Of a stretch of 31,463 bases of DNA, positions 1 to 31,463 are shown in pieces (position 1 is the first letter of the stretch; each line of letters opens with the position of its first letter). The stretch spans positions 1 through 31,463 of the forward strand of contig JAHFLM010000001.1 in assembly GCA_023244865.1 (NCBI GenBank), read 5' to 3'. A program made the position numbers and the translations under genes. Origin of the DNA: Candidatus Harrisonbacteria bacterium (lineage in GTDB: Bacteria > Patescibacteriota > Minisyncoccia > UBA6257 > UBA11618). The notes beneath the pieces were generated by a model. That model was given only the letters and a program-made list of their open reading frames with translations. It was not told the DNA's origin and searched no databases.

Positions 1-2
1 AT

Positions 3-944
3 GATGACATTAACTATGGGTGGGACAAGGCTTTGGCAGCTTGGCAGGCAGGGGATAGGGACTCAGCCTTTATTAATTTGGGCCACGTGTTGCATCTCAC
101 TCAAGATTTAACCGTGCCAGAACATACACGGAACGATCCGCATCCTTCCGGCAGCCCATATGAGGAATTTACTAACACGGCTCCGCTCACACTTCATTTT
201 AGTGAGCCACCTATTTTAAGTTCCGTAGATGATTATTTTAATACTCTGGCAAATTTTACGAATCATAATTTTTTTACAAATGATACGCTCAATTCAGCAA
301 TTTATTCTGAGCCAAAGATTGATAAAGAAGTTGAAAAAGATGGAATTATATATGGTGTAAGGAATATCGATGGTAAGGAAGCTATTATTTTACGAATAGA
401 TAAGTCTGCTATTGGTGGAGCAAATATCTATACAGTTAAAACCCCCATCGTCCTCGCCTCCTACTACGACATCCTCGGTAACAAAGCTGTCACTTATGGA
501 GCCGGGCTCATCGCTTTCTTTTTTGAATCGGTTGGGCAAAACATGAAAATTCGCCCCGCCCTCCTTGGCCGTCCCCGCACTTTCAGCTCGCAAATTTTGG
601 TTGGTGAACCCCTCGGCACGACGAAGCCTTTGGCGGAGTCGGCTAACAATATTAAACTCCTCGCCAACATCAAGCTCACCCTCAGCACCATCTTAAACCT
701 CAAAACCAACCCCTTAAATCTCTTCGACGGTTATTTTAGCCCCAACAACCCCACCCCCTTCACTTGGCCATCCGGCATGCCGATTGCCTTTGGCGGCGCC
801 GGCAGCTCGGGCGCCCCACCAGGCGACCCCGAATATATGATCTACGTCATCGACCCCGGCAAAGGCGGGGACGCCATTATCCTTTATGGCTATTGGTCGA
901 GCGACCAATTCGTTTCCGCAGATTCCGAAGAAAATAATTCCTAG
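3..944 (+). CDS. Zn-dependent phospholipase C / S1-P1 nuclease-family domain protein, 5'-truncated by the window edge
   Basis: The frame is open from base 3 (DDINYGWDKALAAWQ...). The GHVLHLTQDLTVPEH segment matches the H-x-x-H-x-x-x-D-x-x-x-P-x-H metal-binding motif of the PLC/P1 fold. The C-terminal part is not recognised. Confidence 0.6.
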   Translation, partial: DDINYGWDKALAAWQAGDRDSAFINLGHVLHLTQDLTVPEHTRNDPHPSGSPYEEFTNTAPLTLHFSEPPILSSVDDYFNTLANFTNHNFFTNDTLNSAIYSEPKIDKEVEKDGIIYGVRNIDGKEAIILRIDKSAIGGANIYTVKTPIVLASYYDILGNKAVTYGAGLIAFFFESVGQNMKIRPALLGRPRTFSSQILVGEPLGTTKPLAESANNIKLLANIKLTLSTILNLKTNPLNLFDGYFSPNNPTPFTWPSGMPIAFGGAGSSGAPPGDPEYMIYVIDPGKGGDAIILYGYWSSDQFVSADSEENNS

Positions 945-947
945 CTA

Positions 948-975
948 TTGACAAATTATTTATTTAGAGTATAAT
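948..975 (+). promoter_or_regulatory. sigma70-type promoter
   Basis: TTGACA (948-953), 16 nt, TATAAT (970-975), upstream of the ORF at 1023. Confidence 0.7.
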
Positions 976-1022
976 ATGGGGGTAGATCGAACATTCCAAA
1001 ACACTTACACAGGAGCTCATTC

Positions 1023-1316
1023 ATGTTGTCTTCGGACTCGCTTAACAGACCGTGTCGTTTTCCCAAGGCCCCAGAATTTCAAAGCCACGCCAACGGAGAT
1101 CGTCAGATCGAAACCTCGATTACCTTGGCCATGATCCTCGCCGAATTTCAGAAGGACCTTCCAGACGAGGGTATCTCAGAAGTGAGGTTGGTGGATTGGA
1201 TGGGTGTGCCAGTAAAAACTTCGGAGTTGCGCGACCTCGGTTGCTTCGCATGTGACGTGTACACGTCAAGAGGTTGGGAAGCCGCGAAATTCTGGATCCT
1301 CCCCATTCAGCAATAG
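1023..1316 (+). CDS. hypothetical protein (97 aa)
   Basis: Has its own promoter, an AGGAG RBS and a downstream terminator; no recognised motif. Confidence 0.65.
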   Translation: MLSSDSLNRPCRFPKAPEFQSHANGDRQIETSITLAMILAEFQKDLPDEGISEVRLVDWMGVPVKTSELRDLGCFACDVYTSRGWEAAKFWILPIQQ

Positions 1317-1334
1317 GTGATTCGATGTTCATCA

Positions 1335-1365
1335 AAAGCCCCCGCAACTGCCGGGGCTTTTTAAT
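1335..1365 (+). terminator. intrinsic terminator
   Basis: aaaagcccc...ggggctttt hairpin followed by a T-run. Confidence 0.7.
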
Positions 1366-1425
1366 TTTTCTGTAATCAGAAAAATTATCCTGCGAAGTTT
1401 TAACGAAGTAGGATTACAATTAGGA

Positions 1426-1453
1426 TTGACATTTTTACCTTTTAATTTAAACT
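1426..1453 (+). promoter_or_regulatory. sigma70-type promoter
   Basis: TTGACA (1426-1431), 16 nt, TAAACT (1448-1453). Confidence 0.55.
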
Positions 1454-1503
1454 AATCCTCAGTTCGTTGAGCCCCCACACCTCTTTTTAGGAGGACTACT
1501 CTC

Positions 1504-1974
1504 ATGAGTACTCCGCGCAGAAAACTTGTTTTGGCGATCGTATCTTTGAGTTTGCTGGCATTTTGCGGTTTGAGTAACGCTGAAAAGGCAGAGAAACAAG
1601 AAGTTAAATCCAAAGAATACAAAGTCGAAGTTTATATCGGCCAAGAACATCTGCCAGATTTTCAAGGATGTAAGACTTGGGTTAGTATTGGTGTTGATCC
1701 ATCATGTCCGCATTTTTCGGGCTTCGAGATTGTTGGCTCCAATCCTAACGCCGAAGTAATGCATTCACTTTCGGATGGCTCGGTGTACATCAAGTTCAAT
1801 GAGCCAATAACCAACGCAAAGGTTATGGTTAGATACGAAGCCAATAGCTCCAACGGGATTAAGGTAGTTGTAAAAGACGACAATAATCTCGAGGTTCTTA
1901 TCTCAAGTAATGATCTTAGCTACAAAGTTTGGAGTCATATCATTAACCCTCCGCCAAAAGAAGAAAAGAAGTAA
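1504..1974 (+). CDS. hypothetical secreted protein (156 aa)
   Basis: AGGAGG RBS; basic then hydrophobic N-terminus ending SNA-E (signal peptide); beta-rich mature part. Confidence 0.75.
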   Translation: MSTPRRKLVLAIVSLSLLAFCGLSNAEKAEKQEVKSKEYKVEVYIGQEHLPDFQGCKTWVSIGVDPSCPHFSGFEIVGSNPNAEVMHSLSDGSVYIKFNEPITNAKVMVRYEANSSNGIKVVVKDDNNLEVLISSNDLSYKVWSHIINPPPKEEKK

Positions 1975-1989
1975 TTTTGAATAAATATT

Positions 1990-2013
1990 AAATCCCCACG
2001 AGGGGATTTTTTT
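1990..2013 (+). terminator. intrinsic terminator
   Basis: aaatcccc-acga-ggggattt followed by a T-run. Confidence 0.75.
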
Positions 2014-2100
2014 ATCTATCACCTCGAGTGAAACGAGAAGGTCTAGCGTTAGCGGGTTTTAATATTAATATGAACTAACGTTCTAGATCTCCTCGTCCTA

Positions 2101-2128
2101 ATTCTCAGAATTAGAACTCGAGATGACA
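2101..2128 (-). repeat. TGTCAT-tagged palindromic repeat, family B (other copies 6569-6596 and 13230-13257)
   Basis: ATTCTCRGAATTAGRACTCRAGATGACA occurs at three intergenic sites. Confidence 0.75.
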
Positions 2129-2153
2129 TGCTAATAAATGCTAAAATAAAACA

Positions 2154-2783
2154 GTGATCATTCCTTCGATCAATGCGCAGAATCAGGCAGACGCGGCTTT
2201 TCAAATCAAAGCTTGCTCGACTTTTTTGTCTAAAAAAACCGGGTGGCTGCATTTGGACTTTTCAGACGGGGAATTCGGCTCGATCAAAACCTGGGGTAAC
2301 TTTTCCAAATTAAATTCTATTAATAAACATTATTCCACCGAGGTTCACTTAATGACTAAGAGGCCAGAAAAGTTTTTGATTCCTTGCGCCAAAGCCAAAA
2401 TCAAAAGAGTGATTGTTCACCTCGAGTCCATCTCAAATTTTCAAAAGTTATTTTTAGCCTCTCGAGCCTTGAAGCTCGAGCTCGCTCTTGCCATTAACCC
2501 CGAAACCTCCGCCTCTCAACTTCTTCTCTATCCTCAAGTTTCTTTTTTCACCATCCTCGCCGTCCACCCCGGCAAGAGCGCCCAAAAAATTCAACATAAC
2601 ACCATTTCAAAAATCAAATTTCTCAAGGCACATTTCCCCAAAGCCAAAATTGAAGTCGATGGGGGAGTGACCGCGGAAAATATCAAAGCTCTCAAGCAGG
2701 CCGGCGCCACCCACCTAGTCGCCCACCACGCTATTTTCAAAACCGAGGATTATAAAAATAATTTTTTGAAGTTGAAAAAGTAA
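2154..2783 (+). CDS. rpe: ribulose-phosphate 3-epimerase family protein
   Basis: HLDFSDG, VHLE, AINPET, VHPG and EVDGG motifs; lies near the transketolase genes; GTG start. Confidence 0.85.
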   Translation: MIIPSINAQNQADAAFQIKACSTFLSKKTGWLHLDFSDGEFGSIKTWGNFSKLNSINKHYSTEVHLMTKRPEKFLIPCAKAKIKRVIVHLESISNFQKLFLASRALKLELALAINPETSASQLLLYPQVSFFTILAVHPGKSAQKIQHNTISKIKFLKAHFPKAKIEVDGGVTAENIKALKQAGATHLVAHHAIFKTEDYKNNFLKLKK

Positions 2784-2859
2784 TTTATAAGTATTCCAAA
2801 ATGCCAAGTAGATTACCACGGGAGTTTTGTGATTAATTTTTAAATATTGAATAGATTCT

Positions 2860-3066
2860 ACCCTCCTTCGCATAAAGCTACGGACGGGCACAGCGCCTCA
2901 ATTCCGAATTGATTCTTTGGGGAGATAAATGAGTGGATCCCGGATGAGTACTCCGGGACGACGAGTACGTCGATTGGGAGCGGGCTCTGAATGACCCACC
3001 TTCGCATGAAGCTTCGGCGAGGCACGGCAGTATGAAAAATTAAAAAAAATTAACCTCGCAATGACA
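2860..3066. repeat. cluster of short palindromic intergenic repeats
   Basis: Two ccttcgcat... palindromes (near 2866 and 2999), a reversed partial family A copy (2894-2923), cccggatgagtactccggg (2939-2957, identical at 6519-6537) and cctcgcaatgaca. Confidence 0.65.
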
Positions 3067-3073
3067 GTAAAAT

Positions 3074-3110
3074 AAAAAAACAGCCACCACTTGCGCGTGG
3101 TAGACTGTTT
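3074..3110 (-). terminator. intrinsic terminator for the last array gene
   Basis: aaacag...ctgttt hairpin with a T-run on the minus strand. Confidence 0.6.
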
Positions 3111-3157
3111 GCTTTAAGAGATACTTCCCTTTATATCCTGACTTCAATTTTCAAAGA

Positions 3158-3469
3158 TCACAAACTTTTTCCCGCTTCGATTTGTTGAGAGATAATGTCG
3201 AGCACATCATTGAGTCTCTGGATGATTGATGGCCTATCTCTTTCCAGTGGGCGAATATTCAAGATTAATGCCACCTCAGTCATGTCGCAATTTTCACCTT
3301 GCGTCGCAATCCAGGCATCTGAAACTTTAGCAGCCACCCCAGCATTTAGTGACACATCCGGCACCTTTGTCCCTGCATTGCAAACAATGAGTATCGAACA
3401 GCGGCTACATCCTTCGCAATCTGGTAAACCGTTCACCGTGAGCGTGAAGCCATTCCTGGCAATAATCAT
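3158..3469 (-). CDS. hypothetical protein, paralog array type A (Cys-containing)
   Basis: Aligns without gaps to 4968-5264 (GLPD..GCS.C, TEV, IRPLE, PS.IQRL); G-rich RBS. Confidence 0.8.
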   Translation of the reverse strand: MIIARNGFTLTVNGLPDCEGCSRCSILIVCNAGTKVPDVSLNAGVAAKVSDAWIATQGENCDMTEVALILNIRPLERDRPSIIQRLNDVLDIISQQIEAGKSL

Positions 3470-3475
3470 AAGACC

Positions 3476-3610
3476 CCCATGTTGAATTTGCGCTTGTTCT
3501 GGTATTTAGACGTAACGACCGATAGATCTATTACACTATCGAATCCCATCTTGAATTTCGGGTTGTTCTGGCATTTAAGCCGTAACCACCTAGTGATCCA
3601 TTACACTTTC
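3476..3610. repeat. tandem ~69-nt imperfect direct repeat, 2 copies
   Basis: 3476-3540 and 3545-3610 share cccat.ttgaattt....ttgttctgg.attta...cgtaac.acc....gatc.attacact.tc. Confidence 0.8.
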
Positions 3611-3613
3611 ATA

Positions 3614-3649
3614 AAAAACAACAAAAAACAGCCGCTTTTGCGACTGTTT
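3614..3649 (-). terminator. intrinsic terminator after the five-gene operon
   Basis: aaacag-c-cgc/gcg-a-ctgttt hairpin with a T-rich tail on the minus strand. Confidence 0.6.
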
Positions 3650-3663
3650 GCCTATTTTTACCA

Positions 3664-3984
3664 TTAGTAGTGACCTTCAAGTGTGGTTGGCTTATCTACG
3701 AAGTTGTCTTTCAAGATTTTATCGATCACCCGAGCTAGGCTAGAGAGAATTTTGGTTGCGTCATCGCTTTTGAATCGGATATCTACCTGACCTTCTATGC
3801 CAGAAAGAGGCTCCCCAACCCAATCGACGTCAACTTCTTTCATCAAATCAAGTTCGGTCAAAACTTCTACCAATCTCAGCTTTTGTCTGGCTTTTCCAAA
3901 AGACTGGTAGTCAATTCTCCATTTTTGCCTTTCAGCTTCTAGCTGTTTAGCTTCAACCTGAAAATATTGGTTTCGAAACTTCAT
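3664..3984 (-). CDS. hypothetical protein, paralog array type B
   Basis: Start reassigned to MKFRNQYF (ATG at 3984) behind an AGGAGG RBS; paralogous to its neighbours. Confidence 0.8.
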   Translation of the reverse strand: MKFRNQYFQVEAKQLEAERQKWRIDYQSFGKARQKLRLVEVLTELDLMKEVDVDWVGEPLSGIEGQVDIRFKSDDATKILSSLARVIDKILKDNFVDKPTTLEGHY

Positions 3985-4009
3985 GATCAACCTCCTTCTG
4001 GGGTGTTTG

Positions 4010-4303
4010 TTAACATGCAAAGTTATTGTACAAGAGTTTGTCCATTAGTATGGAAAGCTTCCGAAGTACGCTGTCCATACTTTGATCCAGGAATCGAAAG
4101 CTGAGTTTTGAGCTCATTCCTGTTACGCTTTCTTCGCTCTCTTTAATTTCAACTTTTCTCAATAAACCAATGTCAATCAAAGCTTCTGCTATCGAGACTT
4201 CCTGTCTCGCTTCACCTAAGGAGCTAACTTCAATCGTCCAAATCTGTAATACATGATCAGTCTGCGTTGCTTTAACGCTAAAATGTTCATTTTCAAAAAT
4301 CAT
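4010..4303 (-). CDS. hypothetical protein, paralog array type B
   Basis: Starts MIFENEHF; GGAGAGG RBS; shares W.I...S.G.ARQ with 3664-3984. Confidence 0.8.
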   Translation of the reverse strand: MIFENEHFSVKATQTDHVLQIWTIEVSSLGEARQEVSIAEALIDIGLLRKVEIKESEESVTGMSSKLSFRFLDQSMDSVLRKLSILMDKLLYNNFAC

Positions 4304-4305
4304 GA

Positions 4306-4620
4306 TTAACCCTCTCCTTCCATTCTCTCGGCAACGGTGGTGTTAGCCAAAATCGCGGTAATTAACCTTCCTATGTCAGAAAAAGCAACAATCAGTCCAT
4401 TGTGATTCGAAAATTGAATTTCAATAGAGCACTGTGTTTTGTCAGCATTTTTTTCATATTTGGTAACCTCCGCGCCTGGCATTAAGAATGCTTTTGCTAC
4501 ATCGGTTAATTCGGCGGCCTGCCCTACTTTTCCCTTTGACTCCACTTGAAACAGATAGGTATTTTCACTTGACCCCACCTGCTCAACCAAGAGTTTGAAA
4601 TACTGACTTTCAAATTTCAT
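4306..4620 (-). CDS. hypothetical protein, paralog array type B
   Basis: Starts MKFESQYF; AAGGAG RBS. Confidence 0.8.
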   Translation of the reverse strand: MKFESQYFKLLVEQVGSSENTYLFQVESKGKVGQAAELTDVAKAFLMPGAEVTKYEKNADKTQCSIEIQFSNHNGLIVAFSDIGRLITAILANTTVAERMEGEG

Positions 4621-4649
4621 AATCGATCTCCTTTTTGGTTTGAGATGAT

Positions 4650-4943
4650 TTAATCAACGAGTGTAAAATTCACAATAACTTGATCAACCAGATTTCCAAT
4701 TTGGCCAAGGATTACACCCCTCGCCCAGTTTGGAAAACGAATTTGTAAGCTGCAATAGCTTCGCTCTGGATTTTCATGGTAAAGCAAAACTTCTATGCCA
4801 CCCATTAGATGTCGAAGTAAATTATCCAGGGAACATTTCTGACGTTCTTCTTGTTTCGCATAACAAGTTATCGTCCAGTCTTGTTTGGGTCCATCATGCT
4901 TAGTTGCAATGATCGTAAAGTATTCACTTTCGAATTTTAGCAT
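4650..4943 (-). CDS. hypothetical protein, paralog array type B
   Basis: Starts MLKFESEYF; G-rich RBS. Confidence 0.8.
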   Translation of the reverse strand: MLKFESEYFTIIATKHDGPKQDWTITCYAKQEERQKCSLDNLLRHLMGGIEVLLYHENPERSYCSLQIRFPNWARGVILGQIGNLVDQVIVNFTLVD

Positions 4944-4967
4944 CGCCGTCCCCCTATCTTGCTTGAG

Positions 4968-5264
4968 TTACTCGGTATGACCAGAAACAAATCCAATTAT
5001 CTGACTAAGTCTTTGAATTACTGAAGGCTGATGCTGTTCGAGTGGTCGAATATGCAAGGTGATAGAGACTTCGGTAAAGCGCTCATTTTCTTGCTGGCCA
5101 GCAATACAAGCTCCAGGGACTCTCGTGGCTACCACAACAGATAGCGAGTCACGCTTCATTCTGGTTCCCGGTTCACATGAAACTTTGAGCATGCAGCAGC
5201 TACATCCATCATTATCTGGTAAGCCAATTACTTCAATTTTAAAGCATTTGAACTGCAGAAGCAT
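4968..5264 (-). CDS. hypothetical protein, paralog array type A
   Basis: Start reassigned to MLLQFKCF (ATG at 5264) behind an AAGGAG RBS; paralog of 3158-3469. Confidence 0.8.
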   Translation of the reverse strand: MLLQFKCFKIEVIGLPDNDGCSCCMLKVSCEPGTRMKRDSLSVVVATRVPGACIAGQQENERFTEVSITLHIRPLEQHQPSVIQRLSQIIGFVSGHTE

Positions 5265-5325
5265 TGCGATCTCCTTATTCAGTTGTGTTTTGAGGTGGGG
5301 AATCCAGCTCATTTGTTCTGCCGGC

Positions 5326-5354
5326 ATCATACCAAAAATAGGCTATTTTGTCAA
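5326..5354 (-). promoter_or_regulatory. sigma70-type promoter of the paralog operon
   Basis: On the minus strand: TTGACA, 17 nt, TATGAT. An imperfect palindrome at 5340-5363 overlaps the -35. Confidence 0.7.
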
Positions 5355-5553
5355 ATAAAGCCTAGATACCAAGCGATTTCCTGAATTTATTTCAGGACCT
5401 TCCATGGGTCGGCACTCAATCATTAGCCTTTTCGCCGTTATCAAAAATTGAGCTTTTTATTAACTAAAACAAAAACATCCCAATGAAGATCCTGAGGTAA
5501 ATTCAGGAAGACCCATACCAGCCGAACCCTTTTGCTTCATATTACAGTTAGTG

Positions 5554-5581
5554 TTGACAAAAACGCCCATTATGCTATACT
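5554..5581 (+). promoter_or_regulatory. sigma70-type promoter of the large RNA and tRNA
   Basis: TTGACA (5554-5559), 16 nt, extended -10 TG-c-TATACT (5576-5581); predicted +1 near 5588. Confidence 0.75.
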
Positions 5582-5587
5582 ATCCCC

Positions 5588-6211
5588 AGTTCCTAATACT
5601 AGTTCCGGTGATCTCTAGTTCGCGTATCGCATTTGGCGAACGCGATTAGTTTACTACTGAATATGCAAACTCGATGGCTTCCCAGCCGCATCAAGCTTGC
5701 CGACCCCAGTAGCTAAGCTAAGTGGAGCCGCATGGTAAAAAGCTTTTACAGGTAATAAGGTGATTTCTCCGTCACCGTTCCCTGGCTTGCCATAGGCAAG
5801 CCTAGTTTGTGGGTTAAGCTACCAAGTTGATCCCAAATTAGCTAAAGTCTATCCACGGCCCCGATCTTAAATTTCCTAGCCTTCTCGTGTTCATCGGCTA
5901 GTGAAATATTCATGGCGCGTCGCATGGTACGCCTTGAGAGGTCCACACAGAGATCACCGTTTTTTCAAATACGACTCTAGAGAGTTTGCCTTCCCTCAAA
6001 GTAAGGCGGCATTTGGTAAAAAAGGGGACCGTGACCCGGTTCTGGCGCCCCTATCACCAAGTGGAACAGTGTGCAAAAGTTAGCAAAAGACACTCGCAGA
6101 TTTAAGTGTCCACACTGTGCCGATCGATCCTGACCATCTTATTCAACACGGATGGTTGCGTAGCGAGGTTCTTCTCGCTTAGATGTCGAAGTCCACACCT
6201 CTAGTAGTTGG
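5588..6211 (+). ncRNA. candidate large (~620 nt) highly structured non-coding RNA, family unassigned
   Basis: Lies between a promoter and a tRNA. The ends pair (5593-5602 with 6201-6211), there is an 11-bp long-range helix (5606-5616 with 5949-5959), more than 12 local helices carry plus-strand G-U pairs, and there is no credible ORF. Confidence 0.7.
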
Positions 6212-6215
6212 TTTT

Positions 6216-6289
6216 GCTCTCTTAGCTCAGTTGGATAGAGCAACGGATTTCTAATCCGTAGGTCCCTGGTTCGAATCCTGGAGAGAGTA
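6216..6289 (+). tRNA. tRNA-Arg (anticodon UCU)
   Basis: Acceptor stem GCTCTCT/AGAGAGT, D arm, anticodon arm acgga-tttctaa-tccgt, T loop TTCGAAT; CCA is not encoded. Confidence 0.95.
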
Positions 6290-6292
6290 TTT

Positions 6293-6322
6293 ACCCCCGA
6301 TTTATTTCGGGGGTGTTTTTTT
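6293..6322 (+). terminator. intrinsic terminator
   Basis: acccccga/tcgggggt 8-bp stem followed by a T7 run. Confidence 0.85.
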
Positions 6323-6373
6323 ACCCGCCCCCGGTTTGTCATCCCGGAGTTAATTTTGTTTATTTTTTTATAC

Positions 6374-6441
6374 TGTCATTCAGAGCCCAACTTTGTTTAA
6401 TTTTTGAATAAAAAATTAAACAAAGTTGAGGCGTGGAATCT
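6374..6441 (+). repeat. TGTCAT-tagged palindromic repeat, family A (variant inner hairpin)
   Basis: tgtcattcagagccc...gaggcgtggaatct with an 18-bp perfect inner stem. Confidence 0.8.
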
Positions 6442-6618
6442 ACTTGTAGTGAGCTTGTCGAATCTATTCAATATTTAAAAAATAAATTACTCAGATTTAC
6501 TTAATTCGAGATTGCCACCCCGGATGAGTACTCCGGGGTAAACTTGCTTGAAGGCCTCCTCGCTCTAATTCTCGGAATTAGGACTCGAGATGACAGCCTG
6601 GCGTGTTATAATTTAAAA

Positions 6619-7485
6619 GTGAACATCTGCACTCTTCACGAAGAAAAATTAAAGTTTTTAGAAGAGAAAGCGGCCGCGATTCGCTACGACCTGATCGAGG
6701 CCGTCATTAACGCTGGCTCGGGCCACATCGCTGGCCCCCTTGGCATGGCGGACATTTTTTCCGCCCTCTATTTTCATATTTTAAATCACAATCCCAAGCG
6801 TCCTAATTGGGCCGACCGTGATCGCGTGGTTTTAAGCAATGGCCATATTTGCCCCGTGCTTTACGCCACTCTCGCCCACGCCGGCTATTTTCCAATTAAA
6901 GAATTAGAAACTCTTCGCAAGCTCGGTTCCCGTCTCCAAGGCCACCCACATCGCGGCTCCTGCCCCGGTGTCGAAACCACTTCCGGCCCCCTCGGCTCCG
7001 GCCTCTCTCAGGCCGCCGGTCTCGCTTTGGCCGCCCGCCTTAATCAAGAAACTCACTACACCTACTGCCTTCTTTCCGATGGCGAACACGAGGAGGGGAA
7101 TCTTTGGGAGGCTGCTATGTTTATCGCCAAAAATAAATTAAATAACTTAATCGCCATCGTAGACCGTAACAATATTCAAATCGACGGCATGACCGAAACC
7201 GTCATGCCGCTCGAGCCGCTCGGCAAAAAATACGAAGCTTTTAACTGGCAGGTTTTGGAAATCGACGGCCACAACATCAAGCAATTTGTCGACGCCGTTA
7301 ACATCGCCAAAGCTACTTACGAAAAACCCACCGTTATTATCGCGCACACTATCCCAGGCAAAGGCGTAGATTTTATGGAGTATGATTATCACTGGCACAG
7401 CAAAACCTTTTCCAAAGATGAAGCCAAGCTCGCTCTTTCCGAACTCCGCACTCTCAAAGGCCGCATCCAAAGCGAACACCAATAA
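6619..7485 (+). CDS. tkt: transketolase, N-terminal (TPP-binding) subunit
   Basis: GSGH, DRVVLSNGH, LQGHP, SGPLGSGLS and SDGEHEEG motifs. GTG at 6619 is the likely start; the longer ORF runs through a repeat. Confidence 0.92.
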   Translation: MNICTLHEEKLKFLEEKAAAIRYDLIEAVINAGSGHIAGPLGMADIFSALYFHILNHNPKRPNWADRDRVVLSNGHICPVLYATLAHAGYFPIKELETLRKLGSRLQGHPHRGSCPGVETTSGPLGSGLSQAAGLALAARLNQETHYTYCLLSDGEHEEGNLWEAAMFIAKNKLNNLIAIVDRNNIQIDGMTETVMPLEPLGKKYEAFNWQVLEIDGHNIKQFVDAVNIAKATYEKPTVIIAHTIPGKGVDFMEYDYHWHSKTFSKDEAKLALSELRTLKGRIQSEHQ

Positions 7486-7530
7486 CACGAGACATGAGCC
7501 ACTTAACACGAATCATAATACATAACAGCT

Positions 7531-7648
7531 TGTCATTCAGAGCCCAATTCCGTTTGATTCTCCAAAGAATCAATTCGGAATTGAGGCGTGGAATCTTCCA
7601 TGTCTTTCAGTTAACAATGACTAGATTCCTGCCTCCGCAGGAATGACA
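7531..7648. repeat. composite (BIME-like) repeat: family A copy 7531-7596 plus inverted short palindrome 7623-7648
   Basis: Same arrangement as 12239-12356. Confidence 0.8.
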
Positions 7649-7658
7649 AGCTAAACCC

Positions 7659-8639
7659 ATGCTCAACCCTAAACTAAAACTCAATCCTAAGCTTTTTGAT
7701 AAAAAAGTAGAGCAACTCCCAACTCGCAATGGCTATGGCGAAGGTTTATTAGAATTGGGCGACACGCACGAAGATGTCGTCGCTCTTTGCGCCGACCTCA
7801 CCGAATCCACTCGCACTGAAGCCTTTGTGAAAAAATTCCCAAACAGATTTTTTGAAATGGGTGTTGCCGAACAAAACTTAGCCACAGTCGCCGCCGGCCT
7901 CGGTATCTCCGGCAAAATTCCTTTCATCACTTCCTACGCCACCTTCTCCCCCGGCCGCAATTGGGAACAAATCAGGACCACGATTTGCTACAACAACAGC
8001 AACGTCAAAGTCGTCGGTTGCCACACCGGCCTTTCCGTCGGCCCCGATGGCGCTACCCACCAAGCTCTCGAAGACATTGCTCTAATGCGCGTTCTCCCCA
8101 ACATGAAAGTTTTTGTGCCGTGCGACATGCTCGAAGCGAAAAAAATCACCAAAGCCATCGCCGACGTCTATGGCCCTTGCTACTTAAGACTCACTCGCGA
8201 AAAAACTCCAGTGATCACCACCGAAAAATCACCATTCACTTTAGGTAAAGGCGATATCTTTTGGCAAAGTAAAAATCCGAAAGTAGCCATCTTTGCTGCC
8301 GGCCCGGTTATTTACGAAGCCCTTCTCGCCGCCCGAGATTTGGAAAAAGAAAAAATCGAGGTAGAGGTCATCTGCCTCCATAGCGTTAAGCCTCTCGACC
8401 ATCATTTAATTTTAGATAGCGCAAAAAAGGTCAAAGGGGTCGTCGTCGTCGAAGAGCATCAAGTCGCTGGTGGTTTGGGCAGCGCCATCGCCGAACTTTT
8501 AGCGCAGTCACTGCCTAAGCCCATGAAATTCATTGGCATAGAAGACAGTTTTGGCGAGAGTGGCACCCCAGAGGAACTTTTGTTAAAATATGGCATATCA
8601 GGCGAAAGAATTAAGGCAGCCGTTAAAAAGCTTCTTTAA
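7659..8639 (+). CDS. tkt: transketolase, C-terminal subunit
   Basis: ADL..ST, EMGVAEQN, GPDGATHQ and EEHQ..GGLGS motifs. Confidence 0.92.
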   Translation: MLNPKLKLNPKLFDKKVEQLPTRNGYGEGLLELGDTHEDVVALCADLTESTRTEAFVKKFPNRFFEMGVAEQNLATVAAGLGISGKIPFITSYATFSPGRNWEQIRTTICYNNSNVKVVGCHTGLSVGPDGATHQALEDIALMRVLPNMKVFVPCDMLEAKKITKAIADVYGPCYLRLTREKTPVITTEKSPFTLGKGDIFWQSKNPKVAIFAAGPVIYEALLAARDLEKEKIEVEVICLHSVKPLDHHLILDSAKKVKGVVVVEEHQVAGGLGSAIAELLAQSLPKPMKFIGIEDSFGESGTPEELLLKYGISGERIKAAVKKLL

Positions 8640-8655
8640 TCAAATCAACCCATTT

Positions 8656-9675
8656 ATGTATCGCGTTATTACTTTAGGTGGAGCCACTTATGATGTGTTT
8701 TTAAAAAGCGAGGCCTTTCGGGAAGTTTCCGACCCTCATTTTAAAGGTGATAGTGATTTCCCTGGCGGTGTCGCCGAATGTTTTGCCTTAGGCAGTAAAA
8801 TTGCTCTCGATGAAATTATTAAAACCACAGGCGGTGGCGGGACTAACGCCGCCGTCACTTTTGCTCGCCAAGGTTTAAAGACCGCTGCCATTTACAAAGT
8901 CGGTCGCGATGTTTTTGGCGGTGAAATTATTAATGAACTCACCACCGAAAATGTAAAAAGTTTTGCGAACATCGACCCCAAAGAACCAACCGGCTATTCC
9001 ACCATTCTTTTAAGTCCGACAGGGGAGCGAACAGTTTTAGTTTACCGGGGTGCTGGTGGTAAATTAAGTCCCGCCGAAATTCCTTTAGAAAAACTTCGTT
9101 GTGATTGGCTTTATGTGACCCCGGGCAATATTCCTCTTAAAGTTTTAGAAAAAGTTTTAGACTACGCTGATCGTAAAGAAATTTTCGTGGCCATGAATCC
9201 TTCGGGCTTTTACATCGAGCAGGGGATTAAGACCTTGGCTGAACTTTTTAAAAATATTAAAGTTTTAATTTTAAACCAAGACGAAGCCGCTGAACTTACT
9301 AACTTACCCAACGAAGCATCGCGCCCTATTTTAGACAAACTCTGCGAATATTTTAAATGCATGGTCGTGATGACCAATGGCAAGCACGGCGCCCTAGTGA
9401 AGGCCGAAGATAAGCTTTATGAAGTCGGCACCTTCAAAGAAAAGGCGATCGTGGATAGGACCGGCGCCGGTGACGCCTTCGGTTCCGGCTTCGTCGCCGG
9501 CCTAATCGAAAAGCACGGCAAAGACATCGAATACGCCATCCGCCTCGCCTCCGCGAACGCCACTTCCGTAGTAGAAGTCATCGGCGCCAAACCCGGCATC
9601 CTCACCAACCGCGCATTCGAAAACAGCCCCCGTTTCAAAAAACTAACGATCAAGAAGTCTAATTATTCTAGTTAG
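8656..9675 (+). CDS. PfkB-family carbohydrate kinase
   Basis: GGGGTNAA and DRTGAGDAFGSGF signatures; ATG at 8656 is the likely start. Confidence 0.88.
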   Translation: MYRVITLGGATYDVFLKSEAFREVSDPHFKGDSDFPGGVAECFALGSKIALDEIIKTTGGGGTNAAVTFARQGLKTAAIYKVGRDVFGGEIINELTTENVKSFANIDPKEPTGYSTILLSPTGERTVLVYRGAGGKLSPAEIPLEKLRCDWLYVTPGNIPLKVLEKVLDYADRKEIFVAMNPSGFYIEQGIKTLAELFKNIKVLILNQDEAAELTNLPNEASRPILDKLCEYFKCMVVMTNGKHGALVKAEDKLYEVGTFKEKAIVDRTGAGDAFGSGFVAGLIEKHGKDIEYAIRLASANATSVVEVIGAKPGILTNRAFENSPRFKKLTIKKSNYSS

Positions 9676-9689
9676 TTTACTTTTTAAAC

Positions 9690-9753
9690 TGTCATTCAGA
9701 GCCCAATTCCATTTGATTCGTTAGGATCAAATTGGAATTGAGGCATGGAATCT
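9690..9753 (+). repeat. family A palindromic repeat
   Basis: Same end motifs as the other copies, with compensatory changes in the inner stem. Confidence 0.8.
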
Positions 9754-9827
9754 ACTCAATATCTAAAACAAATTTAATCGCATTTTACAAGCAAAAACCC
9801 CTTATTTTAAGCCTGTCCTATGTTATA

Positions 9828-9857
9828 TTGACTTTTTACTATATTTTGTGGTATAAT
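9828..9857 (+). promoter_or_regulatory. sigma70-type promoter
   Basis: TTGACT, 18 nt, TATAAT preceded by TGG. Confidence 0.55.
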
Positions 9858-9932
9858 CAAGATAGAACACAAACAGGCGCGTTGTCTGAAAAATTTAGCG
9901 TTTCTCAACTCATTTCGCAAAGGAACCATGTT

Positions 9933-10457
9933 ATGAAACTTGAATGGAAAGCGACCCAGTGGAAAGAAGAAGAGCCTGGCATTATTACTTTCAGTCTGGA
10001 ACCGGAGGTTCTCTCTGGTTCAGAATGGGAGAGGGATTTGTTTGATTCTGGCAGTTGCCAGAACTTCTCACCTGACGCATTGATCATGCTCAATCACGCC
10101 GACTTCAAGTCGACGCCTGAGCCGGTCAATGTCACCGTCATGAAGGGTCGGATATTTCACGACCTATCGAGATTTGAAAGGCCAAGCATCGGCGTTCTTC
10201 GGGCAGAGGCTCGAAGACGAGGTCTTCGGGATCCCAATCCCGACCTTGCCTGTCTGATGCGTCAAGCTTTTCCTAACTCGGAGGTGCGGAAGATGGGTCT
10301 TCGATGGCTCGTAGCTGCCCATAAACCGATCATCGTTCATGGTGGTGAGCGCCTCCTTGGTAGTTACTGCATGAACGACTACCCGTGTGTGAGCGCCTTC
10401 GTTGGTGAACATAGCTACGGATTTCTGGGTGGCGACGGATTTGCCTTCATCGGCTAA
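9933..10457 (+). CDS. hypothetical protein (~174 aa)
   Basis: ATG at 9933 behind AAAGGA. The upstream ORF extension crosses a repeat and a promoter. Confidence 0.7.
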   Translation: MKLEWKATQWKEEEPGIITFSLEPEVLSGSEWERDLFDSGSCQNFSPDALIMLNHADFKSTPEPVNVTVMKGRIFHDLSRFERPSIGVLRAEARRRGLRDPNPDLACLMRQAFPNSEVRKMGLRWLVAAHKPIIVHGGERLLGSYCMNDYPCVSAFVGEHSYGFLGGDGFAFIG

Positions 10458-10506
10458 TCCAAGAAAGTTCAATTTTCTCAACTCCATTTTGCAAAGGAAA
10501 GTGTCT

Positions 10507-10809
10507 ATGGTTTGCACACCTGCTAATCTGGCTGACTTCGAATTTCGGACGCAGTACACGGTCATCAATTGTCCGACTCGTCACGAAATCGGCCTCGCGG
10601 TTGTGGACGGCAAGCTCATCATTGTTACCGTTGAAGATAGCGAGCCAAAGCTCCTTACGCTTCAAGCTCTCGAGCTTCACAATGAGGGCTCTGGTCATCT
10701 TGAGCTCGTTGGTCCCGTTCCCGATCGTGACGATCTTGAATTCGTTGCCAATCTCATTCCCGAGAGCCGCACCGGCTGGGTCATGATCCGCCTGATCGAG
10801 AACCCCTAG
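10507..10809 (+). CDS. hypothetical protein (~100 aa)
   Basis: ATG at 10507 behind AAAGGA; followed by a terminator. Confidence 0.65.
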   Translation: MVCTPANLADFEFRTQYTVINCPTRHEIGLAVVDGKLIIVTVEDSEPKLLTLQALELHNEGSGHLELVGPVPDRDDLEFVANLIPESRTGWVMIRLIENP

Positions 10810-10839
10810 CTCGAAGTAGTTCGATCGACGCTAACCCCA

Positions 10840-10870
10840 AGGCCTCACGTCAAAAAACGTGAGGCCTTTT
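10840..10870 (+). terminator. intrinsic terminator
   Basis: aaggcctcacgt/acgtgaggcctt stem followed by a T-run. Confidence 0.8.
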
Positions 10871-10946
10871 TATTCCTCACTTGTCTTGTGTTATGTGTCT
10901 CGTGCCTCGTGATTCCCTCATGCTATAATTTAAGTAGTTATTGCCC

Positions 10947-12197
10947 ATGAAAAATTATCAGGATTTTTTATCTAAAATTCTTCGTATTCCGAAAATCTCC
11001 TTCCAAAATTTGGAGGCTGATTTGGAAAAAGTTTCTGGTGAGGCTGGTGTTTTGGAAAAACTTTACGAAAAAAACCAGCAGATTATTTTAGAAAAAATGA
11101 ATGTCTTGGGTTTGCGTCGTGACGCTTCCGCTTTTGAAATTTACGATGCCTTGTTGAGTAAAATCGACGCTGATGATTTTTCTCTCGTTGAGCGAATTGG
11201 TCACCGTCATCAAAAAGGCTTTGAAGCTTCGCAAACCATCGCTAATTTTGTGGCCCAAATGCACCCCATGCCCACCGGCTTTTTCTTGAAGCGTGATAAA
11301 GCCAAAGAACTTTTAGCCAAAGAGCCACCTTTAAAAATCATGGCCTTCCTTGGCTATTCGAGAGTAGAAGATATGCTCGCCAAAGAAAATCTCGACGAGG
11401 TTTATAGCGCCCTAAGATTTATCGAAGACACCGAATGGCAAAATAATATTTTCTTTAGGCAATATGAATCTTTAAAGCCAAGCGATTTTGAAAACCGTCC
11501 CATTGAACTCAAGCCTTTAAGTGAAAAATGGGTGCCTTCTGCGCAAAACTTTATTAAGAAAAAGTATCACAACGTGAGCCACTTGAAAGAGCTCGGTGTG
11601 ATTTTTATTATTCCGTCTTTCCTCGGCGTGTCTGGCGAAGCCTTGCGCCTCGTCGCCTTACTTTCTCACTACCTCTACGAAATTTCTTACTACTCCACTA
11701 TTTTTGAAAGAGAATTAGCTGAAGACGAAGTTACTTTTGCTTTTAACCTGATTTCCACTTTAAGAGGGGACACGATTCAAAAAAGATTACCCGAAGATTT
11801 AACCGAAGCTCGTCGCCCCAGATTTTTAGTCATTCAAAGATATTTGGCTAAAGATGATGAAAATGATTGGCGCTTGTTTGAGCCACGCATTAATCCTGAA
11901 GCTTTGCATTGGCTTCGTGCCGAGGCCGACATTGTGAAGCTCGACCGTGGCTTAGAATTTTGGAAAGACACTGGCTGGGTCGCCGACTTTTTCAAAACCG
12001 AAGTTGGTGTAGAAGTATTAGTCAGTTTTGATTTAGTCGACACTGTGATGGAGCTCGTGAAGGCGCGTGAGATGACTAAATATTTGTATCACGAGCAAGA
12101 AGCTCTCTGGAATCAAATCTTCATAGAATATTTTAGCCCTGAAGAATTAGAAAGATTGTCGCAAGAAAATATCGTGAAAGGCTGGTTTGAAATATAA
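10947..12197 (+). CDS. hypothetical protein (~416 aa)
   Basis: Long ORF with host-like codon usage, TGcTATAAT upstream, located within the sugar-metabolism cluster; function not recognised. Confidence 0.75.
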   Translation: MKNYQDFLSKILRIPKISFQNLEADLEKVSGEAGVLEKLYEKNQQIILEKMNVLGLRRDASAFEIYDALLSKIDADDFSLVERIGHRHQKGFEASQTIANFVAQMHPMPTGFFLKRDKAKELLAKEPPLKIMAFLGYSRVEDMLAKENLDEVYSALRFIEDTEWQNNIFFRQYESLKPSDFENRPIELKPLSEKWVPSAQNFIKKKYHNVSHLKELGVIFIIPSFLGVSGEALRLVALLSHYLYEISYYSTIFERELAEDEVTFAFNLISTLRGDTIQKRLPEDLTEARRPRFLVIQRYLAKDDENDWRLFEPRINPEALHWLRAEADIVKLDRGLEFWKDTGWVADFFKTEVGVEVLVSFDLVDTVMELVKAREMTKYLYHEQEALWNQIFIEYFSPEELERLSQENIVKGWFEI

Positions 12198-12238
12198 AAC
12201 ACAAGACATGAGTCACGTATCACATAACACAATACCCA

Positions 12239-12356
12239 TGTCATTCAGAGCCCAATTCCGTTTGATTCCCCAAAGAATCAATTCGGAATCGAGGTGTGGA
12301 ATCTTCTTCGTCTACCACCAATCAACGATTAGATTCCTGCCTCCGCAGGAATGACA
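12239..12356. repeat. composite repeat: family A copy 12239-12304 plus inverted short palindrome 12331-12356
   Basis: Near-identical to 7531-7648. Confidence 0.8.
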
Positions 12357-12362
12357 AAATAC

Positions 12363-13223
12363 ATGACTAACCTTCTAGACTTAATAAAAAAATATCAATC
12401 GCAGAAAAAAGCTATCGGTCATTTTAATTTTGCCGAGAGCTCGGTTTTCAAAGCGATCTTGGAATGCTCACGCGAACTTTCAGTGCCGATCATTTTAGGC
12501 ACCTCGGAAGGCGAGCGAGATTTTTTAAGCGTCTCTCAGGCGGTAGCTTGGGTGAAAGCCGCGCGTCATGATGGCTACGAAGTTTTCTTAAACGCCGATC
12601 ACACTAAGTCTTTCGACAAAGCCATTGAAGCTATCAACGCTGGTTACGACGCCGTGCTTTTTGACGGTGGCCATTTACCCCTCGAAGAAAATATTAAAAT
12701 CACAAAGCGTGTTGTTGAATATGCTAAAGCTAAAAATCCTAATATCGTTATTGAAGGCGAGCTTGGTTACATTGGCAATTCTTCTAAGCTCTTGAAAGAA
12801 CTTCCAGAAGGTGCCGCAGTTTTAGCTAACCAATTAACCAAAGCTCTCGAGGCTAAACATTTCGTAGAAGAAACCGGCGTGGACATGTTAGCTCCAGCTG
12901 TCGGCAACATCCACGGCATGCTCATTCACGCCAAAGAGCCAGACCTTAATATTGGAAGAATTAAAGAAATTAAAGAGTTGGTTTCTATTCCGCTCGTGCT
13001 TCATGGTGCCTCCGGTAATTCCGATTCAGACATCCAAAGAGCCGTTCATGCCGGCGTCAGCATTGTTCATATTAATACCGAAATTCGCCTGGCTTGGCGC
13101 AACGCCCTCGACGCCGCCCTTCTCAAAGACACCGACGAAATCTCCCCCTATAAACTCTTAGAAGCTCCTATCGTAGAAGTTAAAAGAGTGATCCGCCACA
13201 AGCTCAGCCTTTATTCGAAGTAG
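12363..13223 (+). CDS. fba: class II fructose-bisphosphate aldolase family
   Basis: AIGHFN, NADH, DGGHLP, EGELG, GNIHG, LVLHGASG and INT motifs; ATG at 12363 lies just after the repeat. Confidence 0.88.
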   Translation: MTNLLDLIKKYQSQKKAIGHFNFAESSVFKAILECSRELSVPIILGTSEGERDFLSVSQAVAWVKAARHDGYEVFLNADHTKSFDKAIEAINAGYDAVLFDGGHLPLEENIKITKRVVEYAKAKNPNIVIEGELGYIGNSSKLLKELPEGAAVLANQLTKALEAKHFVEETGVDMLAPAVGNIHGMLIHAKEPDLNIGRIKEIKELVSIPLVLHGASGNSDSDIQRAVHAGVSIVHINTEIRLAWRNALDAALLKDTDEISPYKLLEAPIVEVKRVIRHKLSLYSK

Positions 13224-13303
13224 CCCCCATATTCTCGGAATTAGAACTCAAGATGACAGGTAAAGGGTAACTTGCTTTTTTGGCTCTCTTATGTTAATAA
13301 TTA

Positions 13304-14011
13304 ATGACTATGCAATTATCTGCTGATGTAAGAAATATTTTCGGTAAGCGTCTCAACGCTTCTAGGGTCGCTGGTTTAGTGCCCGCCGAGCTTTATGGTT
13401 TTGAAGTTAAGAACCTCCATCTTTTTGTTACTTTGAAAGAGCTTAAAAAGGCTTTGAAAGAAGTAGGGGAAAACTCTGTTATCGATCTTCAAGTAAAGGG
13501 TGATGGCAAAGAAGCTACTCATCCAGTTTTAATCCAAGGTTTGCAAAAACATCCAGTCTCCGATGAATTAATCGGCGTGGATTTTTACGAGGTAGACATG
13601 AAGAAGGAAACCGAGGCTAATATTCCTGTGGAGTTGGTTGGTGAAGCGCCAGCCGTTAAGCTCCACGCTGGTATTTTAGTAAAGGTGTTGCAAGAAATCG
13701 AAGTCCGAGCTTTACCTATCAATCTCCCATCAAAAATCTTAGTTAATCTTTCCAGTCTTACAGAGATCAACCAATCTTTAATGGTAAAGGATTTAGATCT
13801 ATCCCAATTCGCCGGAAAAAATGTTAAAATCTTAACTGAGCCAGACAGCACAATCGTGATTGTTAAAGCTCAAATGACCGAAGAGGAAGAAGCCGCCTTA
13901 GTAGCTGCAAACTCCACTGGTGTGGATGCCGTTAAGGTAGAAGCCGAAGAAAAGAAGAAAGCTGAAGAAGCTAACGCCGCTGTTTCTGCCGAAGCCCCTG
14001 CTAAGAAGTAG
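13304..14011 (+). CDS. rplY: 50S ribosomal protein L25 / general stress protein Ctc
   Basis: PAELYG, Q.HPV, VDFYEV, PVELVGEAPAVK motifs and an acidic/Ala-rich tail. Confidence 0.92.
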   Translation: MTMQLSADVRNIFGKRLNASRVAGLVPAELYGFEVKNLHLFVTLKELKKALKEVGENSVIDLQVKGDGKEATHPVLIQGLQKHPVSDELIGVDFYEVDMKKETEANIPVELVGEAPAVKLHAGILVKVLQEIEVRALPINLPSKILVNLSSLTEINQSLMVKDLDLSQFAGKNVKILTEPDSTIVIVKAQMTEEEEAALVAANSTGVDAVKVEAEEKKKAEEANAAVSAEAPAKK

Positions 14012-14039
14012 GCACTCTTTCTCATAATTTATTTTACAT

Positions 14040-15377
14040 ATGCCTGTCTTTAAACGACCTCATTTTTTAGCGTCAATTTTTTTGCTATTTGTTTTATTCT
14101 CTTCGGCTTTTGCCGCCACAACTCCTGTCAGTAACGAAGACCGCAAGGTCTTGGAGCAACAGCTTATTGAGCTAGAGAAGCAAATTAACCAAACCGAAAC
14201 CCTGGTCACTGGCTTCAAAGAGAAGGGAAAAACTTTAAATAAAGAAATCGGTGGCCTAGATAAAGAAATCACTAAAACTAACCTTCAAATTAAGGCGATT
14301 GATTTGACGATCAATAAAATCAATCAAGAAGTTAGAGAAAATGAGGGTAAAATTTCTGCGACTGAAATTCAACTTAACAATAAAAAGGAAGCTCTCTCTA
14401 GCACTTTAAACGCGCTTTACGATCAAGAGAGCACGAGTCTAATCGAAATTTTAATTAGTAGTCATTCACTTTCTAGTTTTTTTGATAACTTAAATAGCCT
14501 AGAGTCTTTGCAGAGTAATTTAGGTGAGGTGCTCGATGATGTCGAGAAAGCTCGAGACGAACTAGTTGATCAAAAGCAGGACTTAGCTCTAAAGAAAACA
14601 GACCAAGGTAACTTGAGACAGTTCCGAGATCAATCCAAAAAAGAATTAGAGGAAAACAAGCTAGAAAAGAAAGACTTGTTGGCGATTACAAAGGGGAAAG
14701 AATCGGCCTACCAAGAGATTGTGACTATTTCTAAAAAGACGGCGGCTCAAATTAGAAATCGAATCTTCGAATTCTTGGGCGGTGGCCAGCTCTCTTTTGA
14801 GGACGCGTATAAATTAGCCAAGCAGGCAGGGGATTTGACCGGCATGCAACCCGCCATGATTCTAGCTGTACTTGATAGGGAGTCTGCTTTTGGCCAAAAT
14901 GTGGGTCGCTGCAAGTATCAAGGTGCGATGCATCCCAAAAGAGACATCCCTATCTTTCTTGCCATCACTAAGGCCCTGGGTTTAGATCCTGACACGATGC
15001 TTGTCTCTTGTGCTAATAAGGACGGTGCCTACGGTGGCGCCATGGGCCCAACTCAGTTTATTCCCTCCACTTGGCAACTTTATTCCGATGAAATTGGTTC
15101 TTTAACTGGCAATATTCCCCCTTCGCCATGGCGAAATCTCGACGCCTTTGTCGGTACCGGCCTTTATTTAAGCGACTCTTTTAATTCTTCGGCTTGTATC
15201 AATTACAGTAAACAAATTCCCGGAGAGGCTTTACTTTTAAGGAATCGTTGCACCGCGGCTAAGTATTATGCCGGCAGTCGCTGGATGACTTATCGTCTCA
15301 CCTATGGCGACAAAGTTGCTCGCAAAGCTCAGGAATTTGAAGAGGATATCAAGAGCATCACCGCTGCCAACAACTAA
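14040..15377 (+). CDS. secreted coiled-coil protein with a C-terminal lytic transglycosylase (MltB/SLT_2-like) domain
   Basis: Signal peptide, long heptad region, then RESAFG and GAMGPTQFIPSTW motifs. Confidence 0.8.
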   Translation: MPVFKRPHFLASIFLLFVLFSSAFAATTPVSNEDRKVLEQQLIELEKQINQTETLVTGFKEKGKTLNKEIGGLDKEITKTNLQIKAIDLTINKINQEVRENEGKISATEIQLNNKKEALSSTLNALYDQESTSLIEILISSHSLSSFFDNLNSLESLQSNLGEVLDDVEKARDELVDQKQDLALKKTDQGNLRQFRDQSKKELEENKLEKKDLLAITKGKESAYQEIVTISKKTAAQIRNRIFEFLGGGQLSFEDAYKLAKQAGDLTGMQPAMILAVLDRESAFGQNVGRCKYQGAMHPKRDIPIFLAITKALGLDPDTMLVSCANKDGAYGGAMGPTQFIPSTWQLYSDEIGSLTGNIPPSPWRNLDAFVGTGLYLSDSFNSSACINYSKQIPGEALLLRNRCTAAKYYAGSRWMTYRLTYGDKVARKAQEFEEDIKSITAANN

Positions 15378-15397
15378 TAAAATGTTATTATTATAAT

Positions 15398-16300
15398 ATG
15401 AAGCGTTTTTGTTATTGCTTTATTTTTTTAGCCATCATCACCTTAAGTTTAGTGGTTGCCGCTAACCCAACTAATCCGAATTCTCTTCCAGATAATCAAA
15501 ACTACGCTGAGACACGAGAGGTTAAAACAGGCTTCTTTAATTTTCTTAAAAGAATTTTATTTGGTACAGATAATTTCGGGGACGGAGAGACATCTGAGGT
15601 TAACCTTTTAAGTACTCCAGAAATCAATAAAGCCGATCAAGCTTTGGGTTTTAGGCGACTTCTTAACGATGCCGATAAACAAATCAATGAGATAGATAAG
15701 CATCTTACCTACATAACCAAGACTTTCAATAAAACCAATCTCAATAATGCTAGCGAGGTTTTGAAGAAGCTAAATTTTAAATTAGCCGATCTCAAATCTT
15801 TATCAGTCAATTTAAGGAGTCAGCTAAATACCCCAGATTTCGATTACGATGATTCTTCAGTTTTGCTAAAAGACCATCTCTTAGTCGATTTAAAAGACTT
15901 TCGTTCCAACCTTTTTATTTTTGAGAATTTAGAAAATTATTCTAAGTCTATTAAGAGTTTTGAAAAAGATTTATCTCGCCTAAAAACCAAACTCGATTTT
16001 CTGACCAAGCAAAAGAAAGATACCAAGGAAGCCGAAGCTTTAGCTAGGGAAATTTTTTCCAACCTAGAAGATTTTAAAGGCTATCTTTCTCTCAGTGAAG
16101 AATTAGATTATGAAAAGATTTTTAATTTTGAATCTTCTCTTGAGAAAAATAAGAATACTTTAAGCGACGAACTCTTCACCCTTCAGGGTTATATTAAAAA
16201 AGATGATTTAAGCAGAGTAGAAAGAGGGGAACGCGATAGCGCGAGAGCCTTCAATCCATCCAACCTCGGCGCCTCAGCCTTGCGCATCCTTTACCGCTAA
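15398..16300 (+). CDS. hypothetical secreted or membrane-anchored helical protein
   Basis: N-terminal hydrophobic segment and a coiled-coil-like body. Confidence 0.7.
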   Translation: MKRFCYCFIFLAIITLSLVVAANPTNPNSLPDNQNYAETREVKTGFFNFLKRILFGTDNFGDGETSEVNLLSTPEINKADQALGFRRLLNDADKQINEIDKHLTYITKTFNKTNLNNASEVLKKLNFKLADLKSLSVNLRSQLNTPDFDYDDSSVLLKDHLLVDLKDFRSNLFIFENLENYSKSIKSFEKDLSRLKTKLDFLTKQKKDTKEAEALAREIFSNLEDFKGYLSLSEELDYEKIFNFESSLEKNKNTLSDELFTLQGYIKKDDLSRVERGERDSARAFNPSNLGASALRILYR

Positions 16301-16349
16301 CTTATCCACCGACATTGACAGATTGACTGTTATTTCATAATCTTAAATT

Positions 16350-16413
16350 AGGTCTTCTTTCGGAGGGGGGGTGATCCACGGTCTAACCGGCAGCCTAAGG
16401 CGCCGGTTTTTTT
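16350..16413 (+). ncRNA. candidate ~65-nt small RNA
   Basis: TTGACA (16315-16320), 17 nt, TAATCT (16338-16343), then a short hairpin, GGGGGGGTGATCCA, and a terminator aaccggc/gccggtt plus T-run; the next gene is convergent. Confidence 0.5.
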
Positions 16414-16458
16414 ATTCCCCACCTAACCACCACCCACCAAGTTTTAAAAATAAACTTT

Positions 16459-16553
16459 AATATAAAAAACAAAAAGTCCCCCTTTTGAAGAGTAAGACCG
16501 GGCTAGCACCCTCGGAGCGCTCTTCAAAAGGGGGACTTTTTGTTTTTTATATT
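16459..16553. repeat. perfect 34-bp inverted repeat with a 27-nt spacer, probably a bidirectional terminator
   Basis: 16459-16492 is the exact reverse complement of 16520-16553 and abuts the RF1 stop codon. Confidence 0.8.
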
Positions 16554-17279
16554 TTATTTTTTAAACGCCTCAATTATTTTATCCATATCCCCCTCCATAA
16601 TCTTCGGAATATTGTGCCACTTCTTTTCAATACGGTGGTCAGTGATCCTGTCCTGAGGGAAGTTATAAGTTCTAATTTTTTCAGATCTTTCGCCGTCACC
16701 AATCAATTCACGTCTAATGCCAGAGACTCGATCATGTTCTGCTTGGATTCTTGCCTCAAAAACTTTAGCGCGTAAAATTTCCATCGCCTTATCTTTATTT
16801 CTCGCCTGAGAGCGTTCATTTTGCGAAGCCACCACAACGCCAGTTGGCTTATGGACGATCCTTACCGCTGTTTCCACCTTGTTCACGTTCTGTCCGCCCG
16901 GGCCAGAAGATCTAAAGAAAGAAATCTCCAAATCTCCATTATTAATCGGTACCTCTTCCGCTTTCACGAGCGGCATTATTGCCACCGATGAAGTTGAGGT
17001 GTGGACTCGGCCAGCTCTTTCTGTGTCTGGCACGCGTTGCACTCGATGCACACCCGATTCCTGTTTCAAGTCATCGTAAACATGCTCACCCTCGAGTTCG
17101 GCCGTGATATTTTTATAACCATTAGTTGAAGTCGGGGCGTAGTCTAGGATAGTAAACATCCAAGCTCTTTTTTGAGCATAGCGTTGATACATACGAGCTA
17201 AATCCGCCGCAAAAATCGCCGACTCATCACCACCAGCCCCAGCTCTAATTTCTAAAATTATTTTCTGCCAGTTTTCCAT
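16554..17279 (-). CDS. prfA: peptide chain release factor 1 lacking N-terminal domain 1
   Basis: LEIRAGAGGDE, ESGVHRVQRVPDTE (PxT), GPGGQ and IRTYNFPQDRITDHR motifs; downstream of rpmE. Confidence 0.85.
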   Translation of the reverse strand: MENWQKIILEIRAGAGGDESAIFAADLARMYQRYAQKRAWMFTILDYAPTSTNGYKNITAELEGEHVYDDLKQESGVHRVQRVPDTERAGRVHTSTSSVAIMPLVKAEEVPINNGDLEISFFRSSGPGGQNVNKVETAVRIVHKPTGVVVASQNERSQARNKDKAMEILRAKVFEARIQAEHDRVSGIRRELIGDGERSEKIRTYNFPQDRITDHRIEKKWHNIPKIMEGDMDKIIEAFKK

Positions 17280-17345
17280 AATATTTTCCTTATTACAAAG
17301 GCTCGATTAATTATAACCGAGCCTTTGTCGTTTACACCATTAAGC

Positions 17346-17633
17346 CTACTTATCTTCTTTATTCTTCTTTGCTACCTTAGCCTCTTTTTTCGCTTCTAGC
17401 TTAGCCACTTTAGTTCTAGCTGGCTTGGCTTCTGCCTTAGCTTTTCTAGCTTTGAACTTATCCACCTTACCCATGGCATCGATTAACTTCTCTTTACCGG
17501 TATAAAAAGGATGGCAGCCGGAACAAATTTCCACCTTTAATTCTGGCCTTGTGGAGCCAATCGTAAACTCTCTACCACAAGCACAAGTTACCTTGGCCTG
17601 ATTAAAATATTGAGGATGAATTTCGCTTTTCAT
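17346..17633 (-). CDS. rpmE: 50S ribosomal protein L31 (Zn-binding type) with a Lys-rich tail
   Basis: [22 protein letters not shown] motifs. Confidence 0.95.
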
Positions 17634-17644
17634 AATTATCTGTC

Positions 17645-17673
17645 ATTCTACACAGAAACTTGTTTTTTGTCCA
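17645..17673 (-). promoter_or_regulatory. promoter of rpmE-prfA
   Basis: On the minus strand: TGGACA, 17 nt, TAGAAT. Confidence 0.5.
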
Positions 17674-17752
17674 GCTTTTGCTTATTATAGCTGAAGTCGT
17701 TTGATTTTTGAATATTCGAGACTTTTATTAGCTGCCTAGAAAGGAGCCTTTC

Positions 17753-18583
17753 ATGTACCCATTTCTTGATCCTTACCTGAAGTTAATTGAGGAGCGCCTT
17801 CTAAGAAAAGTAGTTCAGTACACTTTAATTGATTTAGAAAAGTTGCTCATTAGTTTAGGCGAAACAGTTGATCGAAAAAAAGTTGGCTTGGCTCGCGCCT
17901 TTTCTAATACGACGACCTTCTTTAGAATTAACGCCCTCCCTAATCAAATGGGGCACATGGAGCGCTTTTATTATTGGCTTTATCTACTTCTGGAATTCGA
18001 TCCGCTTTTGGGTCAATTAAAAGATTTGAGGGGCGACTTCACGATCGATCAGTTTGATCGGGATTCAGAACTTTTCTTAAATGACGACCTCTCGCCTTTA
18101 TTTGGTAGTGCGCCGACCCAACAGGTTTTTCTCCATCAGGTTTTTGAAGCCCTGAGACTGCGTCATTGTGCGCACACTCCACCGCGCGCCTTTTTCAGTA
18201 GCGACATTGCTTTCAATCTCTGTATGCTTTTACGAGATATGGAAATTTTCGCCTCTCTCGTTGAAGCTCCTCTGAAATTAGCCGAATGTAAATCTGAAGA
18301 GTGCAAAATGATCTCGCCTAACTTTATTTTGGCTGATTTCCAAGCCTTTGTACCATTAACGAACGCTCACTTTCAAAACAGAGAAACTCTCGCTTTGATT
18401 TACCTGAGCCAAATCTTCAATGTCTTCTACCATCAAAGCCTTTTCTCAATCGCCGATTTCAACCTTCCGCAAAATCTTTTAGCTTATCTAAGGAAGCAGT
18501 TAGAGGATTCTCCCGACTGGCCAATCATTCACGCCACCATGGTAAAATTCTCCACTCTGTCTCAAGTCTTTTTCCTTTCCTAA
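17753..18583 (+). CDS. hypothetical protein (276 aa)
   Basis: AAAGGAG RBS; Leu/Phe-rich helical sequence; followed by a hairpin (aaacctcc/ggaggttg). Confidence 0.7.
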   Translation: MYPFLDPYLKLIEERLLRKVVQYTLIDLEKLLISLGETVDRKKVGLARAFSNTTTFFRINALPNQMGHMERFYYWLYLLLEFDPLLGQLKDLRGDFTIDQFDRDSELFLNDDLSPLFGSAPTQQVFLHQVFEALRLRHCAHTPPRAFFSSDIAFNLCMLLRDMEIFASLVEAPLKLAECKSEECKMISPNFILADFQAFVPLTNAHFQNRETLALIYLSQIFNVFYHQSLFSIADFNLPQNLLAYLRKQLEDSPDWPIIHATMVKFSTLSQVFFLS

Positions 18584-18711
18584 TCGAAACCTCCTATTTG
18601 GAGGTTGTTTCTTCGCCACGCCGTAGCCTTAGCGAAGGCGGGTAACTATTTTAAATATTTAAAATTCACACTCTTCTCCGTGTATTTGTCTTTTCCTAAA
18701 CTTGTTCTAAA

Positions 18712-19254
18712 ATGAAACCAATGAGAGAGTTTTTCTACAGCATGTGGCAGATCGTCGAGATCGTGATCATCGCAGCCGCCACTGTTTTTTTAATTCGCGC
18801 TTTCATCGTGCAGCCCTTTCTCGTGAGTGGTTCCTCAATGTTTTCTACTTATGTAGATGGCGATTATGTTTTAGTGGATGAACTCACTTACAAATTCAAA
18901 GAGCCTAGCAGGGGAGACGTGATAGTTTTCCGCTACCCCCTAAAGCCCTCAGTTTTCTACATTAAAAGAGTCATGGGCTTGCCCAGTGACCACGTGGTGG
19001 TTAAGGGCGGCCAAGTTTACATTAATGATAAGCAGGTAGAGGAAACCTATCTAGACAAAGGGATTACGAGCAATGGCGACCTAGATATTGTGGTTAAGCC
19101 CGGTGAACTCTACGCTTTTGGAGATAATCGACCCCATAGCTACGATTCTCGGTTCTTTGGCCCAGTTCCATTTGACAATCTCATAGGATTAGTTAATTTA
19201 AGGTTATTACCTGTAGAAAGAGCTGAAATCATCAGGCGCCCAATCTACAATTAA
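18712..19254 (+). CDS. lepB: signal peptidase I
   Basis: Transmembrane segment, then GSSM (catalytic Ser), YIKRV (catalytic Lys) and GDNR.HSYDSR. The start could be 18721. Confidence 0.92.
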   Translation: MKPMREFFYSMWQIVEIVIIAAATVFLIRAFIVQPFLVSGSSMFSTYVDGDYVLVDELTYKFKEPSRGDVIVFRYPLKPSVFYIKRVMGLPSDHVVVKGGQVYINDKQVEETYLDKGITSNGDLDIVVKPGELYAFGDNRPHSYDSRFFGPVPFDNLIGLVNLRLLPVERAEIIRRPIYN

Positions 19255-19261
19255 ATTCTTT

Positions 19262-20602
19262 ATGAATAAAGCTATTAAAAAAGCCCCTGCCAAGAAGGAG
19301 GAGGCTGAAACAACAGCTGCTAAGCCAGCCAAAAGAGCCAGAAAGCCGGGCAAGTTTACCTTTCAGAGCGTCAAGGGCATGCACGATATTTTGCCAGTTG
19401 ATCAGGTTTTTTGGGATAAAATTAGGAAGGAGGTTTTGAATATCTCCGATTATTATGGCTTTGAGCGGATCGACACTCCCGCCATTGAAAACGCCGCTGT
19501 TTTTGAAAAAGGCGTAGGTGCTGCCACCGACATTGTCGAAAAAGAAATGTTCTATATAAAAAGCGATGATAAGCTAGTTTTGCGTCCAGAATGCACTGCT
19601 TCGGTGGTGAGAGCTTATCTCGAACACGGCATGACGCACTTACCTCAGCCCGTGAAGCTTTATTACTTCGGCCCCATGTATCGTCATGAGCAGCCTCAAG
19701 AAGGTCGCTTCCGAGAATTTCACCAAGTAGGTTTCGAAATTTTAGGTTCTGAAAGCGATCCTATTTATGACGCTCAAGTGATTTTAGCCTGCTATCGTTT
19801 GCTCGAAGCCTGCAAACTTTCAAAGTTAGAAATTCACGTTAACACTATCGGTTGCCGCGTTTGCCGGCCGGTTTTCCGCCGCCGTTTATTGGAATACTAT
19901 AAAAACAAACCAATCTGCAAAGATTGCCGCCGCCGCATTGTTACCAACCCCCTTCGTTTATTAGATTGCAAAGAAGAGAAGTGTGAAAAGTTCAAAAAAG
20001 ATGCGCCAACGATTTTGGATTCCACCTGCAACAACTGCAACACTCACTTTAAGTCCGTCGTGGAATATTTAGACGAGTTAAAGATCCCTTATATTTTAGA
20101 TAACAATTTAGTAAGAGGTTTAGATTACTACAGCCGCACTACTTTCGAAATTTTTGAAACCGGCTCCAAGCTCGCTTTGGCTGGTGGTGGTCGCTACGAT
20201 TACTTAGTGGAAATTTTAGGTGGCAAGGTCACTCCAGCCGTCGGCGCCGCGCTCGGCGTTGAGCGTATTGTGAGTTTGATGCAAGAACGTAATCCAGAAA
20301 TGGGCAGGAAGAGTAAGGTGGATGTTTTCTTAGTCCACATCGGCAGCTTAGCTAAAAAGAAATCTTTAGTTTTAATCGAAGAATTACGTAAGGGCGGAAT
20401 TCGTGTGCGCGAAGCGCTTGGTAAAGATTCCATGAAGAGTCAGCTCCGCCAAGCCGACAAAGAAAATGTAACTTTAGCTTTAATTTATGGTCAGAAAGAA
20501 GCTTTTGAAGACACGATTATCATCCGTGATTTAGCTAACAGCTCTCAAGAAACCGTGCCACTAGAAAAGCTTGTCGCTGAAGTGAAGCGTCGTTTGAAGT
20601 AA
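19262..20602 (+). CDS. hisS: histidyl-tRNA synthetase
   Basis: KGMHD, LRPE.TA, RHEQPQEGRFREFHQ, LVRGLDYY and GGGRYD motifs. Confidence 0.96.
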   Translation: MNKAIKKAPAKKEEAETTAAKPAKRARKPGKFTFQSVKGMHDILPVDQVFWDKIRKEVLNISDYYGFERIDTPAIENAAVFEKGVGAATDIVEKEMFYIKSDDKLVLRPECTASVVRAYLEHGMTHLPQPVKLYYFGPMYRHEQPQEGRFREFHQVGFEILGSESDPIYDAQVILACYRLLEACKLSKLEIHVNTIGCRVCRPVFRRRLLEYYKNKPICKDCRRRIVTNPLRLLDCKEEKCEKFKKDAPTILDSTCNNCNTHFKSVVEYLDELKIPYILDNNLVRGLDYYSRTTFEIFETGSKLALAGGGRYDYLVEILGGKVTPAVGAALGVERIVSLMQERNPEMGRKSKVDVFLVHIGSLAKKKSLVLIEELRKGGIRVREALGKDSMKSQLRQADKENVTLALIYGQKEAFEDTIIIRDLANSSQETVPLEKLVAEVKRRLK

Positions 20603-21015
20603 TGGAGAATTGCCTTTTCTGTAAAATCGCTAGTCATGAACTTAAGGCCAATTTCATCTATGAAGATGATAATGTCATGGCGATCTTAGATATTCATCCG
20701 TCTGCAACTGGTCACACTATGGTGATCCCGAAAGTGCACGCAAAAAACATGCTAGAGATTGAAGATTCCGCCATTCCCGAACTTTTTGCCACAGTAAAAA
20801 AAGTCCTACATCTTCTGAAAGATTCCCTTAACCCCAACGGCTTTACTATAGGAATCAATCATGGTAAGATCAGCGGACAGGAAATTGATCACCTGCATAT
20901 TCATCTCATTCCGCGCTACGAAGGGGATCGAGGCAACTCGGTGCAATCAGTGGTCAACTTTTCTGCAGAAGACAGGCTTAATGGTTTAAAGAAACTTATT
21001 TTAAAAAATAATTAA
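20602..21015 (+). CDS. HIT family hydrolase
   Basis: N-terminal CLFCKI, GHTMVIPK and the HLHIHLIPR triad. Confidence 0.92.
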   Translation: MENCLFCKIASHELKANFIYEDDNVMAILDIHPSATGHTMVIPKVHAKNMLEIEDSAIPELFATVKKVLHLLKDSLNPNGFTIGINHGKISGQEIDHLHIHLIPRYEGDRGNSVQSVVNFSAEDRLNGLKKLILKNN

Positions 21016-21021
21016 TTAAAA

Positions 21022-21234
21022 ATGATTGATATCAAGAAAAAAGACGGCGAAACTCCAGCCTCTTTCATTTATCGTTTTACTAAAAAGGTGCAGCACAGCG
21101 GCGTTTTAAAGGAAAGTAAAAAGCGCCGATTTTATGAACGCCCAGCTAATAAGCGAAAGCGTCGTCTTTCTGCTCTCCATAGAGAGGTTAAAAAAGAAGA
21201 GACTAAACAAAACAAAAAGTTAGGTATATTTTAG
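21022..21234 (+). CDS. rpsU: 30S ribosomal protein S21
   Basis: RF.KKV..SG.L.E.KKRRFYERP motif; sits upstream of YqeY as usual. Confidence 0.88.
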   Translation: MIDIKKKDGETPASFIYRFTKKVQHSGVLKESKKRRFYERPANKRKRRLSALHREVKKEETKQNKKLGIF

Positions 21235-21323
21235 AAATTAAAAATTTCTAACCCTGCAGAGCCTTGGCGAAGCAGGGCTTTTTGTTTATTATTAGACAAT
21301 ATTCACATCTAAATATTTAAATT

Positions 21324-21770
21324 ATGTTAAAAGAAAAATTAATGGAGGACTTGAAGGGGGCGATGAAAGCCGGTGATCAATTTAAGGTTGAAGTAATCCG
21401 TGGCACCATGGCCGGAATTCAATCAAAAGCAATCGAAAATCGAGGCGCTGGTTTAAACGATGTTTTAACCGACCCTGAAATCGAAGACGTTTTAAGAAAA
21501 GAAGTTAAAAAAAGAAAAGACTCCGCTACTATGTTCCAAACCGGTGGCCGAGCCGACTTAGCCGAAAAAGAATTAAAAGAAATCGAAGTTCTCACCGTCT
21601 ATCTTCCAAAGGAGTTAGACGCCGCCGAATTAGAGGTAAAAGTTAAGGCGATCGTTGAAGCCACCGCCTCCAAAGACTTCCCAACCGTCATCAAAGAAGT
21701 CATGGCCCAACTAAAAGGCCAAGCCGACGGCAAAACCATCTCGGAATTAGTTAAAAAACTTTTAGCCTAA
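21324..21770 (+). CDS. GatB/YqeY domain protein
   Basis: L..AMKAGD, KKRKDSA.MF..GGR.DLAEKE motifs. Confidence 0.9.
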   Translation: MLKEKLMEDLKGAMKAGDQFKVEVIRGTMAGIQSKAIENRGAGLNDVLTDPEIEDVLRKEVKKRKDSATMFQTGGRADLAEKELKEIEVLTVYLPKELDAAELEVKVKAIVEATASKDFPTVIKEVMAQLKGQADGKTISELVKKLLA

Positions 21771-21789
21771 TCGCCCATAAACGCTCAAC

Positions 21790-21855
21790 TGTCATTCAGA
21801 GCCCAATTCCGTTTGATTCCCCAAAGAATCAATTCGGAATTGAGGCGTGGAATCT
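21790..21855 (+). repeat. family A palindromic repeat
   Basis: Near-identical to 7531-7596. Confidence 0.8.
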
Positions 21856-21943
21856 ATTCAATATTTAAAAATTAATCACAAAACTCCCGTGGTTTATCCT
21901 GAGCATGGTCGAAGGGCAATCTAATCCATACCAAGAACGATTC

Positions 21944-22387
21944 ATGAAAATTCTTTTTATTTGTAGGGGAAATGTTGGGCGTAGTCAGATGGCTGAGGCC
22001 ATGTTTAATAATCGAGCAAGTGATGAATTTCAAGCATTTTCAGCCGGAACATGGGTAAAAAATAAAAGTGGAGAAAGTATGCATGGTAGAAAAATCAACG
22101 AGCTTGATTCTGCTAAGGAGGTTATTAACTCTATAAGTGAAATCGGCATTGATATAGCTGATAATGAAAGAACTCAGCTTGATCCAAAGATGGTTGAAGA
22201 CGCTGATCTAGTTATTGTGATGGCGGAAAAGCATACCCTTCCAGATTATTTGGAAGGCCAAGCCAAAGCTAGATATTGGGAGGTTTTAGATCCTAAGGAT
22301 ATGGATCAAGAATCTACTAACGAGATTCGTAATCAGATCAGTGGCCTAGTTGATGAGTTGATTAGTGAGCTTGGTGCTAAAAAATAG
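21944..22387 (+). CDS. low-molecular-weight protein-tyrosine phosphatase / ArsC superfamily protein
   Basis: KILFICRGNVGRSQMAE (CX5R) and a DP motif. There is only one Cys, so it lacks the resolving Cys pair of thioredoxin-type ArsC. Confidence 0.85.
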   Translation: MKILFICRGNVGRSQMAEAMFNNRASDEFQAFSAGTWVKNKSGESMHGRKINELDSAKEVINSISEIGIDIADNERTQLDPKMVEDADLVIVMAEKHTLPDYLEGQAKARYWEVLDPKDMDQESTNEIRNQISGLVDELISELGAKK

Positions 22388-22453
22388 GATACTTAGGTAT
22401 TTATTCTATTCCCCACTTTTTCTTCCGCATTTTTTAAGCTAAACTATCATTAA

Positions 22454-22831
22454 ATGAAAACCCTGATTCTTTATGAAGAGGATGACTTTTCGCACGAAGC
22501 TGATTTAGCTCAAAAAATCTTAGATCAGCTAAGCCCTATCCTTCATTTAGAAAATAAATTTATAGAGGTCAACTTAGTCGGGGACGAGACGATGAAAACC
22601 AACGTTCATTCTTACGAGGCTAGGAGTGGCGTGCCCCGACCTGATATTTACCCTGCCATAAATCTTGGCGAGGTTTATTTAAACCCCAAACAAATCAAAG
22701 AAAGAGGCGAGGATTTTTCTTTTATGTTGATTCACGGCCTTCTCCATCTTTTAGGCTATGATCACTTAAAAGATGATGATAGAATTAAAATGGAAAGACA
22801 GGAGCAATTCCTTCTGTCGCAGCTTTCATGA
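22454..22831 (+). CDS. ybeY: rRNA maturation RNase YbeY (short)
   Basis: HGLLHLLGYDH motif and LGEVYL. Confidence 0.88.
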   Translation: MKTLILYEEDDFSHEADLAQKILDQLSPILHLENKFIEVNLVGDETMKTNVHSYEARSGVPRPDIYPAINLGEVYLNPKQIKERGEDFSFMLIHGLLHLLGYDHLKDDDRIKMERQEQFLLSQLS

Positions 22832-24066
22832 CTAATAATTCCGAATATTTAATTGGTTTAGATATCGGCTGCTCTTCGATTAAAGCGGTCGTAGGCGAGC
22901 TCGGCCGAGATGGTCGGGTTACTTTAGTTAAAGCGATTAAAAGCCCTATGCGAGGCATGAGGCGGGGGATGATTGATGATGCGAAGGAGGCAGCTGGAGC
23001 TGTTAATATTTTTCTTAGCTCTATTCGGCGTGATTTTCCTTTAAGCCTAAAAAATATTTATTTAAATACTGGCACTGCCCAAGCTCGTGGGGTTATGTCT
23101 CGCGGCATTGTTGCTGTTTCTCGTGCCGACGATGAGGTTAGCCACTATGACACCGTAGAAGTCGTGCGTGCTTCCCAAGAAATTAAATTACCCTCAAACA
23201 GAATGGTAATTCACGCCGTCACGCGCGAATATATCGTCGACGAAGTCTCTGGCATCAAAGATCCAGTCGGTATGATCGGCAAAAGACTCGAAGCGAACGT
23301 GATGTTGATCGATGTTTTCTCCCCTGCTATTAAAAGTTTAGAAAAAGTTATTAAAGATAACGGCGGCGAAATTAAGGGCATGGTTTTCGGTCCCTTGGCT
23401 TGCAGCCGTTCGGTTTTAAATAAAAATCAAAAAGAATTAGGGGTCGCTTTAATCGATATCGGTTTTTCTACCACCAGCCTCGCCGTTTTTGAAGATGGTA
23501 GCTTACTCCACACCGCGGTTTTTCCCTTTGGTTCGTCGCATATCACTAATGACTTAGCTGTTGGCTTAAAAATCTCGCCCGAAGCCGCCGAAGCAATTAA
23601 GTTTTCTTTCGGTGCCGCCTTGGCGAAAGAAATGCCACCACGCGAAATGATCGACTTAAAAAAGATTGATAGTCGGGCCAAGGGTAGTGTGACTCGCCGT
23701 TTCGTTGCCGAAATCATAGAGGCTCGCCTCGTCGAAATGTTTCAAGTAATTGGCGAAGACCTAAGGCGTATTAACCGCTTCGGCAAACTCCCTGCCGGCA
23801 TCGTTTTGGTTGGTGGCGGCTCTAAGCTTCCTAATATTTGCGATTTAGTAAAGCAAGAACTGCACTTAGCTGCTGACTTAGGCTCGGCTGATCTCTCCTT
23901 AACTAATTTAAGAGACAACAATCTTTCAATCGAAGCAGACGATCCCGAATGGACCGCCGCTCTAGGTTTGGTTTTCCTAGGCCACGACTCAAGGAGTGAT
24001 GACACCGCCTACAAAAAAGAACTCCCCGCCTTTTTCAAAAAACTCTGGGGTTATTTCAAACCATAA
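22828..24066 (+). CDS. ftsA: cell division protein FtsA
   Basis: IGLDIG.SSIK, LIDIG..TTS, G.SHIT.D.A and VLVGGGS.L motifs. Confidence 0.93.
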   Translation: MTNNSEYLIGLDIGCSSIKAVVGELGRDGRVTLVKAIKSPMRGMRRGMIDDAKEAAGAVNIFLSSIRRDFPLSLKNIYLNTGTAQARGVMSRGIVAVSRADDEVSHYDTVEVVRASQEIKLPSNRMVIHAVTREYIVDEVSGIKDPVGMIGKRLEANVMLIDVFSPAIKSLEKVIKDNGGEIKGMVFGPLACSRSVLNKNQKELGVALIDIGFSTTSLAVFEDGSLLHTAVFPFGSSHITNDLAVGLKISPEAAEAIKFSFGAALAKEMPPREMIDLKKIDSRAKGSVTRRFVAEIIEARLVEMFQVIGEDLRRINRFGKLPAGIVLVGGGSKLPNICDLVKQELHLAADLGSADLSLTNLRDNNLSIEADDPEWTAALGLVFLGHDSRSDDTAYKKELPAFFKKLWGYFKP

Positions 24067-24203
24067 AAAACAAGACACGAGTCACATATCACGAGACATA
24101 AAAAACTCCCCTCCTTTACTGAGGAGGGGTAGGGGGAGGTGGACATTAAAAAAACAAAAAACCCGCGTTTCCACGCGGGCTTGTTTTTACGTTCACGATT
24201 TGT

Positions 24204-24548
24204 TCAGATTTCCACAATCTCCATGCTCTCCGTCGCTAGCAACATGTGGCTAGCGATCGAATTGAAATCGCGGCCGTTGAAGGCACTGAGAGCGATCTGA
24301 AGTTGGGGATCTAGGAGATTCTCCGCAAACTCCGGAAGGTTCCACGTCTGATTTTGCAAAGTACGGAGAGCTAACTGTAGATTCGCCTCTGTGTCGGAGA
24401 GGGTAAATACCCTGTTACCTTCATGCTCTAGAGCTCTTTGTGGATTGTCATCCTCTGGTCCGAGAATGATTCCGAAAAGAATTGAGAGCACGCGGCCACT
24501 CCATGCAAGCGGTGAACCAATATCAATTCGAAGTACCTTTTTACCCAA
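24204..24548 (-). CDS. hypothetical protein
   Basis: TTG at 24548 behind GGAGG is the likely start; terminator-like hairpin at about 24150-24188. Confidence 0.6.
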   Translation of the reverse strand: MGKKVLRIDIGSPLAWSGRVLSILFGIILGPEDDNPQRALEHEGNRVFTLSDTEANLQLALRTLQNQTWNLPEFAENLLDPQLQIALSAFNGRDFNSIASHMLLATESMEIVEI

Positions 24549-24588
24549 GATTATTCCCTCCATCAAACAGGGTTGGTGTGTTAGGAGA

Positions 24589-24615
24589 TTTGAGCCTACT
24601 ACATTTCAGCTCAAA
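24589..24615 (-). promoter_or_regulatory. conserved leader hairpin, copy 1
   Basis: Minus strand: TTTGAGC-TGAAATGTAGTAG-GCTCAAA. Confidence 0.6.
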
Positions 24616-24616
24616 C

Positions 24617-24868
24617 TTATTGTGTAGAGCGGGGTGGGGGGGCGCATTCATGTACATACCCCTCTTGGCGATAGACAATGATCGCTTCGGACATAAACGT
24701 TTCATGTTGTCGCATCTTGTAATAGCTTGTTGGTACAACGCTAACAACAACCCCGTGACCCCGTTCAATCTCCGAAATGGCAGCTTTGAGCGCTTCTTCA
24801 ATTTGCTCTTGTTCTCCGCCATCCTCTTTCAAATTAATAGGCACTCTTTTCGTCAGTACTCCAGACAT
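24617..24868 (-). CDS. hypothetical protein (~83 aa)
   Basis: ATG at 24868 behind GGGAGG; promoter TTGACT, 18 nt, TATTAT at 24966-24937. Confidence 0.65.
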   Translation of the reverse strand: MSGVLTKRVPINLKEDGGEQEQIEEALKAAISEIERGHGVVVSVVPTSYYKMRQHETFMSEAIIVYRQEGYVHECAPPPRSTQ

Positions 24869-24905
24869 GATTTCCTCCCAATCTTCATTCAAAGTTCTAG
24901 AATTC

Positions 24906-24926
24906 AGGCCTACTTCACTTCAGCCC
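24906..24926 (-). promoter_or_regulatory. conserved leader hairpin, copy 2
   Basis: Minus strand: GGGC-TGAAGTGAAGTAG-GCCT. Confidence 0.55.
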
Positions 24927-25026
24927 CTCGTTTCATATAATAACACAAATATATAATAAAAGTCAATATAAATGAAAATATCAAAAAACCCACGTGAAAA
25001 CGTGGGTTTTAACTTGTTGAAAAAGT

Positions 25027-25194
25027 TCACCAATATCTTATCACCAAGGCAGCCAGAAAGTAGAGTGCAGTCTGTACTTGCATGGGCCACTTAACATCTT
25101 TGCTATTTTGGGCGCCTAACACGATGAATCCCATAAAGAACAAATGAACCAAGGCGATCACAAGAAGTGTAAAAGATAGGATATTCTGAAACAT
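25027..25194 (-). CDS. small two-transmembrane hypothetical protein (55 aa)
   Basis: ATG at 25194 behind AGAGGG; two hydrophobic segments; promoter TTGACA, 17 nt, CATAGT at 25302-25274. Confidence 0.6.
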   Translation of the reverse strand: MFQNILSFTLLVIALVHLFFMGFIVLGAQNSKDVKWPMQVQTALYFLAALVIRYW

Positions 25195-25240
25195 ATTAGC
25201 CCTCTTAACCCTAGTTTTATTAACCCTCAAGGTCTTATGG

Positions 25241-25267
25241 CGCGGCCTACTACATTTCAGCCTTGCG
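25241..25267 (-). promoter_or_regulatory. conserved leader hairpin, copy 3
   Basis: Minus strand: CGC-AA-GGC-TGAAATGTAGTAG-GCC-GCG. Confidence 0.6.
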
Positions 25268-25368
25268 AATCAAACTATGAATTAAATAACGCACAATGTC
25301 AATATTAATAAAAATCCCCGAAAAACTCGCCTTTTCCTTTTTTTTACGCTAAAATAACAGTAATTTTT

Positions 25369-26757
25369 ATGGCTAAGAAAACCACGCACAAAGTTAAAGG
25401 CGAAGATTGGGGGCTAGAAGAAGCCGCTACCCCAGACTTCAAGGCCAACAAAGCCAAGATAAAAGTAGTGGGTGTGGGTGGTGGCGGTGGTCATGCGGTC
25501 TCTCGCATGCGCGATGAGTTTCATAAATCAATCGAATTTATTGCGATTAATACCGACAACCAAGATCTAGAATTTTGTAACGTTGATCGCAAAATTTACA
25601 TCGGTAAAAATGTGACTCGTGGTTTGGGTGCTGGCATGAACCCTGACCTTGGTCGCCAAGCCGCCGAAGAAAATCGCAACGAAATCGCCGACGCTCTTTC
25701 CGGCGCCGATCTAGTTTTTATTACTGCGGGGCTTGGTGGCGGCACCGGTTCTGGTGCCTCTTCCACTGTCGCCGACATCGCTCACGAACTAGGCGCGATC
25801 GTCGTCGCCGTCTTAACCAAACCTTTTAGCTTCGAAGGTTTACATCGAGCAAGGATTGCCGACGAAGCCCTTTCTCGCATCAAGGATAAAATCGATTCTT
25901 ATATTGTGGTGAACAACGATAAGATTTTCGACGTGATTAATAAAGACACCTCGATCGTTAAAGCCTTCGAGTGCATCGACAATGTTTTGAAAGGCGCCGT
26001 CCAAGGCATTTCCGATTTAATTTCTATGCCCGGCACAGTGAATGTCGACTTCGCCGACATCAAAGCTATTATGCAAAATTCCGGTGGGGCACTTGTGGGC
26101 GTTGGCCTAGCCGAAGGCAAAGACAGAAGTATCAACGCCGTCAATCAAGTCCTTTCTTCACCTCTTATTGATATTAATATTGCCGGTGCGAAGGGGATTC
26201 TTTTCAGTGTTTCCGGTCGCGACATGAAAATGCTTGAGGTCAACGAAATCGCCAAAACCATTAATTCCATTGTTGGCCCAGGTGCTAAAACCATCTTCGG
26301 TGTTTACAACGACCGCCGTCTTAAAATGGGGGAGTTGAAAGTCACTTTAATTGCTACTGGTTTTGAAGACCGAGATAAAAGTTTGCTTCAAGTTGGTAAA
26401 ACTCCAGTCATCGAAGTGGAGCGTGGCTCCGATCTTTTTTCCGACGTCAAAATCTCTTCCAAAGAAGAATTACCCAAACCAAACTTACCCATCCCATCTT
26501 TCAAATTAGACATTAAGCCTCTCGGCACCTCAACCGAACCAGTGAAAATGGATTCTAGACCCAATCACGATCCTCACACGAAGCCTATCACTTTTAGAGA
26601 GCCAATTTCCAAAGAAAAATTAAACGCTGTTGTAGAAGATTCTAAAGACTGGAATCGCGTCGAGTCTAAAGAAAAAGCCATTCCACCACCCGACCCCAAA
26701 ACCAAAGAAGACAGCTTCTGGGACATTCCCGCCTTCATGCGTCGCAAAAAGAAATAA
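25369..26757 (+). CDS. ftsZ: cell division protein FtsZ
   Basis: [28 protein letters not shown] motifs and the C-terminal DIPAFMR peptide. Confidence 0.97.
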
Positions 26758-26918
26758 GATTTCAAAAAAACAGTCATGTAAATTGGCTGTTTTTTGTATT
26801 TTCATACCAACATAATAAAACTACCAGCTCGTCCATCTATTGCTTTTTTTTAGCACCACTATAATTAAGTTAATAAGGTCTAAAAGTAGGATAAAAAGTC
26901 ATAAAAAAATAATAAAAA

Positions 26919-29693
26919 ATGTTAGGCAAAATTAAGAAGCGTAGTGGTAACTTGGTTGATTTTGATGAAAAAAGAATTGAGTCGGCTCTCGGCAAGGCCT
27001 TCATGGCCACCAATACCCCGCACAGTGAAGATTTGTTGCGTGACCTTACGCATAAAATTTTAGTTAATCTCGAAGCAATTTATGACAGTATCAAAATTCC
27101 AAGCGTAGAAGAAGTTCAAGATTTGGTAGAAAAGCAATTGGCTGAAGACGGCTTTTTCGACGTTTCTAAGTCCTACATTATTTATCGCCTCGAAAGAGAG
27201 CGCCTCCGCGATCGTCACAAGAAAGACCTTTTGAGGCGTCTCGAGAAAAAGGAGTTAAAAGTTAAAAAGAGAAATGGTAATTTGGTTTCGTTCGACATTT
27301 ACGAAATTGAAAAAGAGCTTGAGCCTTTGGTAAAAGATTTTGGTGAGACTATCGATACCCTAAGCATCATCGAAGACGCTAAGAACAATATTTTTGAAGG
27401 TATTTCGACCAAAGAAATCAACCAAGCCATCTTAATGGCGATCAAAAATCGTCTAGATCTTGACCCCGCCTATTCCTACATGGCTGCTAGGTTTTTGTTT
27501 AACGATCTCTACAAAGAAGTCATCGACACTTCGCTCGCCAGCCCCACTTTCAAAGATACTTACAAGAATAATTTAGAAGCTAAAATTTCACTGGGGGTGA
27601 GGCTCGGTCGTCTTGATCCGCGCTTACTTAATTTCGACTTTGAAAAATTAAAAAAAGTGCTCGACCCTAGTCGCGACCACCTATTCTCTTATCTTGGCGC
27701 TCAAGTTCTTTATGATCGTTATTTTGTGAAAGACCATGATCAAAATATTTTGGAATGCCCGCAGTATTTTTGGATGAGAATCGCGATGGGCCTAGCTTTA
27801 AATGAAAAAGACAAAGATGAAAAAGCTATCGAGTTTTATAATTTAATTTCTCAATTGCTTTACGTACCATCCTCCCCGACTCTTTTCCATTCCGGCACCA
27901 TGCACCCCCAGATGAGTTCTTGTTACCTCACGACCGTCGAAGATGATTTGCATAATATTTTTAAGTGTATCGGTGACAACGCTCAGCTTTCTAAGTATTC
28001 CGGTGGTTTGGGTAACGATTGGACCAATATCCGTGGCACCGGCGCCCTTATCAAGAGCACTAATGTGACAAGTCAGGGCGTCATCCCATTCTTGAAGATC
28101 GTTGATTCCACAACTGCCGCCATTAATCGTAGTGGTAAACGCCGCGGCGCCACCTGTATCTATTTAGAAACTTGGCACTATGACATCGAAGAATTTTTAG
28201 AGCTTCGTAAAAATACTGGCGATGATCGTCGTCGCACTCACGACACTAACACTGCGAACTGGATCCCTGACCTTTTTATCGAAAGAGTTTTAACTGATGG
28301 TGAGTGGACTCTCTTTTCTTCCGAAGAGGTGCCAGATTTGCATCACACCTATGGCCGAGAATTTAAGCGTCGTTATGAGGAATATGAAAGGCGAGTAGAG
28401 GAGGGAAGTATTAAGCTTTATAAAAAAATCAAAGCCAAAGATTTGTGGCGTAAAATGATCACGATGCTTTTCGAAACCGGTCACCCGTGGATTACCTTCA
28501 AAGACCCGTGCAACGTCCGTTCCCCGCAAGATCATTGTGGCGTCGTGAAGTGTTCTAATCTTTGCACCGAGATCACCCTCAATACTTCCAAAGAAGAGAC
28601 CGCTGTTTGTAATCTAGGCTCCATCAATCTTTTATCACATTGCGTGAAAGGTAAAATGGACTGGGAAACCCTTAGGGAATCTGTTTCGGTTGCCATGCGC
28701 ATGTTGGATAACACGATCGACCTAAACTTCTACCCCACTCCTGAATCTGAAAATTCTAATTTGAAACACCGCCCAGTGGGTTTGGGAATTATGGGTTTGC
28801 AAGATTGCTTCTACGAATTAAATTACCAGTTTGAAAGTACCGAAGCAGTGAATTTTTCCGATGAGGTTATGGAGTTTATTTCTTATCATGCCATTTCCGC
28901 TTCCGCGCAATTAGCCTTCGAGCGCGGCGCTTATTTAAGCTATCGAAATTCTAAGTGGGACAGGGGATTATTACCTATCGACACCATTAAGCTCCTAGAA
29001 GAGGAGCGTGGTCGCGCTACGGGCATCGAGCCTATTACGAGGCTAGATTGGAGTGTTGTGAGGGAGCTTGTGAAAAAGCATGGCATGAGAAATTCTAACT
29101 GCATGGCAATCGCCCCAACCGCCACCATTGCGAACATTGCCGGCTGTTTGCCATCGATCGAGCCGATCTATAAAAATCTTTACGTGAAGTCTAACTTCAG
29201 CGGTGAATTTACAATCATTAACAAGAACTTAGTTGAAGATCTTCAGGCTCTCAATCTTTGGAGTCAGGAAATGCTCGACAAGATTAAATACTACGACGGC
29301 AGCATTCAAAACATTTTCGAAATCCCAGCCGACATTCGAGCTAAATATAAAGAAGTCTTCGAAATCGATCCTTATTGGTTGATTTTGCACGCCGCTTATC
29401 GTGGTAAGTGGATCGATCAGAGCCAATCCCTAAATATCTTTACCTCGAGCCAGTCCGGCCCCTTCATCGCCGATATTTATTTAAACGCTTGGCGTTATGG
29501 CTTGAAGACCACTTATTATTTAAGAACCTTAGCCGCCTCTTCTGTGGAAAAAAGCACGCTCGACATTAATAAGAAATACGAGGGCAAAGAATTAGATGCT
29601 TCAGGTAGCTCCAAAGAGCCAGAAGTTGTCTTAGTCGCCGCTAAGCCAAAGATTACTGTTTTCGAAGATGGCACCTGCGAGAGTTGTCAGTAA
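26919..29693 (+). CDS. nrdA: class I ribonucleotide reductase alpha subunit with two ATP-cones
   Basis: Two KKR.G..V.FD cones; SSCYL, SNLCTEI, CNLGSINL, APTATI, LKTTYYLR motifs; C-terminal CESCQ. Confidence 0.96.
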   Translation: MLGKIKKRSGNLVDFDEKRIESALGKAFMATNTPHSEDLLRDLTHKILVNLEAIYDSIKIPSVEEVQDLVEKQLAEDGFFDVSKSYIIYRLERERLRDRHKKDLLRRLEKKELKVKKRNGNLVSFDIYEIEKELEPLVKDFGETIDTLSIIEDAKNNIFEGISTKEINQAILMAIKNRLDLDPAYSYMAARFLFNDLYKEVIDTSLASPTFKDTYKNNLEAKISLGVRLGRLDPRLLNFDFEKLKKVLDPSRDHLFSYLGAQVLYDRYFVKDHDQNILECPQYFWMRIAMGLALNEKDKDEKAIEFYNLISQLLYVPSSPTLFHSGTMHPQMSSCYLTTVEDDLHNIFKCIGDNAQLSKYSGGLGNDWTNIRGTGALIKSTNVTSQGVIPFLKIVDSTTAAINRSGKRRGATCIYLETWHYDIEEFLELRKNTGDDRRRTHDTNTANWIPDLFIERVLTDGEWTLFSSEEVPDLHHTYGREFKRRYEEYERRVEEGSIKLYKKIKAKDLWRKMITMLFETGHPWITFKDPCNVRSPQDHCGVVKCSNLCTEITLNTSKEETAVCNLGSINLLSHCVKGKMDWETLRESVSVAMRMLDNTIDLNFYPTPESENSNLKHRPVGLGIMGLQDCFYELNYQFESTEAVNFSDEVMEFISYHAISASAQLAFERGAYLSYRNSKWDRGLLPIDTIKLLEEERGRATGIEPITRLDWSVVRELVKKHGMRNSNCMAIAPTATIANIAGCLPSIEPIYKNLYVKSNFSGEFTIINKNLVEDLQALNLWSQEMLDKIKYYDGSIQNIFEIPADIRAKYKEVFEIDPYWLILHAAYRGKWIDQSQSLNIFTSSQSGPFIADIYLNAWRYGLKTTYYLRTLAASSVEKSTLDINKKYEGKELDASGSSKEPEVVLVAAKPKITVFEDGTCESCQ

Positions 29694-29704
29694 ATTATGC
29701 GTTT

Positions 29705-29730
29705 TGTCATTCCTGCGGAGGCAGGAATCT
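29705..29730 (+). repeat. short TGTCAT-tagged palindrome
   Basis: tgtcattcctgcggaggcaggaatct is the reverse complement of 7623-7648. Confidence 0.85.
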
Positions 29731-29796
29731 AATCTATTAACGTTATCCTCAATCCACTTATCCTGAATAGAGTTGGAGGGTGCGAGTCCTGCTAAT

Positions 29797-29942
29797 AAAA
29801 AAAGGCCATAAGGCCTTTTGAAAGACTGCGTGGGGAGTGACAGGATTTTGTTCGTTGGAACATTACCCGCACCTTTTCCGTCTCATAAAAGAGAATTTAG
29901 GAAACGCCCTGGATCCGGGCCGCACCTCTCCACGCAGTTTAT
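29797..29942 (-). ncRNA. candidate ~145-nt structured RNA (strand not certain)
   Basis: 13-bp closing helix (29825-29837 with 29926-29938) and three inner hairpins. Minus-strand promoter TTGATA, 16 nt, TATTAT (29976-29949) and a ggcc hairpin with T7. Confidence 0.45.
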
Positions 29943-30054
29943 CTCGCTATAATAGCAGTTAAATAAAATTTATCAACAGCTTAAACTTTGGCTTTAGCGA
30001 GCCTCTTTTCAGTCAACATTTGCATCACTTAACATACTCGTTCAAAATCATTCT

Positions 30055-31056
30055 ATGGAAGTTAAAAAAATCTTAAATTGTTCTACGACCGATCCGAATA
30101 AAATCTTGCCAATTAAATATCAGTGGGCAAGAAAGTACTATAAAACAGGTGTCGCTAATAACTGGACTCCAGAAGAGGTGGGCATGCAGAAAGATGTGGA
30201 GACTTGGAAGAACCCGGCTGGCTTAACTGAAGATGAACGTCGTTTAATTATTTGGAACATGGGCTTTTTTTCGACCGCAGAAAGCTTAACTGCTAATAAT
30301 CTTGTTTTGACTATCTACAAGCACATTACTAATCCAGAATGTCGCCAATATCTTCTGCGCCAAGCTTTCGAAGAGGCAATTCACACCGACACGTTTATTT
30401 ATTGCTGCGACACCCTAGGGCTCAATCCTGATGATGTTTATAATATGTATCTCAAGATCCCTAGCATTAAGAGAAAAGACGATTTTGTGGTGGCGATGAC
30501 GAAGTCTCTTATGGATCCAGATTTCACCACCGACAGCACTCAAAATATCAGGCTTTTCGTCCATGATCTCATTGGTTTTTACGTCATCATGGAAGGTATT
30601 TTCTTTTACGCTGGCTTTGTGATGATGCTTTCTTTCTTGCGTCAAAATAAAATGGTGGGAGTAGGGGAGCAGTTTCAGTTTATTTTACGAGATGAATCGA
30701 TCCACCTCGCTTTCGGAGCTGATTTGATTAACGCGATCATCGCCGAAAACCCGACTATTTGGACGGCTGATTTTCAAGAATTGGTTATAAGTAATATTAA
30801 GCAGGCGGTAGAGTTAGAGTACGAATACGCCAAAGATTGTCTACCTAGAGGCATTTTAGGCCTCAATGCGGAGACTATTAGAGAGTATATTCAATACATC
30901 GCCGACCGCCGTTTAGAAAGAATTGGCTTAACCAAAGTCTATGGCTCTGCTAACCCCTTCCCATGGATGAGCGAGATTATCGACCTTAAAAAAGAGAAAA
31001 ACTTCTTCGAAACCCGAGTCACCGAATACCAAAGCGGCACCATCAAGTGGGAGTAA
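30055..31056 (+). CDS. nrdB: ribonucleotide reductase beta subunit, class Ic-type (R2c)
   Basis: Ligands E76, E107, H110, E180, E214, H217; Phe114 at the radical-Tyr position; C-terminal FFETRVTEY. Confidence 0.93.
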   Translation: MEVKKILNCSTTDPNKILPIKYQWARKYYKTGVANNWTPEEVGMQKDVETWKNPAGLTEDERRLIIWNMGFFSTAESLTANNLVLTIYKHITNPECRQYLLRQAFEEAIHTDTFIYCCDTLGLNPDDVYNMYLKIPSIKRKDDFVVAMTKSLMDPDFTTDSTQNIRLFVHDLIGFYVIMEGIFFYAGFVMMLSFLRQNKMVGVGEQFQFILRDESIHLAFGADLINAIIAENPTIWTADFQELVISNIKQAVELEYEYAKDCLPRGILGLNAETIREYIQYIADRRLERIGLTKVYGSANPFPWMSEIIDLKKEKNFFETRVTEYQSGTIKWE

Positions 31057-31072
31057 TTTTAATCTGTCGTTT

Positions 31073-31453
31073 CTAAGTCACCTTACTCGCCGCTATAATC
31101 TCCATCAACCTCTTCTTTATAATATTAATCGTGTGTTGAATCGAAGAAAGTAGAATCTGTTTCACTGCCGCCGAAGCCAATTGCCTGTTGCCAGCAAGCT
31201 TTTTTTGCACTGCTAAGGTTTTCACGGCAAAGACTGCTCTTGTGGTTATTAGAGTTAATCCACTAGTACCGCCAGCCGCCAAGATATTAGGTTTGGTAGC
31301 CGCTATTTTTTTTAAAATATAAATAGGGTCGGGTGCTACGCAAGAATTAACGTTGCTCAAATTTACCTGCTGGGCTTGCATAATTTGCGGCAGCAAAAAA
31401 ATCACCAAAAATAAACCATTCCAAAGCCTCTTTGTTCCTAGAGTCCTATTCAT
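31073..31453 (-). CDS. hypothetical secreted protein (start may lie outside the window)
   Basis: Signal-peptide-like N-terminus ending MQA-Q; convergent on nrdB. Confidence 0.55.
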   Translation of the reverse strand: MNRTLGTKRLWNGLFLVIFLLPQIMQAQQVNLSNVNSCVAPDPIYILKKIAATKPNILAAGGTSGLTLITTRAVFAVKTLAVQKKLAGNRQLASAAVKQILLSSIQHTINIIKKRLMEIIAASKVT

Positions 31454-31463
31454 TAAAATTATA

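Follow-up and report, generated by a model that had tools for sequence, protein, structure and literature searches.

A probable large, highly structured non-coding RNA encoded directly upstream of tRNA-Arg(UCU) in a single CPR genus

What is encoded by some 620 nt of DNA that lie between a strong promoter and a tRNA-Arg(UCU) gene and hold no credible open reading frame? This question was raised by an earlier note on a contig of Candidatus Harrisonbacteria bacterium (GenBank assembly GCA_023244865.1, contig JAHFLM010000001.1), which suggested a GOLLD/ROOL-like RNA or a new class of large RNA in a CPR genome. We analyzed the locus within a stretch of 31,463 nt (positions 1 to 31,463 of the contig; the window hereafter). 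The locus is probably a plus-strand gene for a stable, trans-acting and highly structured non-coding RNA of about 627 nt. The coordinates of its features are listed in Table 1.

Table 1. Features of the large RNA locus and its surroundings, with positions counted in the window.
Feature	Position	Strand	Details
Genus-specific 3.7-kb insertion between rpe and tkt	2784..6543	.	Orphan genes, RNA, tRNA, flanking dispersed-repeat copies
Six orphan genes, ~100 aa each	3158-5330	-	Inside the rpe-tkt insertion
Sigma-70-type promoter	5554..5581	+	-35 TTGACA, 16-nt spacer, TG-extended -10 TATACT
Large non-coding RNA, ~627 nt (predicted)	5588..6214	+	Leader, domain 1, linker, domain 2, 4-nt tail
5′ leader, unpaired	5588..5605	+	Invariant in all variants; AGUUCC twice
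Domain 1	5606..5959	+	P1 5606-5616/5949-5959 plus GU/AC 5618-19/5947-48
P2 of domain 1	5620-5645	+	Variable, compensated
P3 of domain 1	5646-5721	+	
AAGUGGA motif, domain 1	5720..5726	+	GUGGA 5722-5726/UCCAC 5942-5946 pairing possible; invariant
P4 of domain 1	5727-5859	+	Hairpins 5749-5784, 5785-5801, 5802-5841
P5 of domain 1	5863-5943	+	Hairpins 5871-5907, 5910-5937
GUCCACAC motif, domain 1	5941..5948	+	Runs straight into P1 3′ strand
Inter-domain linker, U-rich	5960..5971	+	5 nt shorter in G001
Domain 2	5972..6210	+	Closing helix 5972-5982/6199-6210 (6205 bulged) plus GU/AC 5984-85/6197-98
P7 of domain 2	5986-6009	+	
P8 of domain 2	6013-6060	+	Tip variable
AAGUGGA motif, domain 2	6059..6065	+	GUGGA 6061-6065/UCCAC 6192-6196 paired in RNAalifold consensus
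P9 of domain 2	6066-6118	+	Tip replaced in G001
P10 of domain 2	6124-6189	+	Hairpins 6132-6157, 6162-6179
GUCCACAC motif, domain 2	6191..6198	+	Continuous with closing-helix 3′ strand
tRNA-Arg(UCU), extra copy	6215..6290	+	No encoded CCA; 68.8 bits; G001 copy 100% identical
Intrinsic terminator	6292..6322 (hairpin 6292-6315 plus T run)	+	9-bp stem, 6 G-C pairs

The near-consensus extended promoter described in the earlier note was recovered. Its hexamers match at 11 of 12 positions, the TG is present and the predicted transcription start is near 5588. Among the natural variants of the locus, the hexamers were identical and the spacer was variable, and the invariance of the sequence starts at 5588. 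The remaining layout was also as described, with tRNA-Arg(UCU) 4 nt after the RNA and then a single terminator. Neither a terminator nor a promoter was found in the 4-nt gap. The terminator, which is kept in the variant G001 with changes in its loop, is the only one of the unit; the large RNA lacks its own terminator, and the tRNA its own promoter. A second copy of tRNA-Arg(TCT) sits within a tRNA cluster on another contig (C59). Thus, the copy at 6215-6290 is redundant and dispensable in principle.

This layout suggests that the large RNA and tRNA-Arg are made as one precursor, in which an RNase P cut at the 5′ end of the tRNA would set the 3′ end of the RNA at about 6214. Release of the RNA from the tRNA by RNase P, as the earlier note supposed, is reasonable because the gap is only 4 nt long, no terminator or promoter lies between the two and the genome encodes an RNase P RNA. 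We infer the expression, the ends and the processing of the large RNA from the sequence.

The non-coding status of the region was borne out over the whole ~627 nt. No ORF longer than 60 aa was found in 5588-6214 under table 11, and under table 25 no stop-to-stop frame in the RNA region was over 67 aa. The indels that distinguish the variants were 1, 2, 4, 5, 8, 9 and 14 nt long, mostly not multiples of three, and the lone 60-aa ORF was hit by a 5-nt deletion. A protein gene, even a recoded one (table 25), was rejected on the length of the longest frame and the sizes of the indels.

We also searched Rfam with cmscan, at the gathering threshold and, using the query 5400-6400 with lax filters, at E ≤ 10. 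The sole matches were the tRNA and chance hits that resemble terminators, and no known family matched the RNA. Membership in GOLLD (RF01998), ROOL (RF03087) and OLE (RF01071) was each rejected, as neither threshold gave a match. RNase P RNA (RF00010/RF00011) had no match in the region and the genome's own gene is on C76:13021-13400 (59 bits, E = 4.6e-18). Similarly, ARAGORN found no tmRNA (RF00023) in the window, and the genome's own is on C21:7833-8244 (89 bits). No group I or group II intron was detected at E ≤ 10, and there was neither an interrupted host gene nor an intron-encoded protein. Because GOLLD and ROOL failed to match even at E ≤ 10, the part of the earlier proposal that would place the RNA in these families does not stand, and what is left is a likeness in size, complexity and tRNA adjacency. 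The other part, a new class, is favored by covariation together with the missing Rfam match. The large RNA is a new family among the large ornate bacterial RNAs.

The known distribution of this family is a single CPR genus. No homolog outside the genus was revealed by BLAST searches of 60 relatives and of 400 genomes each from the order and the phylum, and covariance models (R1 against 150 relatives, R2 against the family) found nothing beyond it. A 19-mer scan of JGI metagenomes gave 0 matches, and the synteny matches obtained through tRNA-Arg in genomes of the family were other tRNAs. When GTDB genomes and JGI metagenomes were scanned with a motif-pair pattern, G001 was recovered. Two further matches lay inside long ORFs on high-GC contigs, were matched by neither covariance model and were discarded as chance. 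The search through the neighboring orphan proteins led to contigs of the same genus only, and it yielded a third variant of the RNA, L041. In our literature search, no large RNA was found described for Patescibacteria or Saccharibacteria.

Compared with 60 dinucleotide shuffles, the whole RNA had a folding z-score of -5.3 and domain 1 of -7.5, and coding controls in the same test ranged from -0.2 to -2.3. The RNA thus folds far better than shuffled controls; the earlier note had named the opposite outcome as a refutation of function. Domain 2 by itself showed a modest excess over the shuffles (z = -2.2). The variant set consists of three distinct sequences from one genus, namely G000, G001 and the mosaic L041. 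All three have the same architecture, with G000 and G001 folded independently. They share an invariant core, on which discrete hairpin tips have been swapped wholesale and yet are always hairpins. On the contig X7, the interior of domain 2 is replaced.

Within P4-P5, all of the 210 pair cells were standard, and the seven two-sided and nine one-sided changes all kept the pairs, compared with 0-1 in slid controls. Domain 2 had 97.4% of its cells paired and five two-sided changes. Covariation, which had also been proposed as a check, was thus observed in both domains, among three variants of one genus. P1, P3, P5b and both GUGGA/UCCAC helices never vary, because the set has just three distinct sequences from one genus. 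As the earlier note claimed, the wobble pairs fix the orientation in domain 1: on the plus strand, P4-P5 has 24 G-U cells versus 0 A-C cells, and RNAalifold gave -71.0 for the plus strand versus -56.8 for the minus strand. For domain 2, the pairing is not decisive.

The perfect 11-bp helix that closes domain 1 (5606-5616/5949-5959) is present in the independent MFE folds of both G000 and G001, and almost all of the other helices proposed earlier recur in these folds. The proposed pairing of the RNA ends (5597-5602/6201-6206) is not supported. The two segments are complementary, but G001 has A in place of T6205, so that the helix is broken there. A rival helix, 5972-5985/6197-6210, stays paired in G001, with 6205 bulged and with a change of G5973 to A that turns a G-U pair into A-U.

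Both domains follow a common junction plan: closing helix, A, GU, two hairpins, AAGUGGA, two branches, GUCCACAC and the closing helix again. If GUGGA pairs with UCCAC in each domain, the resulting inner helix would be stacked on the closing helix, and two four-way junctions of cloverleaf topology would arise. With these helices, the predicted multistem junctions would number up to seven. Forcing the GUGGA/UCCAC helix and its twin in domain 2 cost just 1.8-3.4 kcal/mol, and the pairings that compete with GUGGA/UCCAC are extended forms of P4, P5 or P8. The change of U6012 to G in G001 weakens the P8 extension. The GUCCACAC octamer has 14 copies in the 771-kb genome, three of them inside the large RNA. 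In P10, the hairpin 6132-6157 has a covarying stem and an invariant loop, UUCAACAC, and the hairpin 6162-6179 is replaced in G001. A tandem duplication of the two domains was considered but could not be demonstrated, as the covariance model of domain 2 obtained only trivial hairpins in domain 1. Domains 1 and 2 have the junction motif in common, not a demonstrable homology.

The RNA and the tRNA are part of a genus-specific insertion. Relatives lack it: among 14 loci inspected in the family, 13 have rpe directly 5′ of tkt. The six orphan genes in this insertion raise the alternative that the RNA is a subunit of a dedicated ribonucleoprotein, functional only together with 4-6 divergently encoded small proteins. 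We regard this as unlikely. In each of the three variants, the RNA and the paralog array are neighbors with divergent promoters, both are restricted to the same genus, the proteins form two related families with one predicted alpha+beta fold, and the repeated junction motifs and UC(C/A)ACAC loops might be repeated binding sites. However, searches of Pfam, PHROG and PADLOC assigned the proteins to no family and gave no recognizable RNA-binding domain, and atlas leads on small-protein function were at chance level. The AlphaFold model of the type B protein was good (pLDDT 86), but Foldseek found nothing for it at E < 0.005. Furthermore, the number of paralogs varies among the variants (4, 5 or 6) with no matching change in the RNA core, and being neighbors in one inserted cassette does not count as evidence for an interaction. 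Rather less probable still is the reading in which the RNA is of the GOLLD/ROOL type, came from a phage or another mobile element and has diverged past Rfam detection, the island being a decayed prophage or an integrative element with its own tRNA. The size, the multistem junctions, the tRNA adjacency and the accessory location fit the published properties of these families (PMC5737381), the tRNA is a redundant copy, and the top structural look-alikes of the type B protein are uncharacterized phage proteins, with weak scores (E 0.007-0.01). Nevertheless, neither family was matched by a 1-kb query under the permissive settings described above, two IMG/VR pattern scans were empty and GenBank phages matched the tRNA alone. 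No phage, integrase or transposase gene or other mobile-element machinery was recognizable in the island. Its flanking inverted repeats were rejected as element ends, because they belong to a genome-wide family dispersed over more than 30 contigs.

The dependence of the promoterless tRNA on read-through of 627 nt, with a gap of just 4 nt, could also mean that the region serves as a very long 5′ leader, controlling in cis the synthesis or maturation of tRNA-Arg(UCU), and has no function of its own. This is very improbable. Two domains and 130-plus base pairs in 627 nt would be spent on a tRNA that a second copy makes dispensable in principle, and the invariant core with compensated stems argues for an RNA selected for its own fold. 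We know of no precedent for such a leader on a redundant tRNA. We give hardly any credence to the view that there is no functional RNA at all, that is, that the stretch is filler of a recent insertion with fortuitous hairpins or DNA-level palindromes, or that the minus strand is the functional one. The minus strand folds equally well thermodynamically, the pairing statistics of domain 2 are strand-neutral, hairpin-forming dispersed repeats are abundant in the genome, and the distribution is limited to one genus. Against this, domain 1 (95-98%) is more conserved than the flanking protein genes (82-100%, patchy), and the stretch occurs once and has no relation to the dispersed repeats. Stem changes are compensatory, and the plus strand shows G-U but no A-C. 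The promoter, tRNA and terminator also all face the plus strand, and no minus-strand promoter was found downstream.

We therefore return to the trans-acting structured RNA as the preferred reading. By analogy with proposals for GOLLD and ROOL, it may fold on its own and serve an accessory cassette, probably derived from a mobile element, as an architectural or scaffold RNA. Its working surface would then consist of the invariant core and loops, with the hypervariable tips as exposed decoration. A more specific and tentative proposal, which we consider possible but do not expect to hold in full, is that the RNA founds a new class of large ornate RNAs. Such an RNA would be pseudo-dimeric, with two four-way-junction modules of cloverleaf topology, and RNase P would generate its mature form from an RNA-tRNA precursor. 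It would belong to a cassette with its own tRNA and orphan proteins that inserts in housekeeping operons, and the swapping of its tips between strains would possibly reflect diversifying selection, e.g. through a conflict with phages or the host bacterium.

To our knowledge, only a handful of bacterial non-coding RNAs exceed 500 nt (rRNAs, group II introns, GOLLD, ROOL and OLE). Each of them gave an unexpected RNA architecture. The RNA described here is in this size class and has covariation in its favor. Its source is an ultra-small, episymbiotic groundwater bacterium with a genome of 0.77 Mb, in which almost every base is under pressure. Its distinctive features are the internal two-fold repeat of a junction motif and the strain-level swapping of hairpin tips on an invariant core. 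Its predicted obligate co-transcription with a tRNA would imply a 3′ end made by RNase P. In mammals, the 3′ end of the long non-coding RNA MALAT1 is formed by RNase P at a tRNA-like unit, mascRNA. In both cases, a tRNA or tRNA-like unit comes directly after a long structured RNA that lacks its own terminator. However, the downstream unit of the large RNA is a genuine, apparently functional bacterial tRNA, and the cleavage is a predicted one.

OLE (RF01071) is likewise an ornate, lineage-restricted non-coding RNA of about 600 nt, the function of which was long obscure. OLE lies in a conserved operon with genes of partner proteins in extremophilic Bacillota, whereas the large RNA, which its model does not match, lies in an orphan island with a tRNA. 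Like ROOL and GOLLD, the RNA described here is a very large bacterial non-coding RNA (>550 nt) with many multistem junctions, which in its case are predicted; the average length of ROOL is 581 nt (PMC5737381). GOLLD and ROOL are often near tRNA genes, with which co-transcription has been suggested, and in accessory or prophage DNA (PMC5737381); here, the RNA is adjacent to a tRNA in an inserted island. According to a recent paper (PMC12286853), GOLLD, ROOL and OLE form RNA-only homo-oligomeric complexes. The large RNA differs from ROOL and GOLLD in that it was unmatched by their covariance models at any threshold tried, has no recognizable prophage around it, has no pseudoknot established from three sequences and is restricted to a single CPR genus. 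It also differs in its plan, as it consists of two side-by-side domains with a common junction motif.

The large RNA, the stretch of 627 nt between the predicted transcription start and the tRNA-Arg(UCU), is a genuine structured RNA gene that had not been catalogued before; it lies in a genus-specific island and is predicted to be transcribed together with a redundant tRNA-Arg. The segment 5554-6322 on the plus strand is a single compact transcription unit, which runs from promoter to terminator and comprises a covariation-supported two-domain RNA and the tRNA. The earlier note had described a near-consensus extended promoter with its start near 5588, about 620 nt without a credible ORF, and a tRNA-Arg(UCU) followed by one terminator, and all of these were borne out. 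In the 627-nt stretch, no ORF longer than 60 aa was found under table 11 and no stop-to-stop frame longer than 67 aa under table 25. Most of the indels among variants were not multiples of three, and a 5-nt deletion between variants hits the sole 60-aa ORF. The promoter hexamers were unchanged in all variants and the spacer differed. Invariant sequence starts exactly at 5588 across the variants, which fits the predicted start site. A consensus scan revealed no additional promoter or terminator between the large RNA and the tRNA; thus, the tRNA seems dependent on the promoter upstream of the large RNA.

Features of the transcription unit, the folded RNA and related genes
Feature	Coordinates	Strand	Details
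Promoter	5554-5581	+	TTGACA, 16-nt spacer, TG-extended TATACT; 11/12 matches (consensus scan)
Predicted transcription start	near 5588	+	from promoter position
Domain 1 closing helix (P1)	5606-5616/5949-5959	+	perfect, 11 bp, plus GU/AC
P2 hairpin, domain 1	5620-5645	+	independent folds
P3 long hairpin, domain 1	5646-5721	+	independent folds
P4 four-way element, domain 1	5727-5859	+	independent folds
P5 three-way element, domain 1	5863-5943	+	independent folds
Domain 2 closing helix	5972-5985/6197-6210	+	independent folds
tRNA-Arg(UCU)	6215-6290	+	ARAGORN and Rfam; 68.8 bits
Intrinsic terminator	6292-6315	+	9-bp G+C-rich hairpin, then T run (consensus scan)
Small-protein array	3158-5330	-	six orphan genes, ~100 aa each, two related families
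Housekeeping tRNA-Arg(TCT)	G000:C59:7038-7107 (L016:1501-1573)		Phe-His-Pro-Arg cluster

In the covariance-model search against Rfam 15 that the earlier note had suggested, the large RNA matched no family, either at the gathering threshold or at E<=10 with a 1-kb query. Besides the tRNA, the only Rfam matches were terminator-like chance matches. The large RNA was rejected as RNase P RNA and as tmRNA because the genome has these elsewhere, on contigs C76 and C21, respectively. The RNase P RNA (G000:C76:13021-13400) is divergent; with RF00010 it scored 59 bits, where the gathering score is 100. At the locus, we found neither an intron context nor a nearby reverse transcriptase, transposase or CRISPR-associated protein. 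Within the large ornate RNAs of bacteria, the large RNA represents a new family. The earlier note had offered a GOLLD/ROOL-like RNA or a new class; the new family stands, and a match to the known ones was not obtained.

The source genome (G000; 771 kb in 88 contigs) shares the element with a same-genus genome (G001) at 82% identity. A third variant was reached with a neighboring orphan protein as query in a large protein collection, which led to groundwater contigs in ENA; one of these (L043) was identical to G001, and the other (L041) was the new variant. L041 is a mosaic, with a P2 hairpin of the G001 type, a domain 2 of the G000 type and a P4 region like neither. In one relative's contig, the interior of domain 2 is swapped for 189 other letters. 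Near-identical words were present in DNA runs from groundwater and drinking-water metagenomes; no RNA-seq run was listed with the segment. The distribution searches were samples and exact-pattern scans, so their negative results mean 'not found in those searched' and not 'absent': no homolog outside the genus was found by BLAST, which covered 60 relatives and 400 genomes each from the order and the phylum, by covariance-model searches of the family and of 150 relatives, by JGI metagenome pattern scans or by a GTDB-wide motif-pair pattern scan. IMG/VR pattern scans found no homolog, and in GenBank phages the tRNA was the only match and the large RNA was not found. Two extra matches to the motif-pair pattern lay inside long ORFs of high-GC contigs and were dismissed as chance.

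Folding energies were compared with those of 60 dinucleotide-preserving shuffles, a comparison also suggested in the earlier note, and with two coding stretches of the window, matched in length, as controls. The z-score was -5.3 for the whole 627 nt, -7.5 for domain 1 (5606-5959) by itself and -2.2 for domain 2 (5972-6210), compared with -0.2 to -2.3 for the coding controls. Independent folds of G000 and G001 gave the same architecture and recovered nearly all of the helices listed in the earlier note, including the one closing domain 1. Domain 2 contains P7, P8, P9 and the three-way element P10. Covariance models were built from the RNAalifold consensus, and pairs were counted in the alignments fitted to them. 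In P4-P5, standard pairs were found in 210 of the 210 pair cells, with two-sided changes in seven pairs and one-sided changes in nine, pairing being kept in all; these small counts, like those for domain 2, rest on three sequences from one genus and on alignments biased toward the model. When the partner was moved by 1-3 columns, two-sided changes numbered 0-1 and pairing was 30-49%, a contrast that is clear despite only three sequences. In domain 2, 97.4% of the cells were paired and five pairs had two-sided changes; the few unpaired cells fell where the G001 hairpin differs. Variation was confined mainly to hairpin tips (P2, the tops of P8 and P9, P10b, and P4a-c in L041), which were swapped almost entirely between variants, yet formed hairpins every time. 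The remainder of domain 1 had 95-98% identity, compared with 82-100% in the flanking protein genes, and is thus conserved above them.

One claim of the earlier note, that the RNA ends pair (5597-5602 with 6201-6206), did not survive: T6205 is A in G001, which disrupts the helix. The competing helix 5972-5982/6199-6210 accommodates 6205 as a bulge, and in it the change of G5973 to A turns a G-U pair into A-U. As the end pairing is broken and the competing helix kept, the large RNA is not one end-closed domain but two adjacent domains preceded by a free leader of 18 nt, which is invariant. Two hairpin loops do not vary either: that of P5a (5884-5897; 14 nt) includes GUGUU and that of P10a (6142-6149) includes AACAC; judged from these sequences, a 5-bp inter-domain loop-loop contact is possible. 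The 3′ strand of P1 carries GAUCACC, to which the 5′ strand is complementary. GAUCACC is the heptamer of the canonical 16S rRNA 3′ tail, and a 7-mer coincidence is plausible.

The octamer GUCCACAC has 14 copies in the whole genome, three of them within the large RNA. Two of the three, at 5941 and 6191, do not vary, occupy equivalent positions in the two domains and each run straight into the 3′ strand of the closing helix; the third (6108) belongs to a variable hairpin tip and is missing from G001. AAGUGGA is invariant after the second hairpin of each domain (5720 and 6059), and GUGGA is complementary to UCCAC in both domains. RNAalifold selected the GUGGA/UCCAC helix in domain 2, where the change of U6012 to G in G001 weakens the rival P8 extension. 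Forcing it in both domains carried a penalty of 1.8-3.4 kcal/mol, against a total above 200. Because this pairing is open to both domains, they can be read as the same junction; the order in both is therefore closing helix, A, GU, hairpin, hairpin, AA-GUGGA, two branches, G-UCCAC, AC, closing helix. With the predicted GUGGA/UCCAC helix formed, each domain would be a four-way junction with one continuous strand and a cloverleaf-like topology. The domain-2 covariance model did not recognise domain 1, and a tandem duplication of the domains is no more than possible.

Of the 14 family loci examined, 13 have rpe immediately upstream of the split transketolase gene. In G000, 3.7 kb (2784-6543) is inserted between the two, and this island contains the six minus-strand orphan genes, the large RNA and the tRNA. 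In the array, four type B genes lie inside and the outermost genes are of type A, marked by the conserved motif GLPD..GCS.C; both types have the same predicted order, beta-beta-beta-alpha-beta-beta-alpha (type B pLDDT 86). The island tRNA is redundant: a second tRNA-Arg copy, 82% identical to it, is present on C59 in both G000 and G001. The island copy has 87% identity to tRNA-Arg genes of Aeromonas and Klebsiella phages, which says little on its origin since tRNAs are conserved anyway. Short hairpin-forming intergenic repeats (in the window, 2830-3085, 6337-6540, 7531-7596, 9672-9756 and 21788-21893) resemble terminal inverted repeats at first sight where they lie on both island sides; they were rejected as element ends because the same family is scattered over more than 30 contigs. 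Another inverted repeat (5378-5509; 31-nt arms, 84% complementary, 70 nt apart) is located between the divergent promoters of the large RNA and the small-gene array, and has look-alikes on C85. Elsewhere in the genome, a 2.5-kb segment (G000:C14:8434-10936; L058) has no ORF of at least 80 aa, no Rfam match at the gathering threshold and folding z-scores of -8.6 to -9.6 in three pieces; it is either a further very large structured RNA or an array of dispersed hairpin repeats. Two ORF-free segments of 0.7-0.9 kb without an Rfam match, G000:C15:6942-7842 (L060) and G000:C1:6038-6715 (L065), had z-scores of -3.7 and -4.5.

We propose that the large RNA and the tRNA are transcribed as one precursor. 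RNase P, its RNA being encoded in the genome, would cleave at the tRNA 5′ end and so set the 3′ end of the large RNA, four nucleotides past the last helix. The large RNA, folding by itself, would then have an architectural role in trans. Its functional surface might consist of the invariant leader, P1, P3, P5, the junction motifs and loops such as UUCAACAC, an invariant loop on the covarying P10a stem, and the swappable hairpin tips might be exposed decoration. A dedicated RNP of the large RNA and the neighboring small proteins seems rather unlikely to us; their genes number 4, 5 or 6 per variant, the proteins could be assigned to no family in Pfam, PHROG or PADLOC, and fold searches gave no significant match. 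Outside the genus, no homolog of these proteins was found. It is very improbable that the large RNA is a giant cis-leader of the tRNA, with which it shares a promoter and which is redundant.

That the large RNA lacks function, or that the minus strand is the functional one, is hardly credible. The minus strand had a folding z-score of -6.9, and the strands are not separable by thermodynamics. For P4-P5, however, RNAalifold gave -71.0 kcal/mol on the plus strand against -56.8 on the minus strand, and the 24 G-U cells of the plus-strand helices, which have no A-C cells, turn into A-C mismatches on the minus strand. The earlier note had held that G-U wobbles fix the orientation, which is correct for P4-P5 and not decisive for domain 2, which was strand-neutral by this test. 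The P4-P5 comparison, taken with the direction in which promoter, tRNA and terminator point, identifies the plus strand as the working one.

As a trans-acting architectural RNA, the large RNA would resemble GOLLD and ROOL, which, like it, are tRNA-adjacent, of comparable size and located on accessory DNA (PMC5737381). By this analogy, it may be part of a cassette of mobile-element origin. That it is a relative of GOLLD or ROOL that has diverged past recognition is improbable. For these two RNAs, homo-oligomeric assemblies are reported (PMC12286853).

What the first reader, a model, noticed from the sequence alone, without database searches (positions are those of the whole stretch)
16315..16413. 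Stand-alone ~65-nt sRNA complementary to the 16S rRNA 3' end
Seen: TTGACA-N17-TAATCT, a short 5' hairpin, AGGGGGGGTGATCCA (16364-16378), then an intrinsic terminator. No start codon follows the motif and the next gene is convergent. Known: the canonical 16S tail is ...UGGAUCACCUCCUUU. The motif can pair with 15 consecutive tail nucleotides (three as G-U), much longer than a normal Shine-Dalgarno. Inference: an anti-anti-SD decoy that could bind 30S subunits or pre-16S RNA (storage, maturation, or control of SD-led versus leaderless translation).
Basis: partly seen in the sequence, partly recalled or inferred. Interest (0 to 1): 0.65.

Follow-up and report, generated by a model that had tools for sequence, protein, structure and literature searches.

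The report
Conserved small RNA with orphan Shine-Dalgarno
This is very probably a real ~63-nt non-coding RNA gene of a few ultra-small groundwater bacteria. Its conserved core looks like a perfect ribosome-binding site with no gene behind it, yet this organism's own 16S rRNA lacks the sequence the RNA was proposed to bind.

Summary
The described features are all present: TTGACA-N17-TAATCT, a weak 5' hairpin, AGGGGGGGTGATCCA at 16364-16378, and a stem-loop plus U7 terminator, followed by a convergent gene (a domain-1-less RF1).

The unit looks like a real gene.
- Consensus-type promoters in this genome are almost exclusively intergenic.
- A distant homologue, whose neighbouring protein is only 55% identical, keeps the -35 box, the exact 17-nt spacing, the start region and 15 of 16 motif bases.
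- That homologue carries compensatory changes in the terminator.
- The overlapping GTG ORF changes frame between sister genomes, so it is not coding.

The decoy reading fails as written. This genome's only 16S ends ...GGAUCAUUUAAUUAG and contains no CUCCU anywhere, as in every relative checked and as published for a Parcubacteria subgroup. Pairing with the organism's own tail shrinks to 9 Watson-Crick plus 3 G-U pairs. No comparable anti-tail RNA exists in the relatives searched.

The genome's mRNAs nevertheless carry classical extended SDs (AAGGAGGTG 21 times against 2 for the reversed word), and what reads them is unknown. Earlier notes of this scan reported the same paradox in other genomes.

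Best reading: a new, narrowly distributed SD-mimic small RNA, always linked to a secreted coiled-coil protein gene, whose partner is unidentified. No transcript data were available.

The parts
15398..16300 (+). Partner gene: a 300-aa protein with a hydrophobic N-terminus that looks like a signal peptide (read by eye) and a coiled-coil-like sequence (weak NCBIfam match only), no Pfam family. It directly precedes the RNA unit in every locus that has the unit.
   Evidence: Only four homologues were found among 5.8 billion proteins, and all loci with downstream DNA carry the RNA unit.
16315..16320 (+). -35 box TTGACA
   Evidence: It is identical in the distant homologue L166. 63 of 73 TTGACA-N16-18-TAnnnT sites in the genome are intergenic.
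16338..16343 (+). -10 box TAATCT (TATCCT in the distant homologue), 17 nt after the -35 box
   Evidence: The spacer sequence diverged (9/17) but its length is kept.
16350..16413 (+). Predicted transcript of about 62-64 nt. The start is inferred from the -10 box; the end lies in the U-run.
   Evidence: Inference from the promoter and terminator. No RNA reads were available.
16351..16376 (+). Weak 5' hairpin in which the pyrimidine arm GGUCUUCUUUC pairs with the G-rich arm; the loop is GGAG.
   Evidence: There are no compensatory changes, and three outer pairs are deleted in the distant homologue.
16361..16376 (+). Conserved core CGGAGGGGRGGUGAUC, an SD-like purine run plus UGAUC.
   Evidence: Matches are 15/16 with L166 and 15/16 with G001, and L166 and G001 are identical to each other.
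16385..16413 (+). Intrinsic terminator: a 10-bp bulged stem with a GCC-UAA-GGC tip, followed by U7.
   Evidence: Two pairs carry compensatory double changes. The same hairpin type ends many genes in the clade.
16414..16438 (+). C/U-rich, G-poor tract just past the terminator. It can pair with the G-rich core in read-through RNA, or it may be a Rho-loading-type tract.
   Evidence: The composition is conserved but the sequence is not (13/25). One G-C to A-U double change is seen.

Best explanation
Window 16315-16413 holds a real, narrowly distributed small non-coding RNA gene of about 63 nt. It is transcribed from its own sigma-70-type promoter and shares an intrinsic terminator with the preceding gene for a secreted coiled-coil protein, so it is a 3'-UTR-embedded sRNA with its own promoter.

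Shown:
- promoter geometry, start region, core motif and terminator structure are conserved between two lineages whose flanking protein is 55% identical;
- there is no conserved reading frame.

Inferred:
- The functional part is the invariant purine-rich 'super Shine-Dalgarno' CGGAGGGGRGGUGAUC, partly masked by a pyrimidine arm.
- The RNA works by base pairing through this element with pyrimidine-rich, anti-SD-like RNA. It thus acts as an untranslated SD mimic that competes with SD-led mRNAs for whatever reads SDs in this lineage.
- Alternatively it soaks up CCUCC-displaying RNAs.
- Its partner is not the encoded 3' tail of this organism's 16S rRNA in the way first proposed.
For: Promoter:
- TTGACA-N16-18-TAnnnT occurs 73 times in the genome, 63 of them intergenic.
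- 57 of the 93 intergenic TTGACA hexamers carry such a -10 box, and 46 of those 57 point at a gene start.
- Truly gene-less promoters number only about 3-4.

Conservation:
- The distant homologue L166 has a protein 55% identical and a CDS about 64% identical in DNA.
- It keeps the -35 box 6/6, a 17-nt spacer with 9/17 identity, the start region 8/8 and the motif 15/16.
- Its terminator matches 15/22 and carries two compensatory pairs.

Not coding:
- A 1-nt indel shifts the GTG frame between G000 and G001.
- The frame also runs through the terminator.

Other points:
- No Rfam family matches.
- SDs are in active use in this genome: AGGAG and AAGGA are 7.5-fold enriched at -14 to -10.
- AAGGAGGTG occurs 21 times against 2 for the reversed word, and 17 of the 21 copies have a possible start codon (ATG, GTG or TTG) within 4-16 nt.
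Against: - No transcript evidence exists. Metatranscriptomes of the same study contain no contigs of this organism.
- Only four sequences, forming two lineages, are known. The 5' hairpin has no covariation and is partly deleted in L166.
- No target was identified. The best intragenomic complements are coding-sense or terminator matches.
- Pairing with the CCUCC-loop repeat is only 6 bp. Pairing with the other orphan RNA on contig C67 is marginal (10 of 300 shuffles do as well).
- No CsrA or Hfq gene was found.
- -10 box TAATCT is a poor match to the consensus.
- Transcripts of the upstream gene must also cross this region, so a purely cis 3'-UTR role is possible.
Confidence: 0.5

Rival explanations
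1. The region is only the 3' UTR and terminator of gene 15398-16300. The promoter-like boxes are not used, and the conserved G-rich element is a cis element of that mRNA, for example for stability or 3'-end formation.
For: Only 14 nt separate the stop codon from the -35 box, and no other terminator lies between them. The mRNA must therefore end at the same hairpin. The element is always found behind this one gene. -10 box matches TATAAT at only 3-4 of 6 positions.
Against: Between lineages the -35 box is kept exactly and the spacer length is kept while the spacer sequence diverges. That is the signature of a used promoter. In this genome such boxes are almost never found outside real promoter positions.
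Confidence: 0.2
2. One reading: the RNA pairs with the 3' end of 16S or pre-16S rRNA. It would act as an anti-anti-SD decoy, or as a maturation or storage factor.
For: - The motif is a 12/12 Watson-Crick complement of the canonical UGGAUCACCUCC in G001, and a 15-nt complement with G-U pairs in G000.
- With the organism's own pre-16S it can form 23 pairs: 12 with CGUGGAUCAUUU and 11 with the trailer UCGAAAAAGAC.
- That duplex has an energy of -27.4 kcal/mol. It is reached by 3 of 200 shuffles and 10 of 2000 random genomic 35-mers.
Against: - The organism's own 16S has no CCUCC, and neither do ten relatives. The G-run therefore has nothing canonical to pair with.
- Four of the nine Watson-Crick pairs lie inside helix 45.
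- The trailer helix alone is unremarkable (8% of shuffles match it).
- G006, G007 and G011 have no RNA complementary to their own variant tails beyond control frequency.
- The unit is absent from the syntenic site in the rest of the family.
Confidence: 0.1
3. It is a decayed translation-initiation region: the promoter plus SD of a gene that was lost or truncated, now without function.
For: GGAGGTGATCC directly before ATG is a recurrent true ribosome-binding site in the order; 6 of 30 inspected hits are of this kind. The module is an insertion relative to the rest of the family.
Against: A relic would not keep 15/16 motif bases and the promoter geometry in a lineage where the neighbouring protein has dropped to 55% identity. 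No ORF remnant is shared.
Confidence: 0.07
4. It is a leader plus a small gene: the SD-like run drives translation of the 29-codon GTG ORF at 16371-16460.
For: GGAGG lies 4 nt before the GTG.
Against: The frame shifts after codon 8 between G000 and G001. The ORF runs through the terminator, so the terminated RNA has no stop codon. The SD-to-start spacing is too short.
Confidence: 0.03
5. The minus strand is the functional one. It would be an orphan copy of the lost 16S tail (GGAUCACC(U/C)CCCCUCC behind a hairpin) that supplies an anti-SD in trans.
For: This is the only intergenic GGATCACC in the genome. G001 reads UGGAUCACCUCC. SDs are in use although 16S has no anti-SD.
Against: - No minus-strand promoter is visible, and the region upstream on that strand is the least conserved part.
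- The core differs between sister species (CCCCCCC against CCUCCCC), which is unlikely for a working anti-SD.
- It does not match the genome's preferred SD AAGGAGGUG beyond GGAGG.
- It is absent from about 400 other genomes of the order that share the same problem.
Confidence: 0.03

Closest known systems
3'-UTR-embedded sRNAs with their own promoter (for example MicL and DapZ of enterobacteria; recalled from memory, not tested here)
   Same: The promoter sits at the end of, or just behind, a protein gene. The sRNA shares the mRNA's intrinsic terminator, is short, and has one conserved seed.
   Different: Those sRNAs need Hfq, and their seeds pair with mRNA ribosome-binding regions. Here no Hfq gene was found, and the seed itself looks like a ribosome-binding site.
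STAB-SD and other orphan Shine-Dalgarno stabilisers of Bacillus (cryIIIA leader; Agaisse and Lereclus 1996; recalled from memory)
   Same: An SD sequence near the 5' end of an RNA has no start codon behind it and binds the small subunit without translation.
   Different: STAB-SD acts in cis on a long mRNA and needs the CCUCC tail of 16S, which this genome's 16S gene lacks.
G-rich sponge sRNAs such as RsaI of Staphylococcus aureus, which pair with C-rich sRNAs (RsaE, RsaG, RsaD; recalled from memory)
   Same: A G-tract acts as the functional element opposite C-rich, anti-SD-like RNAs. The genome does contain CCUCC-displaying RNAs: a 19-copy hairpin and an orphan RNA on C67.
   Different: No significant pairing with those candidates was found. 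Pairing with the hairpin is 6 bp, and for the C67 RNA 10 of 300 shuffles do as well.
CsrB/RsmZ-type protein sponges (GGA motifs in hairpin loops)
   Same: GGA sits in the loop of the 5' hairpin, and a second GGA is present in G001 and L166.
   Different: No CsrA gene was found in the 90.7%-complete genome. The RNA has only one or two GGA motifs rather than many.
Anti-SD-less 16S rRNA of a Parcubacteria subgroup (Tsurumaki et al. 2022, PMC9297842)
   Same: The host genome and all relatives checked show exactly this tail loss.
   Different: That paper assumes SD helices do not form, and Amin et al. 2018 (PMC6107228) found that SDs vanish together with the anti-SD. This genome keeps strong SDs and, in addition, an orphan SD on an sRNA.

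Membership tests
Intrinsic (Rho-independent) terminator | A G+C-rich stem-loop directly followed by a U-run | tested here: met
   A 10-bp stem at 16385-16408 is followed by U7.
Intrinsic (Rho-independent) terminator | The stem is maintained by compensatory changes | tested here: met
   Two pairs show double changes (C-G to A-U and C-G to G-C), and 97.5% of cells are paired.
Sigma-70-type promoter | -35 and -10 hexamers at 16-18 nt, with the spacing kept in relatives | tested here: met
   TTGACA-N17-TAATCT here and TTGACA-N17-TATCCT in L166, with 9/17 spacer identity.
Stand-alone or 3'-UTR-embedded trans-acting sRNA | A transcript with defined 5' and 3' ends is detected | not testable with these tools
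   The listed RNA runs hold none of the sampled words of the stretch; of the two that were laid, one gave no contigs and the other only 36-nt pieces at 90-95% identity or less.
Stand-alone or 3'-UTR-embedded trans-acting sRNA | No conserved ORF, and a conserved seed | tested here: met
   The frame shifts between G000 and G001. The core is 15/16 conserved against a roughly 55-64% background.
Stand-alone or 3'-UTR-embedded trans-acting sRNA | An identifiable target with conserved complementarity | tested here: inconclusive
   Searches found nothing above what shuffles give at the 1-3% level.
   The organism's own tail is GGAUCAUUUAAUUAG with no CCUCC. Only 9 Watson-Crick and 3 G-U pairs remain.
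   Searches found only the 16S genes themselves. Searches found no homologues in 150 and 401 genomes of the order.
STAB-SD-type ribosome-binding stabiliser | An orphan SD near the 5' end with no start codon | tested here: met
   GGAGG lies 13 nt from the predicted start, and there is no conserved ORF.
STAB-SD-type ribosome-binding stabiliser | A 16S anti-SD is available to pair with it | tested here: not met
CsrA/RsmA-titrating sRNA | A CsrA protein is encoded in the genome | tested here: not met
   PF02599 was not found in the 90.7%-complete genome.
Any Rfam 15 family | A score at or near the gathering threshold | tested here: not met
   The best overlapping hits are MicF and C4 at E 0.4-2.4, far below threshold.

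The most novel reading that the evidence does not exclude
The RNA is one component of a trans-acting SD/anti-SD system in a lineage whose 16S lost its anti-SD. Two versions are conceivable.
- It is an SD mimic that titrates the still unidentified reader of the genome's many canonical SDs.
- It is complementary to the canonical tail UGGAUCACCUCC but not to the organism's own. It could then be an effector RNA that, together with the co-inherited secreted coiled-coil protein, blocks the ribosomes of the host cells these episymbionts live on, leaving its maker's ribosomes untouched.
Probability: 0.06. Interest if true: 0.9.

Novelty: new member of a known kind. Interest (0 to 1): 0.5.

Why it matters
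If real, this adds a conserved, uncatalogued sRNA to the very small set of regulatory RNAs known from CPR bacteria. Its seed has the opposite polarity to most known SD-directed sRNAs (many carry C-rich, anti-SD-like seeds), because it is itself SD-like.

It lies in a lineage with an open puzzle, which earlier notes of this scan also saw in other genomes. The 16S gene has no anti-SD, yet genes keep classical extended SDs. An abundant untranslated SD would be a natural probe for whatever reads those SDs. Pulling down its partners could make that question directly testable.

Tried and rejected
- Rfam, at gathering thresholds and at E up to 10: no family matched. SRP-RNA-like resemblances seen by eye were not supported.
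- Covariance model from G000 and G001, searched over 150 genomes of the order: it hit only the clade's common terminator hairpin.
- Pattern scans of 401 genomes of the order: hits were coding sequence or true SDs. One loosely similar orphan, GGAGGTGATCCA plus a terminator in L041, was not shown to be related.
- Exact-pattern scans of the metagenome and genome collections: these found only the G001 haplotype and chance coding hits in Paracoccus.
- RNA evidence: none was obtainable.
- Anti-tail RNAs in G006, G007 and G011: none found.
- Search for a hidden anti-SD: none found.
  - No downstream exon within 17 kb of the 16S gene.
  - No second helix 45.
  - Nothing at the 23S ends in two relatives.
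  - All CACCTCCTT sites are SD complements or lie in coding sequence.
- Target searches: complementary k-mers; duplexes with the upstream mRNA in both lineages, with no shared site; the C67 12-mer, which is same-sense inside a secretion-ATPase gene.
- CsrA and Hfq genes: not found.
- Same-genus conservation is not informative. G000 and G001 are about 93-100% identical everywhere, including other spacers.

Full report
OBSERVATION

- TTGACA lies at 16315-16320, followed by a 17-nt spacer and TAATCT at 16338-16343.
- AGGGGGGGTGATCCA lies at 16364-16378.
- The stem-loop spans 16385-16408, and seven T follow at 16407-16413.

The predicted fold of the roughly 64-nt RNA has a weak 5' hairpin, in which the pyrimidine arm GGUCUUCUUUC pairs with the G-run, plus the terminator. 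Its stability is not unusual (z -1.3 to -1.7).

The flanking genes are as follows.
- Upstream lies a 300-aa protein with a hydrophobic, signal-peptide-like N-terminus and a coiled-coil-like sequence, and no Pfam family (15398-16300, plus strand).
- Downstream, and convergent, lies a release factor 1 that lacks domain 1 (16554-17279, minus strand).
- A long palindromic repeat (16458-16554) lies between the unit and prfA. It recurs elsewhere in the genome.
- No Rfam family matches the unit.

IS IT A GENE?

The promoter is probably real.
- TTGACA-N16-18-TAnnnT occurs 73 times in this genome, 63 of them intergenic.
- 57 of the 93 intergenic TTGACA hexamers carry such a -10 box, where about 10% would be expected by chance.
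- 46 of those 57 point at a nearby co-oriented gene start.
- After inspection, only three or four such promoters have no gene behind them, and this is one of them.

Comparison with the same-genus genome G001 has little power. The two genomes are 93-100% identical throughout, spacers included. It does show a 1-nt indel that shifts the GTG ORF after codon 8. Together with the ORF running through the terminator, this rules out coding.

The decisive evidence came from the neighbouring protein.
- It has only four homologues among 5.8 billion proteins.
- One of them is 55% identical and lies on a 1-kb JGI metagenome contig (L166).
- Behind it sits the same unit.
- Its -35 box matches 6/6. The spacer is exactly 17 nt but only 9/17 identical. 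The -10 box is TATCCT.
- The start region TAAATTAG matches 8/8, and the core CGGAGGGGAGGTGATC matches 15/16 (16/16 against G001).
- The terminator matches 15/22 and the tract beyond it 13/25, against about 64% identity in the CDS.
- The terminator carries two compensatory double changes.

This pattern of conserved islands, with kept spacing and a covarying stem, is what a used promoter, a functional RNA core and a working terminator should leave.

Synteny adds a further point. In the other genera of the family, the transglycosylase gene is directly convergent with prfA. The coiled-coil gene plus the RNA unit is thus an inserted, co-inherited module. Because only 14 nt separate the stop codon from the -35 box, the upstream mRNA must end at the same terminator. 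The RNA is best described as a 3'-UTR-embedded sRNA with its own promoter.

No transcript data could be obtained. Metatranscriptomes of the source study contain no contigs of this organism.

IS IT DIRECTED AT THE 16S TAIL?

The genome's single 16S gene (contig C82) ends ...GCGUGGAUCAUUUAAUUAG. Its own terminator-like hairpin, a repeat and a protein gene follow directly.
- It contains no CUCCU anywhere.
- There is no second helix 45 in the genome.
- Ten relatives across the order have the same kind of tail, GGAUCA(A/U)UUAA.
- None of 401 genomes of the order yielded a canonical tail in the pattern search.

This loss is published for a Parcubacteria subgroup (Tsurumaki et al. 2022, PMC9297842).

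The G-run therefore has nothing canonical to pair with in this organism's own ribosome.
- What remains is UGAUCCACG pairing with CGUGGAUCA, four pairs of which lie inside helix 45, plus three G-U pairs.
- An 11-pair helix with the 16S trailer is also possible.
- The whole duplex (-27.4 kcal/mol) is reached by 3 of 200 shuffles and 10 of 2000 random genomic 35-mers.
- The trailer helix alone is reached by 8% of shuffles.
- G006, G007 and G011, whose tails differ, carry no RNA complementary to their own tails beyond control frequency.

The decoy model as written is therefore not supported.

THE TWIST

The genome plainly uses classical SDs.
- AGGAG and AAGGA are 7.5-fold enriched, with a sharp peak at -14 to -10.
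- AAGGAGGTG occurs 21 times against 2 for the reversed word, and 17 of the 21 copies have a possible start codon (ATG, GTG or TTG) within 4-16 nt.
- The near-complete relative G018 shows the same, including AAGGAGGTGATC.

Amin et al. 2018 (PMC6107228) found that organisms without an anti-SD normally lack SDs as well.

I could not find what reads these SDs.
- There is no downstream exon.
- Nothing is found at the 23S ends.
- There is no separate tail gene.

Earlier notes of this scan report the same paradox in other Paceibacteria-type genomes, and CCUCCU-displaying small RNAs there as well. I had measured the paradox here before reading those notes, and I treat them as leads only.

The minus strand of the present locus is the only intergenic GGATCACC in the genome. 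I reject it as a trans anti-SD for four reasons.
- It has no promoter.
- Its core differs between sister species.
- It fits the preferred SD poorly.
- It is absent from the rest of the order.

MECHANISM

I commit to an untranslated SD mimic. The invariant purine-rich core, partly masked by the 5' pyrimidine arm, pairs with pyrimidine-rich, anti-SD-like RNA. It thereby competes with SD-led mRNAs for their unknown reader, or sponges CCUCC-bearing RNAs.

The C/U-rich tract beyond the terminator can pair with the core in read-through RNA, with one G-C to A-U double change. It could equally be a Rho-loading-type tract; that is inference.

Candidate partners in the genome gave no significant pairing.
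- One is a 19-copy hairpin with a CCUCC loop in front of genes.
- The other is a second orphan RNA on contig C67 containing CCCUCCUCU.

CsrA and Hfq genes were not found.

COMPARISON AND VERDICT

The unit works like a 3'-UTR-embedded sRNA. Its orphan SD resembles STAB-SD, and its G-tract resembles sponge sRNAs such as RsaI. These parallels are recalled from memory and were not tested. It belongs to no catalogued family.

It is a new member of a known kind, namely a small regulatory RNA. It has an unusual SD-like seed, sits in an unusual anti-SD-less setting, and has a very narrow known distribution: two lineages from groundwater and drinking water.

Taxonomy was not verified. The submitter's label on the sister genome's contig is 'Candidatus Saccharibacteria', whereas the tail type matches what is published for Parcubacteria.

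Noticed in passing
G000 contig C82:9349-10869 (16S gene; locus L001 1501-3021) and genome-wide: The only 16S gene ends GGAUCAUUUAAUUAG and has no CUCCU anywhere, yet the genome's genes carry classical extended SDs. AAGGAGGTG occurs 21 times against 2 for the reversed word, with a peak at -14 to -10. Nothing found here can read them. The near-complete relative G018 shows the same. The same paradox was noted before in this scan in other genomes.
   Followed up: partly
window 7619-7650, 12327-12358, 29703-29734 (minus strand); 19 copies genome-wide: A repeated motif, AGATTCCTGCCTCCGCAGGAATGACA, forms a hairpin that would display CCUCC in its loop. It usually sits 10-40 nt before a start codon and often has an inverted partial copy about 25 nt upstream. 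It is not in Rfam. It could be an operator, a MITE-like repeat or an anti-SD-displaying leader.
   Followed up: partly
window 16554-17279 (minus strand): Release factor 1 is only 241 aa and starts at about position 105 of full-length RF1, so domain 1 is missing. All 17 genomes of the family show the same roughly 245-260-aa frame. In several relatives the gene lies next to the 16S gene.
   Followed up: partly
window 16441-16566: A long perfect palindrome (AAAAAGTCCCCCTTTTGAAGAG ... and its complement) acts as a likely bidirectional terminator. Related copies lie on contigs C42, C15, C49, C27, C7 and after the 16S gene on C82. G001 has a different sequence at this site.
   Followed up: no
G000 contig C67:1404-1645 (plus strand; locus L112): A second gene-less consensus promoter drives a roughly 210-nt RNA closed by a long helix and a terminator (MFE -81 kcal/mol). 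It contains CCCUCCUCU, which pairs internally with a G-run. It has no Rfam match. It may belong to the anti-SD-bearing CPR small RNAs noted earlier in this scan.
   Followed up: partly
G000 contig C9:~6200-6470 (minus strand; locus L108): A third consensus promoter has no evident gene behind it and no Rfam match.
   Followed up: no
G000 contigs C29:~4520-4580, C35:~1730-1790, C78:~20780-20860: A shared G-rich hairpin element (GGGTGGGTCGGAGGGGG ... CCCTCTCCG) lies 20-50 nt downstream of three tRNA genes (Met, Pro, Lys) on the tRNA strand.
   Followed up: no
L041:1470-1570 (genome G348, another family of the order): A -10-like box is followed by a C-run, GGAGGTGATCCA and a strong terminator, with no convincing gene. 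The layout resembles the finding, but homology was not shown.
   Followed up: partly
window 29797-29976 (minus strand): A promoter-to-terminator unit lies between the two ribonucleotide reductase genes. It was flagged by another first-stage note and has no Rfam match at gathering score.
   Followed up: no
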